Shown here piece after piece: positions 1 to 64,000 of a stretch of 64,000 nucleotides of DNA. How positions within the stretch are numbered: position 1 is the first letter of the stretch; each line of letters begins with the position of its first letter. The DNA lies in assembly GCA_035651055.1 (NCBI GenBank), contig DASRGK010000107.1, positions 2,524 through 66,523 on the forward strand, read 5' to 3'. Below the pieces are notes generated by a model. The model did no database searches, was not told the origin of the DNA, and saw nothing but the letters and a program-made list of their open reading frames with translations. The translations under genes and the position numbers were made by a program. This DNA comes from Bauldia sp. Lineage in GTDB: Bacteria > Pseudomonadota > Alphaproteobacteria > Rhizobiales > Kaistiaceae.

Positions 1-1071
1 CTCAAAGCAGGTCTCCCAGATGGTCTTGCCGCTGACCGTCGGCGCGTCCTTGTGGAGAAGCCCCGCCTCGCCGAGCGCCTTCAGCACCACCGGCAGACCG
101 CCGGCATAGTAGAACTGCTCCATCAGGAAGCGTCCGGACGGCATCAGGTCGACGATGGTCGGCACGCTGCGGCCGATCCGGTCCCAGTCGTCGAGGTCGA
201 CCGGCACGCCGATGCGGCCGGCGAGCGCCAGCAGGTGGATGACGGCGTTGGTCGAGCCGCCGACGGCGGCATTGACCCGGATCGCGTTCTCGAAGTTCTC
301 CCGGGTCAGGATCTTCGACATGACGAGGTCCTCATGGACCATGTCGACGATCCGCCGGCCGGCAAGCTGGGCGAGCACCATGCGGCGGGAATCGACCGCC
401 GGGATCGCGGCATTGCCGGGCATGCCCATGCCGAGGCTTTCCACCATCGAGGCCATGGTCGAAGCGGTGCCCATGGTCATGCAATGGCCGGGGGAACGCG
501 CCATCGCCGCTTCCGAATCGAGGAAGTCGGACAGCGACATCCTCCCGGCCTTCACGTCCTCGCTGAAGCGCCAGATGTCGGTGCCCGAACCGATTTCCTG
601 CCCGCGGAACTGGCCGTTCAGCATCGGGCCGCCGGAAACCGCGATCGCCGGAATATCGCAGCTTGCCGCGCCCATCAGCAGGGCCGGCGTGGTCTTGTCG
701 CAGCCGACGAGCAGGATGACACCGTCGATGGGATTGCCGCGGATCGATTCCTCAACATCCATGCTGACGAGGTTGCGGAAGAGCATGGCGGTCGGGCGGA
801 GGTTGGACTCGCCCAGCGACATCACCGGGAATTCCAGCGGGAAGCCGCCGGCCTCCAGCACGCCGCGCTTCACGCGCTCGGCGATCTGCCGGAAATGGGC
901 GTTGCAGGGGGTCAACTCCGACCAGGTGTTGCAGATGCCGATGACCGGGCGGCCGTCGAAGGAATCCGCCGGCATTCCTTCGTTTTTCATCCAGCTCCGG
1001 TGCATCATGGAATCGCGGTCGTTGCCGCCGAACCAGGCCTGCGAACGAAGCTGCCTGCCGTTTTTCGCCAT
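1..1071 (-). CDS. IlvD/Edd-family dehydratase (sugar-acid or dihydroxy-acid dehydratase); C-terminal part lies beyond the left edge
   Basis: Reverse-strand translation from ATG (cat at 1069-1071) reads MAKNGRQLRSQAWFGGNDRDSMMHRSWMKNEGMP...VGCDKTTPALLMGAASCDIPAI...SPGHCMTMGTASTMASM...AAVGGSTNAVIHLLALAGR. I recognise these blocks from IlvD/Edd dehydratases. The frame stays open to base 1. It is absent from the supplied track because no stop lies in the window. Confidence 0.85.
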   Translation of the reverse strand, partial: MAKNGRQLRSQAWFGGNDRDSMMHRSWMKNEGMPADSFDGRPVIGICNTWSELTPCNAHFRQIAERVKRGVLEAGGFPLEFPVMSLGESNLRPTAMLFRNLVSMDVEESIRGNPIDGVILLVGCDKTTPALLMGAASCDIPAIAVSGGPMLNGQFRGQEIGSGTDIWRFSEDVKAGRMSLSDFLDSEAAMARSPGHCMTMGTASTMASMVESLGMGMPGNAAIPAVDSRRMVLAQLAGRRIVDMVHEDLVMSKILTRENFENAIRVNAAVGGSTNAVIHLLALAGRIGVPVDLDDWDRIGRSVPTIVDLMPSGRFLMEQFYYAGGLPVVLKALGEAGLLHKDAPTVSGKTIWETCFE

Positions 1072-1246
1072 AACGCCCTGCCCCGCCTTGCCTGTTTTCC
1101 CGAGCAGACCATTCCTGCCCGAGGCGCGCAATGGGCGGGCTGACGCGGAAGCCACGCGGGAATGCGGCGCGGGGCCCATCGCGAGGAACAACCTCAACCG
1201 CATGGCGTTGACGGCGAGGTTTCACCCAAAAGACGGGAGACATTCC

Positions 1247-1747
1247 GTGGCCAAGACCCCGAAGACGCTTGACGAGCTGTTTCACGACACGCTGAAGGAC
1301 ATCTACTTCGCCGAGAAGAAGATCCTGGCGACGCTGCCCAAGATGGCGAAGGCGGCCCAGAACGCGGATCTCAAGGCGGCCTTCGCCGAGCACCGCGAAC
1401 AGACCGAGGGACACGTCGAGCGCCTCGAAAAGGTGTTCGGCATGATCGACAAGAAGCCGCAGGGCAAGACCTGCGCCGCGATCCTCGGCATCACCGACGA
1501 GGGCGCCGAGATCATGGAGGAATATGAGGGCTCGCCGGCGCTCGACGCCGGCCTGATCGCGGCGGCGCAGGCGGTCGAGCACTACGAGATTTCGCGCTAC
1601 GGGACCTTGCGCACCTGGGCCGAGGAAATGGGCCTCGACGACGCCGCGGAACTCCTTCAGGAGACGCTGGACGAGGAAGAGGCGACGGACGAGAAGCTGA
1701 CCGAGATCGCGGAGGACGTGGTCAACCAGGAGGCGGAGGCCGCCTGA
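1247..1747 (+). CDS. Ferritin-like DUF892 protein (YciE/YciF-like)
   Basis: GTG at 1247 is preceded by GGGAGA (1235-1240). The product VAKTPKTLDELFHDTLKDIYFAEKKIL...AQAVEHYEISRYGTL resembles the YciE/YciF four-helix ferritin-like family. Track ORF 155..1747 is an artefactual upstream extension of the same frame. Confidence 0.75.
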   Translation: MAKTPKTLDELFHDTLKDIYFAEKKILATLPKMAKAAQNADLKAAFAEHREQTEGHVERLEKVFGMIDKKPQGKTCAAILGITDEGAEIMEEYEGSPALDAGLIAAAQAVEHYEISRYGTLRTWAEEMGLDDAAELLQETLDEEEATDEKLTEIAEDVVNQEAEAA

Positions 1748-1791
1748 GCGACCGCTTACCCGCACGGGAGCGGGTGTAGTAGACGGAGGCA

Positions 1792-3471
1792 ATGCCCCGG
1801 CTCAACGCCACCGAAGTCGCCGGACTCCTCACCGAATTGAGCCGCCGGTCGGCACTGGCCGGCGGCAATCCCTATCGCGCCCGCGCCTATGCCCGCGCCG
1901 CCGACGCGATCGGCACGATCGGAACCTCGCTCGACGAGGTGATCGCCGCCGGCAGGCTGCGCTCGATCGAGGGGATCGGCGACACGATCGCCGACATCGT
2001 CACGCAGCTGCATGAGACCGGCACCCACCCGACGCTCGAAAAGCTTCGCCGGGACGTGCCGGCGAGCGTCCTCGAAATGCTGACGGTTCCGGGGTTGCGG
2101 CCGGACAAAGTGACGATGCTTTATCGCGACCTTGGCATCCGCTCCCTGGCGGAGCTGGAAGCGGCGGCGCGCGCCGACAGGCTGAAGCGCGTGAAGGGGA
2201 TCGGCGCCGCGCTGCAGGCGAAGATCATCGAGGGCATCGCGGTGCGCGAGGAAGCCGGCAATGCCCGGCACATGAACCGCGCCGCCGACCTCATTGCCGC
2301 CGCGCAACGCGACCTCGAACGGTCTGACTACCGCCCGAGCCGGGTCACGCCGGCGGGCGATTTCCGGCGTTCAAGCGAGCTGGTCCGGGACATTTCCTTC
2401 GTCGTCGAGTTGCCGGAACATGCCGGGCCGCCAGAGACGCTCGCGGCCGGCGGCCTCACCGTCACGCTGACCGATCCGGCGCATGCGGGAGCCGCGCTGC
2501 TCATGGCGACCGGCTCCGCGGAGCACCTCGCCGAACTCCGCCGGCTCGCCGGGGCGAAGAACATGGAGCTGCGGCCGGAAGGCCTCGTGCGCGGAACCAA
2601 GGTGGTGGCGGCGGCAAGCGAAGCGGACATCTACCGGGCGCTCGGCCTCGACTTCATCCCGCCGGAACTGCGCGAGGGACGCGGCGAGATCGAGCTGGCG
2701 GGCCGGCACAGGTTACCGGTCCTGGTGGAGGAGAACGACCTCCGCGGCATCCTCCATGCCCACACCGTCGCCTCGGACGGGGTCAACACGCTGGAGGAAA
2801 TGGCCGACGCTACGCTCGCGCGCGGCTACCAGTATTTCGGCATTGCCGACCATTCGCGCTCCGCCTTCTACGCCGGCGGGCTCAGCCTCGAAGAGATCGC
2901 CGAACAGCAGGCGGAGGTCGCCCGGCTCAACCGGAAATACGGCCGGCGATTTCACGTCTTCCACGGGATCGAGTCGGACATCCTCGTCGACGGCGCGCTC
3001 GACTATCCGGACGATGTCCTCGCCGGCTTCGACTTCGTCGTGGCGAGCGTCCACAGCCGGTTCAAGCTGGACGAGAAGAAGCAGACCGAACGGATTCTGG
3101 CCGCGGTCCGCCATCCGGCGACGACGATTCTCGGACACATGACCGGGCGCCAGCTGCTCCGCCGCGCCGGCTACGACATCGATGTCGAGGCGGTGCTCGC
3201 CGCCTGCGCCGAGCACGGCGTTGCGGTCGAGATCAACGGCAATCCGTGGCGGCTCGACCTCGACTGGCGCTGGCACCGGCGGGGCCTTGAACTCGGCTGC
3301 ATGTTCAGCATCAACCCGGACGCGCATTCGATTGCCGAGATCGACCTGACCCACTGGGGCCTGCTGATCGCGCGGAAAGGCGGCATCCCGAAGGAGCACG
3401 TGCTGAACTGCCTGAGCCGGGCCGAAATCGAGGCCTTCTTCAGGAAACGCCGCCAGCGCTGGCAGCGCTGA
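1792..3471 (+). CDS. polX: Family X DNA polymerase with C-terminal PHP phosphoesterase domain (PolX)
   Basis: 559 aa. Helix-hairpin-helix blocks (IEGIGDTIADIV, VKGIGAALQAKI) are followed by PHP-type histidine motifs (LHAHTVASDG, IADHS, ASVHS, INPDAHS). GGAGG sits 5 nt upstream of the ATG. Confidence 0.85.
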   Translation: MPRLNATEVAGLLTELSRRSALAGGNPYRARAYARAADAIGTIGTSLDEVIAAGRLRSIEGIGDTIADIVTQLHETGTHPTLEKLRRDVPASVLEMLTVPGLRPDKVTMLYRDLGIRSLAELEAAARADRLKRVKGIGAALQAKIIEGIAVREEAGNARHMNRAADLIAAAQRDLERSDYRPSRVTPAGDFRRSSELVRDISFVVELPEHAGPPETLAAGGLTVTLTDPAHAGAALLMATGSAEHLAELRRLAGAKNMELRPEGLVRGTKVVAAASEADIYRALGLDFIPPELREGRGEIELAGRHRLPVLVEENDLRGILHAHTVASDGVNTLEEMADATLARGYQYFGIADHSRSAFYAGGLSLEEIAEQQAEVARLNRKYGRRFHVFHGIESDILVDGALDYPDDVLAGFDFVVASVHSRFKLDEKKQTERILAAVRHPATTILGHMTGRQLLRRAGYDIDVEAVLAACAEHGVAVEINGNPWRLDLDWRWHRRGLELGCMFSINPDAHSIAEIDLTHWGLLIARKGGIPKEHVLNCLSRAEIEAFFRKRRQRWQR

Positions 3472-3475
3472 AACG

Positions 3476-4738
3476 TCAAAAGAAGGTGTGGACGGCGTCG
3501 ACGACGTTGTAGTCGTCGTCGATGACCGGGATGAGGCGCCATTTGTCGAAGGCGGTGCAGGGATGCGAGATGCCGCAGCCGACGAGATCGCCGACCGCCA
3601 GCGGATCTTCGGCGGACAGGCGGATGAAGGCGTGCTGGTCGTTGAGGCCGGTGACTGTCATCGCGCCGCGGGCACTCCGCCGCTCCCTGCCGTTCCACAC
3701 CTCGGTCGGCACCGGATAGCCCGCGTCGAAGGGCACGTCGCGGCGGCCGAGGCAGAGAAGCGCCAGTTCCGGCTCCGGACGCGACAGGACCACGCCCCAA
3801 GCCTCCAGCGCCGGACGAAGGCGGTCGGCGCCGCCCCGATGCGAGCCCATCGGCGAGGACGCGTCGTAGATGCCGTCATCGTGGGTGAGGTAGCAGCCGC
3901 TGCGGAGGACCAGGCGGATGGGGAGTCCGCCGTAGTTTCCGCCGAGATGTTTCACCACCAGGTCGAAGGCTTCGCTGCCGCCGGCGGTGACCAGGAATTC
4001 GCCGTCGCCGCCGATTTCACCGCGCCCGGCCAGCGTTTCGACGAGGCGGCGAAGCTCTTCGAGGAAGCGCTCGATCGGCGGGCCGTCGTGGAGAATCCCT
4101 TCGAAGCACTCGACGCCGGCGAACCGCAGGGCGGATGACGCGAGCACGGCCTTCGCGACATCGAGCGCGCCCTCGACCGTTCGCGCGCCGGTGCGGCCGC
4201 CGCGGACGCCGAGTTCGACGAGGACGGGAATGGGCCGGCCGCGCGGGCGGCCGGCGAGCGCCTTCTCCATCCGCGCGACCGAAGCTGACGAGTCGACCAG
4301 ACAATACGCCTCGAACTTCGCGTCGCGGTCGAGTTCGCCGGCGAGCCAGCGGATCGAATTCGGTTCGACCAGCTGGTTGGCGAGGATGATCCGCTCGATG
4401 CCGAAGGCGCGATAGACGCGCATCTGGCTCGGCGTCGCCGCCGTCATCGCCCAAGCGCCCGCCCCGAGCTGGCGCGCAAACAGTTCAGGGCTCATCGTCG
4501 TCTTGCCGTGCGGCGCCAGCCGGACGCCATGCGCCTCGCACCAGCGCCGCATCAGGGCGAGATTGTGCGCGAGCGCGCTTTCCTTGAGGACGAGGGCGGG
4601 AAGAAACAGGTCGCCCGCGAGCAGATTCCAGCGTTTCCCGGCGACGCTGGCCGGAGTGACGCCTTCGGCCGGCGGGAACCCCTTGTAGCGCCAGTCGATC
4701 GGATCGTCGCGCAGGCGCTGAAGCATCTCGGGCCGCAT
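3476..4738 (-). CDS. PLP-dependent alanine-racemase-fold enzyme of the D-serine dehydratase / D-threonine aldolase (DSD1-like) family
   Basis: 420 aa. It has LAPHGKTTMSPEL (candidate PLP lysine) and the C-terminal block GCGISHPCTAFDKWRLIPVIDDDY typical of this family. It is last in a minus-strand string with 4801..5592 and 5594..5830. Confidence 0.7.
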   Translation of the reverse strand: MRPEMLQRLRDDPIDWRYKGFPPAEGVTPASVAGKRWNLLAGDLFLPALVLKESALAHNLALMRRWCEAHGVRLAPHGKTTMSPELFARQLGAGAWAMTAATPSQMRVYRAFGIERIILANQLVEPNSIRWLAGELDRDAKFEAYCLVDSSASVARMEKALAGRPRGRPIPVLVELGVRGGRTGARTVEGALDVAKAVLASSALRFAGVECFEGILHDGPPIERFLEELRRLVETLAGRGEIGGDGEFLVTAGGSEAFDLVVKHLGGNYGGLPIRLVLRSGCYLTHDDGIYDASSPMGSHRGGADRLRPALEAWGVVLSRPEPELALLCLGRRDVPFDAGYPVPTEVWNGRERRSARGAMTVTGLNDQHAFIRLSAEDPLAVGDLVGCGISHPCTAFDKWRLIPVIDDDYNVVDAVHTFF

Positions 4739-4800
4739 CGGCTACCTCCGGCAGGGCTCCCCGGACTTATCACGGCGCAATCGCCAATGAAAAAGCCCGA

Positions 4801-5592
4801 TCATCCCCCCGGAACGACGGGCGGCGCGACGAGACGATTGACCTTGGCCGAGGCTTCCATCTGAACGAGGTGGCCGGCCCTCGGAATCACCTCGACCGGC
4901 GCGCCGCCACCGTCGCCGGGCGGCGGCAGGATGCGGTCCTCGGCGCCCCAGATGATCCGCGGCGGTGCGGCGAGAGCGGTGATTTCGGCGCGGAGCGGAA
5001 AGAACGAATCGCCCGAGGCGAGGTTTGCGGCGACCGTTTCAAGCGCTGCGCTCACACCGGCGCGGCCGACGAAGGCGAGCGTGTCGGTGACCATCTGGTC
5101 GCTGATGAGCCGCGGATTGGCGACGAGGAGGGAGAGAACGCTCCGCGCTTCGGCGGGGTCGCGGAGATGCGGGAAGCGCGCGATGAAGGTGCGGTTAATC
5201 GGCGGGCCGAATCCGATCGGAGCGATCAGGGTGAGGCTGATCACCCGCTGGGGCCGCCGGCCGGCAAGCCGGGTCGCGATCGCGCCGCCCAGCGAATGGC
5301 CGACGAGATGGAAGCGGTCCGTCCCCGCGGCATCGAGCCAGGCCTCGACCTGGTCGGCGAAGAAGGCGACGGTTCCCGGTCCGACGTCGACGCCGGAGAG
5401 TCCGTGGCCGGGGAGGTCGAGGGCAAGGATGCGGCCGCGCTCGACAAAATGCGGCAGCGTCATCCTCCAGGTAGTGTGGTCGGCGCCGAAGCCGTGGACG
5501 AAGACGTAGAGGGCCTCGCCGGAGCCGCCGGAGACGTAGTGGATGCGGCGGCCGAGCACGCTTGCCGCCGCCGCGGAGACCGTGCCCGCCAT
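4801..5592 (-). CDS. Alpha/beta-fold hydrolase resembling the C-terminal half of AcoC-type E2 proteins
   Basis: The ATG at 5592 lies 1 nt after the stop of the lipoyl protein. The 263-aa product has HGFGADHTTW and the nucleophile elbow LVGHSLGG. The longer track ORF (to 5760) overlaps the lipoyl gene out of frame. Confidence 0.75.
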   Translation of the reverse strand: MAGTVSAAAASVLGRRIHYVSGGSGEALYVFVHGFGADHTTWRMTLPHFVERGRILALDLPGHGLSGVDVGPGTVAFFADQVEAWLDAAGTDRFHLVGHSLGGAIATRLAGRRPQRVISLTLIAPIGFGPPINRTFIARFPHLRDPAEARSVLSLLVANPRLISDQMVTDTLAFVGRAGVSAALETVAANLASGDSFFPLRAEITALAAPPRIIWGAEDRILPPPGDGGGAPVEVIPRAGHLVQMEASAKVNRLVAPPVVPGG

Positions 5593-5593
5593 C

Positions 5594-5830
5594 TCAGCTT
5601 TCGGCGATCTCGGCGAGCAGCGCCCCCACCTCGACAATGTCGTCGACCGCGACGTGCCGCGCCGACAGGGTCCCGGCCACCGGCGCCTCGACCTCGAGGT
5701 TGAGCTTCGGGGTGCCGACGACCACGACCGGCTCACCGGCCGAAACCACGTCGCCGACATTCTTCAGCCATTCGACGATCACGCCCTCGGTGATCTCGGT
5801 GCCGAGCGAGGGGACAACCAGTTTCACCAT
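5594..5830 (-). CDS. Stand-alone biotin/lipoyl-attachment domain protein (78 aa)
   Basis: MVKLVVPSLGTEITEGVIVEWLKNVGDVVSAGEPVVVVGTPKLNLEVEAPVAGTL has the flattened beta-barrel lipoyl-domain pattern, with the candidate lysine in GTPKLNLEVEAP. Confidence 0.75.
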   Translation of the reverse strand: MVKLVVPSLGTEITEGVIVEWLKNVGDVVSAGEPVVVVGTPKLNLEVEAPVAGTLSARHVAVDDIVEVGALLAEIAES

Positions 5831-5887
5831 CCGATCAATCCTCGCGGCCTATCTGTGGTGCCGATCCACGCGACCCTCTATCCGCTT

Positions 5888-5915
5888 ACTTTTGTCTATG
5901 CTAATGAACAAAAGT
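5888..5915. promoter_or_regulatory. Inverted repeat ACTTTTGT-N12-ACAAAAGT in the divergent promoter region
   Basis: Perfect 8-bp arms at 5888-5895 and 5908-5915, AT-rich against the GC-rich background. It lies between the lipoyl gene start (5830) and the E1 start (5966). Confidence 0.35.
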
Positions 5916-5965
5916 CCGCAAGCCCGTTCTCCGACAGGGCGGGTCCGGGCAGGCGCGAGAAGGAC

Positions 5966-8428
5966 ATGCCGAAGGAACTCGTGATCGATCCGGGCGCGAT
6001 GCGGAAACGAGGCGAGATCGCCTTCGCGGGCATTCCGGTCAAACACTATGACACGCCGTTTGCGGAAGAGCGCCGGCAGCGCGGCGACGCCGGGCTCCTG
6101 AATGTGTTCCGCCACATGCTCATCGTCCGCGAGTTCGAGACGATGCTGGGCGAGTTCAAGGCGCGCGGGGCCTATTCCGGCATCGCCTGTGTCTACAAGG
6201 GGCCGGCGCATCTTTCGCTCGGGCAGGAAGGCGCGGCGGTCGGAGCCGCGCTCGCGCTCGAACCGGAAGACCATATTTTCGGCAGTCACCGCAGCCACGG
6301 CGAGTTCATCGCGAAGGGCCTCTCGGCGATCGGCCGCCTCGACCCGGCGGCGCTGACCGCGATCATGGAGACCCACGACGGCGGCAGGCTGCTCTCCGCC
6401 GTCGACCGGATGAAGCCGAAGGACGAGCGCGCCCGCGCCGAATCGTTCCTGCTCCTCGGGCTGCTGGCCGAGATTTTCATGCGCGCGACCGGCTTCAACG
6501 GCGGCATGGGCGGCAGCATGCATGCCTTTTTCCCGCCCTTCGGCGCCTATCCCAACAACGCCATCGTCGGCGCGTCCGCCGGAATCGCCGCCGGTGCCGC
6601 GCTCTACAAGAAGCTGCACGCGCCCGGTTCGGTCACCGTGGCTTTCACCGGCGACGGATCGACCGGCTCCGGCCCGGTCTTCGAGGCGATGAACTTCGCC
6701 GCGATGGCGCAGTACAACCGGCTTTGGCCGGAGCCGTTCAAGGGCGGGCTGCCGGTCCTTTTCTTCTTCGTCAACAATTTCTACGCCATGGGCGGCCAGA
6801 CCATCGGCGAGACGATGGGCTGGGACCGGCTCGCCCGCATCGGCGCCGCGGTCAACCCGGCGAACATGCATGCCGAGACGGTGGACGGCGCCAACCCGCT
6901 TGCCGTCGCCGAAGCCGTCGGGCGGAAGCGCGCCTTGCTCACCGGCGGTCAGGGCCCGGCGCTCCTCGACGTCGAGGTCTACCGCTCGGCCGGCCACTCG
7001 ACCACCGACGCCAACGTTTACCGGAGCCGCGAGGAAATGCAGGCCTGGGCGGCGCATGATCCGATCGTTCTTTTCGCCGCGGAGCTACGGAATGGCGGCC
7101 TCCTTGACCAGGCGGGCGAAGATGCGATGCGCGCCGAGGTCGCCGGGCTGATCCGGACGGTGACCGCGGCGGCGGTCGACCCGGCGGTGTCGCCGGTCAT
7201 TGACGTCGCCTCCGACCCGACCCTCATCGGCCGCCTCATGTTCTCGAACCGCGAGCGTGACGAGGACGGCAAGGCGACACGCCTCAGTGCCGCGCCGGAG
7301 ACCTCAGCGCAGGTGCGACAGCTGGCCAAGAAGAGCCGCACCGGCCGGACGGATGCCGGCGAGAAGCTCTCGCCGATGCGGGCGATCACGGTCCGGGACG
7401 GCCTGTTCGAGGCGCTCCTCGACCGGTTCGCCCGCGACGACAAGCTCATCGCCTACGGTGAGGAGTGCCGGGAATGGGGCGGCGCCTTTGGCGTCTATCG
7501 CGGCCTTGCCGAGGTCCTCCCCTATCACCGCCTCTTCAACGCGCCGATCTCGGAGGCGGCAATCGTCGCCTCCGCGGTCGGCTATGCGATCGAGGGCGGC
7601 CGCGCTGTCGTCGAGCTGATGTATGCCGACTTCATCGGCCGCGCCGGCGACGAGATCTTCAACCAGCTCGCCAAATGGCAGGCGATGTCGGCGGGAGCGC
7701 TGAAGCTGCCGGTGGTGCTGCGCTGTTCGGTCGGCAGCAAGTACGGCGCCCAGCACTCGCAGGACTGGACCGGCCTTATCGCCCACATTCCCGGATTGAA
7801 GCTGGTCTATCCGGCGACGCCCTATGACGCGAAGGGCCTCCTCGCCGCCGCGCTGACCAGTGACGACCCGGTGGTCTTCTTCGAGAGCCAGCGGCTTTAC
7901 GACACGACCGAGATGTTCCGGCCGGGCGGCGTGCCGGTGGAGCCGTATCGCATCCCGATTGGCGAGCCTGACATCAAGCGGGCGGGCGGCGATGTGACGA
8001 TCCTCACCGTCGGTCCTTCCCTCTATTCCGCCATCGCAGCGGCCGAGCAGATCGAGCGCGACCGCCGGATCTCCGTCGAGGTGATCGACGCGCGTTCGCT
8101 GGTTCCCTTCAACTACGACATCGTGCTGGAATCGGTGAAAAAGACGGGCCGTATCCTCCTCGTCTCGGAGGCGAGCGAGCGCGGCAGCTTCCTGATGACG
8201 CTCGCCGCCAATATCGCGCGCTTTGCCTTCGCCGACCTCAAGGTCGCTCCGCGCGTCCTCGGCTCGCCCAACTGGATCGTCCCCGGGGCCGACATGGAAT
8301 CGACCTATTTCCCGCAGGTCGCCGATATCGTCGATATTGTCTGCGGAGAGCTTCTCGAGGACCGGTCGTTCAATCGCCGCGGCATTCGTGCCTGGGACGA
8401 TCGCGACCTGGCCCGCCGGGGACTCTGA
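5966..8428 (+). CDS. Fused E1 alpha+beta component of a thiamine-diphosphate 2-oxoacid/acetoin dehydrogenase
   Basis: The ATG at 5966 gives 820 aa. The alpha part carries GSHRSHGEFIAKG and the TPP motif GDGSTGSGPVFEAMNFAAMAQ...FFFVNNFYAMG. After a charged linker the beta part starts near MRAITVRDGLFEAL and continues with YGEECREWGGAFGVYRGL and a C-terminal transketolase-like domain. The track ORF start at 5543 is an upstream artefact. Confidence 0.85.
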   Translation: MPKELVIDPGAMRKRGEIAFAGIPVKHYDTPFAEERRQRGDAGLLNVFRHMLIVREFETMLGEFKARGAYSGIACVYKGPAHLSLGQEGAAVGAALALEPEDHIFGSHRSHGEFIAKGLSAIGRLDPAALTAIMETHDGGRLLSAVDRMKPKDERARAESFLLLGLLAEIFMRATGFNGGMGGSMHAFFPPFGAYPNNAIVGASAGIAAGAALYKKLHAPGSVTVAFTGDGSTGSGPVFEAMNFAAMAQYNRLWPEPFKGGLPVLFFFVNNFYAMGGQTIGETMGWDRLARIGAAVNPANMHAETVDGANPLAVAEAVGRKRALLTGGQGPALLDVEVYRSAGHSTTDANVYRSREEMQAWAAHDPIVLFAAELRNGGLLDQAGEDAMRAEVAGLIRTVTAAAVDPAVSPVIDVASDPTLIGRLMFSNRERDEDGKATRLSAAPETSAQVRQLAKKSRTGRTDAGEKLSPMRAITVRDGLFEALLDRFARDDKLIAYGEECREWGGAFGVYRGLAEVLPYHRLFNAPISEAAIVASAVGYAIEGGRAVVELMYADFIGRAGDEIFNQLAKWQAMSAGALKLPVVLRCSVGSKYGAQHSQDWTGLIAHIPGLKLVYPATPYDAKGLLAAALTSDDPVVFFESQRLYDTTEMFRPGGVPVEPYRIPIGEPDIKRAGGDVTILTVGPSLYSAIAAAEQIERDRRISVEVIDARSLVPFNYDIVLESVKKTGRILLVSEASERGSFLMTLAANIARFAFADLKVAPRVLGSPNWIVPGADMESTYFPQVADIVDIVCGELLEDRSFNRRGIRAWDDRDLARRGL

Positions 8429-8453
8429 CCGATTTGGCCGGGGGGAAGGCCAG

Positions 8454-9458
8454 ATGGCGCGATTGAGGCGGAGCGGCGGACAATCGGCTGCCTCGGAGGA
8501 CAGTTCGCTCCGCATCCGCGCGGCCTGGCTCTACTACAACCAGGGCCTGACCCAGAAGCAGGTCTCGGAGCGCCTCGGGATCAGCCGCGGCACCGCGATC
8601 CGCGTCCTCGGCGAGGCGCTCGAACGCGGCGACGTCCAGATCTGGATCAACGAGAACGAGGCCGAGTGCGCCGAACTGGCAGTCCGGCTCGAAACCGCCT
8701 TTTCGCTCGACGAGGCGGTCGTCGTTCCTTCGCCGGGCGGCGAAGCCGCCTCGAAGGCAGTAGGTCTCGCCCTGGGCAAGCTGCTTTCCGAAGCAGTGAC
8801 CGACAACATGACCATCGGCGTCGGCTGGGGCCGCACGCTGACGGCGTCGCTGGCAAGTCTCCGGCCGGTCCGCCGCGACGGGGTCAAGGTCGTCTCGCTC
8901 CTCGGCGGTGTCGTCGAGGCCCGCGGCAGCAATCCGCTCGAATATAGCTGGCGGATGGCCAGCCAGTTCGGTGCCGACTGCTATTTGTTCATCGCCCCGG
9001 CCTTCGTCGATTCGGTCGCGACCAAACGGCGGCTGATCGAGAAATGCGGCCTCGACAAACTCTACGCCCTGGCGCAGAAGCTTGACCTCGCCGTGGTCTC
9101 GGCCGGCGACATCAACCTGCGCTCGACGTCGCTCGCCGCCGGCCTGCTCGCCCCCGGAGAACTGGAGGAGCTGGTGGAGCTTGGCGCCGTCTGTGACGTG
9201 CTCTGCAACTTCCTCGACGACGAGGGCAAAAGCGTCCCGCACGCCCTCAACCGGCGCGCGATGAGCGTCGAGCTCGACGACCTGCGAAACGCCCGGCACG
9301 TCGTCATCGCCACCGGCGGCGCCCACCGCGTCGCGGCAATCCGCGCCGCGATCAGGCGGATCGGCTGCAACACGCTCGTCACCGACGAGGCGGCCGCCCG
9401 CGGGCTGCTTGCCGGCGAGTCCGGCCGGCGGCCGGCGGCCCGGACTTTCTCGGACTAG
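8454..9458 (+). CDS. SorC/DeoR-type sugar-binding transcriptional regulator
   Basis: The ATG at 8454 follows GGGGGAAGG. The HTH LTQKQVSERLGISRGTAIRVL is followed by a SorC-type sugar-phosphate-binding domain (IGVGWGRTL...VVSLLGG...HVVIATGGAHRVAAIRAAI). Confidence 0.8.
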   Translation: MARLRRSGGQSAASEDSSLRIRAAWLYYNQGLTQKQVSERLGISRGTAIRVLGEALERGDVQIWINENEAECAELAVRLETAFSLDEAVVVPSPGGEAASKAVGLALGKLLSEAVTDNMTIGVGWGRTLTASLASLRPVRRDGVKVVSLLGGVVEARGSNPLEYSWRMASQFGADCYLFIAPAFVDSVATKRRLIEKCGLDKLYALAQKLDLAVVSAGDINLRSTSLAAGLLAPGELEELVELGAVCDVLCNFLDDEGKSVPHALNRRAMSVELDDLRNARHVVIATGGAHRVAAIRAAIRRIGCNTLVTDEAAARGLLAGESGRRPAARTFSD

Positions 9459-9463
9459 CGCGA

Positions 9464-10927
9464 ATGTTCCTCGGCATCGATATCGGGACCACGGCGGTCA
9501 AGGCGATCATCGTCGACGGCGACCAGCAACTTGTCGCCGCCGCGACCCGCGAGCATCCGACGGCGCGGCCGCAGCCCGGCTGGAGCGAGCAGAATCCGGA
9601 CGACTGGCTGGCCGCCGTCCGCGGCGCGCTCGTCGAACTGCGCACGGCTGCGGCGAACGCTTACGCCGCCATCGAGGCAATCGGGCTTTCCGGTCAGATG
9701 CATTCGGCGGTGCTTCTCGGCGCCGACCTCCGCCCGGTCATGCCCGCGCTTCTGTGGAACGACAGCCGCGGGACCGACGAGTGCGCCGAACTGACCCGGC
9801 GCGCACCCGGGCTCGCCGCGGTCACCGGCGTCCAGGCGATGGCCGGATTCAGCGCGGCGAAGCTGCTTTGGCTCGGCAAGCACCGCGCCGCGGATTTTGC
9901 CCGGATCGCCCATGTGATGCTGGCCAAGGACTATGTCCGCCTGTGGCTGACCGGCGAAATCGGTTCCGACATGTCGGACGCCGCCGGCACCCAGCTCTTC
10001 GACGAGGCAAACCGCAAATGGTGGCCGGACGCGGTCGCCGCGGTCGGGCTTCGCGACGGCCACATGCCGCCGCTCCACGAAGGACCGGAGGTTGCCGGGC
10101 GGCTGCGGGCCGAGCTGGCCGCCGAACTCGGACTCACCGCCGGCCTGCCGGTGGCAGCCGGCGGCGGCGATGCCGGGACCGGTTCGCTCGGCGTCGGCTG
10201 CATCGCGCGCGGCGAGGGCTTCGTCTCGCTCGGCACCGCGGCGGTCTTCGTCGTCGCCGACGACCGTTACGCACCCAGGCCCGAGACGATGCTGCACAAC
10301 TTCGCGCATTGCCTGCCGCGGCGCTGGTACCAGATGGCCGGCATGCTGAACGGCGCCAGCGTCGTCCGCTGGGCGCTCGACATCATCGGGGAGACCGACA
10401 TTGCTGGGCTGATGCGGAAGGTCGAAGCGCGCTACCGCGGCCCCTCGCACGTCCTCTTCCTGCCTTACCTGACCGGCGAGCGGACGCCGCACAACAATCC
10501 CGACGCGCGCGGCGTCTTCTACGGCCTCGCGGCCGGGACCGACAAGGTCGACCTGATGCAGGCCGTGCTGGAGGGCGTCGCCTTCTCGCTGAAGGATGCG
10601 CGGAACTGTCTGATCGCAGCCGGCGCCGATTGCCCGCGACCGGGGTTCCTCGGCGGCGGATCGCGCAACCGCCTTTGGGGGCAGATCATCGCCAGCGTGA
10701 CCGGACTGACCCTGATCCCCTACCGCGGCGCCGAGTTCGGACCGGCGCTGGGCGCCGCGCGGCTGGCTATCATGGCAGCGACGAATGCCGGTATCGAGGA
10801 GGTCGGCCGCAAGCCCGAGGAAGGCGAGCCGATCGCGCCCGACATGGCGATGCACGAGCTTTATGCACCACAATACGAGCGCTATCGCGAACTCTACCGG
10901 TCGGTGGCGCCGCTCTTCCAGGGATAG
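9464..10927 (+). CDS. xylB: FGGY-family carbohydrate kinase, xylulokinase-like
   Basis: 487 aa: MFLGIDIGTTAVKAIIV...GWSEQNPDDWL...LSGQMHSAVLL...LPYLTGERTPHNNP...GGGSRNRLWGQI. This is the typical XylB/FGGY pattern. Confidence 0.8.
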   Translation: MFLGIDIGTTAVKAIIVDGDQQLVAAATREHPTARPQPGWSEQNPDDWLAAVRGALVELRTAAANAYAAIEAIGLSGQMHSAVLLGADLRPVMPALLWNDSRGTDECAELTRRAPGLAAVTGVQAMAGFSAAKLLWLGKHRAADFARIAHVMLAKDYVRLWLTGEIGSDMSDAAGTQLFDEANRKWWPDAVAAVGLRDGHMPPLHEGPEVAGRLRAELAAELGLTAGLPVAAGGGDAGTGSLGVGCIARGEGFVSLGTAAVFVVADDRYAPRPETMLHNFAHCLPRRWYQMAGMLNGASVVRWALDIIGETDIAGLMRKVEARYRGPSHVLFLPYLTGERTPHNNPDARGVFYGLAAGTDKVDLMQAVLEGVAFSLKDARNCLIAAGADCPRPGFLGGGSRNRLWGQIIASVTGLTLIPYRGAEFGPALGAARLAIMAATNAGIEEVGRKPEEGEPIAPDMAMHELYAPQYERYRELYRSVAPLFQG

Positions 10928-10961
10928 GCAACGTCGCGGCGCCGCGGCGAACAGGCCGGGG

Positions 10962-11954
10962 CTATGCCGTTTCGTTCACCACCAGTTCCACGTCGAGGCG
11001 CACAACCGCCTCGTCGATGTCCTCGCCGCTGGTCAGCGCCACCGCCATCTCTGCGGAGCGCTTACCGGCCTCCCGCCGCGGCAGTGCAACGTAAGTGAGC
11101 GGCACGGGCAGGTACTGGCCGAGTTCGACCTCACCGACGCCGACGACGGCGACATCGTCGGGGATGCGGCGGCCGAGTTTCAGGAGGCGCAGAATGACCG
11201 CAGCCGTCCAGATCTCGCCGCCGACGACGAGCCCGTCGAACTGCCTGCCCGAGGCGAGCAGGCGCTCGAGCCCGTTGAGGCCGTCATCGATCGAATGCTC
11301 GACTTCGGCGCAGAGCGCATCGTCCGGCCTGAGCCTCGCTTCCTGCATGGCCTGCCGGTAGCCGTTGAGACGGTCGCGGGCATTCGAGGTCGTCCGCACG
11401 TGGCCGCAGATGATCGCAATCCGCCGCCGGCCGATTTCGATCAGACGGCGGGTCGCGAGGTAACCTGCCTCGTGGTCGGAATGGCCGACGGCGAAGTGGA
11501 TCGGCGAGGCGGGCAGATTGCCCACTTCGATCAGCGGAACCGGGAGGGATTCGAGGAGCTTCCTCGTCTTCGGCGTATGGCCGATGGACGGCAGAAGGAT
11601 CGCCTGGACGCGCTGCGACAGGAGCGAGCCGAGCGCATAGGGCTCGCGGGCGCGGGCGTAGTCGATCGTCTGCAGGATGTAGTCGTAGCGGTGGCTCTCG
11701 AAGACCAGACGCGCCGCGTCGACAAAGCCGAGATAGATCGAGTCCTGCAGGGTCGGCAGGATGATGCCGAAGGCGCGCGAGCGTTGCGAGGCGAGGCTCG
11801 ATGCGGCCTTGTTGTGATAGTAGCCCATCTCCGCCGCGACCGAGAGAATCCGGTCGCGCGTCTCTTTCCGGATCGAAGCGGATTCCAGGAAGGCGCGGGA
11901 GACCGTCATCTGCGAAAAGCCGCTTCGCCGCGCGACATCGTCCATGGTCGGCAT
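10962..11954 (-). CDS. LacI-family transcriptional regulator (LacI-1)
   Basis: The internal ATG at 11954 gives MPTMDDVARRSGFSQMTVSRAF (LacI HTH) followed by a periplasmic-binding-fold domain. The ATG at 11945 is an alternative start. Confidence 0.85.
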   Translation of the reverse strand: MPTMDDVARRSGFSQMTVSRAFLESASIRKETRDRILSVAAEMGYYHNKAASSLASQRSRAFGIILPTLQDSIYLGFVDAARLVFESHRYDYILQTIDYARAREPYALGSLLSQRVQAILLPSIGHTPKTRKLLESLPVPLIEVGNLPASPIHFAVGHSDHEAGYLATRRLIEIGRRRIAIICGHVRTTSNARDRLNGYRQAMQEARLRPDDALCAEVEHSIDDGLNGLERLLASGRQFDGLVVGGEIWTAAVILRLLKLGRRIPDDVAVVGVGEVELGQYLPVPLTYVALPRREAGKRSAEMAVALTSGEDIDEAVVRLDVELVVNETA

Positions 11955-12062
11955 CGGGCGCGCTTCCCAAGGGGCGCGCGACTCAATGCCTTTGGTGCCT
12001 GACCGGCTCGTTGCGGATTTGGCCATGCGGAGATCAGGGCGTCCGGCCATGCGGACGCGGCA

Positions 12063-12896
12063 TCAGTCCCAATGCGGAACCCATTGCGGTTCGTTGATCA
12101 GCCGGGAGTTGGGGACGGTCATCTGGCTTATCTGATCCATTTCCTGCTTCGTCAACCGGAAGTCAAAGACGTCGAAATTCTCTTTCAGACGCTTGCGATT
12201 CGAGGTGCGCGGGATCGCGATGACGCCGTCCTGCTGGACCAGCCAACGGAGCGCCACCTGGGCGGCGGTCTTGCCATGCCGGCGGCCGATTTCGACGAGG
12301 CGCTCGTCGCGCGCCGCCTTGCCGAGGGCGATGGGGCAATAAGCCGTGATCGCCAGACCGTGCTTGCGGATTGCGGCGATCAGACGGGCCTGTTCAAGGT
12401 ATGGGTGATACTCGATCTGCGCGGCGACGAGCGGCTCGGAGATTGCCGCCATCGCCTTCTCCAAGTGCGCGATGGTGAAGTTGGAGACGCCGATGTGGCG
12501 GGTGAGACCACGCCGCCTTGCATCGGCGAGCGCGTGCATTGTCTCGGTGAGATCGATCTCGGGGTTCGGCCAGTGAACAAGGAGAAGGTCGATGACATCG
12601 ACCTTCAGGCGCCGGAGGCTCGCTTCGGCGGATTCCTGCAGAACGCCCGCGCCGAGGAGCTGTGGCCGCACCTTGGTGGTGATGAAGACCTCGCCGCGCG
12701 GCACCTTTGACCGGCGGATGCCCTCGCCCACCGCCTCCTCGTTGGAGTAGCCCTGCGCAGTGTCGATGTGACGAAATCCGACGGCAAGCGCCTCGGCGAC
12801 GATGTCGGCGCAGGTTTCGCCCCGCAGTTCCCACGTCCCGCAGCCGATCTTCGGTATGCGCGCGCCCTTCACTGCCACCACGTCGCCGTCGTCCAC
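12063..12896 (-). CDS. Aldo/keto reductase (2,5-diketo-D-gluconate reductase-like)
   Basis: 277 aa: IGCGTWEL...FRHIDTAQGYSNEEAVG...FITTKV...LLVHWP...GVSNF. The AKR catalytic Asp/Tyr/Lys/His context is visible. Confidence 0.85.
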   Translation of the reverse strand: MDDGDVVAVKGARIPKIGCGTWELRGETCADIVAEALAVGFRHIDTAQGYSNEEAVGEGIRRSKVPRGEVFITTKVRPQLLGAGVLQESAEASLRRLKVDVIDLLLVHWPNPEIDLTETMHALADARRRGLTRHIGVSNFTIAHLEKAMAAISEPLVAAQIEYHPYLEQARLIAAIRKHGLAITAYCPIALGKAARDERLVEIGRRHGKTAAQVALRWLVQQDGVIAIPRTSNRKRLKENFDVFDFRLTKQEMDQISQMTVPNSRLINEPQWVPHWD

Positions 12897-12944
12897 TGCT
12901 GCCTCCCGATCGCGGCCGCACCGCGGGGCGTTCGTCCCGCAGCG

Positions 12945-12996
12945 ATTTTGTTTGCGAAAACATCATCGCATGGTACGATGTTTACGCAACCAAAAT
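12945..12996. promoter_or_regulatory. 52-bp imperfect inverted repeat (20-nt arms, 2 mismatches, 12-nt spacer)
   Basis: ATTTTGTTTGCGAAAACATC (12945-12964) pairs with GATGTTTACGCAACCAAAAT (12977-12996). It lies in the divergent region between the AKR-LacI operon and the 13113 ABC operon. Confidence 0.4.
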
Positions 12997-13049
12997 TCAT
13001 TGCTGGCGGAATCGGTCGGTCGCCCGGTCGCAAATCACTGCCAGGATGA

Positions 13050-13065
13050 AGGAAAAGCTTTTCCT
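13050..13065. promoter_or_regulatory. 16-bp perfect palindrome AGGAAAAGCTTTTCCT (candidate LacI-type operator)
   Basis: Perfect dyad. It ends 47 nt before the ATG at 13113. The identical 16-mer recurs at 27345-27360, and a 14-bp core recurs at 27403-27416. Confidence 0.55.
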
Positions 13066-13112
13066 CGGGCCTGTGCCCCTGGATCAGCGCAGAAACGAAC
13101 GGGAGGGACGCA

Positions 13113-14123
13113 ATGAAGAGAATGATGCCTTGGTCCTGCGGCGGGCTCGCACTGGCCGGACTTGCCGTACTCGCCGCCATGCCGGCAGAGGCGGCCGGAA
13201 AGAAGGTCTGCTACGCCTTCCAGGATCTCTCGACCGGGTTCTGGGGCGCCGGCCACGCGGCCATCGTCGATACGCTGAAGAAGAACGGCGTCGAGGTGGT
13301 CGAACTGAACGGCGGCAAGGACGCCAACCGGCAGCTCGAACAGGTGAAGGACTGCATCGCGCAGGGTGCGGACGGCATCATCCTCACCGCCGATGACGGC
13401 GATTCCGAAACGATGCTGGTTGCGCTCGCGCAGGAGGCCGACGTGCCGATCGCGACGTTCAACCGGCCGCCCTCGGACCTGTCCAAGGGCATCATCGTCG
13501 TCGCCGACAACGAATCGGTCGCCCGCCAGGCGGTCGAAGCGATGATCGTTCAGGCCGAAGCCAAGTTCAAAAAGACCGGCAAGAAGCTGCATCCGCTGAT
13601 CCTCGTCGGCGACCTGGCCGACCCGAACGCGGTGAAGCGGCGCGAAGGCTTCATGAACGCGCTGAAGAGCCACGCCGACCTGTTCGAAACGCCGGTCGAG
13701 ATCAACACCAAGTGGAACTCGCAGGTGGCATTGGCGGGGCTCGAAGCGGCCGTCACCGCCGATCCGAACATCGACTTCATCTTCACATCGTCGGACTTCC
13801 TCTTCCCGACGATCCAGGGCGTTCTGGAACCGCGCGGCAAGTGGAAGAAGTCGGGCGACGACAACCACGTCATCCTCGGCGGACTCGACGGCGACGACGG
13901 CGCCTGCAAGCTAATCCGCGAGGGCTACGTGGATTCGACAGGCGTCCAGGACGTCTATCTCGAAGCAAAGCTCGCGCTCGACAGCATCCAGGACGCCATC
14001 GCCAAAGGTGAAGCGCGTCCGAACGGAGTAAAGCTCGACCCGGGATTTGCGCTCTCGCAGGCGAATTACGCCGAGAAGGGGCCGACGACCTGGGGCTGCA
14101 TGGTTCTCGACGCGAAGAAATAG
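13113..14123 (+). CDS. Periplasmic sugar-binding protein, ribose/CUT2 type
   Basis: GGGAGGGA RBS. The signal peptide MKRMMPWSCGGLALAGLAVLAAMPAEA is followed by a type-I periplasmic binding fold (KVCYAFQDLSTGFW...GADGIILTADDG). Confidence 0.85.
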   Translation: MKRMMPWSCGGLALAGLAVLAAMPAEAAGKKVCYAFQDLSTGFWGAGHAAIVDTLKKNGVEVVELNGGKDANRQLEQVKDCIAQGADGIILTADDGDSETMLVALAQEADVPIATFNRPPSDLSKGIIVVADNESVARQAVEAMIVQAEAKFKKTGKKLHPLILVGDLADPNAVKRREGFMNALKSHADLFETPVEINTKWNSQVALAGLEAAVTADPNIDFIFTSSDFLFPTIQGVLEPRGKWKKSGDDNHVILGGLDGDDGACKLIREGYVDSTGVQDVYLEAKLALDSIQDAIAKGEARPNGVKLDPGFALSQANYAEKGPTTWGCMVLDAKK

Positions 14124-14141
14124 ACGACGGCAAGGAAACGG

Positions 14142-14169
14142 ACCGGGCGGGCGGTTCGTACCGCCCGGT
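14142..14169 (+). terminator. GC-rich hairpin directly after the binding-protein gene (attenuator/mRNA stabiliser)
   Basis: ACCGGGCGG-N10-CCGCCCGGT, a 9-bp perfect stem 19 nt after the stop. There is no strong T-tract. Confidence 0.4.
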
Positions 14170-14198
14170 TCAACTCGCTTCGCAGTCTAGCCGGAACC

Positions 14199-15380
14199 GT
14201 GGACGTGGGCGGAGACAGCAGATCGCCGGCGCACGAGCGTCTTTTCGAAGCCGCGGCGATCGCACGCGACAGCCGAGGAAGCATAGTCAACTTTTTTCGA
14301 AGAATTCTTCTCTCGGAATATTTTATCCTGTACCTGACGATTTTCTATTTTCTTTCGATGGCCGCGATCTTTCCGGATCTGGCCACTCCACGGAACATCA
14401 GTAACCAGCTTTCCAACGTATGGCCGCTTCTCGCGGTCGCGACCGGTCAGACGCTGGTCATCATCATCCTCGGGATCGACCTAAGCCAAGGCGCCATAAT
14501 GGGTTTTGCCAGCGTTGCCGGCGGATTCGTCATGGCGACGGCGGCAGACCCCAACCTCCTCGGCGGGAGCCCGCTATGGGGCACGGTGCTCACGGAGGGC
14601 GGCGGATGGCTCGCGGGACGATCCGGATCGGTCCTGATCGGTGTCGGATTGATGCTGGTTGTCGGCGGATTGGTGGGCCTGATCAACGGCTACTTCATCG
14701 CCCGTTTCCGCATGCCGGCCTTCATGGTGACGCTGGTCTCGCTGATGCTCTTCTCCTCGGCAGGCATCTGGCTCACGCAATCGCAGAACATCGTCAACCT
14801 GCCGCCGGAATTCACCCAGCTCGGATCGGGCGACCTCGTCTCCTTCTATTTCGGCGAGAAGGTCGAGGCGACGATCAAGCGGCGCGACATCCTCTCCTTC
14901 CTCACCTACCCGATGGTGATCGCGCTGGCGCTCGCCGTCGCGGTCGAGATCATGCTGCGCTTCAGCGTACTCGGCCGGTACATCTACGCCATCGGAATGA
15001 ACGCGAAGACCGCCGCGATCTCGGGCGTACCGGTGCGGCGCGTGATCATGGTCGTGTTCGTGCTCTCCGGCCTTTGCGCCGCCGTCGCCTCGATCCTCTA
15101 TTCGGCCCGGCTCGGCGGCGGCCGTCCGACGATCGGCGCCGGCGCGGCCCTCCTCGACATCATCGGAGCGACGGTGATCGGCGGGACCAGCCTCAGCGGC
15201 GGCAGGGGCAAGATCGTGTGGACGCTGATCGGCGTGGTGTTCTTCGTTCTCCTCGGCAACACGCTCAACTACATGGGCCTCTCCGCCTTCTACATCGACG
15301 TGGTGAAAGGCGGGATCATCCTCGCCGCGGCGGCGCTCGACGTAGCGCGCAACCAGCTGCTCGCAGGACAGGCGGCATGA
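14199..15380 (+). CDS. ABC sugar permease (ribose-type, first of two)
   Basis: Polytopic protein with GQTLVIIILGIDLSQGAIMGF and GGTSLSGGRGKI blocks. The start is uncertain (GTG at 14199 or 14205), and no ATG lies upstream of the first TM segment. Confidence 0.75.
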   Translation: MDVGGDSRSPAHERLFEAAAIARDSRGSIVNFFRRILLSEYFILYLTIFYFLSMAAIFPDLATPRNISNQLSNVWPLLAVATGQTLVIIILGIDLSQGAIMGFASVAGGFVMATAADPNLLGGSPLWGTVLTEGGGWLAGRSGSVLIGVGLMLVVGGLVGLINGYFIARFRMPAFMVTLVSLMLFSSAGIWLTQSQNIVNLPPEFTQLGSGDLVSFYFGEKVEATIKRRDILSFLTYPMVIALALAVAVEIMLRFSVLGRYIYAIGMNAKTAAISGVPVRRVIMVVFVLSGLCAAVASILYSARLGGGRPTIGAGAALLDIIGATVIGGTSLSGGRGKIVWTLIGVVFFVLLGNTLNYMGLSAFYIDVVKGGIILAAAALDVARNQLLAGQAA

Positions 15381-16894
15381 GCGGACCGGCGATCCTCACG
15401 CTTGCCGCAATCGCGAAGGCGTTCGCCGGCATCCATGCCGTGCGCGACGTATCGCTGGCCGTCGGCCGCGGCCGGATTCTCGGCCTCGTCGGCGAGAACG
15501 GCGCCGGTAAGAGCACGCTGATGAACATCATCGGCGGCGTGGTCCGGCCGGATGGCGGCACGATGCTTCTGGACGGCGCGCCCTATGCGCCGGCAAGCCC
15601 CGGCGAGGCCAGCCGGGCCGGCATCGCCTTCATCCACCAGGAGCTCAACCTCTTTAGCAACCTGACCATTGCCGAGAACATCTTCCTCAACGATTTTCCG
15701 CAGCGGCGCTTTGGCCCGTTCTCACTCATCGACAGAGCCGCGGTCGCCCGGCAAGCCCGCGCCCTCCTCTCCGAGGTCAGCCTCGACCTGCCGCCCGAGA
15801 CACCCCTCGACCGGCTTTCGCCGGGCGAGCGCCAGCTGGTCGAAGTCGCCCGCGCCCTCCGGCTCGACGCCCGTATCATCATCTTCGACGAGCCGACGAC
15901 GTCGCTGACCGCGCGCGAGACCGAGCGGCTGTTCGCGCTGGTCGCGCGCCTGCGCGAAGCCGGCAAGTCGGTGATCTACATTTCCCATATCCTCACCGAC
16001 GTGGCGGCGCTCGCCGACGACATCGCCGTGCTCCGCGACGGCGCGCTGATCGAAGCCGGCGCCAAGGCGCAGTTCCCGATCGCCCGCATGATCACACTGA
16101 TGGTCGGACGCCCGATCGACCAGCTTTATCCGCCGCGCAAGTCAGCGCCGCAGGCCGCGGTCCTGCTCGAAGCCATCAGCCTCGGCGCGACCGGCATCAT
16201 CAGGGACGTGAGTTTCGCGCTCCATCGCGGCGAAGTGCTCGGCATCTTCGGATTGATGGGCGCCGGGCGCACCGAACTCGCCCGCATCCTCTTCGGCCTC
16301 GACAGTCACGAGACCGGCGAAATCCGCGTCGAGGGCCGCCGGCTGCCGGCGCGCTCGGCGCGCGCCAGCATCCGCAGCGGCATCGCCTTCATCACCGAGA
16401 ACCGGCGCGAAGAAGGCCTCCTGATGAACGGCACGGTTGCCGAGAACATCGCCCTCGCCGCGCTGCCCAGGCTCGCCATCACCCCGGCCGAGCTGATCGA
16501 GCAGGGCCGCATCCGGAGCGCCGCCGGGGCGCTCGCCGAGGCGCTCAACATCAAGACGGCGTCGCTCGACGCGCCGGCCAAGAGCTTGTCGGGCGGCAAC
16601 CAGCAGAAGGTCGTCCTGGCGAAATGGCTGCTCTGCCGGCCCTCGGTCTTCATCATGGACGAGCCGACGCGCGGCATCGACGTGGGCGCCAAATACGAGA
16701 TCTACTCGATCATCGACCGGCTCGCCGGGGCCGGCGGCGGCGTGCTTTTCATCTCCTCGGAACTGGAGGAACTGCTGGCGGTCTGCGACCGCATCCTGGT
16801 GATGAGCCGAGGCGAGATCGTCGGCGAATTCGCTAGAGCCGGCTTCGACCGCGGGCGCGTGCTGGCTGCGGCCTTTCGCGAGGCGGCCGCATGA
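15377..16894 (+). CDS. ABC sugar transporter ATP-binding protein, duplicated NBD
   Basis: The ATG at 15377 overlaps the preceding stop (ATGA). Walker A is GENGAGKST, the signature is LSPGERQ, and a second NBD carries LSGGNQQK. 505 aa. Confidence 0.9.
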   Translation: MSGPAILTLAAIAKAFAGIHAVRDVSLAVGRGRILGLVGENGAGKSTLMNIIGGVVRPDGGTMLLDGAPYAPASPGEASRAGIAFIHQELNLFSNLTIAENIFLNDFPQRRFGPFSLIDRAAVARQARALLSEVSLDLPPETPLDRLSPGERQLVEVARALRLDARIIIFDEPTTSLTARETERLFALVARLREAGKSVIYISHILTDVAALADDIAVLRDGALIEAGAKAQFPIARMITLMVGRPIDQLYPPRKSAPQAAVLLEAISLGATGIIRDVSFALHRGEVLGIFGLMGAGRTELARILFGLDSHETGEIRVEGRRLPARSARASIRSGIAFITENRREEGLLMNGTVAENIALAALPRLAITPAELIEQGRIRSAAGALAEALNIKTASLDAPAKSLSGGNQQKVVLAKWLLCRPSVFIMDEPTRGIDVGAKYEIYSIIDRLAGAGGGVLFISSELEELLAVCDRILVMSRGEIVGEFARAGFDRGRVLAAAFREAAA

Positions 16895-17937
16895 ACCGCG
16901 CCCTCTACGACCGCGTCAGCGGCTACCTCCTCCGCCATGCGGCGGCGATCATCTTCATCGTCGTCTTCGTCTATTTCGGGCTCGCCGCCGACAATTTCCT
17001 CAGCGCCGAGAACTCGCTCAACATCATCAAGCAGGCTTCGTTCACCGGCGTCATCGCCGTCGGCATGACCTTCGTCCTGCTCACCGCCGGAATCGACCTC
17101 TCGGTCGGCTCCAACATGTACGTGTCCGCCATGACCGTCGGCTATCTCCTGCAGATACCCGGCCTGCAGGGCGGTTTCGGCGTCCTTGCCGGGATCGTCG
17201 CCGGCCTCGCCACCGGCGCGCTTTTCGGCGCGATCAACGCCGCCTGCATCGTCTATCTCAGGATCACGCCGTTCCTGGTGACGCTTGCCACCATGGTCGC
17301 AGGCCACGGGCTGGTGACCGCGATCACCCAGTCCTTCGGCCTCGACTATCCGGCGGCGTTCACGTCCTTCGGCGCGGCCTCGATCCTCGGCATACCGATT
17401 CCGGTGGCGATCTTCGCCGCCGTGGTCGCCGCGGCCCATATCGTGCTGACGCGCACGCCCTTCGGCCGCCAGCTCTATGCGGTCGGCAACGATGCCGAGG
17501 CGGCGCGCAAGGCCGGCATCGCGACCGACCGGATCATCTTCTCGGTCTATGTGATCTCCGGACTCTGCGCGGCGCTCGGCGGGGTGACGCTGATCGCGCT
17601 GGTCGGGCGCCTCAACCAGACATTCGGCGTCGGCAAGGAATTCGACGTGATTACTGCGGCAGTGCTCGGCGGAACCAGCCTCTTCGGCGGCGTCGGCACC
17701 GCCTTCGGCGCAGTCATTGGCTCGGTTCTCGTCCAGATGGTCCAGGCCGGCATGGTCTTCGTGAAGGTCAACCTCTACCTGCAGCCGATGGTGCTGGCGG
17801 CGGTGATCTTCATCGCCGTCTTCTTCGACAGCCTGCGCGGCGCGCGGCTGGAGAAACTGAAGCGCCGATTCATCCGCATGGACGCGCCGAACGAGCCGGG
17901 CGCTTCCGCCGGCAAGGAAATCGCCAACCCACCATGA
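16891..17937 (+). CDS. ABC sugar permease (ribose-type, second)
   Basis: 348 aa. The ATGA overlap with the ATPase stop suggests coupling. Blocks: GIDLSVGSNMY and GGTSLFGGVGT. Confidence 0.85.
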   Translation: MNRALYDRVSGYLLRHAAAIIFIVVFVYFGLAADNFLSAENSLNIIKQASFTGVIAVGMTFVLLTAGIDLSVGSNMYVSAMTVGYLLQIPGLQGGFGVLAGIVAGLATGALFGAINAACIVYLRITPFLVTLATMVAGHGLVTAITQSFGLDYPAAFTSFGAASILGIPIPVAIFAAVVAAAHIVLTRTPFGRQLYAVGNDAEAARKAGIATDRIIFSVYVISGLCAALGGVTLIALVGRLNQTFGVGKEFDVITAAVLGGTSLFGGVGTAFGAVIGSVLVQMVQAGMVFVKVNLYLQPMVLAAVIFIAVFFDSLRGARLEKLKRRFIRMDAPNEPGASAGKEIANPP

Positions 17938-18005
17938 CGCAGAGCCTACCCCGCCGGCCCCGCACGCGGCCGGCGGACAACAAAACCAAGCGGGAGGAAA
18001 GAAGC

Positions 18006-19271
18006 ATGGGCACGAAGTTAAGTCGCAGGCGGTTCCTGACCACCACCGCGGCGGCAGGCGCCGGCCTTTATCTTGGCGCGCGGCCGCTCCGCTATGCCCG
18101 CGCCGCGGGCGGCAAGATCACGATCGGCACCGAAGCCGGATCGCCCTATGACACGTTCTACAAGAAGCACGCTGCCGAGTTCACCAAGGCAACCGGCGTC
18201 GAAGTGACATTCAACGCGATACCGCACGACAATATCCGCCAGCAGTTCGTCCAGGACGCGCTGTCCGGCGCCGGCGGCTTCGACGTCTACATCGCCGACC
18301 AGGTCTGGCTGCCGGAATTCTACGAGAAGGGCTTCATCGCCGACATCTCGAAGCAGCTCTCCGACGCCGACAAGGCGGACTTCTCGAAGACCGCGATCGA
18401 GACCGTCAGCTACAAGGGCGCGGTCGTCGCGCTCCCGATCATGGTGCACAACTGCGCCATGTATTACCGGACCGACCTGCTCAAGGCCGCCGGCCTCGCC
18501 GGACCGCCCAAGACCTGGGACGAGTACCGCCAGTACGCCAAGGCGACGACCAAGGACGGCGTCTGGGGGACGATGATCCTGTCCAAGCAGGGCATCGAAG
18601 CCTCGACCCGGCTCAATTCGTTCTACCAGCAGGCCGGCGCCGACATCATCGACGCCAGCGGCAAGCCGACCATCGACACCGACGCCGGCCATGCCGCGCT
18701 CGAGTTCATGACCAAGATGGTCTTCGAGGACAAGGCGGCGCCGGAAGGCGTCCTCGAACTGCCAGACATGCAGGGCGCCTGGCTCGACGGCAAGCTCGCG
18801 CTGGCACCGGTCTGGCCCTACCTCTACTCGCTGGCGAAGGAGCCGCTCGGCGGCAAGTTCGCCATCGGCACCTCGCCCGGGCTGAAGCGTCCGGCGGGCA
18901 CGGTCTATTCCTGGGGCTTCGCGGCGGCGGCCGGATCGAAGAACCCGGAGGCGGCCGCGGCATGGGTCAAGTGGGCGACGGATTCCGAGCAGCTCTACAA
19001 TTTCGGCAAGGAATGGCTGAATCCGGTGCCGCGGAAGTCGGCGATCGACAAGATCGGCGCCGACAGCTCGATCAGCGACAGCGACAAGGCGGCGATCGCG
19101 GCATTCGCGGAATCGGCGGCGGCGGGCACGTCGATGCCGATGATCCCGCAATACTCGCAGCTCCTCGAAATCCTCGGCATCATCCAGTCGGGCGTGATGT
19201 CGAAGGCGGTCAGCATCGACGACGCCCTGAAGGACGGACAGCAGCGCGCCGAAGCGGCGATGGCGGGCTAG
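18006..19271 (+). CDS. Extracellular solute-binding protein, CUT1 (family 1) sugar type, Tat signal
   Basis: The ATG at 18006 follows GGGAGGAAAG. The N-terminus MGTKLSRRRFLTTTAAAGAGLYLG is a twin-arginine signal. The 17934 start in the track is less likely. Confidence 0.85.
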   Translation: MGTKLSRRRFLTTTAAAGAGLYLGARPLRYARAAGGKITIGTEAGSPYDTFYKKHAAEFTKATGVEVTFNAIPHDNIRQQFVQDALSGAGGFDVYIADQVWLPEFYEKGFIADISKQLSDADKADFSKTAIETVSYKGAVVALPIMVHNCAMYYRTDLLKAAGLAGPPKTWDEYRQYAKATTKDGVWGTMILSKQGIEASTRLNSFYQQAGADIIDASGKPTIDTDAGHAALEFMTKMVFEDKAAPEGVLELPDMQGAWLDGKLALAPVWPYLYSLAKEPLGGKFAIGTSPGLKRPAGTVYSWGFAAAAGSKNPEAAAAWVKWATDSEQLYNFGKEWLNPVPRKSAIDKIGADSSISDSDKAAIAAFAESAAAGTSMPMIPQYSQLLEILGIIQSGVMSKAVSIDDALKDGQQRAEAAMAG

Positions 19272-19283
19272 GCCCGAGGAACC

Positions 19284-19320
19284 GACGGCGGCCGGCCCAA
19301 CTCCCTGCCGGACCGCCGTC
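19284..19320 (+). terminator. GC-rich hairpin after the binding-protein gene
   Basis: GACGGCGGCCGGC-loop-GCCGG(A)CCGCCGTC gives 13 paired positions with one bulge. It starts 13 nt after the stop. Confidence 0.45.
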
Positions 19321-19359
19321 CCAGCCTCGGTCCGGCAGCGCGCCGGGCCGAGGCGGTTT

Positions 19360-20286
19360 GTGCAAAGCGAGGTGGCGGACATTCCGGCAGAACCAGGGAC
19401 CATCCCGCTTCGCCCGCGTCGCCGCGGCAGGACGGGGATCGCGCTGACGACCCCGGCGCTCCTCGTCCTCGCAGCGGCGATGCTCTATCCCATCGGCTAC
19501 ACGATCTGGCTCAGCTTCAATTCCTCAAGGACGGCGCTCTCCGGGACGCCGGACTTCGTCTGGCTTGCCAATTTCCTTAAGATCGCGGCCAACCGCGACT
19601 TCCAGGCGGCACTTCTCCAGACCGTCGGCATCGTTGCGGCAAGCGCGCTCCTCGAGGCGATCCTTGGTCTGTCGATCGCGCTGGCGCTCCACCGCGCGCT
19701 CGCCGGCTCGCGCATCTTCCAGACCATCTTCGCCCTGCCCCTGATGATCGCGCCGGTGGTCGGCGCCCTCGCCTGGCGCTTCGTTTTCGCCGACGGCTAT
19801 GGCCTCATCGACACGATCGCCCGAGATTTCGGCGGCGAGGGGCCGCTGTGGTTCGCCGATGTCTGGCTGGCGCGGGCGGCGGTGGTGATCGCCAACCTCT
19901 GGCTGGCGCTGCCCTTCGACATTCTGGTCCTGCTTGCCGGACTGACGGCGCTGCCGACGGAGCCGCTCGAGGCGGCGCGCGTCGACGGCGCCTCGCCGGC
20001 CCAGATTCTCACGCGGATCATGCTGCCGCTGCTGAAGCCGGTGATCGCGATCATCCTCGTCACGCGCTTCGCCGACGCATTCCGCATCTTCGACGTGGTC
20101 TATGTGCTGACCGGGAGCGGCCCGGCCAACCGCACCGACGTGCTCTCGACCTTCATCTACCGGCAGATGTTCACCAACTTCGACTTCGCCGGCGGCGCGG
20201 CCGCATCGGTGCTCCTCGTCATCCTCACCTCGGCGGCGTCGCTCGCCGCGGTGCTGCTCCTGCGCGAGCGGCAGGGGCGGGCATGA
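19360..20286 (+). CDS. CUT1 ABC permease (MalF-like)
   Basis: 308 aa with the EAA-loop region EAARVDGASPAQILTRIMLPLL. The start is GTG. Confidence 0.8.
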   Translation: MQSEVADIPAEPGTIPLRPRRRGRTGIALTTPALLVLAAAMLYPIGYTIWLSFNSSRTALSGTPDFVWLANFLKIAANRDFQAALLQTVGIVAASALLEAILGLSIALALHRALAGSRIFQTIFALPLMIAPVVGALAWRFVFADGYGLIDTIARDFGGEGPLWFADVWLARAAVVIANLWLALPFDILVLLAGLTALPTEPLEAARVDGASPAQILTRIMLPLLKPVIAIILVTRFADAFRIFDVVYVLTGSGPANRTDVLSTFIYRQMFTNFDFAGGAAASVLLVILTSAASLAAVLLLRERQGRA

Positions 20287-21134
20287 GCGCCGCCGGGGCG
20301 CGCCCGGCGCGGTCGCGGCTCGGCGACGCGGCGACCTATCTGTTCCTGACGGTCACGGCGATCGTCATGCTGACCCCGATCCTCTGGATCTTCTCGACCT
20401 CGCTCAAGCCGACGCCGGAAATCCTCGTCTCGCCGACGCGGCTCCTGCCGACCGCGCCGACGCTCGGCCATTACGGCGTGGCGCTCTCCGGCGATTTCCG
20501 CTCGTTTCTGGTGAACAGCCTGATCGCGGCCGGCGGCGCGACCGTCGCCGGCCTGCTGCTTGCCATTCCGGCGGCATTCGGCTTCGCCAAATACGCCTAT
20601 CGCGGGTCGGCCGGATTTCTCTCCTTCATCGTCGTCACGCGGGTTTTCCCGCCGATCGCGCTGGCGCTGCCCTTCTTTCTGCAGTTCCGCACAATGGGCC
20701 TCATCGACACTCCCTGGGGGCTGGTGGTCGCCTACCTGCCGATCGTGCTGCCGCTGATGATCTGGATCTTGCACGGCTTCTTCCGCGACTTTCCCGACGA
20801 ACTGATCGAGGCGGCGGAGATCGACGGGCTCGGCCCGCTGGCGACGCTCGTCCGCATCGTCCTGCCCCTGTCGCTGCCGGGCCTCGGCGTGGCGGCGCTA
20901 TTCGGTTTCCTCGTCGCGTGGAACGAATTCGTCATCGCGCTGACGCTGACCCGGACGCCCGGCGGCGGGCAGACGCTGCCCGTCGGCATCTCGACGCTGA
21001 TCACCCAGTTCCAGGTCCTCTGGGGGGACATGATGGCGGTCGCCGCCATTTACCTGTTGCCGGCGCTGGCGGTGACCATGCTCACCCAACGCGGGCTGAT
21101 CCGCGGGCTGATGCAGGGGGCGACCAAGGGCTAG
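20283..21134 (+). CDS. CUT1 ABC permease (MalG-like)
   Basis: The ATG at 20283 overlaps the previous stop. EAA loop: EAAEIDGLGPLATLVRIVLPLSLPG. 283 aa. Confidence 0.85.
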   Translation: MSAAGARPARSRLGDAATYLFLTVTAIVMLTPILWIFSTSLKPTPEILVSPTRLLPTAPTLGHYGVALSGDFRSFLVNSLIAAGGATVAGLLLAIPAAFGFAKYAYRGSAGFLSFIVVTRVFPPIALALPFFLQFRTMGLIDTPWGLVVAYLPIVLPLMIWILHGFFRDFPDELIEAAEIDGLGPLATLVRIVLPLSLPGLGVAALFGFLVAWNEFVIALTLTRTPGGGQTLPVGISTLITQFQVLWGDMMAVAAIYLLPALAVTMLTQRGLIRGLMQGATKG

Positions 21135-21164
21135 ACGTAGCGCCAAGGGGCCGGCAGGCGGGGA

Positions 21165-23075
21165 TCAGCCGGGCGTTTCCGGGATCCACACCGTCATCCT
21201 GCCCGAGCCGCGATTGCACCACAGGTAGTAGGGAATCGCGGTGAGGTCGGCGGACCGGTCGACGGGCGGCGCCGTCCGGTAAAGGCTGCCGTCCCAGTCG
21301 TCCGAGGCGGCCACGCGCCCGCTGGCGACGACGCTGACGACCCCGCCGAAAAGGTCCGGGCGCGGCACCGCGCTCACCGCTCCGCTCCGCGGCAGCTTGA
21401 TGCGACCGACGCTGATATCGGGGTTGTCGACCTGCTCGACGCAATAGACCAGCGGCCCGCGCTTCAGGACGACGCGGCCGATATCCATGCGCACGTCGGG
21501 ATGCGAATAGACACGCTCGACCGGCATCGGCAGGTCGAGGTCGACGATGTCGCCCGCCTGCCATGTCCGCTTGATCTCGACATAGCCGCGCACCCGATCG
21601 GCGGTTGCGACCGGCGCGCCGTTGACCCGCAGCGTCTCGCCATGCGCCCAGCCGGGGATGCGCAGTTTCAGGGAGAATTCCGCCGGCTGCTCGGGGTCGA
21701 CAGCGATCGTCACCCTGCCCGACCACGGATAATCGGCGGTCTGGCGAATGGCAACGCGCGTTCCGGCGACCGCCAGGCGCGTGCTGCTGCCGCCGTAGAG
21801 ATGGACGGCGACGGTCTTCTCGGCGGTCGAATAGAAGTAGCCGCCGACCGAGGCGACCAGCCGCGAGACGTTCATCGTGCAGCACGGGCAGGTGTGCCAC
21901 TCCCAGCGCTTGTGGCTGCCGTCGCTTTCGAGCTTGTTCTCGTAGAAATAGTGTGTGCCGTCGCGCGACAGGCCGGACAGCGCGCCGTTATAGAGCGCGA
22001 GCTCGAGCGCATCGGCATAGGCGCCGTCGAGGTCGATGTTGAGCATGCGCTGCGCCCAGAAGATGAGCGCGACCGAGGCGCAGGTCTCGGCATAGGCGGT
22101 GTCGTTGGGAAGGTCGTAGTCGACGGTGAAGCCTTCGTTGGCCGCCGCCGGGCCGAGACCGGCGGTGACATACATGCGCTTGCCGGTCACGTCCTTCCAC
22201 AGTCGCTCGCAGGCGGCCTTGAGGGCGGCGTCTTCGAGGTCGGCGGCAAGGTCCGCCATCGCCGTGTACATGTACATGGCGCGGACGGCATGGCCGACGA
22301 CCTTGTCCTGCTGGCGGACGGGCTTGTGCGACTGGTTGTATTCGTAGGTCTTGGCCCAGTAGCGCCTGGGATCGTCGCCGCGCGCGATCGCCTCGACGTC
22401 GAAGTAGTGGGGCGGCTGGTTGCCGCGCTCGTCGATGAAGTAGGCGGCGAGGTCGAGGTGCCTGCGGTCGCCGGTCGCGTGGTAGAGCTTGATCAGCGCC
22501 AGCTCGATCTCCTGGTGGCCACAATAGCCGCGCTTCTGGCCGGGACCGGTGCCGAAGGTTGCGCGGATGTGGTCGACATAGCGAAGCATGATGTCGAGGA
22601 GCTTCCGCCGCCCGGTCGCCTGGAAATAGGCGATCGCGCCTTCCAGCATATGCCCGGCGCAATAGAGTTCGTGGTTGTCGCGGAGATTGGTCCAGCGGTT
22701 CTCGATTTCGCGGCCGATGTACCAGCAGTTGAGGTAGCCGTCCGGGAGCTGGGCCTTTTCGAGGTCGTCGACGATGGCATCGATCTGCGCCTCGATGGTC
22801 GCGTCGCGCCGGTGCGACAGCGCGTAGCTCGCCGCCTCGATCCACTTGCCGACATCGGAGTCCCAGAAGATCTGGGTGGTGAAATCGTGGCTGTTGCGCG
22901 GAATGCGGAGCGGCGGAGGCGGCTGCGGCACGCGCAGCGAATCGAGGATGCCGTATTCCTTGAGGCGGACATGCTGGCTCGGAATCGTCCTGGTCAGCAC
23001 CGTATCGAGGCGCTCGCGCCAGAACGGCCCTTCGATCCTGACCTCGGCGAAATTGACCGGTGTGAAGCGGCGCAT
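21165..23075 (-). CDS. GH127 beta-L-arabinofuranosidase (DUF1680 family)
   Basis: MRRFTPVNFAEVRIEGPFW... The product carries AYAETCASVALIFW and WEWHTCPCCTMNVSR, which are the Glu/Cys and Cys-Cys zinc/catalytic motifs known for HypBA1-type GH127. An alternative start lies at 23111. Confidence 0.85.
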   Translation of the reverse strand: MRRFTPVNFAEVRIEGPFWRERLDTVLTRTIPSQHVRLKEYGILDSLRVPQPPPPLRIPRNSHDFTTQIFWDSDVGKWIEAASYALSHRRDATIEAQIDAIVDDLEKAQLPDGYLNCWYIGREIENRWTNLRDNHELYCAGHMLEGAIAYFQATGRRKLLDIMLRYVDHIRATFGTGPGQKRGYCGHQEIELALIKLYHATGDRRHLDLAAYFIDERGNQPPHYFDVEAIARGDDPRRYWAKTYEYNQSHKPVRQQDKVVGHAVRAMYMYTAMADLAADLEDAALKAACERLWKDVTGKRMYVTAGLGPAAANEGFTVDYDLPNDTAYAETCASVALIFWAQRMLNIDLDGAYADALELALYNGALSGLSRDGTHYFYENKLESDGSHKRWEWHTCPCCTMNVSRLVASVGGYFYSTAEKTVAVHLYGGSSTRLAVAGTRVAIRQTADYPWSGRVTIAVDPEQPAEFSLKLRIPGWAHGETLRVNGAPVATADRVRGYVEIKRTWQAGDIVDLDLPMPVERVYSHPDVRMDIGRVVLKRGPLVYCVEQVDNPDISVGRIKLPRSGAVSAVPRPDLFGGVVSVVASGRVAASDDWDGSLYRTAPPVDRSADLTAIPYYLWCNRGSGRMTVWIPETPG

Positions 23076-23097
23076 CGGCGGTTCCCGTATTTGGCGG

Positions 23098-24165
23098 TCA
23101 GAGCGAGGCAATGCGGGCGCCGCAGGAATCGCGGACGACCAGCGTGCAGGGCAGCCGGCGAACGCCGGCGAAACGCTCGCCGGCGATGAGCTGCATCATC
23201 TTGCGGCCCGCCTCGCGGCCCATTTCGTTGAGGTTCATGTCGACGCTGGTCAGCGCCGGGCGGGTCGCCTGGGCGATGATCTCCCAGTTGTCGAAGCCGA
23301 CCAGGGCGACATCCTCCGGGACGGCAACCCCGCGCTCGCGGAGCGCATCGGCAACGCCGCGCGCGATCTGGTCGTTGCCACAGAAGATCGCATCGGGCGC
23401 GTTACGCCGCGTCCGGAAGAGGCGCCCTACCGCCTCGCGGCCCCACGCCTCCGACCAGGTGCCGGAAAGGTAGAGGCCGTCAATGTCAGAGCGCCCGGCC
23501 CGCTGAAGCGTCCTGGCGTAGCCCTGCCGGCGGAGGCGGACGGCCTCGAAGCGCTCGGGCCCGGTGACATGGGCGATGCGCTTGCGGCCGAGTTTGATCA
23601 AATGCTCGACGGCAAGCACCGCGCCGCCCTCGTCGTCGGGCACGAGGCTGTATTCATTGGGGTCGTCGACCCGCGAATAGACGTAGAGCACCGGAATCCC
23701 CGGCGACGGCACGACCAGCTTCGGACGCAGGTCGGCGCGGCGGCCGGTCACCACGATGCCGTCGACGCGCTTGCCGATCAGCGATTCGACATGCTGCGCC
23801 TCACGCACCGGATCGTCGGTGGCGTTGCACATGAAGACCGACATGCGGCTGTCGGTGAGGCATTCCTCCAGCCCCTCCATGATCGGAATCGTGAAACGGC
23901 CGAAACTGTCGGTCGAGATCAGGCCGACGGTGAGGCTGTGGCCGCGATGCAGGCTCTGGGCGAGGCTGTTCGGGCGGAAACCGAGGCCCTTGGCGACTTC
24001 CGCGATGCGGGTCCGGGTCTCCTGCCTGAGGCTGCCGCTGTTGTTGAGCGCCTTCGACACGGTCGCGATGCTGACATTGGCGGCGCGGGCAACATCGTGA
24101 ATCGTCGGACGTGCCGGTTCGCCGTTCCTGCCGGTCCTGCCGGTTCGGTTGATGCCCCGCGCCAT
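23098..24165 (-). CDS. LacI-family transcriptional regulator (LacI-2)
   Basis: The ATG at 24165 gives MARGINRTGRTGRNGEPARPTIHDVARAANVSIATVSKALN (LacI HTH with an N-terminal extension). 355 aa. Confidence 0.85.
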   Translation of the reverse strand: MARGINRTGRTGRNGEPARPTIHDVARAANVSIATVSKALNNSGSLRQETRTRIAEVAKGLGFRPNSLAQSLHRGHSLTVGLISTDSFGRFTIPIMEGLEECLTDSRMSVFMCNATDDPVREAQHVESLIGKRVDGIVVTGRRADLRPKLVVPSPGIPVLYVYSRVDDPNEYSLVPDDEGGAVLAVEHLIKLGRKRIAHVTGPERFEAVRLRRQGYARTLQRAGRSDIDGLYLSGTWSEAWGREAVGRLFRTRRNAPDAIFCGNDQIARGVADALRERGVAVPEDVALVGFDNWEIIAQATRPALTSVDMNLNEMGREAGRKMMQLIAGERFAGVRRLPCTLVVRDSCGARIASL

Positions 24166-24167
24166 CG

Positions 24168-25070
24168 CTACTTCACCGCACCGCTGAGGAAACCGGACAC
24201 GTAATACTTCTGCAGGAGCAGATAGAAGAGCACGCAGGGAACGATCGAGATGGTAATGCCGGCCTGGAGCATCCCCCAGTCGGTGCCGCCGATGCTGGTT
24301 TCCTGGCGGGCATTGGACAGGATCAGCGGCAGGGTGAAGGCAGTGCCCTTGTTCATCATCACCAGGGCGCCGAGGAACTCGTTCCACGACGTGATGAAGG
24401 CGAACAGCGCCACCGTCACGATCGCCGCCCGGATGGCGGGCAGAAGAATCCGCAGAAGCACCTGCCAGGTCGAGCACCCGTCGATGAACGCGGCCTCCTC
24501 AAGCTCGCGCGGAACGGCTTCGAAGCTGTTCCGCATGATGTAGACGCTGAACGGCAGCTGGATGGTTGTATGCACGATTGCGAGGCCGACCAGCGTGTTG
24601 GTGAGCTTGAGGCTGGCGAACATGAAGAAGATCGGCGTGAGCAGCGCCTGATAGGGAATGATCAGGGCAAGGAGCAGGAAGACGAAGAAGAACTCGCGGC
24701 CCGGGATCGGAAAGCGGGCGAGCGCGTAACCCGCCGGAATGCTCAGGATCAGGCAGAAGGCAATCGCCAGGAAAGCCACCGCGCCGCTGTTGAAGAGGTA
24801 GGTCGGCAGGCCCTCCTGATAGGCCCACAGGCGCCCGTAGCTCGACAGGCTGAGGAGATGGGTGAGATAGGTGGGCGGTATCGCGGAAGCTTCCTCGGTG
24901 GTCTTCAGCGACGCAGAGACCGAAAGGACGAGCGGCGCCAGCATGACGGCACTCACCGCCATGCAGACCGCACCGGCGAGGTAAGTGCTGCGGCTGCGCC
25001 ACAGGCGCGCCGCAAGCGTCGGAGCGGTGGGGCGCGTCAGGTCGCGGGCGAAGGCGACGCCGGCGCTCAT
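24168..25070 (-). CDS. CUT1 ABC permease (MalG-like)
   Basis: The ATG at 25070 overlaps the upstream stop (ATGA). EAA loop: EEAAFIDGCSTWQVLLRILLPAI. 300 aa. The rest of the 544-aa track ORF is an out-of-frame overlap. Confidence 0.85.
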   Translation of the reverse strand: MSAGVAFARDLTRPTAPTLAARLWRSRSTYLAGAVCMAVSAVMLAPLVLSVSASLKTTEEASAIPPTYLTHLLSLSSYGRLWAYQEGLPTYLFNSGAVAFLAIAFCLILSIPAGYALARFPIPGREFFFVFLLLALIIPYQALLTPIFFMFASLKLTNTLVGLAIVHTTIQLPFSVYIMRNSFEAVPRELEEAAFIDGCSTWQVLLRILLPAIRAAIVTVALFAFITSWNEFLGALVMMNKGTAFTLPLILSNARQETSIGGTDWGMLQAGITISIVPCVLFYLLLQKYYVSGFLSGAVK

Positions 25071-25945
25071 GCGTGGCTCCGCCGCGTCAGGGTCATCTGG
25101 ACGATTGTGCAGGCGAGGATGATCAGCGCCAGAATGAGCGACAACGCGGCGCCGTAGCCGAGCTTCAGATACGGAAACGAGTTCAGATAGATCCAGAAGA
25201 CCGACGTCGCCGTCCGGTTGAACGGCTGACCGGCGGTCATCAGGTAGAACTGATCGAAGGCCAGCAGCGATCCGATGACGCTGACCAGCGTGACGAGCAG
25301 GATGGTGCGGTAGGTGAGCGGCAAGGTGATCATGCGGATGCGCTGCCAATAGGAGGCGCCATCGACCATGGCCGCCTCGGTCGTCTCGGGGTGAATCCCC
25401 TGGATGGCGGCCACATAGAGCAGCATCCCGAAACCAAGCACCTTCCACACAATCGATACGATCACCGCCCACAGGGCGCGGTCGGCATCCTCGCCGAACC
25501 AGACGAGCGGCCTGGCTATGATTCCGAGGTCGACCAGGAAGCGGTTGACCAGGCCGAAATTGTAGTTGAACAGCCAATACCAGAGGAGACTCGATACCCC
25601 GAGGCCGATCACGACCGGGACGAACGTCACCGCCCGGGTGAACTTGCGCAACGGGGTGTTCCGCGAAACCAGAAGCGCGAGCAGGTAGCCGCCGACCATC
25701 AGGATCGGGGTCAGCAGCAGCGTGTATTTCAGCGTGAAGCCGAGCGACGTCCAGAACTGACGGTCGTTCCAGGCCTTCACGTAATTGCCGAAGCCGACCC
25801 ATTTCGCCGGCTCGATGATCGACCAGTTGTGGAGCGACATCCAGAGCATCTGGCTGAGCGGATAGGCGGTGAAGACCAGCACAAACAGCACCGCGGGAGC
25901 GAGGTAAAGCAACCCGATCAGCTTGTTTCTTTGCGTCGCGTACAT
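25067..25945 (-). CDS. CUT1 ABC permease (MalF-like)
   Basis: 292 aa: MYATQRNKLIGLLYLAPAVLFVLVF... with TEAAMVDGASYWQRIRMITLPL. Confidence 0.85.
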   Translation of the reverse strand: MYATQRNKLIGLLYLAPAVLFVLVFTAYPLSQMLWMSLHNWSIIEPAKWVGFGNYVKAWNDRQFWTSLGFTLKYTLLLTPILMVGGYLLALLVSRNTPLRKFTRAVTFVPVVIGLGVSSLLWYWLFNYNFGLVNRFLVDLGIIARPLVWFGEDADRALWAVIVSIVWKVLGFGMLLYVAAIQGIHPETTEAAMVDGASYWQRIRMITLPLTYRTILLVTLVSVIGSLLAFDQFYLMTAGQPFNRTATSVFWIYLNSFPYLKLGYGAALSLILALIILACTIVQMTLTRRSHA

Positions 25946-25995
25946 GCGCCGGGCGATCCTGGACGGCCGCGGAACCGGGGCCGTCGAAGAAGGTG

Positions 25996-26029
25996 GGAGG
26001 CCGCGATCCGCGGGACGGCCGCGGCCTCC
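25996..26029 (-). terminator. GC-rich hairpin after the binding-protein gene (minus-strand operon)
   Basis: GGAGGCCGCG-N14-CGCGGCCTCC, a 10-bp perfect stem 12 nt downstream of the stop of 26041..27297. Confidence 0.45.
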
Positions 26030-26040
26030 GACAGCGGTTG

Positions 26041-27297
26041 CTACTGGTCGGCGATGGCCTTCATCGCTGCCTTGGCATCCGCGATGATCTGATCGAGATC
26101 ATCGTCGGTGTAATAGACCCGCTGCAGCATCTGCAGCCAAGGGCCCTGCGGCGAGTTGATCTGCTCGAAGAAGGTCGTCGTGTAGGGGGTGCGCCCGACG
26201 GACAGCGCCTTGGCGACGTCCTGCACCAGCGGCTCGGCCTTGAAATACTTGTTGTCGACCATGTCCGAGCGGGTGGTGAGGTTGAGCGCCTTGGCGTAGC
26301 CCTCGACCTGGACCTCATCCGAGATGAGGAACTTCATGAAGTCGACGGCGTCGGAAACGCGCTTCGAGCCTTTCGGGATGACCAGGAGGTCGCCGCCGAT
26401 GAAGGAGGCGGCCGAGTTCTCGGCCATGCCGGGGAGGAGCGCGATGCCGAACTTCATGCTCGGATTCTGATCGCGGGCAAGCGAGATGTTGAAGTTGCCC
26501 GTGCCCATCATGCCGACCTTGCCGGAGCCGAACTGGAGGTGGAAGGTCTCGCCGTTTTCGGCGCGGTCGCTCTCGTGGACGTTGCCCGACTTGACCATGT
26601 CGCGCAGCCACTGCAACACCGGCTTGATATCGCCGGTGAGCGGTTCGTCGCCGGGCCCGGCGGATTCGATCTTGCCGCCCGAGGCCCAGATCAGCGGACC
26701 GACGGTGAAGATGTTGCAGCCGGCGCACGAGCCGGGCAGGTAGTAGCCCTTGATGTCGCCGCCGAGCGCCGTGATCTTGTCGGCATATTCGCGCAGCTGC
26801 TTGAGGCTGGTCGGCGGCTTGTTGGGATCGAGGCCGGCCTTTGCGAACAGGTCCTTGTTGTAGAAGAGCGCCGAGACGTCGGCATAGAGCGGAACGCCGT
26901 AGAGCTTGCCTTCCCAGGTCGCGACCTTCAGGTGGCCGGGACTGATCGTCTTCATCTCCGGCAGCTTGGCGATCTGGTCGGTGACATCGACCAACTGGCC
27001 GGCCTTTTCGAACTGTGGCCCGTAGATCAGGTCCATGCCCATCAGGTCAGGCACGTCGCCCGAGGCGATCGCCTGGGCGAGCTTGGCGACCATCTCGGCA
27101 TGCGGGATGTAGGTGAGGTTGATGTGGCGGTCGGGATTCTTCTCGTTCCACATGTTGACGAGGATATCGACCATTCCCTTGTTGCCGCCCGACCGCTCCC
27201 ACATCACGAGGTCGGCGGCCTTCGACGGCGCGCTCGTCATCAGCGAGACAGCCAGGGCGCTGAGGGCGAACAGGCCCGCTCCGAATTTCAGCTTCAT
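26041..27297 (-). CDS. Extracellular solute-binding protein, CUT1 sugar type
   Basis: The ATG at 27297 follows GGGAGGAAG. The signal peptide is MKLKFGAGLFALSALAVSLMTSAPSKA. 418 aa. Confidence 0.85.
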   Translation of the reverse strand: MKLKFGAGLFALSALAVSLMTSAPSKAADLVMWERSGGNKGMVDILVNMWNEKNPDRHINLTYIPHAEMVAKLAQAIASGDVPDLMGMDLIYGPQFEKAGQLVDVTDQIAKLPEMKTISPGHLKVATWEGKLYGVPLYADVSALFYNKDLFAKAGLDPNKPPTSLKQLREYADKITALGGDIKGYYLPGSCAGCNIFTVGPLIWASGGKIESAGPGDEPLTGDIKPVLQWLRDMVKSGNVHESDRAENGETFHLQFGSGKVGMMGTGNFNISLARDQNPSMKFGIALLPGMAENSAASFIGGDLLVIPKGSKRVSDAVDFMKFLISDEVQVEGYAKALNLTTRSDMVDNKYFKAEPLVQDVAKALSVGRTPYTTTFFEQINSPQGPWLQMLQRVYYTDDDLDQIIADAKAAMKAIADQ

Positions 27298-27344
27298 TTG
27301 CTTCCTCCCGAGTTCTTTTCTCGGCCGCCGAGCGCGGCCAGCGA

Positions 27345-27360
27345 AGGAAAAGCTTTTCCT
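27345..27360. promoter_or_regulatory. 16-bp perfect palindrome AGGAAAAGCTTTTCCT (second copy)
   Basis: Identical to 13050-13065. It sits 47 nt upstream of the ATG at 27297, the same spacing as at the other locus. Confidence 0.55.
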
Positions 27361-27402
27361 GGGCGACCACACGACGATCGCAAGGTAAGGGAGAAAACCA
27401 TC

Positions 27403-27416
27403 GGAAAAGCTTTTCC
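27403..27416. promoter_or_regulatory. 14-bp palindrome GGAAAAGCTTTTCC (third copy, auxiliary site)
   Basis: Perfect dyad, centre 57 bp from the centre of the 27345 site. Confidence 0.5.
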
Positions 27417-27698
27417 TATTACCAATAGGCCACGAAATACGGCCGTACACAAGGCCTTCGGCGAAATGTCGCGTCCTTTCATCGGATGATTGTGGATGCT
27501 CCCTCGGGACCGGTCTGTCTGGCCTCGCCCGGACGGTAACGGCCCGCGCCTGGCCGGCTCCGGAGCGCGGGGCGCCCCAGGGCGGTGGAATGGGAGAACC
27601 GGGCCGCCGCCGATTCGCCCGGCTTCAGCCAGTTGTCAGGTCGGGTGTGCGAATCTGCCGGCGCGGTCGGGTTGACCGCGACGCCGGACCAAGCCCGC

Positions 27699-28427
27699 AT
27701 GAAGAAAGTTGCCCTGTCGCTGTTCGTGATTGCCGCCTCGGGCGCCTACGTCTGGAGCGAGGGTGGACGAGCCGCTCCCGACGATCCGCTTGCGGGCTCC
27801 GACGCCGCTCTACCCGCCGATCTGAAGCCGAGTGCCATCCCGGCCGCGACGCCGCCCGTCGCCGAACCGACGCCCCCCGAGGTTCTGCGAACGGGCGGCC
27901 CGCGCGCTCCGGATCGGCCTCTGCCCGAAAAGACGGCTGCCATTCTCGAAGCGGTGCGCGCCTCGGCTCCGCGGTTGGCCGCGACGATCACCCCTCCGGC
28001 GAGGGTTCCCCCGCCGGAGCCGACGCCAGTCGCGGCGGCGGAGCCGACGGTCCCGCTGCCGCGCCTGCGCCCCGCCTATCACGCGCCGCGGCTCGCGGCG
28101 GCAGTTATCCCGGCGTCAATGACGCTGGCCGCCAGCACCGCAGCCTATGCCGACGGCACCTATACCGGGCCGGTGGTCGACGCCTATTACGGCCTCGTCC
28201 AGATCCAGGCGATCGTCCAAGGCGGGCAGCTGGTCGGCATCAAGGTGCTGCAATATCCGTCCGACCGCCGCACCTCGGTGTTCATCAACCGGCAGGCCCT
28301 GCCGATGCTCCGCGACGAGGTGGTGAGCGCGCAGAGCGCCAATGTCGACATCGTCTCGGGCGCCACGCTCACCAGCGAGGCGTTCATCCGCTCGCTCTCG
28401 GGTGCGCTGCGGAAGGCGAAATCGTGA
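27699..28427 (+). CDS. Membrane-anchored FMN-binding-domain protein with ApbE flavinylation motif
   Basis: The ATG at 27699 gives MKKVALSLFVIAASGAYVW (anchor or signal). A long Pro/Ala-rich linker is followed by an FMN_bind-type domain ending in SANVDIVSGATLTSEAFIRSL. SGAT is encoded at 28356-28367. Confidence 0.75.
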   Translation: MKKVALSLFVIAASGAYVWSEGGRAAPDDPLAGSDAALPADLKPSAIPAATPPVAEPTPPEVLRTGGPRAPDRPLPEKTAAILEAVRASAPRLAATITPPARVPPPEPTPVAAAEPTVPLPRLRPAYHAPRLAAAVIPASMTLAASTAAYADGTYTGPVVDAYYGLVQIQAIVQGGQLVGIKVLQYPSDRRTSVFINRQALPMLRDEVVSAQSANVDIVSGATLTSEAFIRSLSGALRKAKS

Positions 28428-28430
28428 GCC

Positions 28431-29174
28431 ATGCGCGCCACCCGCATCCAGATGGGCATGCCGGTCACGGTGGAAGTGGTCGGTTCTGCCGACCCCGCCG
28501 TCTTTGACCGCGTGTTCGACTACTTCGACCGGATCGACCGGAAGTTCAGCACCTACCGGAGCGACAGCGAAATCTCTGCCATCAATGCCGGGGCGCTCGA
28601 CGAAGCCTCGATCACTGACGAGATGCGCGAAGTCCTTGCGCTCGCCGAGATCACCCGGGAGGAGACCGGCGGCTATTTCGACATCCGCACCCCCGAGGGG
28701 AAGCTCGACCCGTCCGGCATCGTCAAGGGCTGGGCGGTCCGCAATGCGGCGCTGCTCCTCGCCGATGCCGGGTTCGGCGACTTCTTCGTCGATGCCGGCG
28801 GCGACATCCAGTCCCGCGGGAAGAATGCCAGCCACACCGGCTGGACGATCGGCATCCGCAGCCCCTTCCGGGCCGAGGAAATCATCAAGGTCATCCGCCC
28901 GCAGGGCTCGGGGGTGGCGACCTCGGGCACCTATGTGCGCGGCCAGCACATCTACAATCCACACGCGCCGGCGCGCGCCATCGACGACATCGTCAGCCTG
29001 ACCGTTATCGCCGCCGACGTCTGCGAGGCCGACCGGTTCGCCACCGCCGCCTTCGCGATGGGGAGGGCCGGCATCGCCTTTCTCGAAAGCCGGCCGGGCG
29101 TCGAGGCCTATGCCGTCTGGCCCGACGGCCGCGCCACCATGACCAGCGGCTTCGAGGCTTTCGTCCCATGTTGA
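28431..29174 (+). CDS. apbE: ApbE-family FAD:protein FMN transferase (short form, no obvious signal peptide)
   Basis: 247 aa: MGMPVTVEV...FDRIDRKFSTYRSDSEISAIN...GGYFDI...LDPSGIVKGWA...VDAGGDI...VATSGTY. These are typical ApbE blocks. The start is 3 nt after the previous stop and in the same frame. Confidence 0.85.
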   Translation: MRATRIQMGMPVTVEVVGSADPAVFDRVFDYFDRIDRKFSTYRSDSEISAINAGALDEASITDEMREVLALAEITREETGGYFDIRTPEGKLDPSGIVKGWAVRNAALLLADAGFGDFFVDAGGDIQSRGKNASHTGWTIGIRSPFRAEEIIKVIRPQGSGVATSGTYVRGQHIYNPHAPARAIDDIVSLTVIAADVCEADRFATAAFAMGRAGIAFLESRPGVEAYAVWPDGRATMTSGFEAFVPC

Positions 29175-30676
29175 GACTGATCGACCGCCTGCTCGACCAC
29201 ATCACCATGTACCGCCTGGTGCTCGACTATCTGGTGGTCATCCTGGTAACGGCGCTGGTGCTGAGCCTCTTCGGGCTGGTTCCATTTCCTCCCGAGAATC
29301 TGGCGCTCTCGGCCGCCCTGATCTTCGCGACCTGCTGGCTTGCCAACCGGGTCTTCGCGGTCGTCTTCGCCATCCCGGCCAATATCGAATCGGCGACCAT
29401 CACCGCACTGATCCTTGCGCTCATCCTCGACCCGGTCGGCGTCGGCGACGTGAAGGGGATGGCCGGCCTCGCCTTCGCCTCGGTCTGGGCGATCGCGTCG
29501 AAATTCATCCTCGCCGTCCGCGGCAAGCACATCTTCAATCCGGCGGCGGCCGGCGCGTTTCTCGGCGGCCTGCTCCTCGATCAGCCGGCGACATGGTGGG
29601 TGGCCAATGCCGCCCTGCTCCCGGTCGTCCTCGCCGGCGGCATCCTGATCGTCCGCAAGACGCGGCAGAGCGAGCTGGTGGCCGCCTTCGCGCTGGTCAA
29701 TCTCGCCGCCGTGGTCGCGACTTCCTGGGGACCGCAGCTCGCGACGGCGCTCCGCGAGACCCTCCTCACCTCGCCGTTCTTCTTCTTCGCCTTCGCCATG
29801 CTGACCGAACCGCTCACCGCGCCGACCGGCCGCTGGCCGCGGCTCCTCTTCGCGGCGCTGGTCGGCTTCCTCGCTGCACCCGAGGTCCATGCCGGCAGCC
29901 TCTACTTCACGCCCGAACTGGCCCTCCTCATCGGCAACCTCTTCGCCTTCGCCATCGCCCCGCAGCGGCGGTTCATCCTCACGCTCGAGCGGATCGAGCA
30001 GACCGCGGCTGACACGTTCGACTTCGTCTTCCGCTCGCCGCACCGCGTCCGCTTCCAGCCGGGCCAGTATGTCGAGTTCACCCTGCCGGTGCCGAAGGCC
30101 GACAACCGCGGCAACCGGCGCTACTTCACCCTGGCTTCGTCGCCGGGCGAGCGGCGGCTGCGGCTCGGCGTCAAGTTCTATCCGGCGGCAAGCGCGTTCA
30201 AGCGCGCGCTGGCGGCAATGACGCCGGGCGACACGATCCACGCCGCCCAGGTCGCCGGCGACTTCACGCTGCCGCGCGACCGCGGCCGGAAGATCGCCTT
30301 CATTGCCGGCGGCATCGGGATCACGCCATTCCGCAGCATGATCCGGCACATGCTCGACAACCGGGAGGTCCGCCCGGTCACGATCCTCTATGCCGTCGAG
30401 CGGCAGCGCGACATCGCCTATCGCGACATCCTCGACGCCGCGGCGGACGAACTGGGGATCGCCACCTATTACGCCGTGGCCCGCGATCCCGGCCCCGACC
30501 AGTATCCGGGCTATGTCGACGCGCGGCTGCTGCAGGCGGCGCTGCCCGACTACCGCGAGCGCCTCTTCTACGTCTCGGGCCCGCAGCCGATGGTCCAGGC
30601 GATGCGCCGGCTCCTGCACCAGCTCGGCGTCCACCGCTCCCAGATCAAGGTCGACTTCTTCCCCGGCTTTGCCTAG
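29168..30676 (+). CDS. Fusion protein: RnfD/NqrB-like polytopic membrane domain + FNR-type FAD/NAD(P)H reductase domain
   Basis: The start overlaps the ApbE stop. The N-terminal ~265 aa carry HIFNPAAAG and FAFAMLTEPLTAP (compare NPFNPAM and FFILTDPVTAS in RnfD). The C-terminal part carries RRYFTLASSP (FAD RxYS/T motif) and AFIAGGIGITPFRSM (NAD-binding GGxGxxP). Confidence 0.75.
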   Translation: MLRLIDRLLDHITMYRLVLDYLVVILVTALVLSLFGLVPFPPENLALSAALIFATCWLANRVFAVVFAIPANIESATITALILALILDPVGVGDVKGMAGLAFASVWAIASKFILAVRGKHIFNPAAAGAFLGGLLLDQPATWWVANAALLPVVLAGGILIVRKTRQSELVAAFALVNLAAVVATSWGPQLATALRETLLTSPFFFFAFAMLTEPLTAPTGRWPRLLFAALVGFLAAPEVHAGSLYFTPELALLIGNLFAFAIAPQRRFILTLERIEQTAADTFDFVFRSPHRVRFQPGQYVEFTLPVPKADNRGNRRYFTLASSPGERRLRLGVKFYPAASAFKRALAAMTPGDTIHAAQVAGDFTLPRDRGRKIAFIAGGIGITPFRSMIRHMLDNREVRPVTILYAVERQRDIAYRDILDAAADELGIATYYAVARDPGPDQYPGYVDARLLQAALPDYRERLFYVSGPQPMVQAMRRLLHQLGVHRSQIKVDFFPGFA

Positions 30677-32037
30677 GCGGAAACCGCCGCGGCCGCGGGG
30701 CGCGGCAGGAAGACCGAGACCGACAGGCCGGGCCCGGCATCGGCAAGCGTAACCCTGCCGCCATAGGCATCGGCAATGTCGGCGACGATGGCGAGGCCGA
30801 GGCCGGTTCCCGACCCGGCCGTGTCGAGCCGCACGCCGCGGGCAAGCGCCGCCTGCCGCGCCTCCTCGGGAATCCCCGGCCCGTCGTCGCCGACCGCAAT
30901 CGTGGTTCCTTCGGTGGTGCTCTCGGCGCTTACCGTCAGCCGGGCGCGGGCAAAGCGGGCTGCGTTCTCCACGAGATTGCCGAGTATCTCGGCGAGGTCA
31001 TCCTCGTCGATGCTGGCCGTGACCGCAGGCGCCACATTGACCTCGATCGCCAGCCTCCGGCCGCCCGGCGTCCGCCGGACGACGTCGACCACCCGCGCGG
31101 CGACCTCGGCCACCGCGCATTCGCCGACGGCGACGCCCGGAGCGACGCGCGCCCGCGCCAGTTCGCGGTCGATGTGACGGCGAATGGCGCCGAGGCTCTT
31201 CTCGATCTCGCCCGCCAGGTCCGCCTCGCCCTTTGTCCGCAGGGCGCGGATCTCGCCCGAGATGACCTGGAGCGGGGTTTTCAGCCCGTGCGCCAGGTCG
31301 GTCGCCGCGGAGCGCGCGCGTTTCAGGGCCTTCTCCTGGGCTGCCAGCAGCCGGTTGATCTCGTCGACGAGCGGCCGCACCTCCTTCGGCGCATCGACCT
31401 CGAGGCGGGCGGCGCGCCGGCCGACGACCTCGCTGAGCGCGGCGCGGAGGCTCTCGAGCGGCGCGAGACCGATCGTCACCTGCGTAAAGATCGCCGCGAT
31501 CAGGACCAGTGCGAGGAGGATCAGCGCCGGCGCCAGTTCGGAGACATATTCATCGACCGAAACCTCGACGGCCCGGTGATCCTCGGCGACGATGGCGCGG
31601 AACGAGCGGCCGCCGGCGTCGGTGATCGTGCGCGCGGCGGCCACCAGCAGAGCCCCGCCGGGCCCGGTCAGCTCGGCCACCCGCACCCCGCCGCGCTCGC
31701 CGATCCGCCGCGTCGGCGCGAGCGTCGTATCCCAGAGCGAGCGCGACCGGATGACGGCCCCGCCTCCGTCGATTTCCTCGACCTGCCAGTAGAGACCGGA
31801 GAGTGGAACCGCGAAGCGCGGATCGGCGAGACCGGGCGTGACGGCGAGCCTGCCGTCGCTGTCGAAGGCCGTCGCGGCGACCAACTGGTTCAGTTCGACC
31901 GTCAGATCGGAGGCGATCCGCCGCTCGACATGGCGCTCGAAGAGGAAGCGCAGGCCGATGCCGGCGAGTCCAAGGGCGACGACGATCGAGATCGCGGCGG
32001 CCGACCAGAGCCTGAGGCGGATCGATCCGCCGCTCAT
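30673..32037 (-). CDS. Sensor histidine kinase (PhoQ/QseC-like architecture)
   Basis: The ATG at 32037 overlaps the response-regulator stop. The product MSGGSIRLRLWSAAAISIVVALGLAG has two TM segments, the H-box ATDLAHGLKTPL and the ATPase blocks NLVENAARFA and GTGLGLAIV. 454 aa. Confidence 0.85.
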   Translation of the reverse strand: MSGGSIRLRLWSAAAISIVVALGLAGIGLRFLFERHVERRIASDLTVELNQLVAATAFDSDGRLAVTPGLADPRFAVPLSGLYWQVEEIDGGGAVIRSRSLWDTTLAPTRRIGERGGVRVAELTGPGGALLVAAARTITDAGGRSFRAIVAEDHRAVEVSVDEYVSELAPALILLALVLIAAIFTQVTIGLAPLESLRAALSEVVGRRAARLEVDAPKEVRPLVDEINRLLAAQEKALKRARSAATDLAHGLKTPLQVISGEIRALRTKGEADLAGEIEKSLGAIRRHIDRELARARVAPGVAVGECAVAEVAARVVDVVRRTPGGRRLAIEVNVAPAVTASIDEDDLAEILGNLVENAARFARARLTVSAESTTEGTTIAVGDDGPGIPEEARQAALARGVRLDTAGSGTGLGLAIVADIADAYGGRVTLADAGPGLSVSVFLPRPAAAAVSA

Positions 32038-32699
32038 CCCTCGTCGCCCGGAACCAGATAGCCGAACCCGCGCCGCGTCTCGATCACCTTCGGACCGAGC
32101 TTCCGCCTGAGCCGCGCGACGATCACCTCGATCGTGTTGGGATCCTTGTCGTTGCCCGATTCGTAGAGATGCTCGGCAAGTTCGGTCGAGGGCACCACCC
32201 GGCCGCCGTGATGGATCAGAAACGACAGCAGCCGGTATTCGAGCGGCGACAGGGCGACCGGCAGGCCGTTGAGGGAGATCCGCATCTGCCGCGTATCGAG
32301 CGACAGCGGCCCCTGCCTCAGGACCGGCGCCGCCTGGCCGGCCGAACGGCGGAGCAGGGCGCGGAGCCGTGCGACCAGCTCCTCCATCTCGAACGGCTTC
32401 GGCAGGTAGTCGTCGGCGCCGGCATTGATGCCTTCGACCCGCTCGGTCCAGACACCCCGCGCCGTGAGGACCAGTACCGGGAAATTCCGGCCGGCGGAGC
32501 GCCAGCGCTTGAGCACGGTGAGCCCGTCGAGGCCGGGCAGGCCCAGATCGAGGACCACCGCGTCGTAGCTTTCCGTATCGCCCTTGAACCAGGCGTCCTC
32601 GCCGTGCCGCGATACATCCACGGCAAAGCCTGCGGCCCGCATCGCCGCAGCGATATCGGCCGCGATGCGGGGCTCGTCCTCGACGATCAGGACCTTCAC
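32034..32699 (-). CDS. OmpR-family response regulator
   Basis: MKVLIVEDEPRIAADI...DAVVLDLGLPGLDG... with a winged-helix C-terminus (RLRRKLGPKVIETRRGFGYLV). Confidence 0.9.
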   Translation of the reverse strand: MKVLIVEDEPRIAADIAAAMRAAGFAVDVSRHGEDAWFKGDTESYDAVVLDLGLPGLDGLTVLKRWRSAGRNFPVLVLTARGVWTERVEGINAGADDYLPKPFEMEELVARLRALLRRSAGQAAPVLRQGPLSLDTRQMRISLNGLPVALSPLEYRLLSFLIHHGGRVVPSTELAEHLYESGNDKDPNTIEVIVARLRRKLGPKVIETRRGFGYLVPGDEG

Positions 32700-33082
32700 G
32701 GCTCTCCCCGATTCTGTCCGCCGTCGTCGTCGCCTTCCCCGCCGGTGGCGGCGCCCGGCGGTCCGGCATCGAGGTCGACGGTCGCCCGCCGGCCGTCAGG
32801 TCCGACCACCTGGAACCGGTAAACCCAACGCCCGCCGACGCGAACCAGGTCCACCGCAACGACGTCGCCGGGCATGCGCCGCCCGAGCGCCGCCAGAATC
32901 TCGGAGAGCGGCAGAATTTCGCCGCGTTCGTAGAGATCGCGGGCGAGATCGTGATCGCTGTCGTCCTCAGCCGCAGCAGCAACCGGCAACGCGATGATTG
33001 TCGCCGCCAGCCAGCCCTTTATCCATCGCGTGCGCACGCGCCGGAATATAGCAGCGGTGCCTTGCATTTTGCTGGCAATCAT
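32696..33082 (-). CDS. PepSY-domain periplasmic protein
   Basis: 128 aa. A signal-like N-terminus is followed by ARDLYERGEILPLSEILAAL...VVAVDLVRVGGRWVYRFQVVGPDGR, typical of PepSY modules found upstream of two-component pairs. Confidence 0.65.
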   Translation of the reverse strand: MIASKMQGTAAIFRRVRTRWIKGWLAATIIALPVAAAAEDDSDHDLARDLYERGEILPLSEILAALGRRMPGDVVAVDLVRVGGRWVYRFQVVGPDGRRATVDLDAGPPGAATGGEGDDDGGQNRGEP

Positions 33083-33172
33083 ATCGCCGGTCGCACCGCG
33101 ACTGCCCTTGGCAGGCGTGCAATGGGTGGTATCCTGCCGGCGGGTTGTCTATCGCGAACCCCGTGGTGGGCG

Positions 33173-34060
33173 ATGACGCCGTGGTCGACGGGCCTGTCAA
33201 GACGGCGCGTTCTGCTGGCAGCCGCCGGCGCCGCGGCGGGCGGTCTTTTCCTGCGACAGACGGCCTGGGCGGTCGAGACGGAAGTTCCCCTCCGTTTCGG
33301 TATCCCGCAAATCCTGATCTCGCCGATGCTCGACGAGTTCGGTTGCATCGACCGCTATTTGCGCCTGCCATGGCGACGACCGGTAAGCCTCACCCAGCAC
33401 AAGACGAATGCGGAGCTTGCCGCAGACCTGCTCTCCGGCGAACTCGACCTGGCGTGGCTCAGCCCCTATGCGTATGTCCGCCGCCGTGAACAGCTTCAGG
33501 CGATAGCGGCTCCTCTCACGAAGGGGGCGGCAACCGCGCAATCCCTTCTCATCGTCGCCGCCGACCGGCCCGCTTCGATGCTCTCGGATCTCGCCGGAGA
33601 TACCCATGCCTTTGTCGACCCGGAGTCGGCGTCGGGCTTCCTCGTGACGGTCGCCGAACTTGCGAAAATCGGCACGCGGCCCGGCAGCTTCTTCAACCGG
33701 ACCTTCTTCACAAACGCCGATCGGAACGTGGTGAGAGCGGTCGCTGCCGGTCTCGCCGGGAGCGGGACGTGCGATGGCCATGTCTTTGAGGTTCTGAAGG
33801 AGATCGAGCCGCGGCTGACCGGAGCCGTGCGGGTTCTTTCGACGAGCTCGCCAATCGCGCCTCCGCCGATCGTGGCGAAGCGCGGGGGGCTTTCGGCGGC
33901 GGCGATGGCGGCCGCGAAATCCCTCTTCGTCGGAATGCGCACCACGGCTACCGGAGAGGCCGCTCTCGGAAAACTCCGACTGGACGGCTTCGCCGAAGCG
34001 GACGATGCGCTCTATGCGCCGATCACCGCAATGGCCGAGCGGCTTAAGGGTATCGTGTGA
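33173..34060 (+). CDS. PhnD/ABC-phosphonate-type periplasmic substrate-binding protein (no transporter partner), Tat-like signal
   Basis: MTPWSTGLSRRRVLLAAAGAAAGGLFLRQTAWA, then LRFGIPQIL...ELDLAWLSPYAYV...AFVDPESASGFL. An alternative start lies at 33122. The stop overlaps the kinase GTG. Confidence 0.65.
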   Translation: MTPWSTGLSRRRVLLAAAGAAAGGLFLRQTAWAVETEVPLRFGIPQILISPMLDEFGCIDRYLRLPWRRPVSLTQHKTNAELAADLLSGELDLAWLSPYAYVRRREQLQAIAAPLTKGAATAQSLLIVAADRPASMLSDLAGDTHAFVDPESASGFLVTVAELAKIGTRPGSFFNRTFFTNADRNVVRAVAAGLAGSGTCDGHVFEVLKEIEPRLTGAVRVLSTSSPIAPPPIVAKRGGLSAAAMAAAKSLFVGMRTTATGEAALGKLRLDGFAEADDALYAPITAMAERLKGIV

Positions 34061-35475
34061 TCCGCTCGCTCTCCACCCCGTGGACCCTGGCGGTCAAGGT
34101 CCCCGCGGCCATGGCAGCGGCTGTTGTGGTGATCGCGGCCGCAACCACCGCCCTTGTCTATCAGTTCGTCAGCACGGCCCAGGATCGCCAGCTGGCGAGC
34201 GTCACCCGCTCCTACCTCGACGGGCTGGCTCCGGCGCTCGTCGAGCCGGTCCTGCGGGGGGACATCTGGGGGGTGTTCGAGATCCTGGACCAACCTCGCT
34301 CCTTCTCGACGACCGCGATTCCGGTGGAGCTTGCCGTTGCCGATACGAGCGGCGAGGTGATAGCCGCCTCGGATCCACGCAAGGCGCCGAGCGGCGCTCC
34401 ATTGCCGGCTCGTTTTCGCAACGGAGCCGGCGGCGGAAGCCTTGTCAGGGACGATTCCGGAGAGGTGCTGTCGACCACCCTGATCGTGATCGGCGGCCGC
34501 AGCGTTGGCAGCCTGCATGTTCTCTGGGACATCACGCCGATGACGCAGGAGCGCCGGATGCTGATCCAAACCGCCGCCTTGTGGACGATCCTCGTTCCCG
34601 CGCTGGTCGGCCTCGCCGGCTGGTTCGCGACGCGGCGGATGATGCGGCCCGTGCAAATATTGTCGCGCCACATGGAGACGGCCGACGACGGTTCTGTCCA
34701 GCCGATCGGCGGCGCGGTGGTCAGGGCCGCGAGCCGCGAATTCGCCCGTCTCTACCGAAGCTTCAACACCATGGCCGGGGCGCTCGAGGCGCGTCGCGCG
34801 CTCACGGCGCGGCTTGTCGCCGAGGAGCGCCTGTCAAGCCTTGGCCGAATTGCGGCGGGTGTTGCCCACGAGATCAACAATCCTCTCGGCGGGCTTTTCG
34901 CAACCCTGCACATGCTGAAGACGGATCCCGCTTCACCGACGGTGCAACAGAAGGCAGTTGCGCTCCTCGAACGTGGGCTAGGGGGGATCCGGGACGTGGT
35001 GCGGGCGCTCCTCGCCATTCACCGGCCGGAACGCAACATGCGCCCGATCGCTGCCGCCGATTTCGACGACCTTCGTATCCTGATCGGTCCGCAGATCGGC
35101 AGTATTCGGCTGACATGGTCGATCGGTCCGCTCAACGGAGTCGATATCGCGGGCGGACCCGTCCGCCAGATGGTGCTCAATCTCCTTCTCAACGCACTCG
35201 CCGCGGCTGGCGAGAACGGCGATGTCGGCCTCACGGTCGCCGCCGCCCCGGACAAGGTGGTGATCACGGTGACCAATTCGGGGTCGGCCATGTCCGGTGA
35301 AATCGCGGCGTTTCTGGAAGGCAGAGGCACGGCGGACGTGCCGGGCGACGGTCTCGGCGTCTGGCTTGTCCGCCAGATCGCGGCCGAGCTCCGTGCCCGC
35401 GTCACGATACGAACCGGTACGGAGGGTACTTCGATCACCGTGATTATTCCGCGTCCGATCTCGGGTGCGACCTGA
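34057..35475 (+). CDS. Sensor histidine kinase
   Basis: 472 aa. Two TM segments flank a ~150-aa periplasmic region. H-box SLGRIAAGVAHEINNPLGG; ATPase blocks LLLNALAAA and GDGLGVWLV. Confidence 0.8.
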   Translation: MIRSLSTPWTLAVKVPAAMAAAVVVIAAATTALVYQFVSTAQDRQLASVTRSYLDGLAPALVEPVLRGDIWGVFEILDQPRSFSTTAIPVELAVADTSGEVIAASDPRKAPSGAPLPARFRNGAGGGSLVRDDSGEVLSTTLIVIGGRSVGSLHVLWDITPMTQERRMLIQTAALWTILVPALVGLAGWFATRRMMRPVQILSRHMETADDGSVQPIGGAVVRAASREFARLYRSFNTMAGALEARRALTARLVAEERLSSLGRIAAGVAHEINNPLGGLFATLHMLKTDPASPTVQQKAVALLERGLGGIRDVVRALLAIHRPERNMRPIAAADFDDLRILIGPQIGSIRLTWSIGPLNGVDIAGGPVRQMVLNLLLNALAAAGENGDVGLTVAAAPDKVVITVTNSGSAMSGEIAAFLEGRGTADVPGDGLGVWLVRQIAAELRARVTIRTGTEGTSITVIIPRPISGAT

Positions 35476-35476
35476 G

Positions 35477-36796
35477 ATGCTCGACGGCCGGCGCATCGGC
35501 ATTGTCGAGGATGATGCGGTCATGGGCGACGCGCTCGCGGAATGCTTCCGGCAGCGCGGCGCCGAGGTCGGTTTGTGGCGGAAGGGCAGCGACGCGCTCA
35601 CGGGTATCCGGAAATTCGCACCGGAGCTTGTCGTCTGCGACATCCGCCTGCCCGACCTTTCCGGCGAGCAGATATTCGCGGCCCTCAACGCCGACCTTCC
35701 TGCCGTGCCCTTCCTGTTCATAACCGGCCATGGCCGGATCGACGAGGCTGTCCGGCTTATCCGACTGGGCGCCGGCGACTACATCACCAAACCGTTCGAA
35801 ATTCCGCCCTTCCTCGAACGGGTGCGCGAACTCCTGCCGACAGGCGCTCCGGCGCGGCGCGACGTGCTCGGGCGCTCACCCGCGATCCGCGCCGTCGAAG
35901 CCACGCTCACGCGGGTTGCAGCGATCCGTTCGACCGTGCTGCTCCTCGGCGAGACAGGATCGGGCAAGGAGGTTGCAGCCCGCTTCCTCCACGATACCGG
36001 CCGGCCCGGCACGCCCTTCGTCGCCGTCAATTGCGCTGCCTTTCCTCCCGATCTGCTGGAATCGGAACTGTTCGGTCACGAACGCGGCGCCTTTACCGGC
36101 GCCGCGGGCAGGCACATCGGGCATGCTGAACGCGCCGGCGACGGAACCCTATTCCTCGACGAGATCGCCGAACTGCGCCCCGCCCTCCAGGCGAAGCTCC
36201 TCCGCCTTCTCGACGAGCGCCGTTTCACCCGCATCGGCGGGGACCGACCGCTCCAATTCAGCGCCCGCGTGGTCGCTGCGACCAATGCCGACCTCGCCCG
36301 CCGCGTCGAGAAAGGCGATTTTCGTCAGGACCTGCTTTTCCGGCTCGACGTGGTCTCCATACGGATCCCGCCGCTCCGCGACCGCACGGAGGACATTCTC
36401 CCGCTGATGGAACGGTTCATGAGCCAATATTGCCGGGAGTTCGGGACGTCGATCCGGCGCTTCGAGCCGGCAGCCGTGACCGCCGCGCTCCGCCACACCT
36501 GGCCCGGCAACGTTCGGGAACTCCGCAATCGCGTCGAACGAGCCGTCGCCTTGTCCGAAAGCCCGGTGCTCGCCGTCGCCGATCTCTTTCCGAGCGAGGG
36601 CGCCGAAGACGCCGCGGAATCGGTCACTCGAAACCTCTCGGCCGTGCGCGCGGCCGCCGAACGGGAAGAGATTTCCGGAGCGCTTGCCGCCAGCGGCGGC
36701 CGCATCCTCGCGGCCGCGAAGCAGTTGGGAATTTCACGGACGACGCTCTGGAAGAAGATGCGCCGGTTGAACCTCCGCGGGTCGGCCCTGCCCTGA
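35477..36796 (+). CDS. Sigma54-dependent enhancer-binding response regulator (NtrC family)
   Basis: Receiver domain (MLDGRRIGIVEDD...VVCDIRLPDLSG). AAA+ domain with GETGSGKE, ESELFGHERGAFTGA (GAFTGA at 36086-36103) and GTLFLDEI. C-terminal Fis-type HTH AAKQLGISRTTLWKKMRRL. An alternative GTG start lies at 35465. Confidence 0.9.
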   Translation: MLDGRRIGIVEDDAVMGDALAECFRQRGAEVGLWRKGSDALTGIRKFAPELVVCDIRLPDLSGEQIFAALNADLPAVPFLFITGHGRIDEAVRLIRLGAGDYITKPFEIPPFLERVRELLPTGAPARRDVLGRSPAIRAVEATLTRVAAIRSTVLLLGETGSGKEVAARFLHDTGRPGTPFVAVNCAAFPPDLLESELFGHERGAFTGAAGRHIGHAERAGDGTLFLDEIAELRPALQAKLLRLLDERRFTRIGGDRPLQFSARVVAATNADLARRVEKGDFRQDLLFRLDVVSIRIPPLRDRTEDILPLMERFMSQYCREFGTSIRRFEPAAVTAALRHTWPGNVRELRNRVERAVALSESPVLAVADLFPSEGAEDAAESVTRNLSAVRAAAEREEISGALAASGGRILAAAKQLGISRTTLWKKMRRLNLRGSALP

Positions 36797-36913
36797 AGGC
36801 GTCGATGCCCTGAGGAATGGCCGACCCGCGGAGCTGACCTGACCGCGATGTTGCGGAAGGGTGCGCGCACGTCTGGCGTACGCCGCAACGAGACACTCGC
36901 CAACCGCTTTCTC

Positions 36914-36941
36914 GATGCCGGCTGCCAAGTCTGCCGGCATC
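36914..36941. terminator. Hairpin between convergent genes
   Basis: GATGCCGGC-N10-GCCGGCATC, a 9-bp perfect stem that overlaps the stop codon of the Sel1-repeat gene. Confidence 0.4.
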
Positions 36942-37440
36942 AATGCGCGGCGAGCCACTCCTCGCTCTTCTGCTTCGCGTCGGCCAGTTCGGCAGGCGTC
37001 AGCTTCTTCGCCACGAGGTCGCGAAAGGCGGCGGCATTGCTTTTCGCCTCGGTGTCACCGGCCTGGTCATAGCCGGTCACCGCGACCACGCACCAAGTGT
37101 AGGCTCTGGCCGAATCGACCGGAGTGCCAACCCCGCCAACGGCGTAGTTCTGACAGAGCGAGTAGCGGGCGTCGACGATGCCGTGTGCGGCCGCCTTCTC
37201 GAACCAGACGTTACCCTTCTGAACGTCTTCCGGGCGGCCTTGGGCATTTGCATACATCAACCCGACCATGTACTCGGCCTTTGCGTTGCCTTGTTCGGCG
37301 AGGGGCGCGAGGAGCCTCATGGCGGTCTCGAAGTCTGCCCTCCTCCACGCGTCCATTCCGTTTTCCAGCGCGTCATCGGCCTGCGACGCCGTCGTGACGG
37401 CGACAAGCACGGCAAGCGCGAACCAAGAACGCCCGATCAT
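36940..37440 (-). CDS. Small secreted Sel1-like (TPR-family) repeat protein
   Basis: The ATG at 37440 follows GGGAGGA. The signal peptide is MIGRSWFALAVLVAVTTASQA. The repeats AEQGNAKAEYMVGLMY...FEKAAAHGIVDARYSLCQNY fit the Sel1 pattern. 166 aa. Confidence 0.7.
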   Translation of the reverse strand: MIGRSWFALAVLVAVTTASQADDALENGMDAWRRADFETAMRLLAPLAEQGNAKAEYMVGLMYANAQGRPEDVQKGNVWFEKAAAHGIVDARYSLCQNYAVGGVGTPVDSARAYTWCVVAVTGYDQAGDTEAKSNAAAFRDLVAKKLTPAELADAKQKSEEWLAAH

Positions 37441-37480
37441 TGAATTCCTCCCGGAGCTGGTGAGCACGACCGACGGGAGG

Positions 37481-37495
37481 GCAACGACCATGCCA
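37481..37495 (-). promoter_or_regulatory. Sigma54 (-24/-12) promoter
   Basis: The minus strand reads CTGGCATGGTCGTTGCC, against the consensus YTGGCACGrNNNTTGCW. GG and GC are correctly spaced. The -12 GC lies 40 nt upstream of the ATG at 37440. Confidence 0.6.
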
Positions 37496-38082
37496 GAGGA
37501 GCGAAACCTCAGTTCTCCGGCAATCGTCAGGGGTTCTGGCCGCCCTGGACCTCGCCAGTGTTTCCGTTCGGCAACGTCGGAGGATCGCACGGTTCACAAA
37601 GCCTGACATCCCGGAAGGCCTGACGGGATCGGTCAGCCCGCTGCTCTCCCCTGATCGCAGCGTCGAGCGCGGCGGGTCTCAGGCCAGTCCGACCTGATGC
37701 AGGACGAACCAGCCCGCCGCCGCCGTCGCCTCGATCAGCCGTCCGTGATTCTGGGAGAGGTCCCAGATGCAAATCACGACGATACCGAAGACGGTGAGCA
37801 TCAGCCGCATTGCCTGATGAAAAGCCCCCACCGATTGCCGTTTCGCTGAAAGGCACGAACGGATTGGAACGTCGGCGGTCGGCCTTCCTTCACCAATCGC
37901 CGCCGGCCTGGGTTGGCGCCGGCCGGCCGGGCGCAGGAGAAACCGGCGGAAGTTCCCCCGTTTCCGCGGATGTCGCCGGGCGCATAGTCCCTGGCATTTC
38001 ATGCAAAGTTCGGTGGCCCGCGCAATGGCAGGCTCACCATAGGTATCGAGCGGAGGCCCGAGAGGCGACGCCGGCAAGCGGC

Positions 38083-38184
38083 GCGACTTTCGAGAACATC
38101 AACCCGGCGACGGGAGAGGCGATCGGGGTCGTTGCGGCCGGCGATGCGGCCGATGTCGACCGGGCGGTGGCGCCCACGGCATGA
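38083..38184 (+). pseudogene. Aldehyde dehydrogenase N-terminal fragment (remnant)
   Basis: ATFENINPATGEAIGVVAAGDAADVDRAVA is a classic ALDH N-terminal block, but the frame stops 4 codons later. No ALDH body follows in any frame that I can read. Confidence 0.45.
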
Positions 38185-38579
38185 TCGGGTCGGGATCGCC
38201 GGGAATGGTCGCCGAAGGCCTTCGGCGGCGAGGAGGACTACCGCCGGCAGGTCCTAAGGCGGAGCGCTCCGGTGCCGGGCGGATCGGGGGTCCGCCTCCC
38301 CGGGGAGGCGGCATTACGCCGCAAGGCGGAGGCCGAACGGCGCGGAGTGCTGCTTCGCGACGGGCTCGTCGCCGGCCTCATCGCCCTGGCCGCCCGGCTG
38401 CGCAGCTGCCGCCGCCCAGCGCCCGCCCCGTCTGACGCCGCTGCAGGCGGTCCAGCCAGACGATCGAGCCGCCCGGACTCGATCCGGGCGGTCGCGAATA
38501 AACCGAGGCGCCGGAGTGTTGAAATCCCGGTGGGCGGTTGCGCGCCGATACGCGCGCGTTTGTGAAAGAGGAGACTCGC

Positions 38580-39041
38580 ATGATCAGGCAACTCGCGATC
38601 GCGGGTGTGCTTTTGGCCGCCTTGGGAATGACCGGCGTGGCTGCGCATGCAGCTACCGAGCCGGCGAAGATCGCCGTTACGGACAAAGGCAAGGCGTGGG
38701 TCGATACCAAAGGCATGACCCTCTACACCTTCGAGAAGGACACCAAGACCAAGTCGAAGTGCAACGACAAGTGCGCGGTCGAGTGGCCGCCTCTGGCGGC
38801 CTCGGCCTCCGACAAGGCCTCGGGCAAGTGGACCATCATCAAGCGCGACGACGGCACGCTGCAGTGGGCCTATTCGGGTCACCCGCTCTACACCTTCGTC
38901 GACGACAAGAAGCCCGGCGACGTTACCGGCGACGGCGTGGACGGCTTTCACCTGGCCAAGGCCAATCTGGCGGTCGCATACAAGGTCAAGGTGACCACGC
39001 CGAAGCCCAAGGCTCCGGCGAAGCCGAAGTCGATCTACTAG
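38580..39041 (+). CDS. Secreted COG4315-like protein (Yx[FWY]xxD repeat family) with Lys/Pro-rich tail
   Basis: The ATG at 38580 follows AAGAGGAGA. The signal peptide is MIRQLAIAGVLLAALGMTGVAAHA. Repeats: GMTLYTFEKD...C...CAVEWPP and GHPLYTFVDD. Confidence 0.65.
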   Translation: MIRQLAIAGVLLAALGMTGVAAHAATEPAKIAVTDKGKAWVDTKGMTLYTFEKDTKTKSKCNDKCAVEWPPLAASASDKASGKWTIIKRDDGTLQWAYSGHPLYTFVDDKKPGDVTGDGVDGFHLAKANLAVAYKVKVTTPKPKAPAKPKSIY

Positions 39042-39083
39042 CTGGCGGCGGTCCAAGCCCGCCGATCCCTCGCTCCCTCAAAG

Positions 39084-39112
39084 CCCGGCCCGCGCCTCTT
39101 GCGCGGACCGGG
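39084..39112 (+). terminator. GC-rich hairpin after 38580..39041
   Basis: CCCGG(C)CCGCGC-CTCTT-GCGCGG(A)CCGGG has 11 paired positions and one mismatch. There is no T-tract. Confidence 0.35.
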
Positions 39113-39442
39113 ACTTCGCGCAAGCGCCCGACGGTTTCCCGACAGAGGACCCGTATCAAAGTCGGGCGGCCCTGCGGCGTCCCGCACCTTCCGGCGCAGT
39201 CGGTGATAGACGCTAACGAACCAAGTCCCTTAGCCGCCACGGGCGAGGTGCAGCCGTACGCCGCCTGCGCCCTCGGCATAACCGTTGTGGAAGGAAGCCT
39301 CAGGATCTCCGCGCCGGACTCGCGGCCCAAGGCGGGATCTGCCGAGGACGAGACCTGCCGTCGAATTCAGCCGGTTCTTTGGACCCTGCTTAACGGCTCC
39401 GGATTCTGATCGTCTCCTCGGCCCGCCGCAGTCTAGCTGCTG

Positions 39443-39469
39443 CTTTTTTGTCCATAAAAAACATGTTGA
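39443..39469 (+). promoter_or_regulatory. AT-rich 27-nt motif CTTTTTTGTCCATAAAAAACATGTTGA (copy 1)
   Basis: It matches 45214-45240 at 22 of 27 positions. It contains a T6-N6-A6 inverted repeat and lies 122 nt upstream of the ATG at 39591. Confidence 0.45.
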
Positions 39470-39590
39470 AACATGAAGGCCTGGTGATTTTTATAGAGAA
39501 GAGACTGCGCTGAACGTGGTCCGCGCTCGACTTGGACCTCGGTCCCGAAAGAAATCTGTCAGCCGCCTGAAACGTCAATCCTGGGGAGGA

Positions 39591-40619
39591 ATGGCAATGA
39601 GCGACGAAGAACGGTCGGGAGCCGACCGACGCAATTTTCTGAAAACCTCGCTGCTGGGAACCGCTGCCGTTGCCAGTGGGATCGGCGGCCTCTTCGGCCG
39701 GTTCAATCCGTCAACCGGCGCGCTGGAAGTATCCTCGGCGCGAGCCGACACGCGGCTGAAGATGGCGTTCGTGCAGTTTCAGCCGCATACGGTTTCGACC
39801 GCGTGGGGCAAGGGGATCGCCGAGGTGCTGGCCACCCAGCAGATCGTCGACTACGACCAGCTCGACGGCCAGGCCAAACTCGAAGTCCAAGTCAGCCTGA
39901 TGGACACCCTGATCAGCCAGGGCGTCAACGTGATCTTCCTGCAGCCGGTGGACAGCGTCGGAGTTGCGCCGTCGATCGCCAAGGCGAAGCGCGCGGGCAT
40001 CGCGGTCATCACGCTCAACATCGACGCTACCGAGCCGCATGCGGCCCATGTCGAGATGAACCACTATTTCGGCGCCATGGACATCGCCAAAGCGATGGGC
40101 GACGCGATGGGCGGCAAGGGGAAAGTGGCGATCCTCAATGCCCCTCCGGGCATCATCATCCGCGACCAGCGCACGAACGGCTTCACCGACGGCCTCAAGA
40201 AGTATCACCCGGACATCCAGGTGGTCTCCGACCAGGTCGCGGACTGGGATCGCAAGAAGGCCCAGGACGTGCTGACCACGGTCCTTGCCGCCAACCCGGA
40301 CATTACCGGCGTCTACGGCGTCAACGATTCCATGGCCTTGGGCGCCATGGACGTCGCCAAGGACAAGGGCCTCAAGCTGGTGATCTTCGGCAATGACGGC
40401 GAGAAGGCGGCGCTTGAGGCGATCGAAGCCGGCGACATGACCGGCACGCAATACACGGACGTCTTCCAGCAGGGACGCCTCGCGGCCGCGGTCGCCACGG
40501 TGTTGGCGTCCGGCGGCGTGTCGGCCAAGGCCTTCGCGTCGCAGGGTCACCTGTTGATGCCCTATATCATCGCGACCAAAGACACGGTCGGACAGATACA
40601 GCCCTCCCAGCGTTGGTAA
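39591..40619 (+). CDS. Periplasmic sugar-binding protein, CUT2 type, Tat signal
   Basis: The ATG follows GGGGAGGA. The N-terminus is MAMSDEERSGADRRNFLKTSLLGTAAVASG. The body has a type-I binding fold. Confidence 0.85.
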   Translation: MAMSDEERSGADRRNFLKTSLLGTAAVASGIGGLFGRFNPSTGALEVSSARADTRLKMAFVQFQPHTVSTAWGKGIAEVLATQQIVDYDQLDGQAKLEVQVSLMDTLISQGVNVIFLQPVDSVGVAPSIAKAKRAGIAVITLNIDATEPHAAHVEMNHYFGAMDIAKAMGDAMGGKGKVAILNAPPGIIIRDQRTNGFTDGLKKYHPDIQVVSDQVADWDRKKAQDVLTTVLAANPDITGVYGVNDSMALGAMDVAKDKGLKLVIFGNDGEKAALEAIEAGDMTGTQYTDVFQQGRLAAAVATVLASGGVSAKAFASQGHLLMPYIIATKDTVGQIQPSQRW

Positions 40620-40631
40620 AACGCTAACTTG

Positions 40632-40672
40632 CGCAGGCCGAGACGGAATGGTCTCGGCCTGCGTCTTCTTTT
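40632..40672 (+). terminator. Intrinsic terminator/attenuator between binding-protein and permease genes
   Basis: A 13-bp perfect stem CGCAGGCCGAGAC-GGAATG-GTCTCGGCCTGCG is followed by TCTTCTTTT. Confidence 0.65.
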
Positions 40673-40690
40673 CATGAGATATAGCGGAGC

Positions 40691-41704
40691 ATGCACGTCC
40701 GGCGCGCCACGATAGCCCTGATAGTATTCTTCGCGCTGACGATTTCGCTTTTCAGCCTCGTTGCCCCCCGTTTCGCGACAACGAGCAACATGGAGAACCT
40801 CATGGGCGGGTTCTCCTTCATCGCCATCCTGGCGATGGGCGAGGCCTTTCCGATCCTCACGCGCGGCATCGATCTGTCAATCGGCGCCATCGTTGCGCTG
40901 GTCGGAATGGTGGTCTTCGACCTGTCGCTGATCTTTCATGTTCCCGGCTACGTCATTCTCGCGGTCGCGCTCGCCGTCGGGGCACTGGCCGGCGCGCTGA
41001 ACGGCCTGCTCATCGTCGGCCTCCGATTGCAGCCGTTCATCGCAACGCTCGCGACACTCGCTACCTACCGCGGCGTCGTCTACGCCATCTCGGGCCGGCA
41101 ATTGGTGCCGGGCCTCACCACCACGCCGATCGCCGACCCGTGGATCACGGGGCTCGAAACCTATTTCGACATCGGCGGAGCGCTGGGGACGGACGACTTT
41201 CTGCCGTTACCCTGGTTCCCGCTGTCCTTCTTTGTCATGCTGGCGATGCTCGCGGTGCTGTCGGTATTCCTTCTTCGCACCAAGGTCGGCCGGGATATCT
41301 ACGCCGTCGGCGGCAACGCCGAGGCGGCGCGACTCGCCGGGATCAACACCGGGCGCATCATCCTTCTCGCCTACGCGCTTTCCGGCCTGTGCGCTGCCGT
41401 CGCCGCCTTGCTGCTCGTTGCCCGCCTGACAACCGCGACGGAAGCCCTCGGCTTCGGCATGGAACTGTCGGCAATTGCCGCGGCCGTCATCGGCGGCGTC
41501 AGCCTCTCCGGGGGCGTCGGTTCGGTCTTCGGTCCGGCACTCGGCGCCTTCCTGCTCGGCGCCGTGCTCCTCGGCCTGACGCTCCTCGGCATCTCGCAAT
41601 ACGTGCAGCAGATCATCACCGGACTGATCCTGCTCGCCGCAGTGGGATACGACCGGTTCCTCCTCATCCGCCGCCAGCGCCGGCTGGCAGCCAATGTCGC
41701 GTGA
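40691..41704 (+). CDS. ABC sugar permease (ribose-type, first of two)
   Basis: 337 aa with the blocks TRGIDLSIGAIVAL and GGVSLSGGVGSV. Confidence 0.85.
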   Translation: MHVRRATIALIVFFALTISLFSLVAPRFATTSNMENLMGGFSFIAILAMGEAFPILTRGIDLSIGAIVALVGMVVFDLSLIFHVPGYVILAVALAVGALAGALNGLLIVGLRLQPFIATLATLATYRGVVYAISGRQLVPGLTTTPIADPWITGLETYFDIGGALGTDDFLPLPWFPLSFFVMLAMLAVLSVFLLRTKVGRDIYAVGGNAEAARLAGINTGRIILLAYALSGLCAAVAALLLVARLTTATEALGFGMELSAIAAAVIGGVSLSGGVGSVFGPALGAFLLGAVLLGLTLLGISQYVQQIITGLILLAAVGYDRFLLIRRQRRLAANVA

Positions 41705-41713
41705 GGCCGAGAG

Positions 41714-43222
41714 ATGACGCCTCGCCTTAGCGGCACGGGACTTTCCAAGATATACGGAAACCTGCTGGCTCTGAGGGACGCCGACATCCGCGTCATGCCA
41801 GGCGAGGTGCGCGCGCTGATCGGCTCGAACGGCGCCGGCAAATCGACGCTGGTCAAGGTGCTGACCGGCGCGATCACCCCGACGAGCGGCACGGTCGAGA
41901 TCGATGGCGAGCGGGCCCCGCTCGGCGACACGAGGGAAATGATCCGCCGCGGAGTCGCCTGCATCTACCAGCACGCCAATCTGGCGCCCTCGATGTCGGT
42001 GCTGGACAACATCTTCCTCGGCCGCCAGCCGACGCGGCGATTGGGCTTCGTCGACACGAAGCGCCAGCGCCGCGAGGCGGAGGAGCTGCTGCAGCGCCAC
42101 GCCATCGAGCTCGACCTCGACGCCGCCGTCGGCGACTTGCCGACGGTGAAGCAGAAGGAGGTCGAGATCATGAAGGCGCTGGCACTGGACGCCCGCGTCA
42201 TCCTCATGGACGAGCCGACCGGCTGGCTCGCAAGTTCGGAAGTCGCCAAGCTCCACAACACGATTCAGGCGCTCAAGGCGCGCGGTCTCGGGATCATCTA
42301 CATCAGCCACGTTCTCGACGAGATCTTCGCTGTCTGCGACACGCTGACGATCATGCGCGACGGCGCCGTGATTGCTGAAAGCGCGGTCGCCGAAACAGAC
42401 CGCCCGCGGGTCGTCCAGTTGATGGTCGGCGAGAGACTGGCCCGCGAGTCGGCACAGGCGGCCTTGCAGAAGCGCCACCCGCGCGGCACCGGCGAGACCC
42501 GCCTCAGCGCGCGCAACCTCAGCAAGAAGGGAGTCTTCGAGGACATCACGCTCGATCTCTATGCCGGCGAGATCCTGTGCATTACCGGGCTCATCGGTTC
42601 GAAGCGGACGGAACTTGTCCGCACTCTTTTCGGCTCCGACCGCTTCGATGCCGGAACGCTCGAGGTCGACGGGCATGCCGTCTCGTTCGCGGCCCCCCGC
42701 GGCGCCATCGCCAAGGGCATCGGCTTCGTTCCCGAGGACCGGCACCGCGACGGGCTGATGCTCGACATGACGGTCACCGAAAACCTCGCCATGGCAACGC
42801 TCGACAGCTACCGCCGGGGCGTGTTGCTGAACCGGAGCAAGATTGCCGGGGCCGGAGAGAAAGCGATCAAGAGCCTGTCCATCCAGCCCCCCGAGGGCGC
42901 CCGGCCGGTCAAGCTCCTGTCGGGCGGCAATCAGCAGAAAGTGCTTGTCGGCAAGTGGCTCAGTCGTGCGCCCCGCATCCTCATCCTCGACGAGCCGACC
43001 GTCGGCGTTGACGTCGGGGCCAAGGCCGAGATCTACCGCATCCTGCGGCACGAGCGCGAGATCGGGGCGGCGGTGCTGATCGTCTCCTCCGACATCGAGG
43101 AGGTGATGACGATCGCCGACCGCATCGCCGTGATGGTATCGGGGCGTATCGTCGCCGTGCACGACGCCGACGCGGTCTCAAGGGACGAGATCATCCGCGA
43201 GATCGGCGGGGCGCTCCAATGA
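41714..43222 (+). CDS. ABC sugar transporter ATP-binding protein, duplicated NBD
   Basis: 502 aa: GSNGAGKST, ILMDEPTG, and a second NBD with LSGGNQQK and ILDEPTVGVD. Confidence 0.9.
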   Translation: MTPRLSGTGLSKIYGNLLALRDADIRVMPGEVRALIGSNGAGKSTLVKVLTGAITPTSGTVEIDGERAPLGDTREMIRRGVACIYQHANLAPSMSVLDNIFLGRQPTRRLGFVDTKRQRREAEELLQRHAIELDLDAAVGDLPTVKQKEVEIMKALALDARVILMDEPTGWLASSEVAKLHNTIQALKARGLGIIYISHVLDEIFAVCDTLTIMRDGAVIAESAVAETDRPRVVQLMVGERLARESAQAALQKRHPRGTGETRLSARNLSKKGVFEDITLDLYAGEILCITGLIGSKRTELVRTLFGSDRFDAGTLEVDGHAVSFAAPRGAIAKGIGFVPEDRHRDGLMLDMTVTENLAMATLDSYRRGVLLNRSKIAGAGEKAIKSLSIQPPEGARPVKLLSGGNQQKVLVGKWLSRAPRILILDEPTVGVDVGAKAEIYRILRHEREIGAAVLIVSSDIEEVMTIADRIAVMVSGRIVAVHDADAVSRDEIIREIGGALQ

Positions 43223-44178
43223 GCGAGACCCGCGCGCCCGAAGCTGCGCCCGATCTCGTGCGGCATCTGGCGGCGAACGCCCTCCCCCTCGTCATCATCA
43301 TTCTGGTGGTCGGCTTCGCGCTGGCGCAACCCGCCTTCCTGAAACCGGACAACCTTATCGGCATGGTCCGTCAGGTCGCGCTGATCGGCATCATGGCGAC
43401 ATGCACGACCTTTGTGATCATGACCGGCGGCGTCGACCTTTCGGTCGGCCCGGTGCTCGCCCTCTCGGGACTTGCCGCGTTCTTCTTCCTCGATGCGGGC
43501 TACCCGCTCGTCATCGTCGTCGCTGCCGGCCTCGCCGTCGGCGTGCTTGTCGGGACGCTGAACGGACTGATCATCGCGCTGCTCCAACTGCCGCCGATCA
43601 TCGTCACGCTTGCGACGCTGAGCATTGTCCGCGGCCTGGCACTGATTGTCGGGGGAACCGACCAGCACCTAATCTACGACAAGCCGGCCTACACGTTCAT
43701 CGGCGCCGGCACTCTCCTCGGCCTGCCGACTTCGATCTACATTTTCGCGTTCGTCTCGCTGCTCATGATCTTCGTGCAGCGACTGACACCCCTGGGGCTT
43801 CTGGTCGCCGCCATCGGCAACAACGAGCGCGCGGCGGTGCTCAGCGGCCATCGCACTCGCCTGACGAAGACGATCGTCTATGCCCTGTCCGGCCTTGGCG
43901 CCGCGATCGCCGGTATAATCCAGTCCTCGCAGGTGCACACGGCGCTGTCGACCTATGGGCCCTTCGGCACCGAACTCGACGTCATCGCGGCGGTCGTCCT
44001 CGGCGGCACGAGCATCATGGGGGGCACCGGCTCGGTGGCCAAGACCCTCCTCGGCGTGTTCTTTCTCGGCATCGTCAACAACGGGATGAACATTCTGGAC
44101 GTGTCGATCGACATCCAGTTGATCGCCAAGGGCGCGATAATTGCCGCGGCTTTGGCGGTCGCGGCCCACCGCTCCTAA
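43219..44178 (+). CDS. ABC sugar permease (ribose-type, second)
   Basis: 319 aa. The start overlaps the ATPase stop. Blocks: GGVDLSVGPVLAL and GGTSIMGGTGSV. Confidence 0.85.
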   Translation: MSETRAPEAAPDLVRHLAANALPLVIIILVVGFALAQPAFLKPDNLIGMVRQVALIGIMATCTTFVIMTGGVDLSVGPVLALSGLAAFFFLDAGYPLVIVVAAGLAVGVLVGTLNGLIIALLQLPPIIVTLATLSIVRGLALIVGGTDQHLIYDKPAYTFIGAGTLLGLPTSIYIFAFVSLLMIFVQRLTPLGLLVAAIGNNERAAVLSGHRTRLTKTIVYALSGLGAAIAGIIQSSQVHTALSTYGPFGTELDVIAAVVLGGTSIMGGTGSVAKTLLGVFFLGIVNNGMNILDVSIDIQLIAKGAIIAAALAVAAHRS

Positions 44179-44277
44179 CGCGCCCGCGGGGTCTTGCTCA
44201 CGCGAAGTCAGGGGCAGCGCAATATGGCCGCGGCGGAGGCCGCGGGCGCGAGGCCGAACTCGGCACCGTTACCGGGC

Positions 44278-45192
44278 CTACCGCCTGTGACTCGCCGCGT
44301 CGCCGGACGTGGACCGAATGAGGGTAACCCGGGCCGATGTAAGGTGGACCTTGCAGGCGCGCCTAACTGCGGCGATGTCCCGGGAAAACAGCGCGTCCAT
44401 GTAGTCGATATGCTCCCGGAGCGCGACCTCATTGCGCTGGCGCTCGTCCTGTTTGTTCCACTGGTAGTGATAGTGAAAGATGAAGGAGATGATGTCGTAG
44501 AAGCTGTCGATGAAGCGGTTGGGCGCGGCGGCGTTGATGAGCCGATGGAACCGGCTGTCGAGATCGGAAAAGTCGTGAAAGCGGCGATCGACTTCCCGAA
44601 GAAGCGCCAGGTGCTCTCCGCGAATAGCCCGCATCCGCTCCCATAGCGGTGAGTCCGAGGGCAAAGTAGCGAACGCCCTGGCCGAGCGGAACTCGAACAT
44701 TTCGCGGATTTCGAAGAGTTCCAGCGCGAAATCGGGGGTGAACCCCATAAACACCCACCCCGCATTTGGGCGCTTTTCGATCAGTCCGAAGCGCTGAAAC
44801 CGATTGAGAAACTCCCGGATGCTGGTGGTCGCGAATCCGAACCGGCGCGCCAGGTCGAGTTCGTTGATCGCTGTGCCCGGACGAGCATTGTCCCGGAGCA
44901 TCCATTCCATGAAACGCTGCTCAACCTGGGCCGAACGCGGAACGGTCTCGGCGTCCGAGAACTTGGTGAGCATCCTCGCCTGCCTGCCCGAGCGCACGAA
45001 CCGACGTCCATCAATTCGGGAAACGGCTCCTGCTGCCTCGAACCGGTCGAGCACTTTGCGCACCGTCGTCCGACTGACGTTCAGCCGCTCGCGCAAAACA
45101 TTCTCCGAGGGCAATTCGCCGCCATCCGCCAGACGGCTGAGAAGATCGAGCCCGTCGTTGAAGGCCCGCTTGAAGACCGTGTCCGTTTTCAT
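44278..45192 (-). CDS. GntR-family regulator with two tandem winged-helix domains and an FCD-type C-terminal domain
   Basis: The ATG at 45192 gives 304 aa. First wHTH: LPSENVLRERLNVSRTTVRKVLDRFEAAGAVSRIDGRRFV. Second wHTH: INELDLARRFGFATTSIREFLNRFQRFGLIEKRPNAGWVF. FCD-like helices follow (ELFEIREMFE...DSRFHRLINAAAPNRFI). Confidence 0.8.
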   Translation of the reverse strand: MKTDTVFKRAFNDGLDLLSRLADGGELPSENVLRERLNVSRTTVRKVLDRFEAAGAVSRIDGRRFVRSGRQARMLTKFSDAETVPRSAQVEQRFMEWMLRDNARPGTAINELDLARRFGFATTSIREFLNRFQRFGLIEKRPNAGWVFMGFTPDFALELFEIREMFEFRSARAFATLPSDSPLWERMRAIRGEHLALLREVDRRFHDFSDLDSRFHRLINAAAPNRFIDSFYDIISFIFHYHYQWNKQDERQRNEVALREHIDYMDALFSRDIAAVRRACKVHLTSARVTLIRSTSGDAASHRR

Positions 45193-45213
45193 CGCTTCCC
45201 TCTCCGGTACTGT

Positions 45214-45240
45214 CTTTTTAATCGATAAAAAACAGTTTGA
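45214..45240 (+). promoter_or_regulatory. AT-rich 27-nt motif CTTTTTAATCGATAAAAAACAGTTTGA (copy 2)
   Basis: It lies in the divergent region between the GntR gene (ATG 45192) and the 45301 operon. It matches copy 1 at 22 of 27 positions and has T5-N8-A5 symmetry around ATCGAT. Confidence 0.45.
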
Positions 45241-45300
45241 CCAATCTCCGCGCTGTTGGTTTTTTCTCAATAAGAAACGTCTGGCGATGGGAAGGAACGC

Positions 45301-46341
45301 TTGGAAGAGCAAGGGTCGGCCGTCGCCGCTGCCCAAGATGGGCTGCGTCCCGGAACGGGCGTCTCCGTCGTTTCGGTAGGGCTGCGCCTGCTGAGCGCCG
45401 GCCCGCTTCTCATTCTCGCGATCCTGGTCGTCCTGATCGGGCTGACCACACCGGTTTTCATGAAGCCGGCCAACATTTCCAACATCCTTGCGCAGACCTC
45501 GGTCATCGCGATCGTCGCGCTCGGCCAGCACCTGGTGATCCTTACGCGCGGCATCGACCTGTCGGTCGGCGCCAACCTGGCCCTTGCCACGGTCGTCGGC
45601 GGTCTCCTGTTCAAGATCACCGACTCGTCGGCGGTCATCATCCTCGCCATGCTCGCCGTCGGCGTTCTGGTCGGTCTCGTCAACGGCGCCGTCTACGTGT
45701 TCGGACGGCTGCCGCACCCCTTCATCATCACCCTGGCGACGCTGAGCATCTGCCGCGGGATCGCATATTCAATCTCCGAAAGTCACACAACGATGCGCGG
45801 CGTGCCCGACCTTGTCGCCACGATCGGCGGCGGCGACCTATTAGGCATCCCCAATCCCGCGATCGTGGTCGCGGTCTGCGCCGCGCTTGTCCTCGTCATG
45901 ACCAAGGCGATGGTGTGGGGTCGCTGGATCTACGCCGTGGGCGGCGCCCCGAAAGCCGCAGTCGAGATGGGCATCCCGGTCAAGTGGGTGCTGGTCTCGA
46001 CCTACGTCGTGGCGGGCCTTTGCTGCGGGATCGGCGCGGTCGTACTTGCCGGCCGAACCGAATCGACCTCCCCGCTTTTCGGCAATCTTCTCGAACTGGA
46101 CACGATAGCCGCGGTCATCATCGGCGGCGCCAGCTTCCTCGGCGGCCGCGGGCATGTCGGCCACGCGCTGATCGGGGCGGTGATGATCGGCGTCATACGC
46201 AACGCCCTCAACCTCAACAATGTCGATGCCTTCGTCCAGATGGTCGCGATCGGGCTCGTCATCGTGATCGCCGTCGAAGCCGACGTGCTCCGCAGCCATC
46301 TCGAATCGCGCGCGCGGGCGCTGCAGTCGAGGACGACGTGA
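45301..46341 (+). CDS. ABC sugar permease (ribose-type)
   Basis: The TTG at 45301 follows GGAAGGA at a 5-nt spacing. Blocks: TRGIDLSVGANLAL and GGASFLGGRGHV. The start is moderately uncertain. Confidence 0.8.
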   Translation: MEEQGSAVAAAQDGLRPGTGVSVVSVGLRLLSAGPLLILAILVVLIGLTTPVFMKPANISNILAQTSVIAIVALGQHLVILTRGIDLSVGANLALATVVGGLLFKITDSSAVIILAMLAVGVLVGLVNGAVYVFGRLPHPFIITLATLSICRGIAYSISESHTTMRGVPDLVATIGGGDLLGIPNPAIVVAVCAALVLVMTKAMVWGRWIYAVGGAPKAAVEMGIPVKWVLVSTYVVAGLCCGIGAVVLAGRTESTSPLFGNLLELDTIAAVIIGGASFLGGRGHVGHALIGAVMIGVIRNALNLNNVDAFVQMVAIGLVIVIAVEADVLRSHLESRARALQSRTT

Positions 46342-47099
46342 TGGACGCGCCGCTGCCCGTGCTTTCGGTCCGCAACGCGCTGAAAAGCTTCGGCGCCGTC
46401 CAGGCGCTCCGCGGCGTCAGCCTCGACGTCTATCGCGGCGAGGTGCTCGCGCTGCTCGGCGACAACGGCGCCGGCAAGTCGACGCTGGTGAAATGCATCA
46501 GTGGCGTGCATGCGCTCGACGAGGGCGAAATCGCACTCGATGGCGAGCGGACCCTGCTTCATTCGCCTTCGGCGGCGCGCCGGGCCGGTATTGAGACGGT
46601 CTACCAGGACCTTGCCCTTTTCGACAATCTGACGCCGGCCCAGAACTTCTATTGCGGACGCGAGATCGCCGGGCCGGAATGGCTGCCGCGACCGCTGCGC
46701 TTCCTCAGGAAGCGCGCCATGGATCGTGAAGCCGCCGCCATCATCGATCGGCTGAAAGTCACGCTTCCGAAGTTCGACGCGCCGGTCGCATTGATGTCCG
46801 GAGGGCAGCGTCAGGCGATTGCCGTTGCGCGCGCGGCCGTCTTCGCCCGCAAGGTTGTCATGCTCGACGAGCCTACCGCGGCCCTCGGTCTGCGCGAGTC
46901 GCGCAAGGTGCTCGACCTGATCAAGCAGCTCAGGGCCGAGGGAAACGCCGTCATCGTGATCACGCACAACATGGAACACGTGGTCGAGCTTGCCGACCGC
47001 GCCGTGGTGCTGCGCCAGGGCCGCAAGGTCGGCGAACTGAAGCCCGACAAGACCAACCGTCAGCAGCTCGTGTCGATGATCGTCGGCGCTGAGGCGTGA
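46341..47099 (+). CDS. ABC sugar transporter ATP-binding protein, single NBD (FrcA-like size)
   Basis: The ATG at 46341 overlaps the permease stop. 252 aa: GDNGAGKST, MSGGQRQ, VMLDEPTAAL. Confidence 0.9.
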   Translation: MDAPLPVLSVRNALKSFGAVQALRGVSLDVYRGEVLALLGDNGAGKSTLVKCISGVHALDEGEIALDGERTLLHSPSAARRAGIETVYQDLALFDNLTPAQNFYCGREIAGPEWLPRPLRFLRKRAMDREAAAIIDRLKVTLPKFDAPVALMSGGQRQAIAVARAAVFARKVVMLDEPTAALGLRESRKVLDLIKQLRAEGNAVIVITHNMEHVVELADRAVVLRQGRKVGELKPDKTNRQQLVSMIVGAEA

Positions 47100-47177
47100 A
47101 AGAGATTCGCCGTCCCCGGACGGCGATGGAGAAGGTCGGCTCGCATGGAGCCGATCGTGAAAGGGAGGATTGGGTTC

Positions 47178-48092
47178 ATGAGACTTAGCCTATCGCTGGG
47201 CGGGATCGCGCTGGCAGTTGCGCTGGCGTCCCCCGCGCTTGCGGCCGACAAGATCAAGGTCGGCTTCATCACGAAATTTCCTGTCCCGTATTTCGCGACC
47301 ATGGAAGACGCCGCGAAGGAGTGGGGGAAGGCTCACCCTGACGTCGAGATCATCTACGGTCAGGGCAAGAACAACGACGATATCGACGGCACGATCGCGC
47401 TCATCGAGAACATGGTCGCGCAGGGCGTAAAGGGCATCGCCATCACGCCGATCGATCCGTCGATCTCCAAGAGCCTCGACAAGGCGATCGCCGCCGGGGT
47501 GAAGGTCGTCCTGATGGACAACGACATCCCCGGCTGGGAAGGTCGCTCGGCACTCGCCACGACGAACAACCGCGAAGCCGGAAAGATCGCCGGCGGCTAT
47601 CTGAAGACTGTTCTCAAGGACGGCGACAAGATCGGCATCCTCGACGGCAAGCCGGAAGTCGTCCCGCTCAACGACCGGGTCGAAGGCATGCTCGAAGGTC
47701 TGAGCGGCGTGAAGGTCGATATCGTCGGACGCGGCCGCACGGCGTGCGAGCCCGACAAGGGCCAGCAGGTTGCGGAAGACATCCTCACTGCCCATCCCGA
47801 ACTGAAGGCGATCTACTCGGCTTGTGGCCCGCCGGCCGCCAGCGCCGCGACCGCCATCAAGAACGCCAAGCTCGACCACAAGGTGATCCTGGTCGGCTTC
47901 GACTTCTGTTGCGGCGAGGAAGACGCCATCGCCAAGGGCGAGGAGGACGCCTCGGTCGCCCAGTTCCCCAAGAAGATGTCCGAGTTCGGGCTGGATGGCC
48001 TGATCAAGGCGATCAAGGGCGAACCGGTCGAGAAGCTCATCGACACCGGCGCCGCGCTTGTGACCAAGGCCAATATGGACCAGTTCAAGTAG
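47178..48092 (+). CDS. Periplasmic sugar-binding protein, CUT2 type (encoded last in its transporter unit)
   Basis: The ATG follows AAGGGAGGA. The signal peptide is MRLSLSLGGIALAVALASPALA. 304 aa. Confidence 0.85.
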   Translation: MRLSLSLGGIALAVALASPALAADKIKVGFITKFPVPYFATMEDAAKEWGKAHPDVEIIYGQGKNNDDIDGTIALIENMVAQGVKGIAITPIDPSISKSLDKAIAAGVKVVLMDNDIPGWEGRSALATTNNREAGKIAGGYLKTVLKDGDKIGILDGKPEVVPLNDRVEGMLEGLSGVKVDIVGRGRTACEPDKGQQVAEDILTAHPELKAIYSACGPPAASAATAIKNAKLDHKVILVGFDFCCGEEDAIAKGEEDASVAQFPKKMSEFGLDGLIKAIKGEPVEKLIDTGAALVTKANMDQFK

Positions 48093-48105
48093 CAGCCGGC
48101 GACTG

Positions 48106-48140
48106 CTCCGGGGGCCGGTTTCCCTGTCCGGCCCTCGGAG
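48106..48140 (+). terminator. GC-rich hairpin after the binding-protein gene
   Basis: CTCCGGGGGCCGG-N9-CCGGCCCTCGGAG has 13 paired positions including one G-U pair. It starts 14 nt after the stop. Confidence 0.45.
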
Positions 48141-48168
48141 GCTTTGACCGCCGTCGGAACAATCCTCC

Positions 48169-49203
48169 ATGATCGACCCTAATGCGCTGGTGTGCCTGGA
48201 GCCGGGAAGGCTGCAGATCGAGCGGCGCGCGCTGCCCGTCCGCGGCGATGGCGATGCGCTGGTCCGCCCGCTGCGGATAGGAATTTGCGGGACCGACTAT
48301 CACATCTACGAGGGCACCCACCCGTTCCTGAAATACCCGCGCGTGATGGGCCACGAGCTCGCCGTCGAGGTGGTCGAGGCGCCCCCACATCTCGACCTGA
48401 ACGTCGGCGACACCTGCGTCGTCAACCCTTACCTTTCCTGCGGTTATTGCATTGCCTGCCGCGCCGGAAAGCCCAATTGCTGCGTCAACATCTCCGTCCT
48501 TGGCGTCCATCGGGACGGGGGAATGGCCGATCTTCTTGTCCTCCCGGCGAAGAATCTCATTCGCGGCGACGGACTGACAGCCGACCAGTGCGCCATCGTC
48601 GAATTTCTTTCGATCGGGGCGCACGCTGTCAGGCGCGGTGGTGTCAGCGCCGCCGATCGCGTGCTCGTGGTTGGCGCCGGGCCTATCGGTATCGGCGTCG
48701 CGCTCTTTGCGGGACTGACCGGCGCGCGGGTTGGCATCCTTGACCGCGAGCGCGAACGCGCCGAAACGGCGCGGCGGCTTACCGGGACGGAGATCATTCC
48801 GGCCGAGGGGAACCTCGCGGCAGCAGTTCAGTCTTTCACGAACGGAGAAGGTTTCGAGGTCGTCTTCGACGCCACAGGCAATTCCAAGGCCATGGAGGCC
48901 GGCTTCGACCACGTCGCTCACGGCGGCAGGTACGTGCTGGTCAGCGTGGTCAAGGAAGCCATCACTTTCCGGGATCCCGATCTTCACCGGAAGGAGATGT
49001 CGCTCTTCGGCAGCCGCAACGCGACGGTTGCGGACTTCAAGCAGGTCATGGCGGCTATTCGCGAGCGGAAGATCGACGCTGATGCCCTCATAACGCACCG
49101 GACCACCCTGGCGGATGCGGTGGTCGATATTCCACGGTGGGCCACCCAGAAGGTCGGCCTGATCAAGGCCCTGATCGAGGCAGATACCGATCGGCTCGGT
49201 TGA
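48169..49203 (+). CDS. Zinc-dependent medium-chain alcohol/polyol dehydrogenase
   Basis: 344 aa: GICGTDYHIY, MGHELA, the structural-zinc Cys cluster CGYCIACRAGKPNCC, and VVGAGPIGIG. Confidence 0.85.
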   Translation: MIDPNALVCLEPGRLQIERRALPVRGDGDALVRPLRIGICGTDYHIYEGTHPFLKYPRVMGHELAVEVVEAPPHLDLNVGDTCVVNPYLSCGYCIACRAGKPNCCVNISVLGVHRDGGMADLLVLPAKNLIRGDGLTADQCAIVEFLSIGAHAVRRGGVSAADRVLVVGAGPIGIGVALFAGLTGARVGILDRERERAETARRLTGTEIIPAEGNLAAAVQSFTNGEGFEVVFDATGNSKAMEAGFDHVAHGGRYVLVSVVKEAITFRDPDLHRKEMSLFGSRNATVADFKQVMAAIRERKIDADALITHRTTLADAVVDIPRWATQKVGLIKALIEADTDRLG

Positions 49204-49271
49204 CACCCCTTACCTCACCAGATCATATGAAAAGGTACATATCACGAAGATTGATCTAGTGGGGCGGCGTG

Positions 49272-50786
49272 ATGAAGGCGCGGGTATCGGTACATCGGGA
49301 CTTCAAGATCAGCACCATCGATGACCGCATCTACAGTGCATTCCTCGAGCACCTCGGACGGGCCGTCTATGGCGGCATTTACGAGCCCGGCCATCCTACA
49401 GCCGACGCGGACGGCTTCCGCGGTGACGTGCTGGATCTGGTCCGCGATCTGAACATCCCGCTGGTCCGGTATCCGGGCGGCAATTTCGTCTCCAACTATG
49501 ACTGGATGGATGGCATCGGCCCGCGCGACAAGCGGCCGACCCGTCTCGACCTTGCCTGGCGGACCACCGAGACCAACGAGATCGGCACCGACGAATTCAT
49601 GCGCTGGTGCCGCAAGGCGAACACTGAGCCGATGATGGCGGTGAACCTCGGCACCAAGGGGTTCACCGAGGCCCTGGCGCTGCTCGAATACTGCAATCAC
49701 AAGGGCGGCTCGTACTGGAGCGACCTGCGCCGGAAGAACGGCGCAAGCCACCCGTACGGTGTCAAGGTGTGGTGCCTCGGCAACGAGATGGACGGGCCGT
49801 GGCAGATGAACCATCGCACCGCCTACGAATATGGGCGCATCGCCAACGAAGTCGCCCGCGGCATGAAGACGTTCGACGCCTCTCTTCAGCTCGTGGCATG
49901 CGGGTCCTCGCACGCCAACATGCCGACCTATCCCGACTGGGAGCGCGAGGTCCTGGAGGAGTGCTACGACAACGTCGACTACATCTCGCTCCACACATAC
50001 TGGCAGAACTACGAGTCCGACTCGCTCAACTTCCTGGCGAAGACGGTGCTTCTCGACCGGTACATCGGCACGGTCAGCGGCGTCATCGATTACGTCAAGG
50101 CGAAGCGGCGTTCGCGGCACGACGTCCATATCTCGTTCGACGAGTGGAACGTCTGGTACCACTCGCGCAAGCCCGATGGCAGCAACGACGACGGCAAGGA
50201 CGCCTTCTGGCGTACCGCACCGCCGATCCTGGAAGACGTCTACAACTTCGAGGACGTGCTCCTCGTCGGCTGTGCGCTCAACACCTTCATCCGCCGCTCC
50301 GATCGCGTGCGCGTCGCCTGCATCGCCCAGCTGGTCAACGTGATCGCGCCGATCATGACGGAGAATGGCGGGCCGGCCTGGAAGCAAACCACCTACTATC
50401 CCTACCAGTTCGCTTCCCTCTATGGCCGCGGCGACGCGATGAACGTGGCGGTCGACTGCCCGACATACGACGCCAAGGTCGCCGACGACGTGCCCTACCT
50501 CGACGTCGCGGCGGTGCGCGCGCCTGACGCCAGGATGCTCACCCTGTTCATGGTCAACCGTCATCCGACCGAGGCGCTTTCGATCGATGTCGATCTGGCC
50601 GGCTTCGACGCGACGGAGATCGCGCAACATATCTCCATCGCAAATTCGGACCTCGGCGCGACCAACACGGCCAAGCACCAGAACCGCGTCGTGCCGACCA
50701 AAGGCCAGGGAGTCGGCCTCCGCGACGGGCGCGTCGGAGGCCAACTCGCCGGGCGCTCCTACCATGTCATCCGGATCAGAATTTGA
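49272..50786 (+). CDS. abfA: GH51 alpha-L-arabinofuranosidase
   Basis: MKARVSVHRDFKISTIDDRIYSAFLEHLGRAVYGGIYEP...VRYPGGNFVSNYDW...WCLGNEMDGPWQ (acid/base Glu)...ISFDEWNVWY (nucleophile Glu). The GTG at 49269 is an alternative start. Confidence 0.88.
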   Translation: MKARVSVHRDFKISTIDDRIYSAFLEHLGRAVYGGIYEPGHPTADADGFRGDVLDLVRDLNIPLVRYPGGNFVSNYDWMDGIGPRDKRPTRLDLAWRTTETNEIGTDEFMRWCRKANTEPMMAVNLGTKGFTEALALLEYCNHKGGSYWSDLRRKNGASHPYGVKVWCLGNEMDGPWQMNHRTAYEYGRIANEVARGMKTFDASLQLVACGSSHANMPTYPDWEREVLEECYDNVDYISLHTYWQNYESDSLNFLAKTVLLDRYIGTVSGVIDYVKAKRRSRHDVHISFDEWNVWYHSRKPDGSNDDGKDAFWRTAPPILEDVYNFEDVLLVGCALNTFIRRSDRVRVACIAQLVNVIAPIMTENGGPAWKQTTYYPYQFASLYGRGDAMNVAVDCPTYDAKVADDVPYLDVAAVRAPDARMLTLFMVNRHPTEALSIDVDLAGFDATEIAQHISIANSDLGATNTAKHQNRVVPTKGQGVGLRDGRVGGQLAGRSYHVIRIRI

Positions 50787-51051
50787 CCGGTGAAGACTCC
50801 CCCTCCCGCGAACCAGTTTTCATATCGTGTCCGCTGATACATATCATCGATTAATTGACTTCCGTCGTCCGGGCGATATCGTCCGGAGCAAGAGGATCCG
50901 GCGCGGAGCAGTTCCGCCCGGCCGTTCTGGGAGGAGCGGCTGCCGTGCTGGCGAAGGGGATGGGATCGACCGCGGCACAGCCTGAGCGCGCGGGAGGTAA
51001 CCCGAGTCAATCAGAGTGAGGAGCAGCGCGGCGGCCACCCGGCCGTCGTGA

Positions 51052-51069
51052 ATTGGCGCGCGCGCCAAT
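51052..51069. promoter_or_regulatory. 18-bp perfect palindrome ATTGGCGCGCGCGCCAAT
   Basis: Perfect dyad 62 nt upstream of the ATG at 51132 (CUT1 operon). Confidence 0.35.
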
Positions 51070-51131
51070 CGTCAAATTCGGGCCGGGAAACCGCGCACCG
51101 AAGATCAAGAACCGGTGGAGGAAAGACAAAC

Positions 51132-52409
51132 ATGCAAAGCACATGGAAGAAATTGCTTCTCTCAGCGGCGCTCGTCGTTGCGACAGCCGCGGGAGCTTCG
51201 GCCAAGGAAACGGTGGTCTGGTGGGATTTCCTCGGCGGCGGCGACGGCGTTCGCATGAAGAAGCTCATCGAGGACTTCAACGCCGAGCATAAGGACTCGA
51301 TCGAAATCCAGGCGACCACGCTCGACTGGGGCGTGCCCTTCTACACGAAGGTGCAGACCTCGGCCGCCGTCGGCGAGGGGCCGGACGTGATGACCTATCA
51401 CGCCTCGCGCATTCCGCTCGCGGTCAGTCAGGGCGTGCTTGCCGAGATCACGCCGGACGACATGAAGATCATGGGCCTCAGCGAGGCGAGCTTCGCCAGC
51501 GCGCCATGGTCGGCCGTGCACGTCGACGGCAAGCAATATGCCGTGCCCTTCGATACGCACCCGATCGTGCTCTACTACAACAAAGACAAGCTCGCCGCCG
51601 CTGGCCTCATCGGCGACAACGGCCTGCCCAAGGACCTGAATGGCGTCGACAATTTCAAGGCGGCGCTGAAGAAACTGAAGGACGGCGGCAGCAAATGGGG
51701 CATCTCCACCGTCACCGCCGACGGCAGCTTTTCCTTCCGCACCATTTACTCCCTGCTCTGCCAGCAGGGCGGCAGCATCGGTTCTGACGGCCATTGGCTG
51801 GAAGGCGACAACGCGGACAAGCTCGCCAAGGCCGTGCAGGTGATCTCTGACTGGGTCTCGAACGGGTACAACCCGAGCTATACCGACTACCCGACCACGG
51901 TCGCGCTGTTTACGTCCGGCGATGCCGCGATGATGATAAACGGCGTGTGGGAAGTTCCCACGATGACCGACCTTGCCAAGCAGGGAAAGCTGTTCAACTG
52001 GGGTGCCATCGAGCTCCCGGTATTCTTCGACAAGCCTTGCACGTACTCGGACTCGCACTCCTTCGCGATCCCGAACAATGCCGGCAAGCCGCAGACCCCG
52101 GAAAAGCACGCCGCGGTGCTCGAGGTGATCAAGTGGATGGAAGGGCACTCCCTGTTCTGGGCGACCGCCGGTCACATCCCTGCGAACAAAGCAGTGACCG
52201 ACTCGGCTGAGTACAAGGCCATGCAGCCGCAGGCGACCTATGCCACGCTCGCCGCCAACATGATCTACGACCCGAAGTCGAAGTTCGCCGGTGTCGCTTC
52301 GCCGCTGTTCGATGCGGCGGGCAATGCATTCACGGCGGCCATCAACGGTGAAACCTCCCCGGCTGACGCGGTCGCCGACATGAAGGCAACGCTCAACGCT
52401 CTCAAGTAA
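51132..52409 (+). CDS. Extracellular solute-binding protein, CUT1 sugar type
   Basis: The ATG follows GGTGGAGGAAAG. The signal peptide is MQSTWKKLLLSAALVVATAAGASA. 425 aa. Confidence 0.85.
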   Translation: MQSTWKKLLLSAALVVATAAGASAKETVVWWDFLGGGDGVRMKKLIEDFNAEHKDSIEIQATTLDWGVPFYTKVQTSAAVGEGPDVMTYHASRIPLAVSQGVLAEITPDDMKIMGLSEASFASAPWSAVHVDGKQYAVPFDTHPIVLYYNKDKLAAAGLIGDNGLPKDLNGVDNFKAALKKLKDGGSKWGISTVTADGSFSFRTIYSLLCQQGGSIGSDGHWLEGDNADKLAKAVQVISDWVSNGYNPSYTDYPTTVALFTSGDAAMMINGVWEVPTMTDLAKQGKLFNWGAIELPVFFDKPCTYSDSHSFAIPNNAGKPQTPEKHAAVLEVIKWMEGHSLFWATAGHIPANKAVTDSAEYKAMQPQATYATLAANMIYDPKSKFAGVASPLFDAAGNAFTAAINGETSPADAVADMKATLNALK

Positions 52410-52424
52410 CCTCCCGCGACGACT

Positions 52425-52454
52425 CCGGCCGGCACGGTTCGCCGTGTCGGCCGG
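52425..52454 (+). terminator. GC-rich hairpin with UUCG tetraloop after the binding-protein gene
   Basis: CCGGCCGGCACGG-TTCG-CCGTGTCGGCCGG, a 13-bp stem with one G-U pair, 15 nt after the stop. Confidence 0.5.
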
Positions 52455-52478
52455 GTTCTCGGAGGCTCCGGATCCGGA

Positions 52479-53357
52479 ATGCTGAAGAGCAGGCGTAACG
52501 AGATTCTTACGGCCGCTGTCCTTGTCGCGCCCTTTGTCGCGATCTACGGCTGGCTGTTCATCTACCCGACGCTGCAGATGGTGCAGCTAAGCCTTACTGA
52601 CGCTCCGTTGATCGGGGCTGGCAACTGGATCGGCAGCGAGAACTACGCTCAGCTCCTGTCCGACAAGATATTCCACACGGCGGTCTGGAATACGTCCTAT
52701 TTCGTCATCATGACGGTCATCCCTGGCACTGCCGTCGCGCTCGCGATCGCGCTGATGGTAAGCCGCCTGCGCGGCTGGGCGCAGAGCATCATCCTGGCGG
52801 CTTTCTTCCTGCCTTACGTGCTGCCCGTCACGGTCGTCTACGTGATCTGGGACTGGATGCTGAACGTCCAGTACGGCGTCCTCCAGCATCTCATCACGCC
52901 CATCATGGGCCAGCCGGTGAACGTATGGCGGCGCCTGCCGTGGCTGCTGCCGATGACCGCTCTCATTACCGTGTGGTGGACGAACGGTCTCTCAATCCTG
53001 CTCTTCCTGGCCGGGCTCAGGAACATCCCGCAAGAGATATACGAAGCCGCACAGCTTGACGGCGCCACGCGCTGGCAGGTTTTCCGGCGCATCACCTGGC
53101 CCCTGATCTGGCCGGTCACCGTGCTCTGCCTCACCATCCAGCTTATCCTGCAGATGAAGATCTTCGATCAGGTCTATCTCTTTTCGATGGGCGGCCGTAC
53201 CCAGGCCACGATGGTTCTGGTCCAGTACATTTTCGATCAGGCCTTCGTGCACAACAAAGGCGGCTATGCCGCGACAATCGCCGTTGCGCTGTTCGTCATC
53301 GTCATTGCGTTCTCGGTGCTTCAGTTCCAGGCCCTGCGCGCACGGAGCGCGCAATGA
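52479..53357 (+). CDS. CUT1 ABC permease (MalF-like)
   Basis: 292 aa. EAA loop: YEAAQLDGATRWQVFRRITWPL. Confidence 0.85.
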   Translation: MLKSRRNEILTAAVLVAPFVAIYGWLFIYPTLQMVQLSLTDAPLIGAGNWIGSENYAQLLSDKIFHTAVWNTSYFVIMTVIPGTAVALAIALMVSRLRGWAQSIILAAFFLPYVLPVTVVYVIWDWMLNVQYGVLQHLITPIMGQPVNVWRRLPWLLPMTALITVWWTNGLSILLFLAGLRNIPQEIYEAAQLDGATRWQVFRRITWPLIWPVTVLCLTIQLILQMKIFDQVYLFSMGGRTQATMVLVQYIFDQAFVHNKGGYAATIAVALFVIVIAFSVLQFQALRARSAQ

Positions 53358-54226
53358 CCGCCACCACCGCCGACCTCAGCCGGATCGCAGTCAGGTCGAG
53401 CCGGTTCGGCGACATCGGCGCAATCCTGCTGACGATCCTGACCATCATCTGCGCCGTGGTCTGGTTCTTTCCGCTCTACTGGGCGCTCGTCACGAGCTTC
53501 AAGTACGAAAACGACGTCCTGTCCAAGTCGTTTTCGCTGCTGCCCGAGCACCCGACGCTCACCGCGTACATCTACATGCTGACGCACTCGCGTCTTCTTA
53601 CCTGGTATCTCAACTCGACGATCGTCGCAGTCTCGACCACCGTCCTGGTCGTCCTGATGGCGGCATGCTGTGGCTACGCCATCTCGCAACTGCGCTTCCC
53701 CGGCCGCAAACTTCTCTGGTGGCTTATCCTGGCCAGTTTCATGGTCCCGGTGCCGGCGCTGATCGTGAACCATTTCATCATCATCGCCGGCGTGCAGCTG
53801 CTCAACACCTATCCGGGCGTCGTGCTGCCGCAGATGATCGCGCCCGTGACGATCATCATCTACAAGCAGTTCTTCGATTCGGTGCCGCGCGATTTTCGCG
53901 AGGCCGCGGTGATGGACGGCGCGAGCGAGTTCCAGCTGCTGTTTCGTATCTTCCTGCCCATGAACTGGGGCGTGACGACGGCGCTGGCGATCGTCACCTT
54001 CATCGGGGCGTGGAACACTTTCCTGTGGCCGTTCCTGGCCACCAAGACCGAAGACATGATGACGGTGACAGTCGGCATCGTCGCCGTCCAGGACGCCTTC
54101 GGCGTTTACTACGCCAAGCTCCTCGCCGGCGCCGTGCTCGCAGGCCTGCCGGTTGCGACGGCGTACCTCATCTTTCAGCGCCGGGTCACCCAGGCCATCA
54201 CGCTGTCCGCCGGTATCAAGGGCTGA
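53354..54226 (+). CDS. CUT1 ABC permease (MalG-like)
   Basis: 290 aa. The start overlaps the previous stop. EAA loop: REAAVMDGASEFQLLFRIFLPM. Confidence 0.85.
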   Translation: MTATTADLSRIAVRSSRFGDIGAILLTILTIICAVVWFFPLYWALVTSFKYENDVLSKSFSLLPEHPTLTAYIYMLTHSRLLTWYLNSTIVAVSTTVLVVLMAACCGYAISQLRFPGRKLLWWLILASFMVPVPALIVNHFIIIAGVQLLNTYPGVVLPQMIAPVTIIIYKQFFDSVPRDFREAAVMDGASEFQLLFRIFLPMNWGVTTALAIVTFIGAWNTFLWPFLATKTEDMMTVTVGIVAVQDAFGVYYAKLLAGAVLAGLPVATAYLIFQRRVTQAITLSAGIKG

Positions 54227-54282
54227 GCGGAGACCGCGGCCGCGGTGTCAGGCCCTGGACAACATCAACTGGCGTTGGACCT

Positions 54283-54299
54283 TATCAGCCTTCCTGATA
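54283..54299. promoter_or_regulatory. Inverted repeat TATCAG-N5-CTGATA upstream of the ArsR-fusion gene
   Basis: 6-bp perfect arms 32 nt upstream of the GTG at 54331. It shares TGATA/TATCA half-sites with 50835-50846. Confidence 0.25.
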
Positions 54300-54330
54300 T
54301 AGACGCGCAGCATCGCAGTCTGGGCAGCCC

Positions 54331-55272
54331 GTGAAATCCAACTTCCTCACCATCAACATCGGGGAGGGCTTTGATGTCCTCAAGGGGCTGGCCTCACCCA
54401 TCCGGATTTCAATTCTCAAGACGCTTCACGAAAAGGGACGGCAGAACGTCAACGAACTGAGCGCCCGCCTTCGCCTGCCGCAATCGACGGTGGCCACCAA
54501 TGTCCAGGTTCTGGAAGAAGCCGGGCTGATCGCCACCGAAACGGTCAAGGCGACCAAGGGCCACCAGAAGATCTGCTCGGCGCGCTACGACGAGATCATC
54601 GTCCGCTTCGAGGGCGAAAAGCCGCAACGGACGCCGAACCTGATCGAGGTGGCCATGCCCCTCGGCCTTTTCACAAACTGCGAAGTGAGCGCCCCCTGCG
54701 GACTCTGCTCGACGGAAGGCATCATCGGGCTGCTCGACGTCCCGGACTCGTTCCTCGATCCGAGCCGGGTCAGCGCCGCGCTCCTCTGGTTCGGCCGCGG
54801 CTATGTCGAGTACAAGTTTCCGAACAACGCGAAGCTCCTCAACAAGCCGGTCGAGTCGGTCGAATTCTCGATGGAGCTGTCGTCGGAAGTTCCGGGCACC
54901 AATCTCAACTGGCCGTCAGACATCACGTTGTGGGTCAACGACATTCCCGTCGGCACCTGGACCTCGCCCGGCGACTACGGTGACCAGCGCGGGGTCTACA
55001 CCCCTGATTGGTGGAAGCTGGAGGGCTCGCAGTACGGCAAACTGAAGACTTGGCGTATCGCCAGGAACGGCACGTTCATTGACGGGGTCCGGATTTCCGA
55101 CGTGAACACCGCCGAGATCGACCTCCCCAATCACAGCTCGATCAGGCTGCGGATCGGCATCGATGAAAAAGCCGAGCACCCAGGTGGAGTCAACATCTTC
55201 GGAAAGGGCTTCGGCAACTACGGTCATGACATCATCATGCGACTGCAGTTGCAGGAGAGCCGCAAGAGATGA
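54331..55272 (+). CDS. ArsR-type winged-helix regulator fused to an uncharacterised ~215-aa C-terminal domain
   Basis: GTG start, 313 aa. The N-terminus LKGLASPIRISILKTLHEKGRQNVNELSARLRLPQSTVATNVQVLEEAGLI is an ArsR/SmtB-type wHTH. The remainder (LWFGRGYVEYKFPN...ITLWVNDIPVGTWTSPGDYGDQRGVYTPDWWKLEGSQYG...) looks beta-rich and matches no family I can name. Confidence 0.7.
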   Translation: MKSNFLTINIGEGFDVLKGLASPIRISILKTLHEKGRQNVNELSARLRLPQSTVATNVQVLEEAGLIATETVKATKGHQKICSARYDEIIVRFEGEKPQRTPNLIEVAMPLGLFTNCEVSAPCGLCSTEGIIGLLDVPDSFLDPSRVSAALLWFGRGYVEYKFPNNAKLLNKPVESVEFSMELSSEVPGTNLNWPSDITLWVNDIPVGTWTSPGDYGDQRGVYTPDWWKLEGSQYGKLKTWRIARNGTFIDGVRISDVNTAEIDLPNHSSIRLRIGIDEKAEHPGGVNIFGKGFGNYGHDIIMRLQLQESRKR

Positions 55273-55595
55273 GACAGGCTTTCCGCTTCAGACAGATGTG
55301 AGCCGGATCGAGTGGGAGAGGTTCTCCGAAGCCGTTTCTTGCGAAACACGAATCGATGAACCCCGATGCAGGTGTTTTGGCCTTCCGGCCGGACCATCAG
55401 AATAGGGAAACTGGTGTCGCGGACACGGCGCGGCTGTCGATAATGAAGACGCGATCCGCCGCGCCACAGTCGCGCGCCGGCGGCGGGCCGTGAGCGTGGG
55501 CTGACCGCCGGTCAGCCGCCGGGGCCGCGGGCTTGCCCAAGAGCGAGCCTCTGCGGCTCTCAGCCCCGCATCCTTTCAGACAGCACGCATTGACT

Positions 55596-55609
55596 CGGAA
55601 ACGTTTCCG
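55596..55609. promoter_or_regulatory. 14-bp palindrome CGGAAACGTTTCCG (LacI-type operator, distal)
   Basis: Perfect dyad with the central CG typical of LacI-family operators. It lies upstream of the 55695 operon. Confidence 0.55.
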
Positions 55610-55622
55610 GGCGACCTTCCGG

Positions 55623-55638
55623 CCGGAAACGTTTCCGG
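55623..55638. promoter_or_regulatory. 16-bp palindrome CCGGAAACGTTTCCGG (LacI-type operator, proximal)
   Basis: Perfect dyad. Its centre is 28 bp from the distal site, and it ends 56 nt upstream of the GTG at 55695. Confidence 0.55.
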
Positions 55639-55694
55639 GACCTTGGCGATAGGATCGACGCGGGACTAACCCGCGCGGCGCAAGGGAAGGCAGG

Positions 55695-56729
55695 GTGGTC
55701 TTCAAAGCCGTTCTCGCAGGCTGCGGCAGCATGGCGAAGGGCTGGCTGCGCGCGCTTCACGAAGCTCCCGAGTTGACCGGGCGCGTTGAAGTAGTCGGGC
55801 TTGTCGATCTCGACCTCGCAGCGGCCGCGCGTATCCAGCAGGAATTCAACCTCGGGAGCGCCGCGACCGGCGCGGATCTCGAGGAGATGCTCACGACCGC
55901 CCGCCCGGATCTGCTCTTCGATGTCGTGGTGCCCTCTGCCCGCCGCGACGTCGTCCTCACCGGCCTCGGACACCGCTGTCATGTTCTGACGGAAAAGCCG
56001 ATGGCCGCCTCGATCGAGGAAGCGCGCCAGATCGTCGCCGCCGCCCGGTCGGCGGGACGGGTCCATGCGGTCATCCAGAATCGCCGTTTCATCGAGGGCG
56101 TTCGCCGCATCCGCGCCACCGTTGCCAGCGGCGTGCTCGGCGACCTGACGGCCCTGCACGCGGACTTCTTCATCGGTGCACATTTCGGAGGGTTCCGCGA
56201 GCAGATGCAGAACGTGCTGCTCGTCGACATGGCAATTCACACCCTGGACGCCGCCCGCTTCATGGCCGGCCTCGACCCGGTCGCCGTCTATGCACAGGAG
56301 TACAATCCCAGAGGCTCCTGGTACGCGCATGGCGCCGCGGCGAATGCGATCTTCGAATTCTCCGGCGACGTGATCTTCACCTATCGCGGTTCGTGGGCCG
56401 CGGAAGGCGCCAACACGAGCTGGGAGAGCAGCTGGCGTATCATCGGCACCAAGGGAACGCTTCTCTGGGACGGGGCGGACCGGTTCGAGGCGCGGGTCGT
56501 CGCAGGCGACAGCGGCTTTTTCCGGCCGCTCCAAGATGTGGCGGTCGCCCCCGTTCCCGACCCCGCCCAAACGCACGGCCATGCCAGCGTCATCGCCGAG
56601 TTTCTCGCGGCCATCGAGACCGGACGCACGCCGGAGACGGCCGGCGCCGACAATATCAAGAGCCTGGCCATGGTTTTCGCCGCCGTCGAAAGCGCGCGCA
56701 CCCGCCGGCGCGTCCTGATCGCAGCCTAG
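55695..56729 (+). CDS. Gfo/Idh/MocA-family NAD(P)-dependent oxidoreductase
   Basis: The GTG follows AAGGGAAGG. Rossmann N-terminus VFKAVLAGCGSMAKGW... with the block CHVLTEKPMA. 344 aa. Confidence 0.85.
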   Translation: MVFKAVLAGCGSMAKGWLRALHEAPELTGRVEVVGLVDLDLAAAARIQQEFNLGSAATGADLEEMLTTARPDLLFDVVVPSARRDVVLTGLGHRCHVLTEKPMAASIEEARQIVAAARSAGRVHAVIQNRRFIEGVRRIRATVASGVLGDLTALHADFFIGAHFGGFREQMQNVLLVDMAIHTLDAARFMAGLDPVAVYAQEYNPRGSWYAHGAAANAIFEFSGDVIFTYRGSWAAEGANTSWESSWRIIGTKGTLLWDGADRFEARVVAGDSGFFRPLQDVAVAPVPDPAQTHGHASVIAEFLAAIETGRTPETAGADNIKSLAMVFAAVESARTRRRVLIAA

Positions 56730-56740
56730 GAAAAGAAATC

Positions 56741-57637
56741 TTGTCCGATCCCGCCAAGTCGATCCGCATCGGCACCATGATCAAGGCCACCGAGGGCCGT
56801 GCGCCGGAAACCATCACGGCCATCGCCGACCTGGGCTTTGAGAGCTTCGAACCCTTCTTCTGGCAGACGACGGGTGGCCAGAACCTCGCCGAACTCGGCA
56901 AGCGCTGTCGCGACGCGATCGGCAACCGCGACATCACGATCTCGACCATCGGCATGTTCGGCAATCCGCTGGAAGACCGCGAGATGGACCGTGAAACCCT
57001 GCAGGGCTGGAAGGACTGCATCGATAACGCCCATCACTTCGGCGCGGGCTGCGTCGCCGGCTTCACCGGGCGCGTCCGCGGCCGGCCGCTGCCCGAATCC
57101 CTGCCACGCTATCGCGAAGTCTGGTCCGATCTCGCCAAGCGCGCCGCCGACAAGGGTATCCGGATCGCGTTCGAGAACTGCGCGATGGACGGCAACTGGG
57201 CCTCCGGCGACTGGAACATCGCGCACAATCCGGACGCCTGGGAGCTGATGTTCAACGAGACGCCCGACGACAATCTCGGGCTCGAATGGGAGCCCTGCCA
57301 CCAGCTCGTCTATCTGATCGAGCCGCTGCCGCAGATCCGCAAATGGGCCGCCAAAATCTTCCACGTCCACGGCAAGGACGCGACCGTTCGGTGGGAGGTC
57401 ATTCGCGAGCACGGCATCTTCGGCAAGGAGAAGTTCGTGTTCATGCGCACGCCCGGTTTCGGCGACAGCAACTGGGTCGACATCATCTCGGAACTGCGGC
57501 TCGCCGGCTGGACCGGCTCTATCGACATCGAAGGCTGGCACGACCCTGTCTATCGCAACGAACTCGAAATGACCGGGCAGGTGCGGGCGCTCAATTTTCT
57601 GAAGGATTGCCGGGGCGGGGATTTCGTCCCGGCTTAG
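56741..57637 (+). CDS. Sugar phosphate isomerase/epimerase (xylose-isomerase-like TIM barrel)
   Basis: The TTG at 56741 follows AGGAAAAG. An alternative ATG lies at 56777. Blocks IRIAFENCAM, LGLEWEPCH, HVHGKD and SIDIEGWHD are typical of the AP-endonuclease-2/xylose-isomerase-like fold. Confidence 0.75.
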   Translation: MSDPAKSIRIGTMIKATEGRAPETITAIADLGFESFEPFFWQTTGGQNLAELGKRCRDAIGNRDITISTIGMFGNPLEDREMDRETLQGWKDCIDNAHHFGAGCVAGFTGRVRGRPLPESLPRYREVWSDLAKRAADKGIRIAFENCAMDGNWASGDWNIAHNPDAWELMFNETPDDNLGLEWEPCHQLVYLIEPLPQIRKWAAKIFHVHGKDATVRWEVIREHGIFGKEKFVFMRTPGFGDSNWVDIISELRLAGWTGSIDIEGWHDPVYRNELEMTGQVRALNFLKDCRGGDFVPA

Positions 57638-57705
57638 GTCGTGGGCGGCGTCGCCGTCCACAGGAAACGCCGCCCCAGCGCGGGCGGTTCATAGGGGAGG
57701 AGATC

Positions 57706-58701
57706 ATGACGCTCAGCAGACGAATCTTTCTATCTACCGTCGCGCTGCTTGCGATGGCCGCGAGCGGAGCGGCCCAGGCCGAGACGCTTCGCGACAAGTG
57801 GTGCTCGAACGTCCATCTCCGGTTCTTTGCCGGGGGCGCCGAGGGCGACGCGTTCGCATCGATCGTCTATAACGGTGCCGTACAGGCCGCCAAGGATACC
57901 GGTGCGCAGGTGGATTACGTCTTCTCCGGCTGGAAGGCCGAGACGATGGTCCAGCAGCTTCGCGAAGCGGTCGCGGCCAAGCCCGACGGCATCGCCATGA
58001 TGGGCCACCCCGGCGAAGCGGCGATCATGCCGCTGGCAGAGGCGGCGTCGAAGGCCGGCATCAAGATGATGTACCAGAACGTTCCGCTTCCCGGCGTTGT
58101 CGCCAAGTTCGGCGGCGGCTACGTGGGTGCGCAGCAGGGGCCGCAGGGCAAGGCGCTCGGCGAAGAGGCCATCCGCCGCTTCGGCCTCAAGTCCGGCGAC
58201 GAGGTGATCGTTTTCGGTCCCTTCGACCAGCAGCCTGAGCGTTACGTCCGCGAGGGCGCAACCGCTGACGCGCTGGAAGCCGCCGGCCTAAAGGTCACCC
58301 GCATGCCGTCGCCGACGGAGTGGGCGGCCGACCCGAACCTGGCCATTCCGGTGATCACGGCAGCGCTGACCAGCGCGCCGAACACGAAGGCGATCGTCTA
58401 TCCGGGCGGGCAGCTCCTCGGCAACGTGCCGGCCTACATGAAGGCCGCCGGCAAGAAGCCGGGCGAAATTATCCAGATCGGCTTCGACACCAGCCCGCAG
58501 ATCGTCGAAGGATTCAAGGACGGCTGGGTCCAGTTGACTGCCGACCAGCAGCCCTTCCTGCAGGGCTACATGCCGATCCTCAGCCTCTGCCAGCAGGTGG
58601 TCTACGGCCTCGCGCCCATCAACGTGGATACGGGCGCAGGCTTCGTCACTCCGGACAACTACAAGGCAGTTGCCGACTTAGCCAAGGAAGGCCTGCGCTA
58701 G
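57706..58701 (+). CDS. Periplasmic sugar-binding protein, CUT2 type
   Basis: The ATG follows GGGGAGGAG. The signal peptide is MTLSRRIFLSTVALLAMAASGAAQA. 331 aa. Confidence 0.85.
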   Translation: MTLSRRIFLSTVALLAMAASGAAQAETLRDKWCSNVHLRFFAGGAEGDAFASIVYNGAVQAAKDTGAQVDYVFSGWKAETMVQQLREAVAAKPDGIAMMGHPGEAAIMPLAEAASKAGIKMMYQNVPLPGVVAKFGGGYVGAQQGPQGKALGEEAIRRFGLKSGDEVIVFGPFDQQPERYVREGATADALEAAGLKVTRMPSPTEWAADPNLAIPVITAALTSAPNTKAIVYPGGQLLGNVPAYMKAAGKKPGEIIQIGFDTSPQIVEGFKDGWVQLTADQQPFLQGYMPILSLCQQVVYGLAPINVDTGAGFVTPDNYKAVADLAKEGLR

Positions 58702-58710
58702 CAACAGCAG

Positions 58711-58738
58711 GGCGCCGCTTGCCTCGGCGAGCGGCGCC
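58711..58738 (+). terminator. GC-rich hairpin after the binding-protein gene
   Basis: GGCGCCGCT-N10-AGCGGCGCC, a 9-bp perfect stem 9 nt after the stop. Confidence 0.45.
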
Positions 58739-58758
58739 TCTCCCCAACGGGTCGCGTC

Positions 58759-59532
58759 ATGGCGAAACACATCATCGAACTGAAGAACATCACCAAGTCC
58801 TTCGGCAGCGTCTATGCGCTCGGTGGGGTGAGCCTGCACGTCGACCCGGGTGAAGTCGTCGGACTGATCGGAGACAACGGAGCCGGCAAGTCGACGCTCA
58901 TCAAGATACTCGCCGGCGTGATCAAGCCGACATCCGGCGAGATTTTCGTCAATGGCGAAGCGGTCACCCAATGGAGTCCGGCGCGCTCGCGCGCCGCCGG
59001 GATCGAGACCGTCTTCCAGGATCGCGCGCTGGCCCCGCAGCAATCGATCGTCCGCAACATCTTCATGGGCCGCGAACTCGCCGGGCGGTTCGGCTGGCTT
59101 CACCTCAAGAAGGAGGTCGCCGATGCCGAGCGCCTGATGCGCGAGATCGGCTTCACCTCGAAGGTCTTCTCGCCGAGTTCCATCGTCGGCCAGCTTTCAG
59201 GCGGCGAGCGGCAGGGCGTCGCCATTGCGCGCGCGATCCTGAAGCAGGCCAATCTGATCGTGCTTGATGAACCAACGACGGCGTTGTCGCTGACCGAGAC
59301 CGCCAAGGTGTTCCACTTCGTCCGGCAGGTGCGGGCATCGGGCCGGTCTATCGTCTTCATCGGTCACAACATCCATCACGTCTACGACATTGCCGAGCGT
59401 TTCGTAGTGATCGATCGCGGTCGGGTGGCGATGGAGAAGGCGAAATCCGAGGTCGGTTCGGCACAGGAGCTGATCGAGTTCATGGAAGACGTGGCCAGGC
59501 CGCAGAAGGCGGCCGTGGGAGAAACCGTCTGA
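58759..59532 (+). CDS. ABC sugar transporter ATP-binding protein, single NBD
   Basis: 257 aa: GDNGAGKST, LSGGERQ, IVLDEPTTAL. Confidence 0.9.
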   Translation: MAKHIIELKNITKSFGSVYALGGVSLHVDPGEVVGLIGDNGAGKSTLIKILAGVIKPTSGEIFVNGEAVTQWSPARSRAAGIETVFQDRALAPQQSIVRNIFMGRELAGRFGWLHLKKEVADAERLMREIGFTSKVFSPSSIVGQLSGGERQGVAIARAILKQANLIVLDEPTTALSLTETAKVFHFVRQVRASGRSIVFIGHNIHHVYDIAERFVVIDRGRVAMEKAKSEVGSAQELIEFMEDVARPQKAAVGETV

Positions 59533-60548
59533 TGTCGGACATTGCGAAGTCGAACGCTCCGGCGCTGGCGGGACTGCATCCCGCGGAACGGCCAATTCGG
59601 AAATTCCTCATCGCCAATCGCGCTGCCCTCGGTTCGCTGGCCGTCTTCGTCGCGATGATCCTCATTTTCTTCGTCGCCAATCCGCGGGTGTTTTCGAATT
59701 GGGGCCTCTACGCAGCGGTTCTGACCACCCTGCCCGTGGCCCTGTTCATGACCGCGCCGCAGGTCTTCGTGGTCACTTCAGGCGAGATCGACCTCTCCTT
59801 CCCGGCGACGATGGGCTTTTCCTCCCTCGTCTTCGCCTACGTCGTATCCGCCGGCTACGACCCCTTCATCGCGATAGCCGCAGCGCTGGTTGTCGGCGCT
59901 GCCGTCGGCTTCAGCGTCGGCACCCTCGTCGTCTATGGAGGTCTCTCTTCCCTGGTCGCGACGCTCGGCGTGAACTTCATGCTTCGCGGGATTATCCTCA
60001 TCATCACTAACTCAAAATCGATTGCCATTCCCCAACTGGCCGACAGCGCCGCCTTCAACCTGTTCTCGAGCGATGTGTTCGGCATCCCAGTGCAGATCTT
60101 CTGGTCCCTCCTCTTCGTTGGGTTTTGCGCGATGCTCTACACGCGTCATCGTTTTGGCGCGCATGTGCACCTGGTCGGCGACAACCCGGACAGCGCCAAC
60201 GAAATGGGCGTCAACGTGAACTGGACCCGCGCCAAGGTTTTCGGGTTCATGGGAATCGGTGCCGCGCTTGCGGGCATATTCTCGACGATGATCAACTTCA
60301 CGTGGTGGCCGACATCCGGCGATGGCTACCTGCTTCCGGTCATCGCGTCCGTGTTCGTCGGAGGAACGCCGCCGTGGGGAGGCATCGGCACGGTACTGGG
60401 CGGCGCCATCGGCGCGCTGACGGTGTCGTTCATCCAGACGGGCGTCGTCGGCGTCGGCCTCTCCGGCTTCTACGTGCAATTCTTCTACGGTTTGATCATC
60501 ATCCTCTCGCTGCTCGGCCACCGCTTCAACCAGACCCGTTACCGGTAG
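59532..60548 (+). CDS. ABC sugar permease (ribose-type)
   Basis: 338 aa. The start overlaps the ATPase stop. Polytopic, with the block SGEIDLSFPATMGF. Confidence 0.85.
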   Translation: MSDIAKSNAPALAGLHPAERPIRKFLIANRAALGSLAVFVAMILIFFVANPRVFSNWGLYAAVLTTLPVALFMTAPQVFVVTSGEIDLSFPATMGFSSLVFAYVVSAGYDPFIAIAAALVVGAAVGFSVGTLVVYGGLSSLVATLGVNFMLRGIILIITNSKSIAIPQLADSAAFNLFSSDVFGIPVQIFWSLLFVGFCAMLYTRHRFGAHVHLVGDNPDSANEMGVNVNWTRAKVFGFMGIGAALAGIFSTMINFTWWPTSGDGYLLPVIASVFVGGTPPWGGIGTVLGGAIGALTVSFIQTGVVGVGLSGFYVQFFYGLIIILSLLGHRFNQTRYR

Positions 60549-60597
60549 GGCGCCTGCGCCGGCCTCTCGGTGAGAAGCGCTCGGTGCACCCAGCGAG

Positions 60598-61647
60598 TCA
60601 GCGCGAACCCGGCCGGCAGGCATCGCTTTCGCCCTCTATGAGGCGCGTCGGAAACACCCGCCGGACAATGCCGCCCGGATAGAGGTCGCTGTAGGCGGGC
60701 ATGGTCGCCAGCAGCGCCTCGCCTATGGCTATGCCGAGATCGCGAAGGCTCAGATGGAAATGGGTGAGCCGTGGGCTGAGAAACCGTGTGTTCGGGCTGT
60801 CGCGACCGATTACGGCAATGTCGCGTCCGGGGAGATACCCTGCCTCTTCCAGACCGCGATAAAGACCGGCGGTCATCGCCTCGTTGGACATGGCGATCGC
60901 GGTCGGCCGGATGGGCAGCGATGCGAGCCGTCTCGCGATGGCGTAGCCGCCAGCCTCCGAGGCGGAGGAGCGAAAAACGTATTGACGGTCCAGCGCAAGC
61001 CCGTGTGCGGCCAGCGCCTTCTGCGCGCTGGCCTTGAAGATGTGGGCGAAGTTGACGTGATGCGGTGAGGCAATCGCGATCCGCCGGTGGCCGTTGGCGA
61101 CGAAGCGATCGATCGCTTCCGACGCCATGTCCTCGAAGTCGATATCGATCCAGGAATGACCTGCATCGGTCTCGCTCCGACCGAGGGCGACGAACGGCAG
61201 TTGGCGGTTCGCCAGAAAGGATATCCGGGGATCGTTGCGCCGGGTTCCCGAAATCACCAGGCCATCGACGAAGCCGCGCGATACCATCCGCTTGAGATAT
61301 TCCTCGGGGTTCTCCTGCGAGGGGCAGAGAAGCGCCACCAGGTCCAACTGGTGACGGTTGAGGACCGACTGCAGACCGTCAAAGACGCCCATGAAGAAAG
61401 TATCGCCCTGACCCGTGCTCGAGTGACTGGTCTTGATGACGAAACCGATCGAGCCGGTGACGCCGCGGCGCAGGCTGCGGCCGAAGTGATTTGCGAAATA
61501 GCCGAGCTCTGCCGCGGCCAGCCTGACCCTTTCCCGCGTTTCGATGCTGGCGTCCGGCCGCCCGTTGAGCGCGCGGGAGACCGTGCTGATCGACATGCTG
61601 AGGTGGCGGGCGACGTCTCTGATGCCGACGAGAGGCTTGGCGCGCAT
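60598..61647 (-). CDS. LacI-family transcriptional regulator (LacI-3)
   Basis: 349 aa: MRAKPLVGIRDVARHLSMSISTVSRALNG (HTH) followed by a binding-fold domain. Confidence 0.85.
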   Translation of the reverse strand: MRAKPLVGIRDVARHLSMSISTVSRALNGRPDASIETRERVRLAAAELGYFANHFGRSLRRGVTGSIGFVIKTSHSSTGQGDTFFMGVFDGLQSVLNRHQLDLVALLCPSQENPEEYLKRMVSRGFVDGLVISGTRRNDPRISFLANRQLPFVALGRSETDAGHSWIDIDFEDMASEAIDRFVANGHRRIAIASPHHVNFAHIFKASAQKALAAHGLALDRQYVFRSSASEAGGYAIARRLASLPIRPTAIAMSNEAMTAGLYRGLEEAGYLPGRDIAVIGRDSPNTRFLSPRLTHFHLSLRDLGIAIGEALLATMPAYSDLYPGGIVRRVFPTRLIEGESDACRPGSR

Positions 61648-61966
61648 TGGCTATCGCAAAAATCGCCGGACGAGGACGATTTCAAAGGGTTGTGGGGACA
61701 TGATTGGCCCCGGCCAAGATTCCTTGCTTATAGCCCGGTTGAACGCTTCGACGATAGACGGTTGAGCCGGTCGGGAGGCCGCGCATTATCAAGACCTCGC
61801 TCCGCGAAGGGACTTACGCGCGCGCCTACCGGTCCTCCCTTTAGCGAACCTTGGCCATGGCCCTGGGTCGACGTCTGCAACACGCCATGAGCAGACTCAT
61901 GGCCGAGGCTGAACAACCTTCTTGCAAACAGCACCCGGCGAAAGCGGAGAAAGGTTTGCCGGCAGG

Positions 61967-62042
61967 TGGTGCCGCAAGAGGGACTCGAACCCCCGACCCC
62001 CGCATTACGAATGCGATGCTCTACCGACTGAGCTATTGCGGC
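61967..62042 (-). tRNA. tRNA-Thr (anticodon CGU)
   Basis: The reverse complement folds by hand as GCCGCAA-TA-GCTC-AGTCGGTA-GAGC-A-TCGCA-TTCGTAA-TGCGG-GGGTC-GGGGG-TTCGAGT-CCCTC-TTGCGGC-A-CCA. It is 76 nt with an encoded CCA and anticodon CGT. Confidence 0.9.
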
Positions 62043-62098
62043 GCCGGGGGCGGTTATGGTTCCTCGCCGCGCCGCGGTCAACTGAGGGACGCCAGATT

Positions 62099-63667
62099 TC
62101 AGAAGGGGCGCGCCGCCTGGCGGTCGCCTTCCTCGTCGGGGGGCCCGGGATCGTCGGGCGGCCGGGTCGGCATGGTCAGGCCGGCGGCGGAAGCGGAGAG
62201 CGGCGGGCGCTCGGTCGCCGGCAGTTCGTTCCGCAGTGGCGCCAGCGGCGGCGCCGGCAGGACTTCGGCGTGGACCCCCGGAAGCGGCATGGCCGCGGGC
62301 GGCGGTTCCGGTTCGCCGGACGCGCCGGGTGCCGCCGCCCCGCCTGCCGCGCGCTCAAGTTCGATCGGCCGCCCGGCGCGCTCCTCGCGCTCGGGCTGGA
62401 CCGTCCAGGTGAAGGCACCGACCCTGCCGCTCAGCGGCGAGACCGGCGCCCACCGGTCGAATGCCTGCCCGTCGGCCACCCAGCGCGGATCGCGCGGTGC
62501 GGTGAGCGCCCGCGTCAGCCACGAGCGCACGCGCCCCTGATCCCCGTGCTCCTCTTCCTCGATCTCGGCCATCAGCAGGCAGATGCGCTCGCTCGGCTTC
62601 ACTTCGGCCGGGACCCGGAGCGCCGCCCGCGCCGCGCCAAAGTCGCGCGCGTCGATCGCCACCCGTGCCAGCGCGATCGCGCCTTCGACGCTGTCCGGCC
62701 TGAGGTCGAGGAGCCGGCGCATGCGCTTGAGCTTCTCCTTGGCGGTATCGCCCGTGCGCACGGCGGCGTAGGCCTCCGCCACCTCGGGATGCGGGGCGAT
62801 CTTCCATGTCGTTTCAAGGACGCGCGCCGCCCGCCGCGGTTCCCCGCGCCGCGCCAGGAGGCGCGCGGCGACGGTGGCCGCCGGCGCCAGGCCGGGGCTC
62901 AGCCGGTGCGCTTCGGTCGCCGCCGCTTCCGCCTCGGCGGGATCGCCGGCTTCGAGATCGTTCGCCCGCGCGGTGAGGAGCACGGCGCGGAGGCGCCTGG
63001 CTTCGTTCCTGTCGACCAGCCTGGCAGCGGCGTTCGCCGTCAGGGTGGCGAGCGCGCCCAGCCAGTAGCCGGAGCGAGCCTGGTACTCGAAGAGTGCGGT
63101 GCCGGCCCATCCGATCCGCGGCGCGGCGCGCATCGCCTCCTCGGCGAAATGCCGCGCCGCTTCGCTCTCGCCCTGCCTGGTCGCCTCGACGAAAAGACCG
63201 TGCAGGCCGAGGACGCGGGTATGGCGTCCCTCCGCCAGCGCCTCGAAGGCTATCCGCGCTTTTTCCCGGTCGCCGGCCAATTGTGCCGTCTGCGCGGCGA
63301 GGAGGAGCGTCAGCGGTTCGTCGCGAAGGAGCGCCGTCGCCTCGCCGGACGCGCGCTGCGCCAGACGGAGGTCGCCCGCCCCCACCGCTATCATTCCGGT
63401 CGAGAGCGCCCGGTAGCCGCGGTCGCGGCGCCGCGCGCCGAGATAGGCGCCGAATGTGCGCGGCGAGTTGAGCACGGCGCGGACGATCGCGCCGAGAAGC
63501 GCGAGAGCGCCGATGAGCGCAAGCAGCGCCACGGCAACGGTGAGGAGGCTCGCGCGGATCTCCTCGCCCTGCCAGGCGAGGGTGACCGTGCCGGGACGGT
63601 CGGCGAGCCACGCAGCCCCCGCCGCGATGAGGAAGATGACAATGAGGTAGAAGACGACGCGGACCAC
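62099..63667 (-). CDS. hemY: HemY-like inner-membrane protein (HemY_N + TPR) with Pro-rich C-terminal tail
   Basis: The GTG at 63667 gives VVRVVFYLIVIFLIAAGAAWLADRPGTVTLAWQGEEIRASLL (typical HemY N-terminus). TPR-like helices follow, and the last ~150 aa are Pro/Ala-rich. The track ORF start at 63769 overlaps the upstream gene. Confidence 0.8.
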   Translation of the reverse strand: MVRVVFYLIVIFLIAAGAAWLADRPGTVTLAWQGEEIRASLLTVAVALLALIGALALLGAIVRAVLNSPRTFGAYLGARRRDRGYRALSTGMIAVGAGDLRLAQRASGEATALLRDEPLTLLLAAQTAQLAGDREKARIAFEALAEGRHTRVLGLHGLFVEATRQGESEAARHFAEEAMRAAPRIGWAGTALFEYQARSGYWLGALATLTANAAARLVDRNEARRLRAVLLTARANDLEAGDPAEAEAAATEAHRLSPGLAPAATVAARLLARRGEPRRAARVLETTWKIAPHPEVAEAYAAVRTGDTAKEKLKRMRRLLDLRPDSVEGAIALARVAIDARDFGAARAALRVPAEVKPSERICLLMAEIEEEEHGDQGRVRSWLTRALTAPRDPRWVADGQAFDRWAPVSPLSGRVGAFTWTVQPEREERAGRPIELERAAGGAAAPGASGEPEPPPAAMPLPGVHAEVLPAPPLAPLRNELPATERPPLSASAAGLTMPTRPPDDPGPPDEEGDRQAARPF

Positions 63668-63678
63668 GCCCGGCACCC

Positions 63679-64000
63679 TCAGCCGCCGCCCGCCGGAGAG
63701 GCGACCGAAGCGGAAAGTTTCGCGATCACGCGGTCGATGGCGAGGCGCGTCTCCGCGGCATTCGCCCACGCGGCGGAGGCGGCCTTGCCGGCGTCGGGCA
63801 GCGCATCGCGCTCGCCGAGCGCGCCGGCAAGGTCGCCGCGTTCGACCTCGGCGACCATGCGCGAGACGATTGCTTCCGGCGTCGTGCCCTCGACCGGGGC
63901 GGTCGGCTTGACGCTGACCAGGCCGCGCGCAAATCCGGCGAGGCGGTCGAGGAGGCCCGAGCCGGCACCGGCCGGCCGGGTCGCCCGGAGGATGGCATCG
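63679..64000 (-). CDS. C-terminal part of a mitofilin/Mic60-like (COG4223, HemX-neighbour) membrane protein; N-terminus beyond the right edge
   Basis: The reverse frame reads ...LLDRLAGFARGLVSVKPTAPVEGTTPEAIVSRMVAEVERGDLAGALGERDALPDAGKAASAAWANAAETRLAIDRVIAKL and stops at 63679-63681. The position immediately upstream of hemY matches the alphaproteobacterial Mic60-hemY synteny I recall. Confidence 0.5.
   Translation of the reverse strand, partial: DAILRATRPAGAGSGLLDRLAGFARGLVSVKPTAPVEGTTPEAIVSRMVAEVERGDLAGALGERDALPDAGKAASAAWANAAETRLAIDRVIAKLSASVASPAGGG

Follow-up and report, generated by a model that had tools for sequence, protein, structure and literature searches.

A SorC-linked gene cluster with a fused E1 and a split AcoC in Bauldia sp., a probable module for thiamine diphosphate and lipoate dependent carbon-carbon cleavage

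Positions 4801-10927 of the window analysed here, a 64,000 nucleotide stretch of the genome of Bauldia sp., probably encode a SorC-controlled module for oxidative carbon-carbon cleavage via thiamine diphosphate and lipoate, belonging to a distinct and widespread family. The layout with a fused E1 and a split AcoC is a conserved trait of this family, rather than the mark of a decayed acetoin operon. An ORF check of the window confirmed the coordinates of all genes described earlier. A 4370-nt contig from an independent soil metagenome assembly matches window positions 2513-6882 with 0 differences. It runs from the PLP gene through the hydrolase, the carrier and the intergenic region into the 5' portion of the E1 gene, and so bridges the point where the two transcription units diverge.

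The E1 gene (5966..8428, plus strand) encodes a thiamine diphosphate dependent protein of 820 aa, with the Pfam domains E1_dh, Transket_pyr and Transketolase_C in one frame, which bears out the alpha-beta fusion described in the earlier note. The GDG...NN cofactor motif and the YR-x-x-GHS loop are both present, and the alpha half carries an insertion of approximately 50 residues. Orthologues that are full-length and fused, with 53-82% identity, were found in at least 566 species genomes. In a quick tree including AcoA and AcoB, the window E1 belongs to a distinct clade (100 SH-aLRT support) that is clearly apart from the classical AcoAB, with very long branches between them; identity to the latter is only 30-34% for the alpha part and only 35-42% for the beta part. 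The best solved relatives of both E1 halves are the heterotetrameric E1 proteins of the PDH and branched-chain 2-oxoacid dehydrogenase complexes (for example PDB 1w85, 1um9 and 1qs0), although the alpha half, where the window E1 family has its insertion, is matched weakly (61-99 bits). These complexes have the cofactor motifs and the lipoyl swinging-arm logic in common with the window module. In contrast to the window, they have E1 alpha and beta as two distinct polypeptides and carry the lipoyl domain on a multimeric E2 core, and E3 is dedicated or co-encoded.

On the minus strand, two genes cover what is a single protein in the classical acetoin system. The first (5594..5830) encodes a free-standing lipoyl carrier of 78 aa (Pfam Biotin_lipoyl, E 4.9e-17) that matches positions 5-79 of the AcoC model NF011457 with 58 bits, and the second (4801..5592) encodes an AcoC-type alpha/beta-fold protein of 263 aa that matches positions 113-366 of the same model with 231 bits; an intact AcoC is called from 307 bits upwards. 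The stop codon of the carrier and the ATG of the hydrolase are separated by 1 nt. The split as such was thus described correctly. Carrier residues K42 and T40 are invariant in 72/72 orthologues, and P41 is found in 49/72. K42 aligns with the lysine of the ETDK motif of classical AcoC and, within the family-specific T-P-K context, is presumed to be the lipoyl-lysine. In the hydrolase, conservation across 57 sequences is at least 90% for each of S100 (the nucleophile of HSLGG), D219 and H241. We presume that the hydrolase is an S-acyl-dihydrolipoyl:CoA acyltransferase that replaces the E2 core. Its identity to stand-alone orthologues is 36-46%, and likewise to classical AcoC. The carrier-hydrolase pair of the window is the most divergent of the family, branching with 97 SH-aLRT support from the other 56 pairs, and a partner swap may have occurred.

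A Pfam scan of ten ORFs (window 155-12050) found no E2 core (PF00198), and the lipoamide dehydrogenase model gave no matches on the contig of the window. This agrees with the earlier note; E3 genes scoring above the family cut-off are located on two other contigs of the genome. The absence of E3 is not atypical as had been proposed, however, since neither E2 nor E3 is encoded within 9 kb in any of 48 split-type loci. Classical proteobacterial aco operons, too, often lack an E3 gene.

Nor is the split of AcoC a local oddity, as the earlier note implied. Among proteobacterial loci with both a carrier and a hydrolase, 50/50 have them as separate ORFs directly downstream of E1, and the NCBI annotation of plasmids pRL8 and pAt15955 gives them as two CDS downstream of E1. 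The usual gene order in relatives is E1, carrier, hydrolase, in some cases a kinase, and SorC, whereas the window has the carrier-hydrolase pair on the divergent side of E1. A PfkB kinase is part of the cluster in 36/81 loci, and on pAt15955 lipA adjoins the cluster. Many loci consist of no more than four genes, for E1, carrier, hydrolase and SorC, in an operon with unrelated flanks and no kinase. Genes that recur next to E1 in the family encode sugar kinases, SorC, sugar ABC transporters and polyol dehydrogenases.

Operons from Clostridia, Planctomycetota and Sumerlaeota are organized as E2-E3-fused-E1, in some cases followed by LplA. Their E1 proteins are 51-56% identical to the window E1 over the full length and form a subclade with 100% support inside its family. 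These loci encode a canonical E2 with lipoyl, PSBD and catalytic domains, in contrast to the free carrier and hydrolase of the window; E3 is found in 7/9 and LplA in one. The genes around them again point to sugars or polyols, with DeoR, a Zn-dehydrogenase, mannitol dehydrogenase and a class II aldolase. The pairing of a sister E1 subclade with a canonical E2 speaks for the hydrolase as a substitute for E2.

A SorC/DeoR-type sugar-binding regulator (8454..9458, plus strand; NF053881 DeoR 177 bits, LsrR 124 bits), with a start codon and a ribosome-binding site, starts 25 nt past the E1 stop codon and is 58-71% identical to the regulators of orthologous clusters. It is followed after 5 nt by an FGGY-family kinase (9464..10927, plus strand) that scores 479 bits against TIGR01312 XylB (cut-off 380 bits). 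A canonical xylB-xylA pair is located on another contig, and its xylB is only 45% identical to the FGGY kinase, which is therefore a xylulokinase paralogue. Two relatives of the same family show the same SorC-kinase junction, with a kinase that is 60% identical. Both genes belong with E1, as grouped in the earlier note, and we presume that the FGGY kinase serves the module specifically. Between the divergent genes, within 135 nt of intergenic sequence, lies a perfect palindrome, ACTTTTGT-N12-ACAAAAGT (5888..5915), and this TTTGT-N12-ACAAA palindrome is also seen upstream of E1 in loci that carry SorC. A relaxed form of the motif was found upstream of E1 in 19/32 loci with SorC versus 4/53 without; its background frequency in 250-nt windows is 2-5%, and the 64-kb window contains it only once. 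The palindrome is a candidate SorC operator common to both transcription units.

A related cluster is located on plasmid pRL8 of Rhizobium leguminosarum (johnstonii) 3841. Homoserine is an amino acid of root exudates, and the cluster is reportedly needed for growth of this pea symbiont on it; the primary paper is the 2014 work of Vanderlinde and colleagues. The pRL8 cluster is known from published genetics only, and we anchored the mapping of its locus tags with pRL80071, pRL80081 and pRL80090. For pRL80079-pRL80088, the 'homoserine catabolism' cluster, the reference is Vanderlinde, Hynes and Yost 2014 (Environ Microbiol 16:205), cited in PMC8416774 and bioRxiv 10.1101/2021.02.09.430557. The entry in a review table reads 'Homoserine catabolism pRL80079-pRL80088', and a passage in another paper has pRL80083 among the L-homoserine catabolism genes. 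Published sources list the operon orthologous to that of the window, pRL80079-83, among the genes needed to catabolise L-homoserine. Like the window, it encodes a fused E1 and SorC, together with a lipoyl protein of 78 aa and an alpha/beta hydrolase that stands alone. Identity is about 67.6% over the full length for E1, 58% for SorC, 41% for the carrier and 36% for the hydrolase, and the pRL8 E1 falls in a sister clade to that of the window. On pRL8, E1, carrier, hydrolase, PfkB kinase and SorC follow each other on one strand, and the genes for a sugar-phosphate isomerase and a CUT2 ABC transporter point the opposite way. The window differs in its divergent carrier-hydrolase pair, in an FGGY kinase taking the place of the PfkB kinase, and in an extra PLP gene. 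It has no orthologue of the PfkB kinase, the isomerase or the CUT2 transporter, and its substrate may therefore differ from that of Rhizobium.

The extra gene (3476..4738, minus strand) encodes a DSD1 / D-serine-deaminase-like PLP enzyme of 420 aa (Pfam PF14031 D-ser_dehydrat and PF01168 Ala_racemase_N) with visible HGKT and SHPC motifs; among solved structures, 3gwq ('D-serine deaminase') comes closest, with 276 bits. It follows the hydrolase, as previously described, on the same strand and after 62 nt, with a good ribosome-binding site. DSD1-type enzymes produce 2-oxoacids, as known for the family and its PDB relatives. The enzyme could belong to the pathway, deaminating a D-hydroxy amino acid or a comparable molecule (D-serine, D-threonine or homoserine-like) to a 2-oxoacid that E1, carrier and hydrolase would turn into an acyl-CoA, and the published link of the Rhizobium orthologue to homoserine, an amino-hydroxy acid, fits this. 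We consider it unlikely, as the PLP gene is absent from 80/80 related loci and is likewise missing in the clusters of the nearest relatives, so that the five-gene arrangement including it is unique to the window. Homologues in the same genus are unlinked, on other contigs, with 44-46% identity. A terminator-like hairpin separates the hydrolase gene from the PLP gene, a weak argument given 8 such sites versus 4.4 expected, and the SorC regulator and sugar-type kinase would be left unexplained. Most likely, the PLP gene is a lineage-specific local add-on.

The acetoin system of Cupriavidus necator and Pseudomonas putida (AcoA/AcoB/AcoC) also combines a thiamine-dependent E1 with a lipoyl domain, and its AcoC uses a Ser-His-Asp alpha/beta-fold acyltransferase, as predicted for the window, instead of an E2 core. 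The cluster could be an ordinary system for acetoin or 2,3-butanediol in which fusion and fission are cosmetic: the AcoC model and the identity to classical AcoC fit, AcoAB is also fused in one classical aco locus, and C. difficile has aco-like operons with a DeoR/SorC-type regulator. This is quite improbable, given the separate deep E1 clade, the TTPK motif instead of ETDK, and a sugar-type context with SorC where acetoin systems have a butanediol context. Classical aco operons are regulated by the sigma-54 activator AcoR. The sole genetic phenotype on record concerns homoserine, and together with the E1 tree and the neighbours it fits the earlier suggestion of a substrate other than textbook acetoin. 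We rejected the reading that the two genes arose from an intact acoC by a frameshift and are decaying. The 1-nt spacing could resemble a frameshift, but the separate genes in 50/50 loci and in finished plasmids, the two intact ORFs with conserved catalytic and lysine residues, and the identical independent contig leave this practically without any chance. The alpha/beta-fold protein might instead be a thioesterase acting on the acyl-dihydrolipoyl carrier, releasing a free acid and no CoA ester. Its classical hydrolase triad and its closest solved relatives, C-C and ester hydrolases, are compatible with this, and the solved structures that its sequence matches include no AcoC-type protein. With hydrolysis, however, the energy of the thioester would be lost, and the CoA-dependent E2 cores paired with the sister E1 subclade indicate that the output of the family is probably acyl-CoA; we regard a thioesterase as unlikely.

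For the SorC-controlled cleavage module, we suggest the following scheme. The fused E1 would form a thiamine-bound acyl-carbanion, either from a 2-oxoacid that loses CO2 or from an acetoin-like ketol that releases an aldehyde, and would reductively acylate the lipoyl-lysine K42 of the free carrier. The alpha/beta-fold protein, in place of an E2 core, would pass the acyl group to CoA via its Ser-Asp-His residues, and a housekeeping lipoamide dehydrogenase, encoded elsewhere with the PDH or OGDH genes, would reoxidise the carrier. SorC may bind the palindrome between the two divergent units and is probably released by a phosphorylated intermediate from the adjacent FGGY kinase, although a phosphorylated inducer is not assured, given the many four-gene loci without a kinase. 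As substrate of the module we rank a sugar-derived phosphorylated ketol or 2-oxo-3-deoxy acid first, and a homoserine-derived 2-oxoacid (4-hydroxy-2-oxobutanoate or 2-oxobutanoate) second.

The module is a widespread, biochemically uncharacterised variant of the acetoin/2-oxoacid dehydrogenase systems, and one of its orthologues has a published genetic phenotype. The window, with a GC content of about 68%, lies on a 72 kb contig of a soil metagenome-assembled genome (3.2 Mb, 156 contigs, 95% complete), which among named taxa is closest to Bauldia (Kaistiaceae) and other Hyphomicrobiales. In brief, the gene at 5966-8428 on the plus strand encodes in one frame a fused E1 of 820 aa, with the Pfam domains E1_dh, Transket_pyr and Transketolase_C. 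It has the features of a thiamine-diphosphate E1, an alpha-type GDG...NN cofactor motif and a beta-type transketolase-like half. On the minus strand are a 78 aa lipoyl carrier (5594-5830; Biotin_lipoyl, E 4.9e-17), an alpha/beta hydrolase that is AcoC-like by its match to NF011457 (4801-5592) and a PLP enzyme with the domains Ala_racemase_N (PF01168) and D-ser_dehydrat (PF14031) (3476-4738). Downstream of E1, on the plus strand, a SorC/DeoR-type regulator has its ATG placed at 8454, 25 nt past the E1 stop, and an FGGY kinase (9464-10927) begins 5 nt past the regulator and scores 479 bits with the XylB model (cut-off 380). ORF calls and searches with Pfam and NCBIfam models put the named ORFs where the earlier note had placed them, and found both the SorC regulator and the xylulokinase-like kinase that it described. 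Its observation is thus confirmed, and its interpretation is partly supported. An independent soil-metagenome contig of 4370 nt equals window positions 2513-6882 with 0 differences, ruling out misassembly of the divergent junction. At the far end of the minus-strand genes, a PolX/PHP polymerase gene (1792-3471, plus strand) converges on the PLP gene, the two stops being 4 nt apart.

The carrier and the hydrolase each match a separate part of NF011457, the NCBIfam model for AcoC, which has 372 positions and a cut-off of 307 bits for an intact protein. The carrier covers positions 5-79 (58 bits) and the hydrolase positions 113-366 (231 bits), so that "split AcoC" is an accurate description. No match of 307 bits or more, as expected of a single-polypeptide AcoC, was found anywhere in the Bauldia genome. 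We compared 80 fetched loci of related genomes with the proteins of the window, and the carrier and hydrolase were separate ORFs in all 50 that hold both. In these 50 loci the pair comes immediately after E1: measured from the E1 start, the carrier is about 2.5 kb away and the hydrolase about 2.7 kb. On two finished plasmids, pRL8 of Rhizobium leguminosarum 3841 and pAt15955 of Agrobacterium tumefaciens, NCBI annotates them as two CDS. The architecture is therefore a family trait, and the possibility raised earlier, that orthologues carry an intact AcoC of which the window holds a frameshifted copy, is excluded. The required Ser-Asp-His set is present in the hydrolase as S100 (in HSLGG), D219 and H241, each kept in at least 90% of 57 sequences. 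All 72 carrier sequences compared have T40 and K42 and 49 of the 72 have P41, which gives the family carriers a T-P-K hallmark where classical AcoC has E-T-D-K. K42 aligns with the lysine of E-T-D-K and is the candidate lipoyl-lysine.

The cluster was described as having neither an E2 core nor lipoamide dehydrogenase (E3), and this holds for the ten ORFs scanned (window 155-12050), none of which is an E2 with a 2-oxoacid_dh core (PF00198) and an E3-binding domain. Likewise, no E2 core or E3 was found within 9 kb in any of 48 split-type loci, those with a fused E1, a free carrier and a separate hydrolase. E3 is encoded elsewhere in the genome, on contigs C8 (591 bits) and C120 (575 bits), both above the cut-off of TIGR01350, and the module probably draws on one of these.

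Full-length relatives of the fused E1 number in the thousands, the top matches being 817-843 aa long and 68-82% identical; named sources include Bauldia, Kaistia, Pelagibacterium, Aureimonas, Methylobrevis and Roseiarcus. A scan of one genome per species confirmed at least 566 relatives. Among the matches listed, identities are 53-73% over the whole length and the hosts are Alpha- and Gammaproteobacteria, Clostridia, Planctomycetota, Verrucomicrobiota and Sumerlaeota. Among solved structures, no match is closer than the E1 subunits of PDH and BCKDH (143-196 bits for the beta half, 44-99 bits for the alpha half). The E1 phylogeny that the earlier note had proposed was run as a quick IQ-TREE maximum likelihood analysis, with classical AcoAB taken from aco operons with intact AcoC in five genomes. 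The 30 fused-family sequences form a tight clade with 100% support on a very long branch, in a quick tree that does not give the sister classical family. Classical AcoAB fall on the other side of the tree, together with the PDH-type E1 of the Bauldia genome (C8) and its other E1 paralogues (C16, C19). Identity to classical AcoAB is 30-34% for the alpha half and 35-42% for the beta half. Given this separation, membership of the E1 in AcoAB is not supported, although its E2 surrogate is AcoC-like.

Some further E1 loci should be mentioned. Contig C16 of the Bauldia genome encodes a second fused E1 alpha-beta of 806 aa (L025:6029-8449, minus strand), with E1_dh, Transket_pyr and Transketolase_C followed by a C-terminal Biotin_lipoyl domain; it adjoins genes for a D-2-hydroxyacid dehydrogenase and a sugar ABC transporter, and the ORFs scanned at L025 include no E2 core. 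In a genome of the same family (L119, G016:C6), the E1 alpha and beta halves (59% and 62% identical) give two separate matches that share 29 nt of their coordinates, so that the gene is either genuinely unfused or frameshifted; carrier, hydrolase and PfkB kinase genes are nearby. The E1s of a Limisphaerales MAG (L082) and a Flavobacteriales MAG (L072) nest within alphaproteobacterial clades, beside Ahrensia and Puniceispirillaceae, which could reflect horizontal transfer or binning error.

A subclade of the same E1 family from Clostridia, Planctomycetota and Sumerlaeota (100% support) has a canonical E2 instead of the carrier-hydrolase pair. E3 is also present in seven of nine such loci and LplA in one, and their neighbours include DeoR regulators, Zn- and mannitol-type dehydrogenases, class II aldolases and a KpsF-like isomerase. 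That one E1 family is partnered either by a CoA-dependent E2 or by carrier plus hydrolase is our main argument that the hydrolase would act as an acyltransferase to CoA. We suggest that the fused E1 acylates the free lipoyl carrier, that the hydrolase-fold protein would then hand the acyl group on to CoA, and that a housekeeping LpdA may reoxidise the carrier. The SorC regulator would sense a phosphorylated intermediate.

The pair is placed differently in the window. In a genome of the same genus and two of the same family, E1, carrier, hydrolase and SorC lie in this order on one strand, and in the latter two SorC is followed by an FGGY kinase 60% identical to that of the window. The cultured strain Bauldia litoralis ATCC 35022 likewise has genes for E1, carrier, hydrolase, SorC and an FGGY kinase. 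SorC directly follows E1 in the window and in L033, the closest E1 relative, and the window's carrier-hydrolase pair lies on the divergent side of E1. This carrier is 41-53% identical to those of the relatives, which share 51-80% among themselves, and the hydrolase is 37-42% identical. The pair is the most divergent of the family, parted from the other 56 pairs by a branch with 97 SH-aLRT. Either the pair was relocated and then evolved fast, or a foreign pair replaced the original one. Among 400 genomes of the order we found no closer relative or donor of the hydrolase above 46% identity, and the best matches there are mostly classical AcoC. The carrier keeps the T-P-K hallmark of the family, and for this reason we favour relocation followed by fast evolution over foreign replacement.

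The 135-nt divergent spacer holds a perfect palindrome, ACTTTTGT-N12-ACAAAAGT, at 5888-5915. A relaxed form, (A/T)TTG(T/C)-N8-16-(G/A)CAA(A/T), searched within 250 nt upstream of E1, was found in 19 of 32 loci encoding SorC compared with 4 of 53 without it; it occurs in 2-5% of background 250-nt windows and exactly once in the 64-kb window. The strict palindrome TTTTG(T/C)-N-ACAAAA is restricted to 4 loci. Because its distribution follows the presence of SorC, the palindrome is supported as a candidate SorC operator, which would control both divergent units.

The FGGY kinase is not the housekeeping xylulokinase. A canonical xylB-xylA pair is located on contig C109 (45726-48493, L133), with xylA scoring 677 bits on TIGR02630, and the kinase of the window is only 45% identical to that XylB, indicating a cluster-dedicated paralogue. 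In other lineages a PfkB-family kinase takes this role (36 of 81 loci by clustering). Recurrent partners in proteobacterial loci are SorC (28), the PfkB kinase (36), short-chain dehydrogenases (26) and CUT1/CUT2 sugar ABC transporters. At many loci the operon consists of just four genes, for E1, carrier, hydrolase and SorC, and the genes around it are unrelated. On pAt15955 (L114), lipA, encoding lipoyl synthase (16580-17551), lies directly beside the E1/carrier/hydrolase/SorC cluster; beyond it are a mannitol-dehydrogenase-family gene, a CUT1 transporter, xylB and a second SorC.

Judged by its sequence, the PLP gene encodes a bona fide DSD1, or D-serine-deaminase-type, enzyme. The protein has the layout of DSD1/D-threonine-aldolase-type PLP enzymes, with an alanine-racemase-like barrel at the N-terminus and the D-ser_dehydrat domain at the C-terminus. 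It aligns with 3gwq over residues 19-420 (276 bits) and contains HGKT and SHPC motifs, which probably provide the PLP lysine and the H-x-C metal site. The gene was counted earlier as part of a five-gene arrangement, which turned out not to be conserved: the neighbourhood survey found the PLP gene in 0 of 80 related loci. A weak terminator-like hairpin with a T-run (4800-4818, minus strand) separates the hydrolase stop from the PLP start; it carries little weight, since 8 such sites were found in the region against 4.4 expected. We consider it unlikely that the PLP enzyme takes part in the pathway, and regard the features specific to the window, the relocated, divergent pair and the PLP neighbour, as minor.

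The orthologous cluster on pRL8 is annotated in the order SorC, carbohydrate kinase, hydrolase, lipoyl protein and fused E1, and genes for a sugar-phosphate isomerase and an ABC transporter run divergently from it. Its E1 is about 67.5% identical to that of the window over the full length, SorC 57.9%, the carrier 40.8% and the hydrolase 36.4%, and these four window proteins are each the best match in the genome to their pRL8 counterpart. The PfkB kinase (pRL80080), isomerase (pRL80084) and CUT2 transporter (pRL80085-88) of pRL8 have no counterpart in the cluster of the window, where the FGGY kinase takes the place of the PfkB kinase. In the Bauldia genome the best match to the PfkB kinase (43%) is a kinase beside UxuA on contig C56, the isomerase has a 28% match only, and the transporter has only generic paralogues. 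In Mesorhizobium sp. M8A.F.Ca.ET.218.01.1.1 (L044), the E1 and the pair are almost the same as their pRL8 counterparts (end branches 0.008-0.06) and have the same transporter genes beside them, which suggests that the whole cluster was recently transferred horizontally.

Three locus-tag anchors, pRL80071 (homoserine dehydrogenase), pRL80081 ("putative hydrolase") and pRL80090 ("fucose operon protein"), identify the pRL8 E1 as pRL80083. The abstract of the original homoserine study is said to describe two divergent, homoserine-induced operons, and a pRL80083 mutant reportedly cannot use homoserine as sole carbon source. A review lists in its table [quoted passage not shown], another paper counts pRL80083 among the genes responsible for L-homoserine catabolism, and an INSeq preprint names pRL80088 as "ABC homoserine transporter". 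The phenotype is reported for Rhizobium only. Our literature searches found no enzymology for any member of the family, no study that characterised a fused E1 together with a free lipoyl carrier and hydrolase at the biochemical level, and no lipoate-dependent step in homoserine, fucose or rhamnose catabolism.

Two lines of evidence bear on the substrate. From the sugar-type kinases, regulators, transporters and dehydrogenases that accompany the E1 in different phyla one would expect a phosphorylated ketol or a 2-oxo-3-deoxy sugar acid, and from the Rhizobium genetics a 2-oxoacid derived from homoserine. We tentatively propose, as a possible rather than a probable reading, that the family represents a type of lipoate-dependent enzyme system not described so far, with a carrier that is free and serves the fused E1 in trans, and with an alpha/beta-fold acyltransferase instead of the E2 core. 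Physiologically, it would either split a phosphorylated ketol sugar oxidatively, a 1-deoxy sugar such as 1-deoxy-xylulose 5-phosphate or another one, into acyl-CoA and an aldose phosphate, or decarboxylate homoserine-derived 4-hydroxy-2-oxobutanoate oxidatively to 3-hydroxypropionyl-CoA.

The combination of fused E1, free carrier and putative hydrolase-fold acyltransferase is found in hundreds of soil and marine species and carries only generic names in the databases. The sole genetic handle is growth on homoserine, an amino acid of pea exudate that also bears on nodulation competitiveness in Rhizobium, and since 2014 this phenotype has gone without an explanation in biochemical terms. At its smallest, the conserved unit consists of E1, carrier, hydrolase and SorC with its operator, the PfkB and FGGY kinases being interchangeable, so that four purified proteins and a small panel of substrates would allow a direct test. 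The E2 core may be replaceable in trans by two small proteins, as the gene content suggests, which would bear on the evolution of lipoate-dependent complexes. If true, the proposed reaction would close the biochemical gap in rhizobial homoserine catabolism, or represent a new way of turning sugars into acyl-CoA.

Follow-up and report, generated by a model that had tools for sequence, protein, structure and literature searches.

Three tightly coupled genes of a Bauldia sp. genome probably encode one of the flavinylation-associated systems for transmembrane electron transfer that have been published under the name 'NQR/RNF-like' (Méheust et al., 2021, eLife, PMC8238504; Huang et al., 2024, mSystems, PMC11334425). 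The class was described from genome surveys, and the definition applied here is that in the text and Supplementary file 2 of PMC8238504, with the criterion for the Thr site taken from Fig. 4F-G of PMC11334425. The absence of the Thr from the membrane domain was already noted in these two papers, and a one-way flow from NAD(P)H to the outside was proposed there. The central idea is thus in print, and on this assignment the trio is a further member of a known, biochemically uncharacterised class. The genes lie in a stretch of 64,000 nucleotides that was analysed as a whole (the window), and their features are as follows:

27699-28427, + strand: g1, anchored FMN-binding protein, 242 aa
28347-28367, + strand: ApbE flavinylation motif D217-I-V-S-G-A-T223 of g1, matching the consensus
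28431-29174, + strand: g2, short FAD:protein FMN transferase (ApbE), 247 aa
29168-30676, + strand: g3, 502-aa fusion of a membrane domain and an FNR module
29168-29980, + strand: g3 N-terminal domain, residues 1-271, polytopic RnfD/NqrB fold
29969-30676, + strand: g3 C-terminal domain, residues about 268-502, FAD-binding barrel and NAD(P)H-binding domain

An earlier note on this DNA, made from the letters alone, had described three coupled genes, and its coordinates, motifs and lengths were all verified. The + strand reading frames are real, three nucleotides separate the g1 stop from the g2 ATG, and g2 and g3 share 7 nt (ATGTTGA); tight junctions of this kind are also seen in relatives. Pfam scores were compared with the gathering score (GA) of each family, and all four profiles relevant to the proposed domains, FMN_bind, ApbE, NQR2_RnfD_RnfE and NAD_binding_1, score above it.

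Relation to the NQR/RNF-like class

As in the published class, g3 joins a PF03116 membrane domain to a cytosolic PF00175 domain located C-terminally on the same polypeptide, its membrane domain is without the conserved Thr site, and the genes for the FMN_bind protein and ApbE lie directly upstream in the same operon, i.e., in a flavinylation gene cluster. The proposed route is also the same, with electrons passing in one direction only from NAD(P)H to an FMN outside the cytosol. The compact NAD(P)H-to-periplasm conduit apart from Rnf and Nqr that the earlier note suggested therefore equals the model put forward for the class in PMC8238504 and PMC11334425, and, against its statement that no characterised homolog could be named, the literature has a named, although biochemically uncharacterised, counterpart. 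In the literature searched, no report of biochemical transfer from NAD(P)H to the flavinylated subunit was found for any class member. The trio differs from the published systems in belonging to a lineage of the Hyphomicrobiales (Bauldia, Mesorhizobium, Kaistia and relatives). Additions in this lineage are a long Pro/Ala tether of ~120 residues and a PepSY-RR-HK operon that converges on the trio and has a promoter box in common with it; there is no VIT1 transporter near the trio.

The membrane domain of g3 and its lost flavin site

The N-terminal domain of g3 matches Pfam NQR2_RnfD_RnfE (PF03116) with 32.0 bits (GA 27.7) and the profile of Azotobacter vinelandii RnfD (8ahx_D) with an E-value of 4e-6, and hhalign gives 93.8% against Escherichia coli RsxD. 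In a Foldseek search with its AF2 model (pLDDT 95.3, pTM 0.92) the top 15 PDB matches were all RnfD/NqrB chains (TMq 0.58-0.73), followed by urea transporters as the next structural neighbours. Judged by these profiles and the predicted model, the domain is a member of the RnfD/NqrB family with no other fold close, as had been suspected. With the Rnf proteins (C. tetanomorphum 7zc6, A. vinelandii 8ahx, E. coli RsxD/RsxG) it shares the membrane fold, with TMq values up to 0.73, and the motifs FNPA and T(D/E)P; in the window HIFNPAAAG is encoded at 29528-29554 and FAFAMLTEPLTAP at 29786-29824.

In public annotation g3 is named 'RnfABCDGE type electron transport complex subunit D', a name with which the PF03116 match agrees. 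That it is a plain subunit D of a conventional Rnf complex is nevertheless refuted to the point of being extremely improbable: the NCBIfam rnfD model yields 21.2 bits at a cut-off of 207, the flavinylation loop is missing, and the C-terminal FNR module is foreign to Rnf. Furthermore, genes for RnfA/E (NqrD/E) and RnfB/C (NqrA/F) were found neither within 10 kb on either side on the source contig nor within 8 kb of the locus in Mesorhizobium sp. INR15. The six-subunit operon and the covalent-FMN Thr on the D/B subunit, which define canonical Rnf and Na+-NQR, are hence both absent, and the one-way outward flow proposed for the trio differs from the U-shaped path of Rnf.

Canonical Rnf and Nqr carry two covalent FMNs, one on RnfD/NqrB and one on RnfG/NqrC. 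For the former, the earlier note had pointed to the SGAT that precedes FFILTDPVT in RsxD. It was right that this SGAT stands there and aligns with the TSPF region of g3 (29768-29779): E. coli RsxD reads LLSGATMLGAFFILTDPVT, which hhalign places against g3 LLTSPFFFFAFAMLTEPLT. It was wrong in taking this SGAT (T279) as the covalent-FMN site, because the ApbE-type motif of RsxD is DGISQAT187, because A. vinelandii RnfD has SGGL at the position of the look-alike, and because in C. tetanomorphum RnfD the residue that carries the FMN is Thr153, part of the external linker connecting TM V with TM VI (PMC9588780). The RsxD motif falls inside a 78-residue external loop, which in the hhalign alignment is an insertion of RsxD only, and in the AF2 model of g3 only 10 residues join the helices that correspond to TM V and TM VI. 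In contrast to RnfD, g3 thus has no external five-helix linker bearing the Thr (Thr153 in C. tetanomorphum, T187 in RsxD), and inspection of its sequence for [ST]GA[ST] revealed no such motif. The membrane domain is without an attachment site of its own, as had been proposed, because the entire loop is absent and not because SGAT was mutated to TSPF. The site was not 'moved' to g1 either, since the RnfG/NqrC-type partner always had its own site and only that of the membrane domain was lost.

The Asp of the TDP motif of RnfD was proposed to help in binding Na+ and riboflavin (PMC9588780); in g3 the motif is TEP (Asp to Glu), a point against the conduit model. The acidic E214 at this position is conserved to at least 90%, and the Asn of FNPA, N124, is invariant. 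RnfD/NqrB has relatives among the urea and ammonium transporters and has been put forward as one route for Na+, with Asn124 and Asp248 as key residues (PMC9588780, PMC12174285). The trio might accordingly be a minimal redox-driven Na+/H+ translocator, whose RnfD/NqrB-like domain couples electron flow to ions instead of acting as passive conduit, and the retained N124 and E214 and the rank of the urea transporters in the structural search would fit, but Asn124/Asp248 were matched to g3 by motif and numbering and not by verified structural superposition. As the RnfA/E (NqrD/E) pair, which forms the ion path in other models, is absent, and as one-way transmembrane electron flow is already electrogenic alone, this reading appears improbable compared with the NQR/RNF-like conduit preferred here.

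The FNR-type module of g3

In FNR-type flavoenzymes the motif R-x-[YF]-[ST] serves FAD and G-G-x-G-x-x-P serves NAD(P)H. g3 contains both, within RRYFTLASSP (30116-30145) and GGIGITPF (30308-30331), and the columns of R318-Y-F-T321 and G381-GIGITP387 are invariant across 19 relatives. Residues 378-480 match NAD_binding_1 (PF00175) with 68.5 bits (cut-off 22), NCBIfam alignments to flavohaemoprotein, BenC and NqrF cover residues 268-498, and PDB profile and Foldseek searches return flavohaemoglobin, benzoate dioxygenase reductase, NqrF and cytochrome b5 reductase. These lines of evidence agree with the earlier description of a 502-aa fusion to an FAD/NAD(P)H module; the C-terminal module has no Fe-S domain.

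With Na+-NQR (V. cholerae 7xk3, 8a1t) the trio shares the fold of NqrB, a covalent-FMN partner resembling NqrC and, as the point where electrons enter, an FAD/NADH domain resembling that of NqrF. It differs in that the NqrF-like module is fused straight to the NqrB-like domain, in that the Thr236 site of NqrB is gone from g3, and in that the 2Fe-2S domain of NqrF, NqrD/E, NqrA and the quinone site are missing. NOX/FRE-type and MsrQ-like reductases (S. pneumoniae NOX, 8qt6) are functionally analogous, as a cytoplasmic FNR module, which structurally matches that of g3, is fused or coupled to a membrane domain passing electrons outward. However, these enzymes use two b-haems in a ferric-reductase fold, whereas the wire of g3 is predicted to be a flavin in an RnfD fold, and the membrane parts are non-homologous.

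The anchored FMN_bind protein g1

The N-terminus of g1 is a hydrophobic anchor or signal (MKKVALSLFVIAASGAYVW). Its start is placed at ATG 27699 and not at GTG 27585 because the N-terminal sequence MK[KQ][IV]ALSLFVIAASGAYVW is kept among relatives. A Pro/Ala-rich tether of roughly 120 residues follows (about residues 26-147; 33 Ala and 29 Pro among the 140 residues 26-165), and residues 148-242 form the FMN_bind domain (Pfam FMN_bind 29.5 bits, cut-off 22). Residues 154-240 match the solved FMN-binding domain 8p2a with an E-value of 3.9e-12, and the profile alignment brings DIVSGAT of g1 into register with DAVSGAT of 8p2a. The multi-flavinylated proteins from which such domains were solved (8p2a, 8p2b; PMC10339131) carry tandem arrays, whereas g1 has a single domain on a membrane anchor and long tether.

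The motif (DIVSGATLT 28347-28373, SGAT 28356-28367) fits the published ApbE target consensus D-x-x-[S/T]-G-A-[S/T] exactly (PMC12052999), and Thr223 (codon 28365-28367) is the predicted acceptor of the FMN phosphoester. Among the FMN_bind homologues adjoining g3 relatives, 78 of 79 contain [D/N/S]xxSGA[T/S], 69 of them with D at the first position. The anchor, linker and FMN_bind domain with ApbE motif reported before are therefore borne out by Pfam, composition and motif. g1 is an RnfG/NqrC-type partner; RnfG likewise combines an N-terminal helix with a C-terminal FMN domain, in which ApbE flavinylates a Thr, as is predicted for g1.

Conservation and family size

The trio is kept as a unit in essentially all of the about 65 alphaproteobacterial loci examined, which answers the question of neighbourhood conservation raised in the earlier note. 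It is conserved across the Hyphomicrobiales, and the pair of FMN_bind protein and fusion is also conserved in Patescibacteria. The family comprises 1,455 clusters at 50% identity and occurs in at least 580 species genomes of Hyphomicrobiales and Patescibacteria. It is much bigger than the figure in the published accounts, where 127 clusters are counted and Actinobacteria and the candidate phyla radiation are given as main hosts (PMC8238504, PMC11334425); this extension is new here. As the Hyphomicrobiales version is present in culturable Mesorhizobium, it offers a tractable genetic system.

Proposed electron path

Domain identities, fold, motif, loop loss, gene coupling and conservation are observed, and the mechanism built on them is predicted. 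The complex would consist of two subunits, g1 and g3, plus its own flavin transferase g2. NAD(P)H would reduce the FAD that g3 binds in its cytoplasmic FNR module, as known family members suggest, and single electrons would then cross the membrane via a flavin in the RnfD/NqrB-fold domain; the model for this step is the real RnfD/NqrB, with a riboflavin by the cytoplasmic face and an FMN pocket by the outer face. With the loss of the external 'lid' linker and its Thr-bound FMN, the outer pocket of g3 is predicted to be open, so that the FMN which g2 would link to Thr223 of g1 could reach into it. Such a visit by the partner FMN was proposed from an AlphaFold-multimer model by Huang et al. (2024; PMC11334425). 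The reduced FMN_bind domain on its tether would finally hand the electrons to a periplasmic or extracellular acceptor, most plausibly ferric iron or some other oxidised substrate in the envelope, although this is a guess. A point against the model is that no conserved acceptor gene was found in the neighbourhoods of Alphaproteobacteria or Patescibacteria.

If so, the class would be the smallest known relative of the respiratory machines Rnf and Nqr, made of two proteins where those have six. Its flavin-only transmembrane electron route would help to explain the handling of flavins and ions by RnfD/NqrB.

An ApbE without export signal

The ApbE expected from the earlier note, 247 aa and following g1, scores 144.6 bits with Pfam ApbE (PF02424; cut-off 25.6). 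Aligned to the solved ApbEs 4xgw and 5mgy, g2 keeps K-G-[YW]-A, ATSG-Y, H-x-x-[DN]-P and EAD-x-x-T, which we take to be the catalytic and FAD/Mg motifs (see also PMC12052999). The alignment begins at the mature fold of the solved enzymes (residue 7, QMGMPVTV, against TMGSTYTV of 5mgy), so that the g2 frame starts only 6 residues ahead of the conserved ApbE fold, and it is not extendable upstream because the g1 stop sits 3 nt before it. A signal peptide or lipobox was not found in g2 by ORF bounds, alignment, hydropathy and inspection. g2 thus lacks the N-terminal signal peptide or lipoprotein signal that is typical for extracytosolic ApbEs. The maximal ApbE ORFs are likewise 245-249 aa in 62 of 73 related loci, Patescibacteria included, and in three distant members no hydrophobic N-terminus was found on the ApbE either. 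In almost every locus checked the family's ApbE therefore appears to be without export signal, an observation that is new here; the parts of PMC8238504 and PMC11334425 cited above carry no remark on it.

An ApbE without export signal beside a target for which export is predicted poses a puzzle, and the simple picture of periplasmic flavinylation fits poorly. One possibility is that g2 acts in the cytoplasm, Thr223 being flavinylated before export of g1 by Sec (post-translationally) or, in some lineages, by Tat. The g2 ORF has no room for a signal peptide, ApbE is able to flavinylate tags of 7 residues, most efficiently when they are at the ends of proteins, and some ApbEs are cytoplasmic (PMC12052999); the motif of g1 lies 19 residues from its C-terminus, and one distant FMN_bind partner starts with MSRRTTTRYLIGAIAGLAIVG, resembling a twin-arginine signal. 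However, KK or KQ and not RR precedes the hydrophobic segment in g1 and its relatives, and the charge distribution indicates an N-in/C-out topology. The signal-peptide calls for ApbE and FMN_bind proteins, moreover, come from hydropathy and inspection and not from a trained predictor. We know of no ApbE target demonstrated to pass Sec as a flavinylated chain, and pre-export flavinylation of g1 seems unlikely on balance. Still less likely is the variant in which the FMN_bind domain stays on the cytoplasmic face and links the FAD of the FNR module to the flavin of the membrane domain.

We are similarly doubtful of the extension to the whole family, in which ApbE is cytoplasmic throughout, FMN is attached before export (by Sec here, by Tat in some Actinobacteria-like members) and the tethered domain shuttles under control of the PepSY system. 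If true, covalent flavinylation would be a pre-export modification, FAD export would be unneeded, which may explain the retention of the system in genome-reduced Patescibacteria, and the tethered flavin domain would move back and forth from the open RnfD-like pocket to distant acceptors in the envelope, controlled by a dedicated PepSY two-component system.

A candidate regulatory system

The trio, read as an NQR/RNF-like system, is flanked by the following features:

27623-27639, + strand: degenerate TGWCAG-N5-TGWCAG box (CTTCAGCCAGTTGTCAG), candidate response-regulator site
30673-32037, - strand: PhoQ/PmrB-like sensor histidine kinase (HisKA, HATPase_c, HAMP_PhoQ)
32034-32699, - strand: OmpR-family response regulator (Response_reg and Trans_reg_C)
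32696-33082, - strand: small exported protein with a PepSY domain, encoded first in the PepSY-RR-HK operon

The kinase gene is convergent with g3, the 3' ends overlapping by 4 nt, occurs beside the trio in 43 of the 67 alphaproteobacterial loci and is a probable regulator of it. The response regulator, conserved together with the kinase, matches PmrA, QseB and TctD best (NCBIfam PmrA 196 bits and QseB 195 bits, both under the equivalog cut-offs). The PepSY protein scores 23.8 bits, marginally below the GA of 24, and has homologues in the same position among relatives (E-values 1e-15 to 1e-34).

The exact box is located ~60-100 nt 5' of the FMN_bind gene in 48 of the 67 alphaproteobacterial loci, with 94 matches compared with 0-1 in dinucleotide shuffles, and at the PepSY start region in 17 of 43 relatives. 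It is thus common to both promoters in relatives and degenerate on both sides in the window, where the downstream edge of the g1-side box is 60 nt 5' of the g1 start codon with TGTCAG (27634-27639) as the only perfect half-site, and where a single half-site, TGACAG (33194-33199), is left on the PepSY side. We infer that expression of the trio in this lineage is probably controlled by the PepSY/PmrA-like two-component system via this box. The neighbouring operon and the box are new here, and as candidate dedicated regulator and promoter element they would give a handle on the inducing signal and thereby on the acceptor. Against such control stand the degeneracy of the box in the window and its retention on the g1 side in loci without a neighbouring two-component system; in favour of it, distant members of the family are also flanked by two-component systems, which are non-orthologous.

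Gene organization of the trio

Three plus-strand open reading frames (ORFs) fill precisely the span 27699-30676 to which an earlier note, made from the sequence alone, had assigned a three-gene flavinylation module, and each motif quoted in that note is found at its given position. All four expected Pfam families score above their gathering thresholds:

27699-28427, plus strand: g1, ORF of 242 aa, anchored FMN_bind protein (Pfam FMN_bind, 29.5 bits)
28431-29174, plus strand: g2, ORF of 247 aa, ApbE (Pfam ApbE, 144.6 bits)
29168-30676, plus strand: g3, ORF of 502 aa, RnfD/NqrB-like membrane domain fused to an FNR module
g3 residues 153-263: Pfam NQR2_RnfD_RnfE, 32.0 bits against a cut-off of 27.7
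g3 residues 378-480: Pfam NAD_binding_1, 68.5 bits

The stop codon of g1 (TGA, 28425-28427) is separated by a 3-nt gap from the ATG of g2, while g2 and g3 share 7 nt (ATGTTGA); the G+C content of the trio is unremarkable compared with its flanks. Public gene calls place the start of g1 at GTG 27585 (280 aa). As relatives of g1 share the N-terminus MK[KQ][IV]ALSLFVIAASGAYVW, the start is assigned here to ATG 27699 (242 aa). A protein identical to g3 is already in public records, from a Bauldia sp. metagenome-assembled genome, under the name 'RnfABCDGE type electron transport complex subunit D'; this name, 'ferredoxin-NADP reductase' and 'NqrB' are those given to the protein and its relatives in databases, and none of them suits the fusion or its gene context.

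Fold of the membrane domain

The N-terminal domain of g3 is RnfD/NqrB-like, a placement proposed earlier and supported by Pfam, profile, hhalign and fold comparisons. A single-sequence search with the domain against PDB sequences gave no match. A profile of 34 diverse members of the g3 family matched A. vinelandii RnfD (8ahx_D) at E 4e-6, and hhalign of g3 residues 68-260 against E. coli RsxD returned a probability of 93.8%. For residues 1-271 the 34-sequence diverse alignment gave a confident AF2 model (pLDDT 95.3, pTM 0.92), the best 15 PDB matches of which were all RnfD from Rnf complexes or NqrB from Na+-NQR, at probability 1.0 and TMq 0.58-0.73. All other PDB matches had E > 0.4, among them urea transporters, which are known distant relatives of the RnfD/NqrB fold. 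The AF2 model of full-length g3, for which 19 close relatives were used, was of middling quality (pLDDT 71.5) and its fold search was dominated by FNR matches. The C-terminal half of g3 corresponds to an ordinary FAD/NAD(P)H module of FNR type, and it has no Fe-S domain.

Flavinylation sites

The g1 motif D217-IVSGA-T223 is an exact fit to the ApbE target consensus D-x-x-[S/T]-G-A-[S/T] (PMC12052999). When the C-terminal domain of g1 is aligned with that of the solved FMN-binding structure 8p2a (E 3.9e-12), the two motifs fall in register, and the flavinylation motif is present in 78 of the 79 g1 homologues that adjoin g3 relatives. It had been proposed that this site was moved to g1 from the membrane domain. 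This is not the case: two covalent FMNs are present in Rnf and Nqr, and the RnfG/NqrC-type partner, here g1, has kept its own site, whereas in the g1/g3 module only the site of this partner is left.

The earlier note compared g3 with E. coli RsxD, placing the covalent-FMN motif SGAT just before FFILTDPVT. The wording is literally true, RsxD reading LLSGAT279MLGAFFILTDPVT, which aligns with LLTSPFFFFAFAMLTEPLT of g3, but SGAT279 is a look-alike: the ApbE-type motif of RsxD lies elsewhere, as DGISQAT187, and A. vinelandii RnfD has SGGL at the look-alike position. T187 of RnfD is reportedly the residue given by Backiel et al. in 2008. In the structure of C. tetanomorphum RnfD, FMN is attached to Thr153 in an external 'five-helix linker' that joins TM V (126-136) and TM VI (188-201) (PMC9588780). 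In the hhalign comparison of g3 with RsxD this linker appears as a 78-residue insertion in RsxD only, and in the model of g3 the helices matching TM V and TM VI are only 10 residues apart. As the entire lid-like loop is gone, the membrane domain of g3 is without a covalent flavin site of its own, the position of the site in RnfD/RsxD being taken from the RsxD motif and the C. tetanomorphum structure paper (PMC9588780). Thus the proposed loss of the attachment site stands, and its cause is deletion of the whole linker and not a change at SGAT279. With the loop absent, the outer flavin pocket should therefore be open.

Relation to NQR/RNF-like systems and proposed electron path

The trio is an instance of the published class of NQR/RNF-like systems; a literature search for biochemical characterisation of such systems found none. 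Méheust et al. (2021; PMC8238504) describe NQR/RNF-like systems as flavinylation-associated clusters with a PF03116-PF00175 fusion; most of the 127 clusters that they count come from Actinobacteria and the candidate phyla radiation. Huang et al. (2024; PMC11334425) present an AlphaFold-multimer model in which the partner's flavin approaches the non-covalent flavin site, and describe the flavinylation site conserved in NqrB/RnfD as absent from the transmembrane domain. The trio has all sequence-level features of the class. The module noticed earlier is hence real and was correctly read in outline, but it is not new: as a discovery it adds one case to a published class whose central idea was already known.

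Most likely, electrons would be transferred from NAD(P)H to the FAD of the g3 FNR module, from there to a flavin held by the RnfD-like domain and then to the Thr223-FMN of g1, docked in the lid-less pocket, after which the g1 domain would swing on its Pro/Ala tether to an envelope acceptor. For the acceptor step iron reduction is the leading guess, by analogy to the VIT1 associations reported in the literature; VIT1 is absent at the trio.

Distribution and conservation

The membrane domain of g3 alone yielded 1,455 clusters at 50% identity, 345 of them at E <= 1e-30; most have about 500 aa, a size indicative of fusion proteins. Relatives are encoded in at least 580 stretches of a one-genome-per-species collection. 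The 80 loci kept include the genera Mesorhizobium, Bauldia, Kaistia, Devosia, Phyllobacterium and Manganibacter as well as many Patescibacteria (loci L065-L086: Paceibacterota, Adlerbacteria, Kaiserbacteria, Parcubacteria and Saccharibacteria), the fusion proteins of which share 48-55% full-length identity with the alphaproteobacterial ones; this identity suggests that the module was transferred between phyla.

The trio is conserved as a unit, the order FMN_bind-ApbE-fusion being essentially invariant in alphaproteobacterial loci. In Patescibacteria the FMN_bind gene lies directly 5' of the fusion gene, with ApbE adjacent or nearby. Neighbour clustering of 13 Patescibacteria loci and of 19 alphaproteobacterial loci that lack the neighbouring PepSY two-component operon revealed no conserved redox partner or acceptor gene; the only recurrent neighbour in Patescibacteria was an ABC exporter (5/13 loci), and the alphaproteobacterial set yielded a CHASE2-cyclase/FecR pair (8 and 6 loci).

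An ApbE without signal peptide

ApbE is typically periplasmic and membrane-anchored (PMC12052999). There is no room for a signal peptide in g2: in alignments with solved ApbEs its residue 7 already matches the first residues of their mature fold, and upstream the ORF is bounded by the g1 stop codon. Signal peptide and lipobox are likewise absent from the ApbE of almost all relatives: in 62 of 73 loci, Patescibacteria included, the longest possible ORF has 245-249 aa, and in three distant members (L087-L089) ApbE also begins directly at the fold. The substrate of g2, the FMN_bind domain of g1, is predicted from its sequence to be exported, as a hydrophobic segment is conserved at the N-terminus of g1 and its relatives and the charges flanking it indicate an N-in/C-out topology; an FMN domain facing the cytoplasm is a possible alternative. 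An exported domain might be flavinylated in the cytoplasm before its export, which would agree with the FMN_bind partner (1505-2167) of the distant, high-G+C member L089, beginning with the twin-arginine (Tat)-like signal MSRRTTTRYLIGAIAGLAIVG, and with the acceptance of short terminal tags by ApbE (PMC12052999). Alternatively, an unrecognised export route might be used. An exported g1-ApbE fusion formed by TGA read-through was also considered, the g1 TGA and the g2 ATG being in frame in the window, and was rejected because relatives have a gap of either 3 or 4 nt, which means that the frame is not conserved.

Neighbouring signalling genes

An operon convergent with the trio encodes a PepSY protein, a response regulator and a kinase (PepSY-RR-HK):

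32696-33082: PepSY protein
32034-32699: PmrA/QseB-like response regulator
30673-32037, minus strand: PhoQ/PmrB-like histidine kinase

The stop codons of g3 (plus strand) and of the kinase (minus strand) overlap at 30673-30676, leaving zero intergenic space for terminators between the two operons; in relatives the gaps are about 7 nt. The PepSY-RR-HK operon lies beside the trio in 43 of 67 alphaproteobacterial loci. A kinship with rhizobial feuNPQ was considered, but one feuNPQ paper contained neither a binding motif nor such a link. In eight alphaproteobacterial loci where this operon is absent (L017, L030, L031, L037, L038, L040, L042 and L045) a CHASE2-domain adenylate/guanylate cyclase is encoded near the trio, directly downstream in most, and is adjoined by a FecR-domain protein in six; some of these loci, and also L015, have a second FMN_bind gene upstream. 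Distant members are flanked by two-component systems unrelated to PepSY-RR-HK. Just past the PepSY gene in the window, at 33122-36796 (converted from source-contig gene calls), lies a second, unrelated signalling set composed of a phosphonate-binding-type periplasmic protein, a histidine kinase and a sigma-54-dependent response regulator.

TGWCAG-N5-TGWCAG is a candidate regulatory box that occurs 94 times on both strands of 1.09 Mb of related loci, compared with 0-1 times in dinucleotide shuffles. In 48/67 loci it precedes the FMN_bind gene by about 60-100 nt, and in 17/43 it is found at the start region of PepSY; its half-sites are kept and its spacers vary, though the loci are related by descent. 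Its period of 11 bp is typical of OmpR/PhoB-type regulators. The box is similar to Pho boxes, whose layout is 7+4+7, and bears a loose resemblance to the RirA box of rhizobia, TGA-N9-TCA, the spacing here being N10. As the two copies in the window are degenerate, the one at 27623-27639 and the one at 33194-33199, of which a single half-site is left, we only infer that the adjacent response regulator may control the trio through this candidate box. A further box-like site, TTTCAGGCGGCTGACAG at 39540-39556 on the minus strand, about 45 nt upstream of a gene for a Tat-signal periplasmic sugar-binding protein (ORF 39516-40619), is probably due to chance, since roughly 0.1 sites of this kind are to be expected in one window. 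About ten Mesorhizobium loci have an extra box about 0.75 kb past PepSY, in or near a DUF2231 gene.

What the first reader, a model, noticed from the sequence alone, without database searches (positions are those of the whole stretch)
33173..37495. Orphan PhnD-like binding protein + histidine kinase + sigma54 activator, wired to a small secreted Sel1-repeat protein
A Tat-exported PhnD/phosphonate-type periplasmic binding protein has no ABC permease or ATPase partner. Its gene overlaps (GTGTGA) a two-TM histidine kinase gene, which is followed by an NtrC-family enhancer-binding regulator (GAFTGA at 36086-36103).

The only sigma54-type promoter I can find in the whole window lies 700 bp downstream of the activator gene on the opposite strand. 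It drives a 166-aa signal-peptide-bearing Sel1-repeat protein.

This looks like a three-component, binding-protein-dependent sensory pathway with a one-gene output of unknown function. Neither the ligand nor the role of the Sel1 protein is evident from the sequence.
Basis: partly seen in the sequence, partly recalled or inferred. Interest (0 to 1): 0.62.

Follow-up and report, generated by a model that had tools for sequence, protein, structure and literature searches.

The report
Rewired arsenite-sensor relative driving a Sel1 gene
This is a rare offshoot of the bacterial three-protein arsenite sensor AioX/AioS/AioR that has lost the arsenic-binding pocket and, through an unchanged arsenite-oxidase-type promoter, now switches on a small secreted Sel1-repeat protein instead of arsenite oxidase.

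Summary
The binding protein is not a generic orphan PhnD. It belongs to the AioX family of arsenic-sensing binding proteins (PDB AioX E 2e-51; model TM 0.94-0.96). The kinase and activator are full-length homologues of AioS and AioR from loci that carry aioBA.

Two things differ from AioXSR:
- The arsenite pocket is remodelled. YCYSNSHDY, strictly kept in over 100 homologues, reads NSASASDDH here. That includes Cys106->Ser, a change that abolishes As(III) binding in Agrobacterium AioX.
- No aio or ars gene lies in the 64 kb.

The Sel1 gene has the aioB promoter layout: two GTY-N10-RAC boxes at -112 and -80 from the -24 element. The sister locus has them at -111/-79, canonical aioB promoters at -113/-80 and -110.

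A small Sel1 gene flanks this XSR variant in all three loci found, in three different arrangements. The clade is very rare: a few sequences among 15 billion proteins, none in 185,579 species genomes.

The kinase also has a non-canonical G1 ATP-binding box. The ligand and the role of the Sel1 protein remain unknown.

Verdict: a real new variant of a known system, of moderate interest.

The parts
33173..34060 (+). X*: Tat-signal periplasmic binding protein of the AioX family with a remodelled pocket. In window-protein numbering the pocket residues are N79, S97, A122, S152, A153, S154, D183, D201, H203. An alternative ATG lies at 33122.
   Evidence: PDB AioX E 2e-51. AF2 model pLDDT 90.6, TM 0.94-0.96 to 6esk/6eu7. 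Pocket signature NSASASDDH against YCYSNSHDY.
34057..35475 (+). S*: two-TM HAMP histidine kinase, a full-length homologue of AioS. The H box is intact. The G1 box reads N-S-G-S-A instead of D-x-G-x-G.
35477..36796 (+). R*: NtrC-type sigma54 activator (REC, AAA+ with GAFTGA at 36086-36103, HTH_8). It is 53-54% identical to AioR of aioBA-linked loci. An alternative GTG start lies at 35465.
36940..37440 (-). Secreted 166-aa Sel1-repeat protein, the local output gene.
37481..37495 (-). Sigma54 -24/-12 element TGGCATGGTCGTTGC.
   Evidence: The counterpart TGGCACAACGATTGC lies upstream of the Sel1 orthologue in L004.
37560..37575 (-). Proximal AioR-type activator box GTTGCCGAACGGAAAC, 80 bp upstream of the start of the -24 element.
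   Evidence: It matches 15 of 16 positions of the published AioR motif (PMC5335332).
37592..37607 (-). Distal activator box GTCAGGCTTTGTGAAC, 112 bp upstream of the -24 element and 32 bp from the proximal box.
   Evidence: This is the only tandem box pair in the 64-kb window.
33108..33135 (+). Sigma70-like promoter candidate for the X*S*R* operon (TTGGCA-16-TATCCT). Weak evidence.

Best explanation
The locus is a diverged paralogue of the AioX-AioS-AioR three-component arsenite-sensing system. It has been rewired at both ends.

Proposed mechanism:
- X* is exported by Tat and binds a periplasmic ligand that is most likely not arsenite.
- Liganded X* docks on the periplasmic domain of the two-TM kinase S*.
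- S* sets the phosphorylation state of the receiver Asp55 of R*.
- Phosphorylated R* assembles on two GTY-N10-RAC boxes (37592-37607 and 37560-37575).
- R* uses its AAA+/GAFTGA domain to open the sigma54 promoter at 37481-37495.
- That promoter transcribes a 166-aa Sel1-repeat protein, which is exported to the periplasm.

Shown here: homology of all three proteins to AioXSR; the altered pocket; conserved linkage to the Sel1 gene; and an aioB-type promoter layout in front of Sel1.

Inferred: ligand-dependent signalling, phosphotransfer, and RpoN/R* dependence in vivo.

The role of the Sel1 protein is open. My leading guess is a periplasmic protein-binding adaptor that either feeds back on X*/S*, as ExoR does on ExoS, or handles the sensed compound.
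For: Family assignment:
- X* hits solved AioX at E 2e-51 and ArrX at 3e-26, but PhnD only at 1e-5.
- The AF2 model superposes on AioX with TM 0.94-0.96 and rmsd 1.2-1.5 A.
- The nearest canonical homologues sit in aioX-aioS-aioR-aioB-aioA clusters.
- S* is 34-38% and R* 53-54% identical, end to end, to their AioS and AioR. Canonical AioR against canonical AioR is 57%.
- The HTH recognition helix RTTLWxKMRR is shared.

Pocket:
- Published contact residues are Y88, C106, Y131, S161, S163, H192, D210 (PMC5908839).
- The 9-position signature (the seven contact residues plus N162 and Y212) reads NSASASDDH here and NSTSASDDH in the sister P0002.
- It reads YCYSNSHDY in 104 homologues.

Phylogeny: an NJ tree built without the pocket columns pairs the window with P0002 in 199 of 200 replicates. 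It nests them inside the canonical AioX radiation in 176 of 200.

Output:
- L004 has X-S-R, then a 49%-identical Sel1 orthologue (E 3e-47), with TGGCACAACGATTGC upstream.
- A third locus has Sel1 divergent from X-S-R.
- GTY-N10-RAC boxes lie at -112/-80 (window), -111/-79 (L004), -113/-80 (L006 aioB) and -110 plus a half-site at -78 (L005 aioB). They are the only full matches in each region.
- This is the only tandem pair in the 64 kb, against 0.2 expected.

Selection: 16 synonymous against 9 non-synonymous differences to a ~97%-identical mine-metagenome strain.

Context: no aio or ars genes in the window.
Against: - There are no expression or biochemical data, and no RNA run holds the locus.
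- Only two loci have DNA. A third has gene order only, so the comparative sample is tiny.
- The rest of the genome is unknown. aioBA, ars genes or further R* targets could lie elsewhere.
- The kinase's G1 box (N-S-G-S-A here, N-T-G-P-C in L004) departs from D-x-G-x-G, which is kept in 117 of 120 homologues. S* may therefore bind ATP poorly and act mainly as a phosphatase or scaffold, which would change the signalling logic.
- The pocket inference rests on alignment to one crystal structure. Two cysteines conserved in the clade (C58, C200) leave a small chance of a different thiol-based arsenite site.
- The -24/-12 match alone is within chance expectation.
Confidence: 0.75

Rival explanations
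1. It is still a bona fide arsenite (or antimonite) sensor. X* binds As(III) in a different way, and the Sel1 protein is an arsenic-related periplasmic factor. aioBA or ars genes would lie elsewhere in the genome.
For: X*, S* and R* nest within the AioXSR radiation. The promoter layout equals that of aioB. Near-identical sequence occurs in mine metagenomes. Two cysteines are conserved in the clade (alignment). NCBIfam gives a weak similarity of the Sel1 protein to the periplasmic phenylmercury-resistance protein MerG, E 5e-5, far below cutoff.
Against: The thiol ligand Cys106 is Ser, and C108S alone abolishes As(III) binding in Agrobacterium AioX. Y88, Y131 and H192 are also replaced. All 100+ arsenic-linked homologues keep the pocket strictly. 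No aio or ars gene lies in the 64 kb. By the model's strand pattern, C200 should point away from the pocket; this is an inference.
Confidence: 0.12
2. It is a decaying remnant. After aioBA was lost, the regulatory cassette is drifting, with pocket and G1 box degenerating, and has no sensory function. The Sel1 linkage is incidental.
For: There are simultaneous departures in the ligand pocket and in the kinase ATP-binding G1 box. The clade is extremely rare.
Against: All ORFs are intact in lineages only 53-70% identical. The variant pocket is itself conserved, 8 of 9 positions against 52% overall. The ratio of 16 synonymous to 9 non-synonymous changes indicates purifying selection. The Sel1 gene, the sigma54 promoter and both boxes are kept at the same spacing in two loci with otherwise unalignable intergenic DNA. 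Sel1 is linked in 3 of 3 loci.
Confidence: 0.06
3. One reading: an orphan PhnD-type phosphonate/phosphite/organic-anion binding protein that has been recruited to a kinase, forming a new kind of sensory pathway.
For: The Pfam Phosphonate-bd domain is present. No ABC partner is adjacent. PhnD, PtxB and HtxB share the fold.
Against: NCBIfam PhnD scores 84.6 bits against a cutoff of 261. AioX is far closer than PhnD or PtxB: E 2e-51 against 1e-5 to 5e-9. The oxyanion-holding Tyr/Tyr/His shared by PhnD and AioX are lost. The X-S-R design is the known AioXSR design.
Confidence: 0.05

Closest known systems
AioX-AioS-AioR of Rhizobium sp. NT-26 and Agrobacterium tumefaciens 5A/GW4 (arsenite-sensing three-component system controlling aioBA)
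   Same: - Same gene order, with overlapping genes.
- Tat-type binding protein of the same subfamily and fold.
- Two-TM HAMP kinase.
- REC-AAA+-HTH_8 activator with the same recognition helix.
- Sigma54 promoter preceded by two GTY-N10-RAC boxes at about -112 and -80.

   Different: - Four of the seven ligand-contact residues are replaced, including the arsenite-binding Cys.
- The regulated gene is a small Sel1-repeat protein rather than aioBA.
- No arsenic genes lie nearby.
- The kinase G1 box is N-x-G-x-[AC].
ArxXSR and ArrXSR (Alkalilimnicola ehrlichii, Chrysiogenes arsenatis)
   Same: Binding proteins of the same subfamily. ArrX matches at E 3e-26 and TM about 0.9. The sensor-first three-component logic is the same.
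   Different: They keep the YCYS..HD pocket and control the arsenic respiratory enzymes. ArrR is not a sigma54 activator (PMC5908839).
ExoR-ExoS-ChvI switch of Rhizobiales
   Same: A small periplasmic protein made only of Sel1 repeats works together with a two-TM histidine kinase. ExoR binds the sensing domain of ExoS (PMC4550343). This is a model for what the Sel1 protein here might do.
   Different: This is an analogy only. ExoR has 268 residues and six repeats, and the regulator is OmpR-type rather than sigma54-dependent. No orthology was shown. The Sel1 protein here matches only generic SLR structures.
TorT-TorS-TorR and LuxP-LuxQ
   Same: A periplasmic binding protein without a transporter acts as the ligand-sensing partner of a membrane kinase.
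   Different: The binding-protein families are unrelated, the kinases are hybrid, and there is no sigma54 step. PMC5908839 states an independent origin.
PhnD / PtxB / HtxB ABC-transporter binding proteins
   Same: Same Pfam family and overall fold, TM about 0.75-0.88.
   Different: Those proteins serve ABC importers. X* scores far below the PhnD equivalog cutoff, and the phosph(on)ate-binding Tyr/Tyr/His are absent.

Membership tests
AioXSR three-component system | X is a periplasmic binding protein of the AioX/ArxX/ArrX subfamily, by sequence and by fold | tested here: met
   E 2e-51 to 6esv/6esk. Model TM 0.94-0.96 and rmsd 1.2-1.5 A to AioX. Nested in the AioX radiation in 176 of 200 NJ replicates.
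AioXSR three-component system | Conserved arsenic-oxyanion pocket Y88, C106, Y131, S161, S163, H192, D210 | tested here: not met
   The window has N, S, A, S, S, D, D. 104 homologues carry the full signature.
AioXSR three-component system | X-S-R operon without an ABC permease or ATPase, with overlapping genes | tested here: met
   The layout is the same in L004, L005 and L006.
AioXSR three-component system | Tat-type signal peptide on X | tested here: inconclusive
   SRRRVLL (window) and TRREFL (P0002) fit the twin-arginine motif. No dedicated predictor was run. AioX is reported to have a TAT signal.
AioXSR three-component system | S is a two-TM histidine kinase homologous to AioS with intact catalytic boxes | tested here: inconclusive
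   Full-length homology and H, N and G2 boxes are present. The G1 box D-x-G-x-G is N-S-G-S-A.
AioXSR three-component system | R is a REC-AAA+(GAFTGA)-HTH_8 sigma54 activator homologous to AioR | tested here: met
AioXSR three-component system | AioR box(es) plus a sigma54 promoter upstream of the target | tested here: met
   Proximal box matches 15 of 16 positions of the published motif. Two boxes lie at -112/-80, as in aioB promoters.
AioXSR three-component system | The target is arsenite oxidase aioBA | tested here: not met
   No Rieske or molybdopterin aio genes lie in the 64-kb window. The gene behind the promoter is Sel1. The rest of the genome was not available.
AioXSR three-component system | Response to arsenite | not testable with these tools
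   Needs binding or reporter assays.
PhnD phosphonate ABC-transporter binding protein | Scores above the TIGR03431 equivalog cutoff and sits with phnC/phnE | tested here: not met
   84.6 bits against a cutoff of 261.1. No transporter genes are adjacent.
ExoR-type periplasmic Sel1 regulator | Secreted protein made only of Sel1 repeats | tested here: met
   Signal peptide plus an all-helical SLR fold, pLDDT 93.7.
ExoR-type periplasmic Sel1 regulator | Orthology to ExoR and binding to the kinase's sensing domain | not tested
   No ExoR sequence comparison was run. The interaction needs an experiment.

The most novel reading that the evidence does not exclude
X* has evolved a new, non-arsenic ligand specificity within the AioX sensor family. 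The pocket now offers Asn, Ser, Asp, Asp and His, which would suit a cation or a neutral small molecule rather than an oxyanion. The Sel1 protein would be a dedicated periplasmic partner of the circuit, either an ExoR-like feedback binder of S*/X* or a handler of the sensed compound. With its atypical G1 box, S* may work mainly as a ligand-controlled phosphatase. Together these would make a new signalling circuit built from arsenite-sensor parts.
Probability: 0.35. Interest if true: 0.65.

Novelty: new variant of a known kind. Interest (0 to 1): 0.5.

Why it matters
The AioX/ArxX/ArrX proteins are described as a subfamily dedicated to arsenic oxyanions, with an invariant pocket, and are being considered as arsenic biosensor parts.

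This clade is a natural case in which the same cassette keeps its kinase, activator, DNA boxes and promoter geometry but changes both its input and its output. The input change is a pocket rebuilt at 6 of 9 signature positions. The output change is a Sel1 protein in place of arsenite oxidase.

That gives three practical points:
- a defined starting point for asking how ligand specificity is encoded in this scaffold;
- a warning for metagenome annotation, because 'aioX/aioS/aioR' hits are not proof of arsenite sensing;
- a small secreted Sel1 protein whose regulation is unusually clear and could guide work on its function.

Tried and rejected
**More clade members**
- Genome contigs and metagenome-contig scans with the X alignment A1 found nothing.
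- A genome scan with the Sel1 alignment A4 gave only partial matches of at most 37% identity.
- A metagenome scan with P0272, meant to recover the DNA of the third locus, found nothing.

**Fragments and candidates**
- Fragments P0093 and P0157 may belong to the clade, but they sit on contigs of 0.7-1 kb.
- P0134, which has a variant pocket, is not the X of the third locus.

**Sel1 relatives**
- Other small Sel1 proteins (P0242, P0249) lie in unrelated contexts, next to PilZ, MBOAT and T2SS genes. They are not orthologues.
- The Sel1 fold search gave only generic SLR proteins.

**Expression**
- No transcriptome run holds the locus.
- Run metadata for L004 could not be requested.

**Other checks**
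- Rfam found nothing in the leader regions.
- A first NJ tree was disturbed by saturated distances, so I repeated it with capped distances and without the pocket columns.
- The inverted repeat 37447-37480 (anti-SD/SD-like) starts upstream of the expected transcription start, so I rejected it as a translational switch.
- No flanking genes are shared between the window and L004 beyond X, S, R and Sel1.
Full report
**1. The observation**

- The binding-protein gene runs 33173-34060 (+). It has Pfam Phosphonate-bd at E 3e-43 and an N-terminal SRRRVLL twin-arginine motif.
- It overlaps the kinase gene, 34057-35475, through GTGTGA at 34055-34060.
- The kinase has HAMP, HisKA and HATPase_c domains. 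It has two hydrophobic segments flanking a periplasmic stretch of about 130 residues.
- The activator gene runs 35465 or 35477 to 36796. Gene callers use the ATG at 35477. It has Response_reg, Sigma54_activat and HTH_8 domains, and GAFTGA at 36086-36103.
- The 166-aa Sel1 protein gene is at 36940-37440 (-).
- TGGCATGGTCGTTGC lies at 37495-37481 (-), 41 nt before the ATG and behind a GGGAGGA ribosome site.
- No ABC permease or ATPase belongs to the binding protein.

The -24/-12 match on its own is not above chance. There are 2 matches against 1.75 expected at <=1 mismatch. In a weighted scan it is joint top with an intragenic site. The case for this promoter rests on the comparisons in section 4.

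**2. What the three regulatory genes are**

The binding protein is not a generic PhnD.
- Against solved structures it hits AioX of Rhizobium sp. NT-26 at E 2e-51 and ArrX at 3e-26. It hits PtxB, HtxB and PhnD only at 5e-9 to 1e-4.
- It scores 84.6 bits against the NCBIfam PhnD cutoff of 261.
- An AlphaFold model (pLDDT 90.6) superposes on apo, arsenite-bound and phosphate-bound AioX with target-normalised TM 0.94-0.96 and rmsd 1.2-1.5 A.

The nearest canonical homologues sit in textbook clusters: aioX-aioS-aioR followed by a Rieske gene and an 820-aa molybdopterin gene. These are P0004 from a Thalassobaculales MAG and P0018 from a Bosea MAG (L005 and L006).

The window's kinase and activator align end to end with the AioS and AioR of those loci, at 34-38% and 53-54% identity. 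The two canonical AioR proteins are only 57% identical to each other. The recognition helix of the HTH_8 domain, RTTLWxKMRR, is common to all four activators.

The cassette is therefore an AioXSR homologue. AioXSR is a known three-component design: periplasmic sensor protein, kinase, and sigma54 activator (PMC5908839, PMC7533571).

**3. What is different**

*First, the ligand pocket.*
- The crystal structures define the AioX pocket as Y88, C106, Y131, S161, S163, H192 and D210. Arsenite is bonded to the sulphur of Cys106 (PMC5908839).
- I read nine positions: the seven contact residues plus N162 and Y212. The signature is YCYSNSHDY in 104 of the retrieved homologues, with only conservative variation in the ArxX/ArrX-like groups.
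- The window protein reads NSASASDDH.
- The single close relative, P0002 (53% identity), reads NSTSASDDH. The new pocket is thus conserved at 8 of 9 positions against 52% identity overall.
[quoted passage not shown] 2012, as reviewed in PMC7533571).
- The two tyrosines and the histidine that hold the oxyanion in both PhnD and AioX are also gone.

A neighbour-joining tree built without the pocket columns pairs the window with P0002 in 199 of 200 replicates. It places the pair inside the canonical Cys-bearing AioX radiation in 176 of 200. The pocket was therefore most probably rebuilt from an arsenite-binding ancestor.

*Second, the target.* No aioB, aioA or ars gene occurs anywhere in the 64 kb. 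The window otherwise encodes sugar ABC systems, arabinofuranosidases, LacI/GntR regulators and housekeeping genes.

*Third, the kinase's G1 box.* It is D-x-G-x-G in 117 of 120 homologues, including the 51%-identical P0272. It reads N-S-G-S-A in the window and N-T-G-P-C in L004. From general knowledge of GHKL ATPases, this Asp contacts the adenine. S* may therefore bind ATP weakly, and I flag this as unexplained.

**4. The Sel1 gene as output**

The contig carrying P0002 (L004) has X-S-R with the same overlaps. About 840 bp downstream, on the same strand, it has a 174-aa Sel1 protein that is 49% identical to the window's (E 3e-47). Upstream of that gene lies TGGCACAACGATTGC. L004 has two matches at <=1 mismatch against 0.18 expected. 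The other match lies inside the kinase gene and lacks the GC of the -12 element.

A third locus was found through the kinase homologue P0272. Only its gene order is available: Sel1 (174 aa) divergent from X-S-R. A small Sel1 gene therefore accompanies this XSR variant in 3 of 3 loci, in three different arrangements. Nothing else is shared between the window and L004.

[quoted passage not shown] It matches at 15 of 16 positions at 37575-37560.

Scanning for the box shape GTY-N10-RAC gives exactly two sites in each upstream region, at these distances from the start of the -24 element:

| Locus | Gene behind the promoter | Box positions |
|---|---|---|
| Window | Sel1 | -112 and -80 |
| L004 | Sel1 | -111 and -79 |
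| L006 (Bosea MAG) | aioB | -113 and -80 |
| L005 (Thalassobaculales MAG) | aioB | -110, plus a half-site at -78 |

The background frequency of the box is about 0.001 per bp. The pair upstream of Sel1 is the only pair with 30-35 bp spacing in the whole window, against 0.2 expected. The intergenic DNA of the window and L004 is otherwise unalignable.

This shared geometry is the strongest evidence. It indicates that the Sel1 gene is driven by an aioB-type, R*-dependent sigma54 promoter.

**5. Is the module alive?**
- All ORFs are intact in lineages 53-70% identical.
- Fragments of a roughly 97%-identical strain in two mine metagenomes differ from the window at 16 synonymous and 9 non-synonymous sites across the four genes. 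That indicates purifying selection.

**6. Rarity**
- An exhaustive HMMER search of 1.84 billion cluster representatives finds nothing between the window's own cluster and canonical AioX at 41% identity. The exceptions are two short fragments that may belong to the clade.
- Scans of 185,579 species genomes and of JGI metagenome contigs found no member.
- The Sel1 protein likewise has no orthologue in genomes.

**7. The Sel1 protein**
- It has a signal peptide without a lipobox cysteine.
- Its all-helical model (pLDDT 93.7) has about three and a half Sel1 repeats.
- It matches only generic SLR structures: c5321, LceB, LpnE, HcpC and AlgK.
- Weak family similarities to MotX and MerG are far below their cutoffs.
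- Its function cannot be read from sequence.

By analogy with ExoR, it may bind X* or the sensing domain of S* and feed back on the pathway. ExoR is a periplasmic all-Sel1 protein that binds the sensing domain of ExoS (PMC4550343). Alternatively, the Sel1 protein may act on the sensed compound or on the envelope. Neither idea was tested.

**8. Verdict**

The locus is a rare, apparently functional variant of AioXSR. It has a rebuilt ligand pocket, an atypical kinase G1 box, and a Sel1 gene in place of aioBA behind an unchanged promoter layout. I rate it a new variant of a known kind, with moderate interest (0.5). The ligand, the kinase competence of S* and the role of the Sel1 protein are open and need experiments.

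Noticed in passing
window 35266-35289 (kinase residues 404-411): The G1 ATP-binding box of the kinase reads N-S-G-S-A here and N-T-G-P-C in L004. 117 of 120 homologues have D-x-G-x-G. The kinase may be weak or inactive, and possibly phosphatase-biased.
   Followed up: partly
window 27585-33082: Directly upstream, and divergent from X*, lies a second sensory cluster. It has a PepSY-like 128-aa protein, an OmpR-type regulator and a kinase on the minus strand. Next to them are FMN_bind, ApbE and a 502-aa NqrB/RnfD-like protein with an NAD-binding domain, which looks like a flavinylated membrane reductase set.
   Followed up: partly
window 37679-37801 (-): A gene caller predicted a small hydrophobic 40-aa ORF upstream of the Sel1 promoter region. 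It has no counterpart in L004.
   Followed up: partly
window 33173-37440: Third-position GC of X*, S*, R* and Sel1 is 0.76-0.80, against 0.86-0.91 for neighbouring genes. This is compatible with horizontal acquisition of the four-gene module.
   Followed up: no
window 37447-37480: A 16-nt imperfect inverted repeat pairs CCTCCC, just after the -12 element, with the GGGAGG ribosome site. Its left arm probably lies upstream of the transcription start, so it is likely not in the mRNA.
   Followed up: partly
window 61970-62042 (-) and 62001-64000: One tRNA gene. The last 2 kb have 74.5% GC and encode a HemY_N/TPR protein.
   Followed up: no
proteins P0134, P0168, P0093: Other PhnD/AioX-like proteins also carry Asp at the His192 position and lack Cys106 (signatures YADSLSDNF, YSCSTSDEL, ---STSDDY). 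Further non-arsenic specificities may exist in this sensor family.
   Followed up: no
L015 9118-14948: An aio cluster on a long-read metagenome contig shows split or fused genes: a 164-aa X fragment, a 675-aa R, and a 387-aa aioA fragment. These are probably assembly frameshifts rather than biology.
   Followed up: no
L006 4745-7691: Next to a canonical Bosea aioXSRBA cluster lie genes with CTD10, MC6 and DUF2326 domains. These domains are typical of conflict or defence systems.
   Followed up: no
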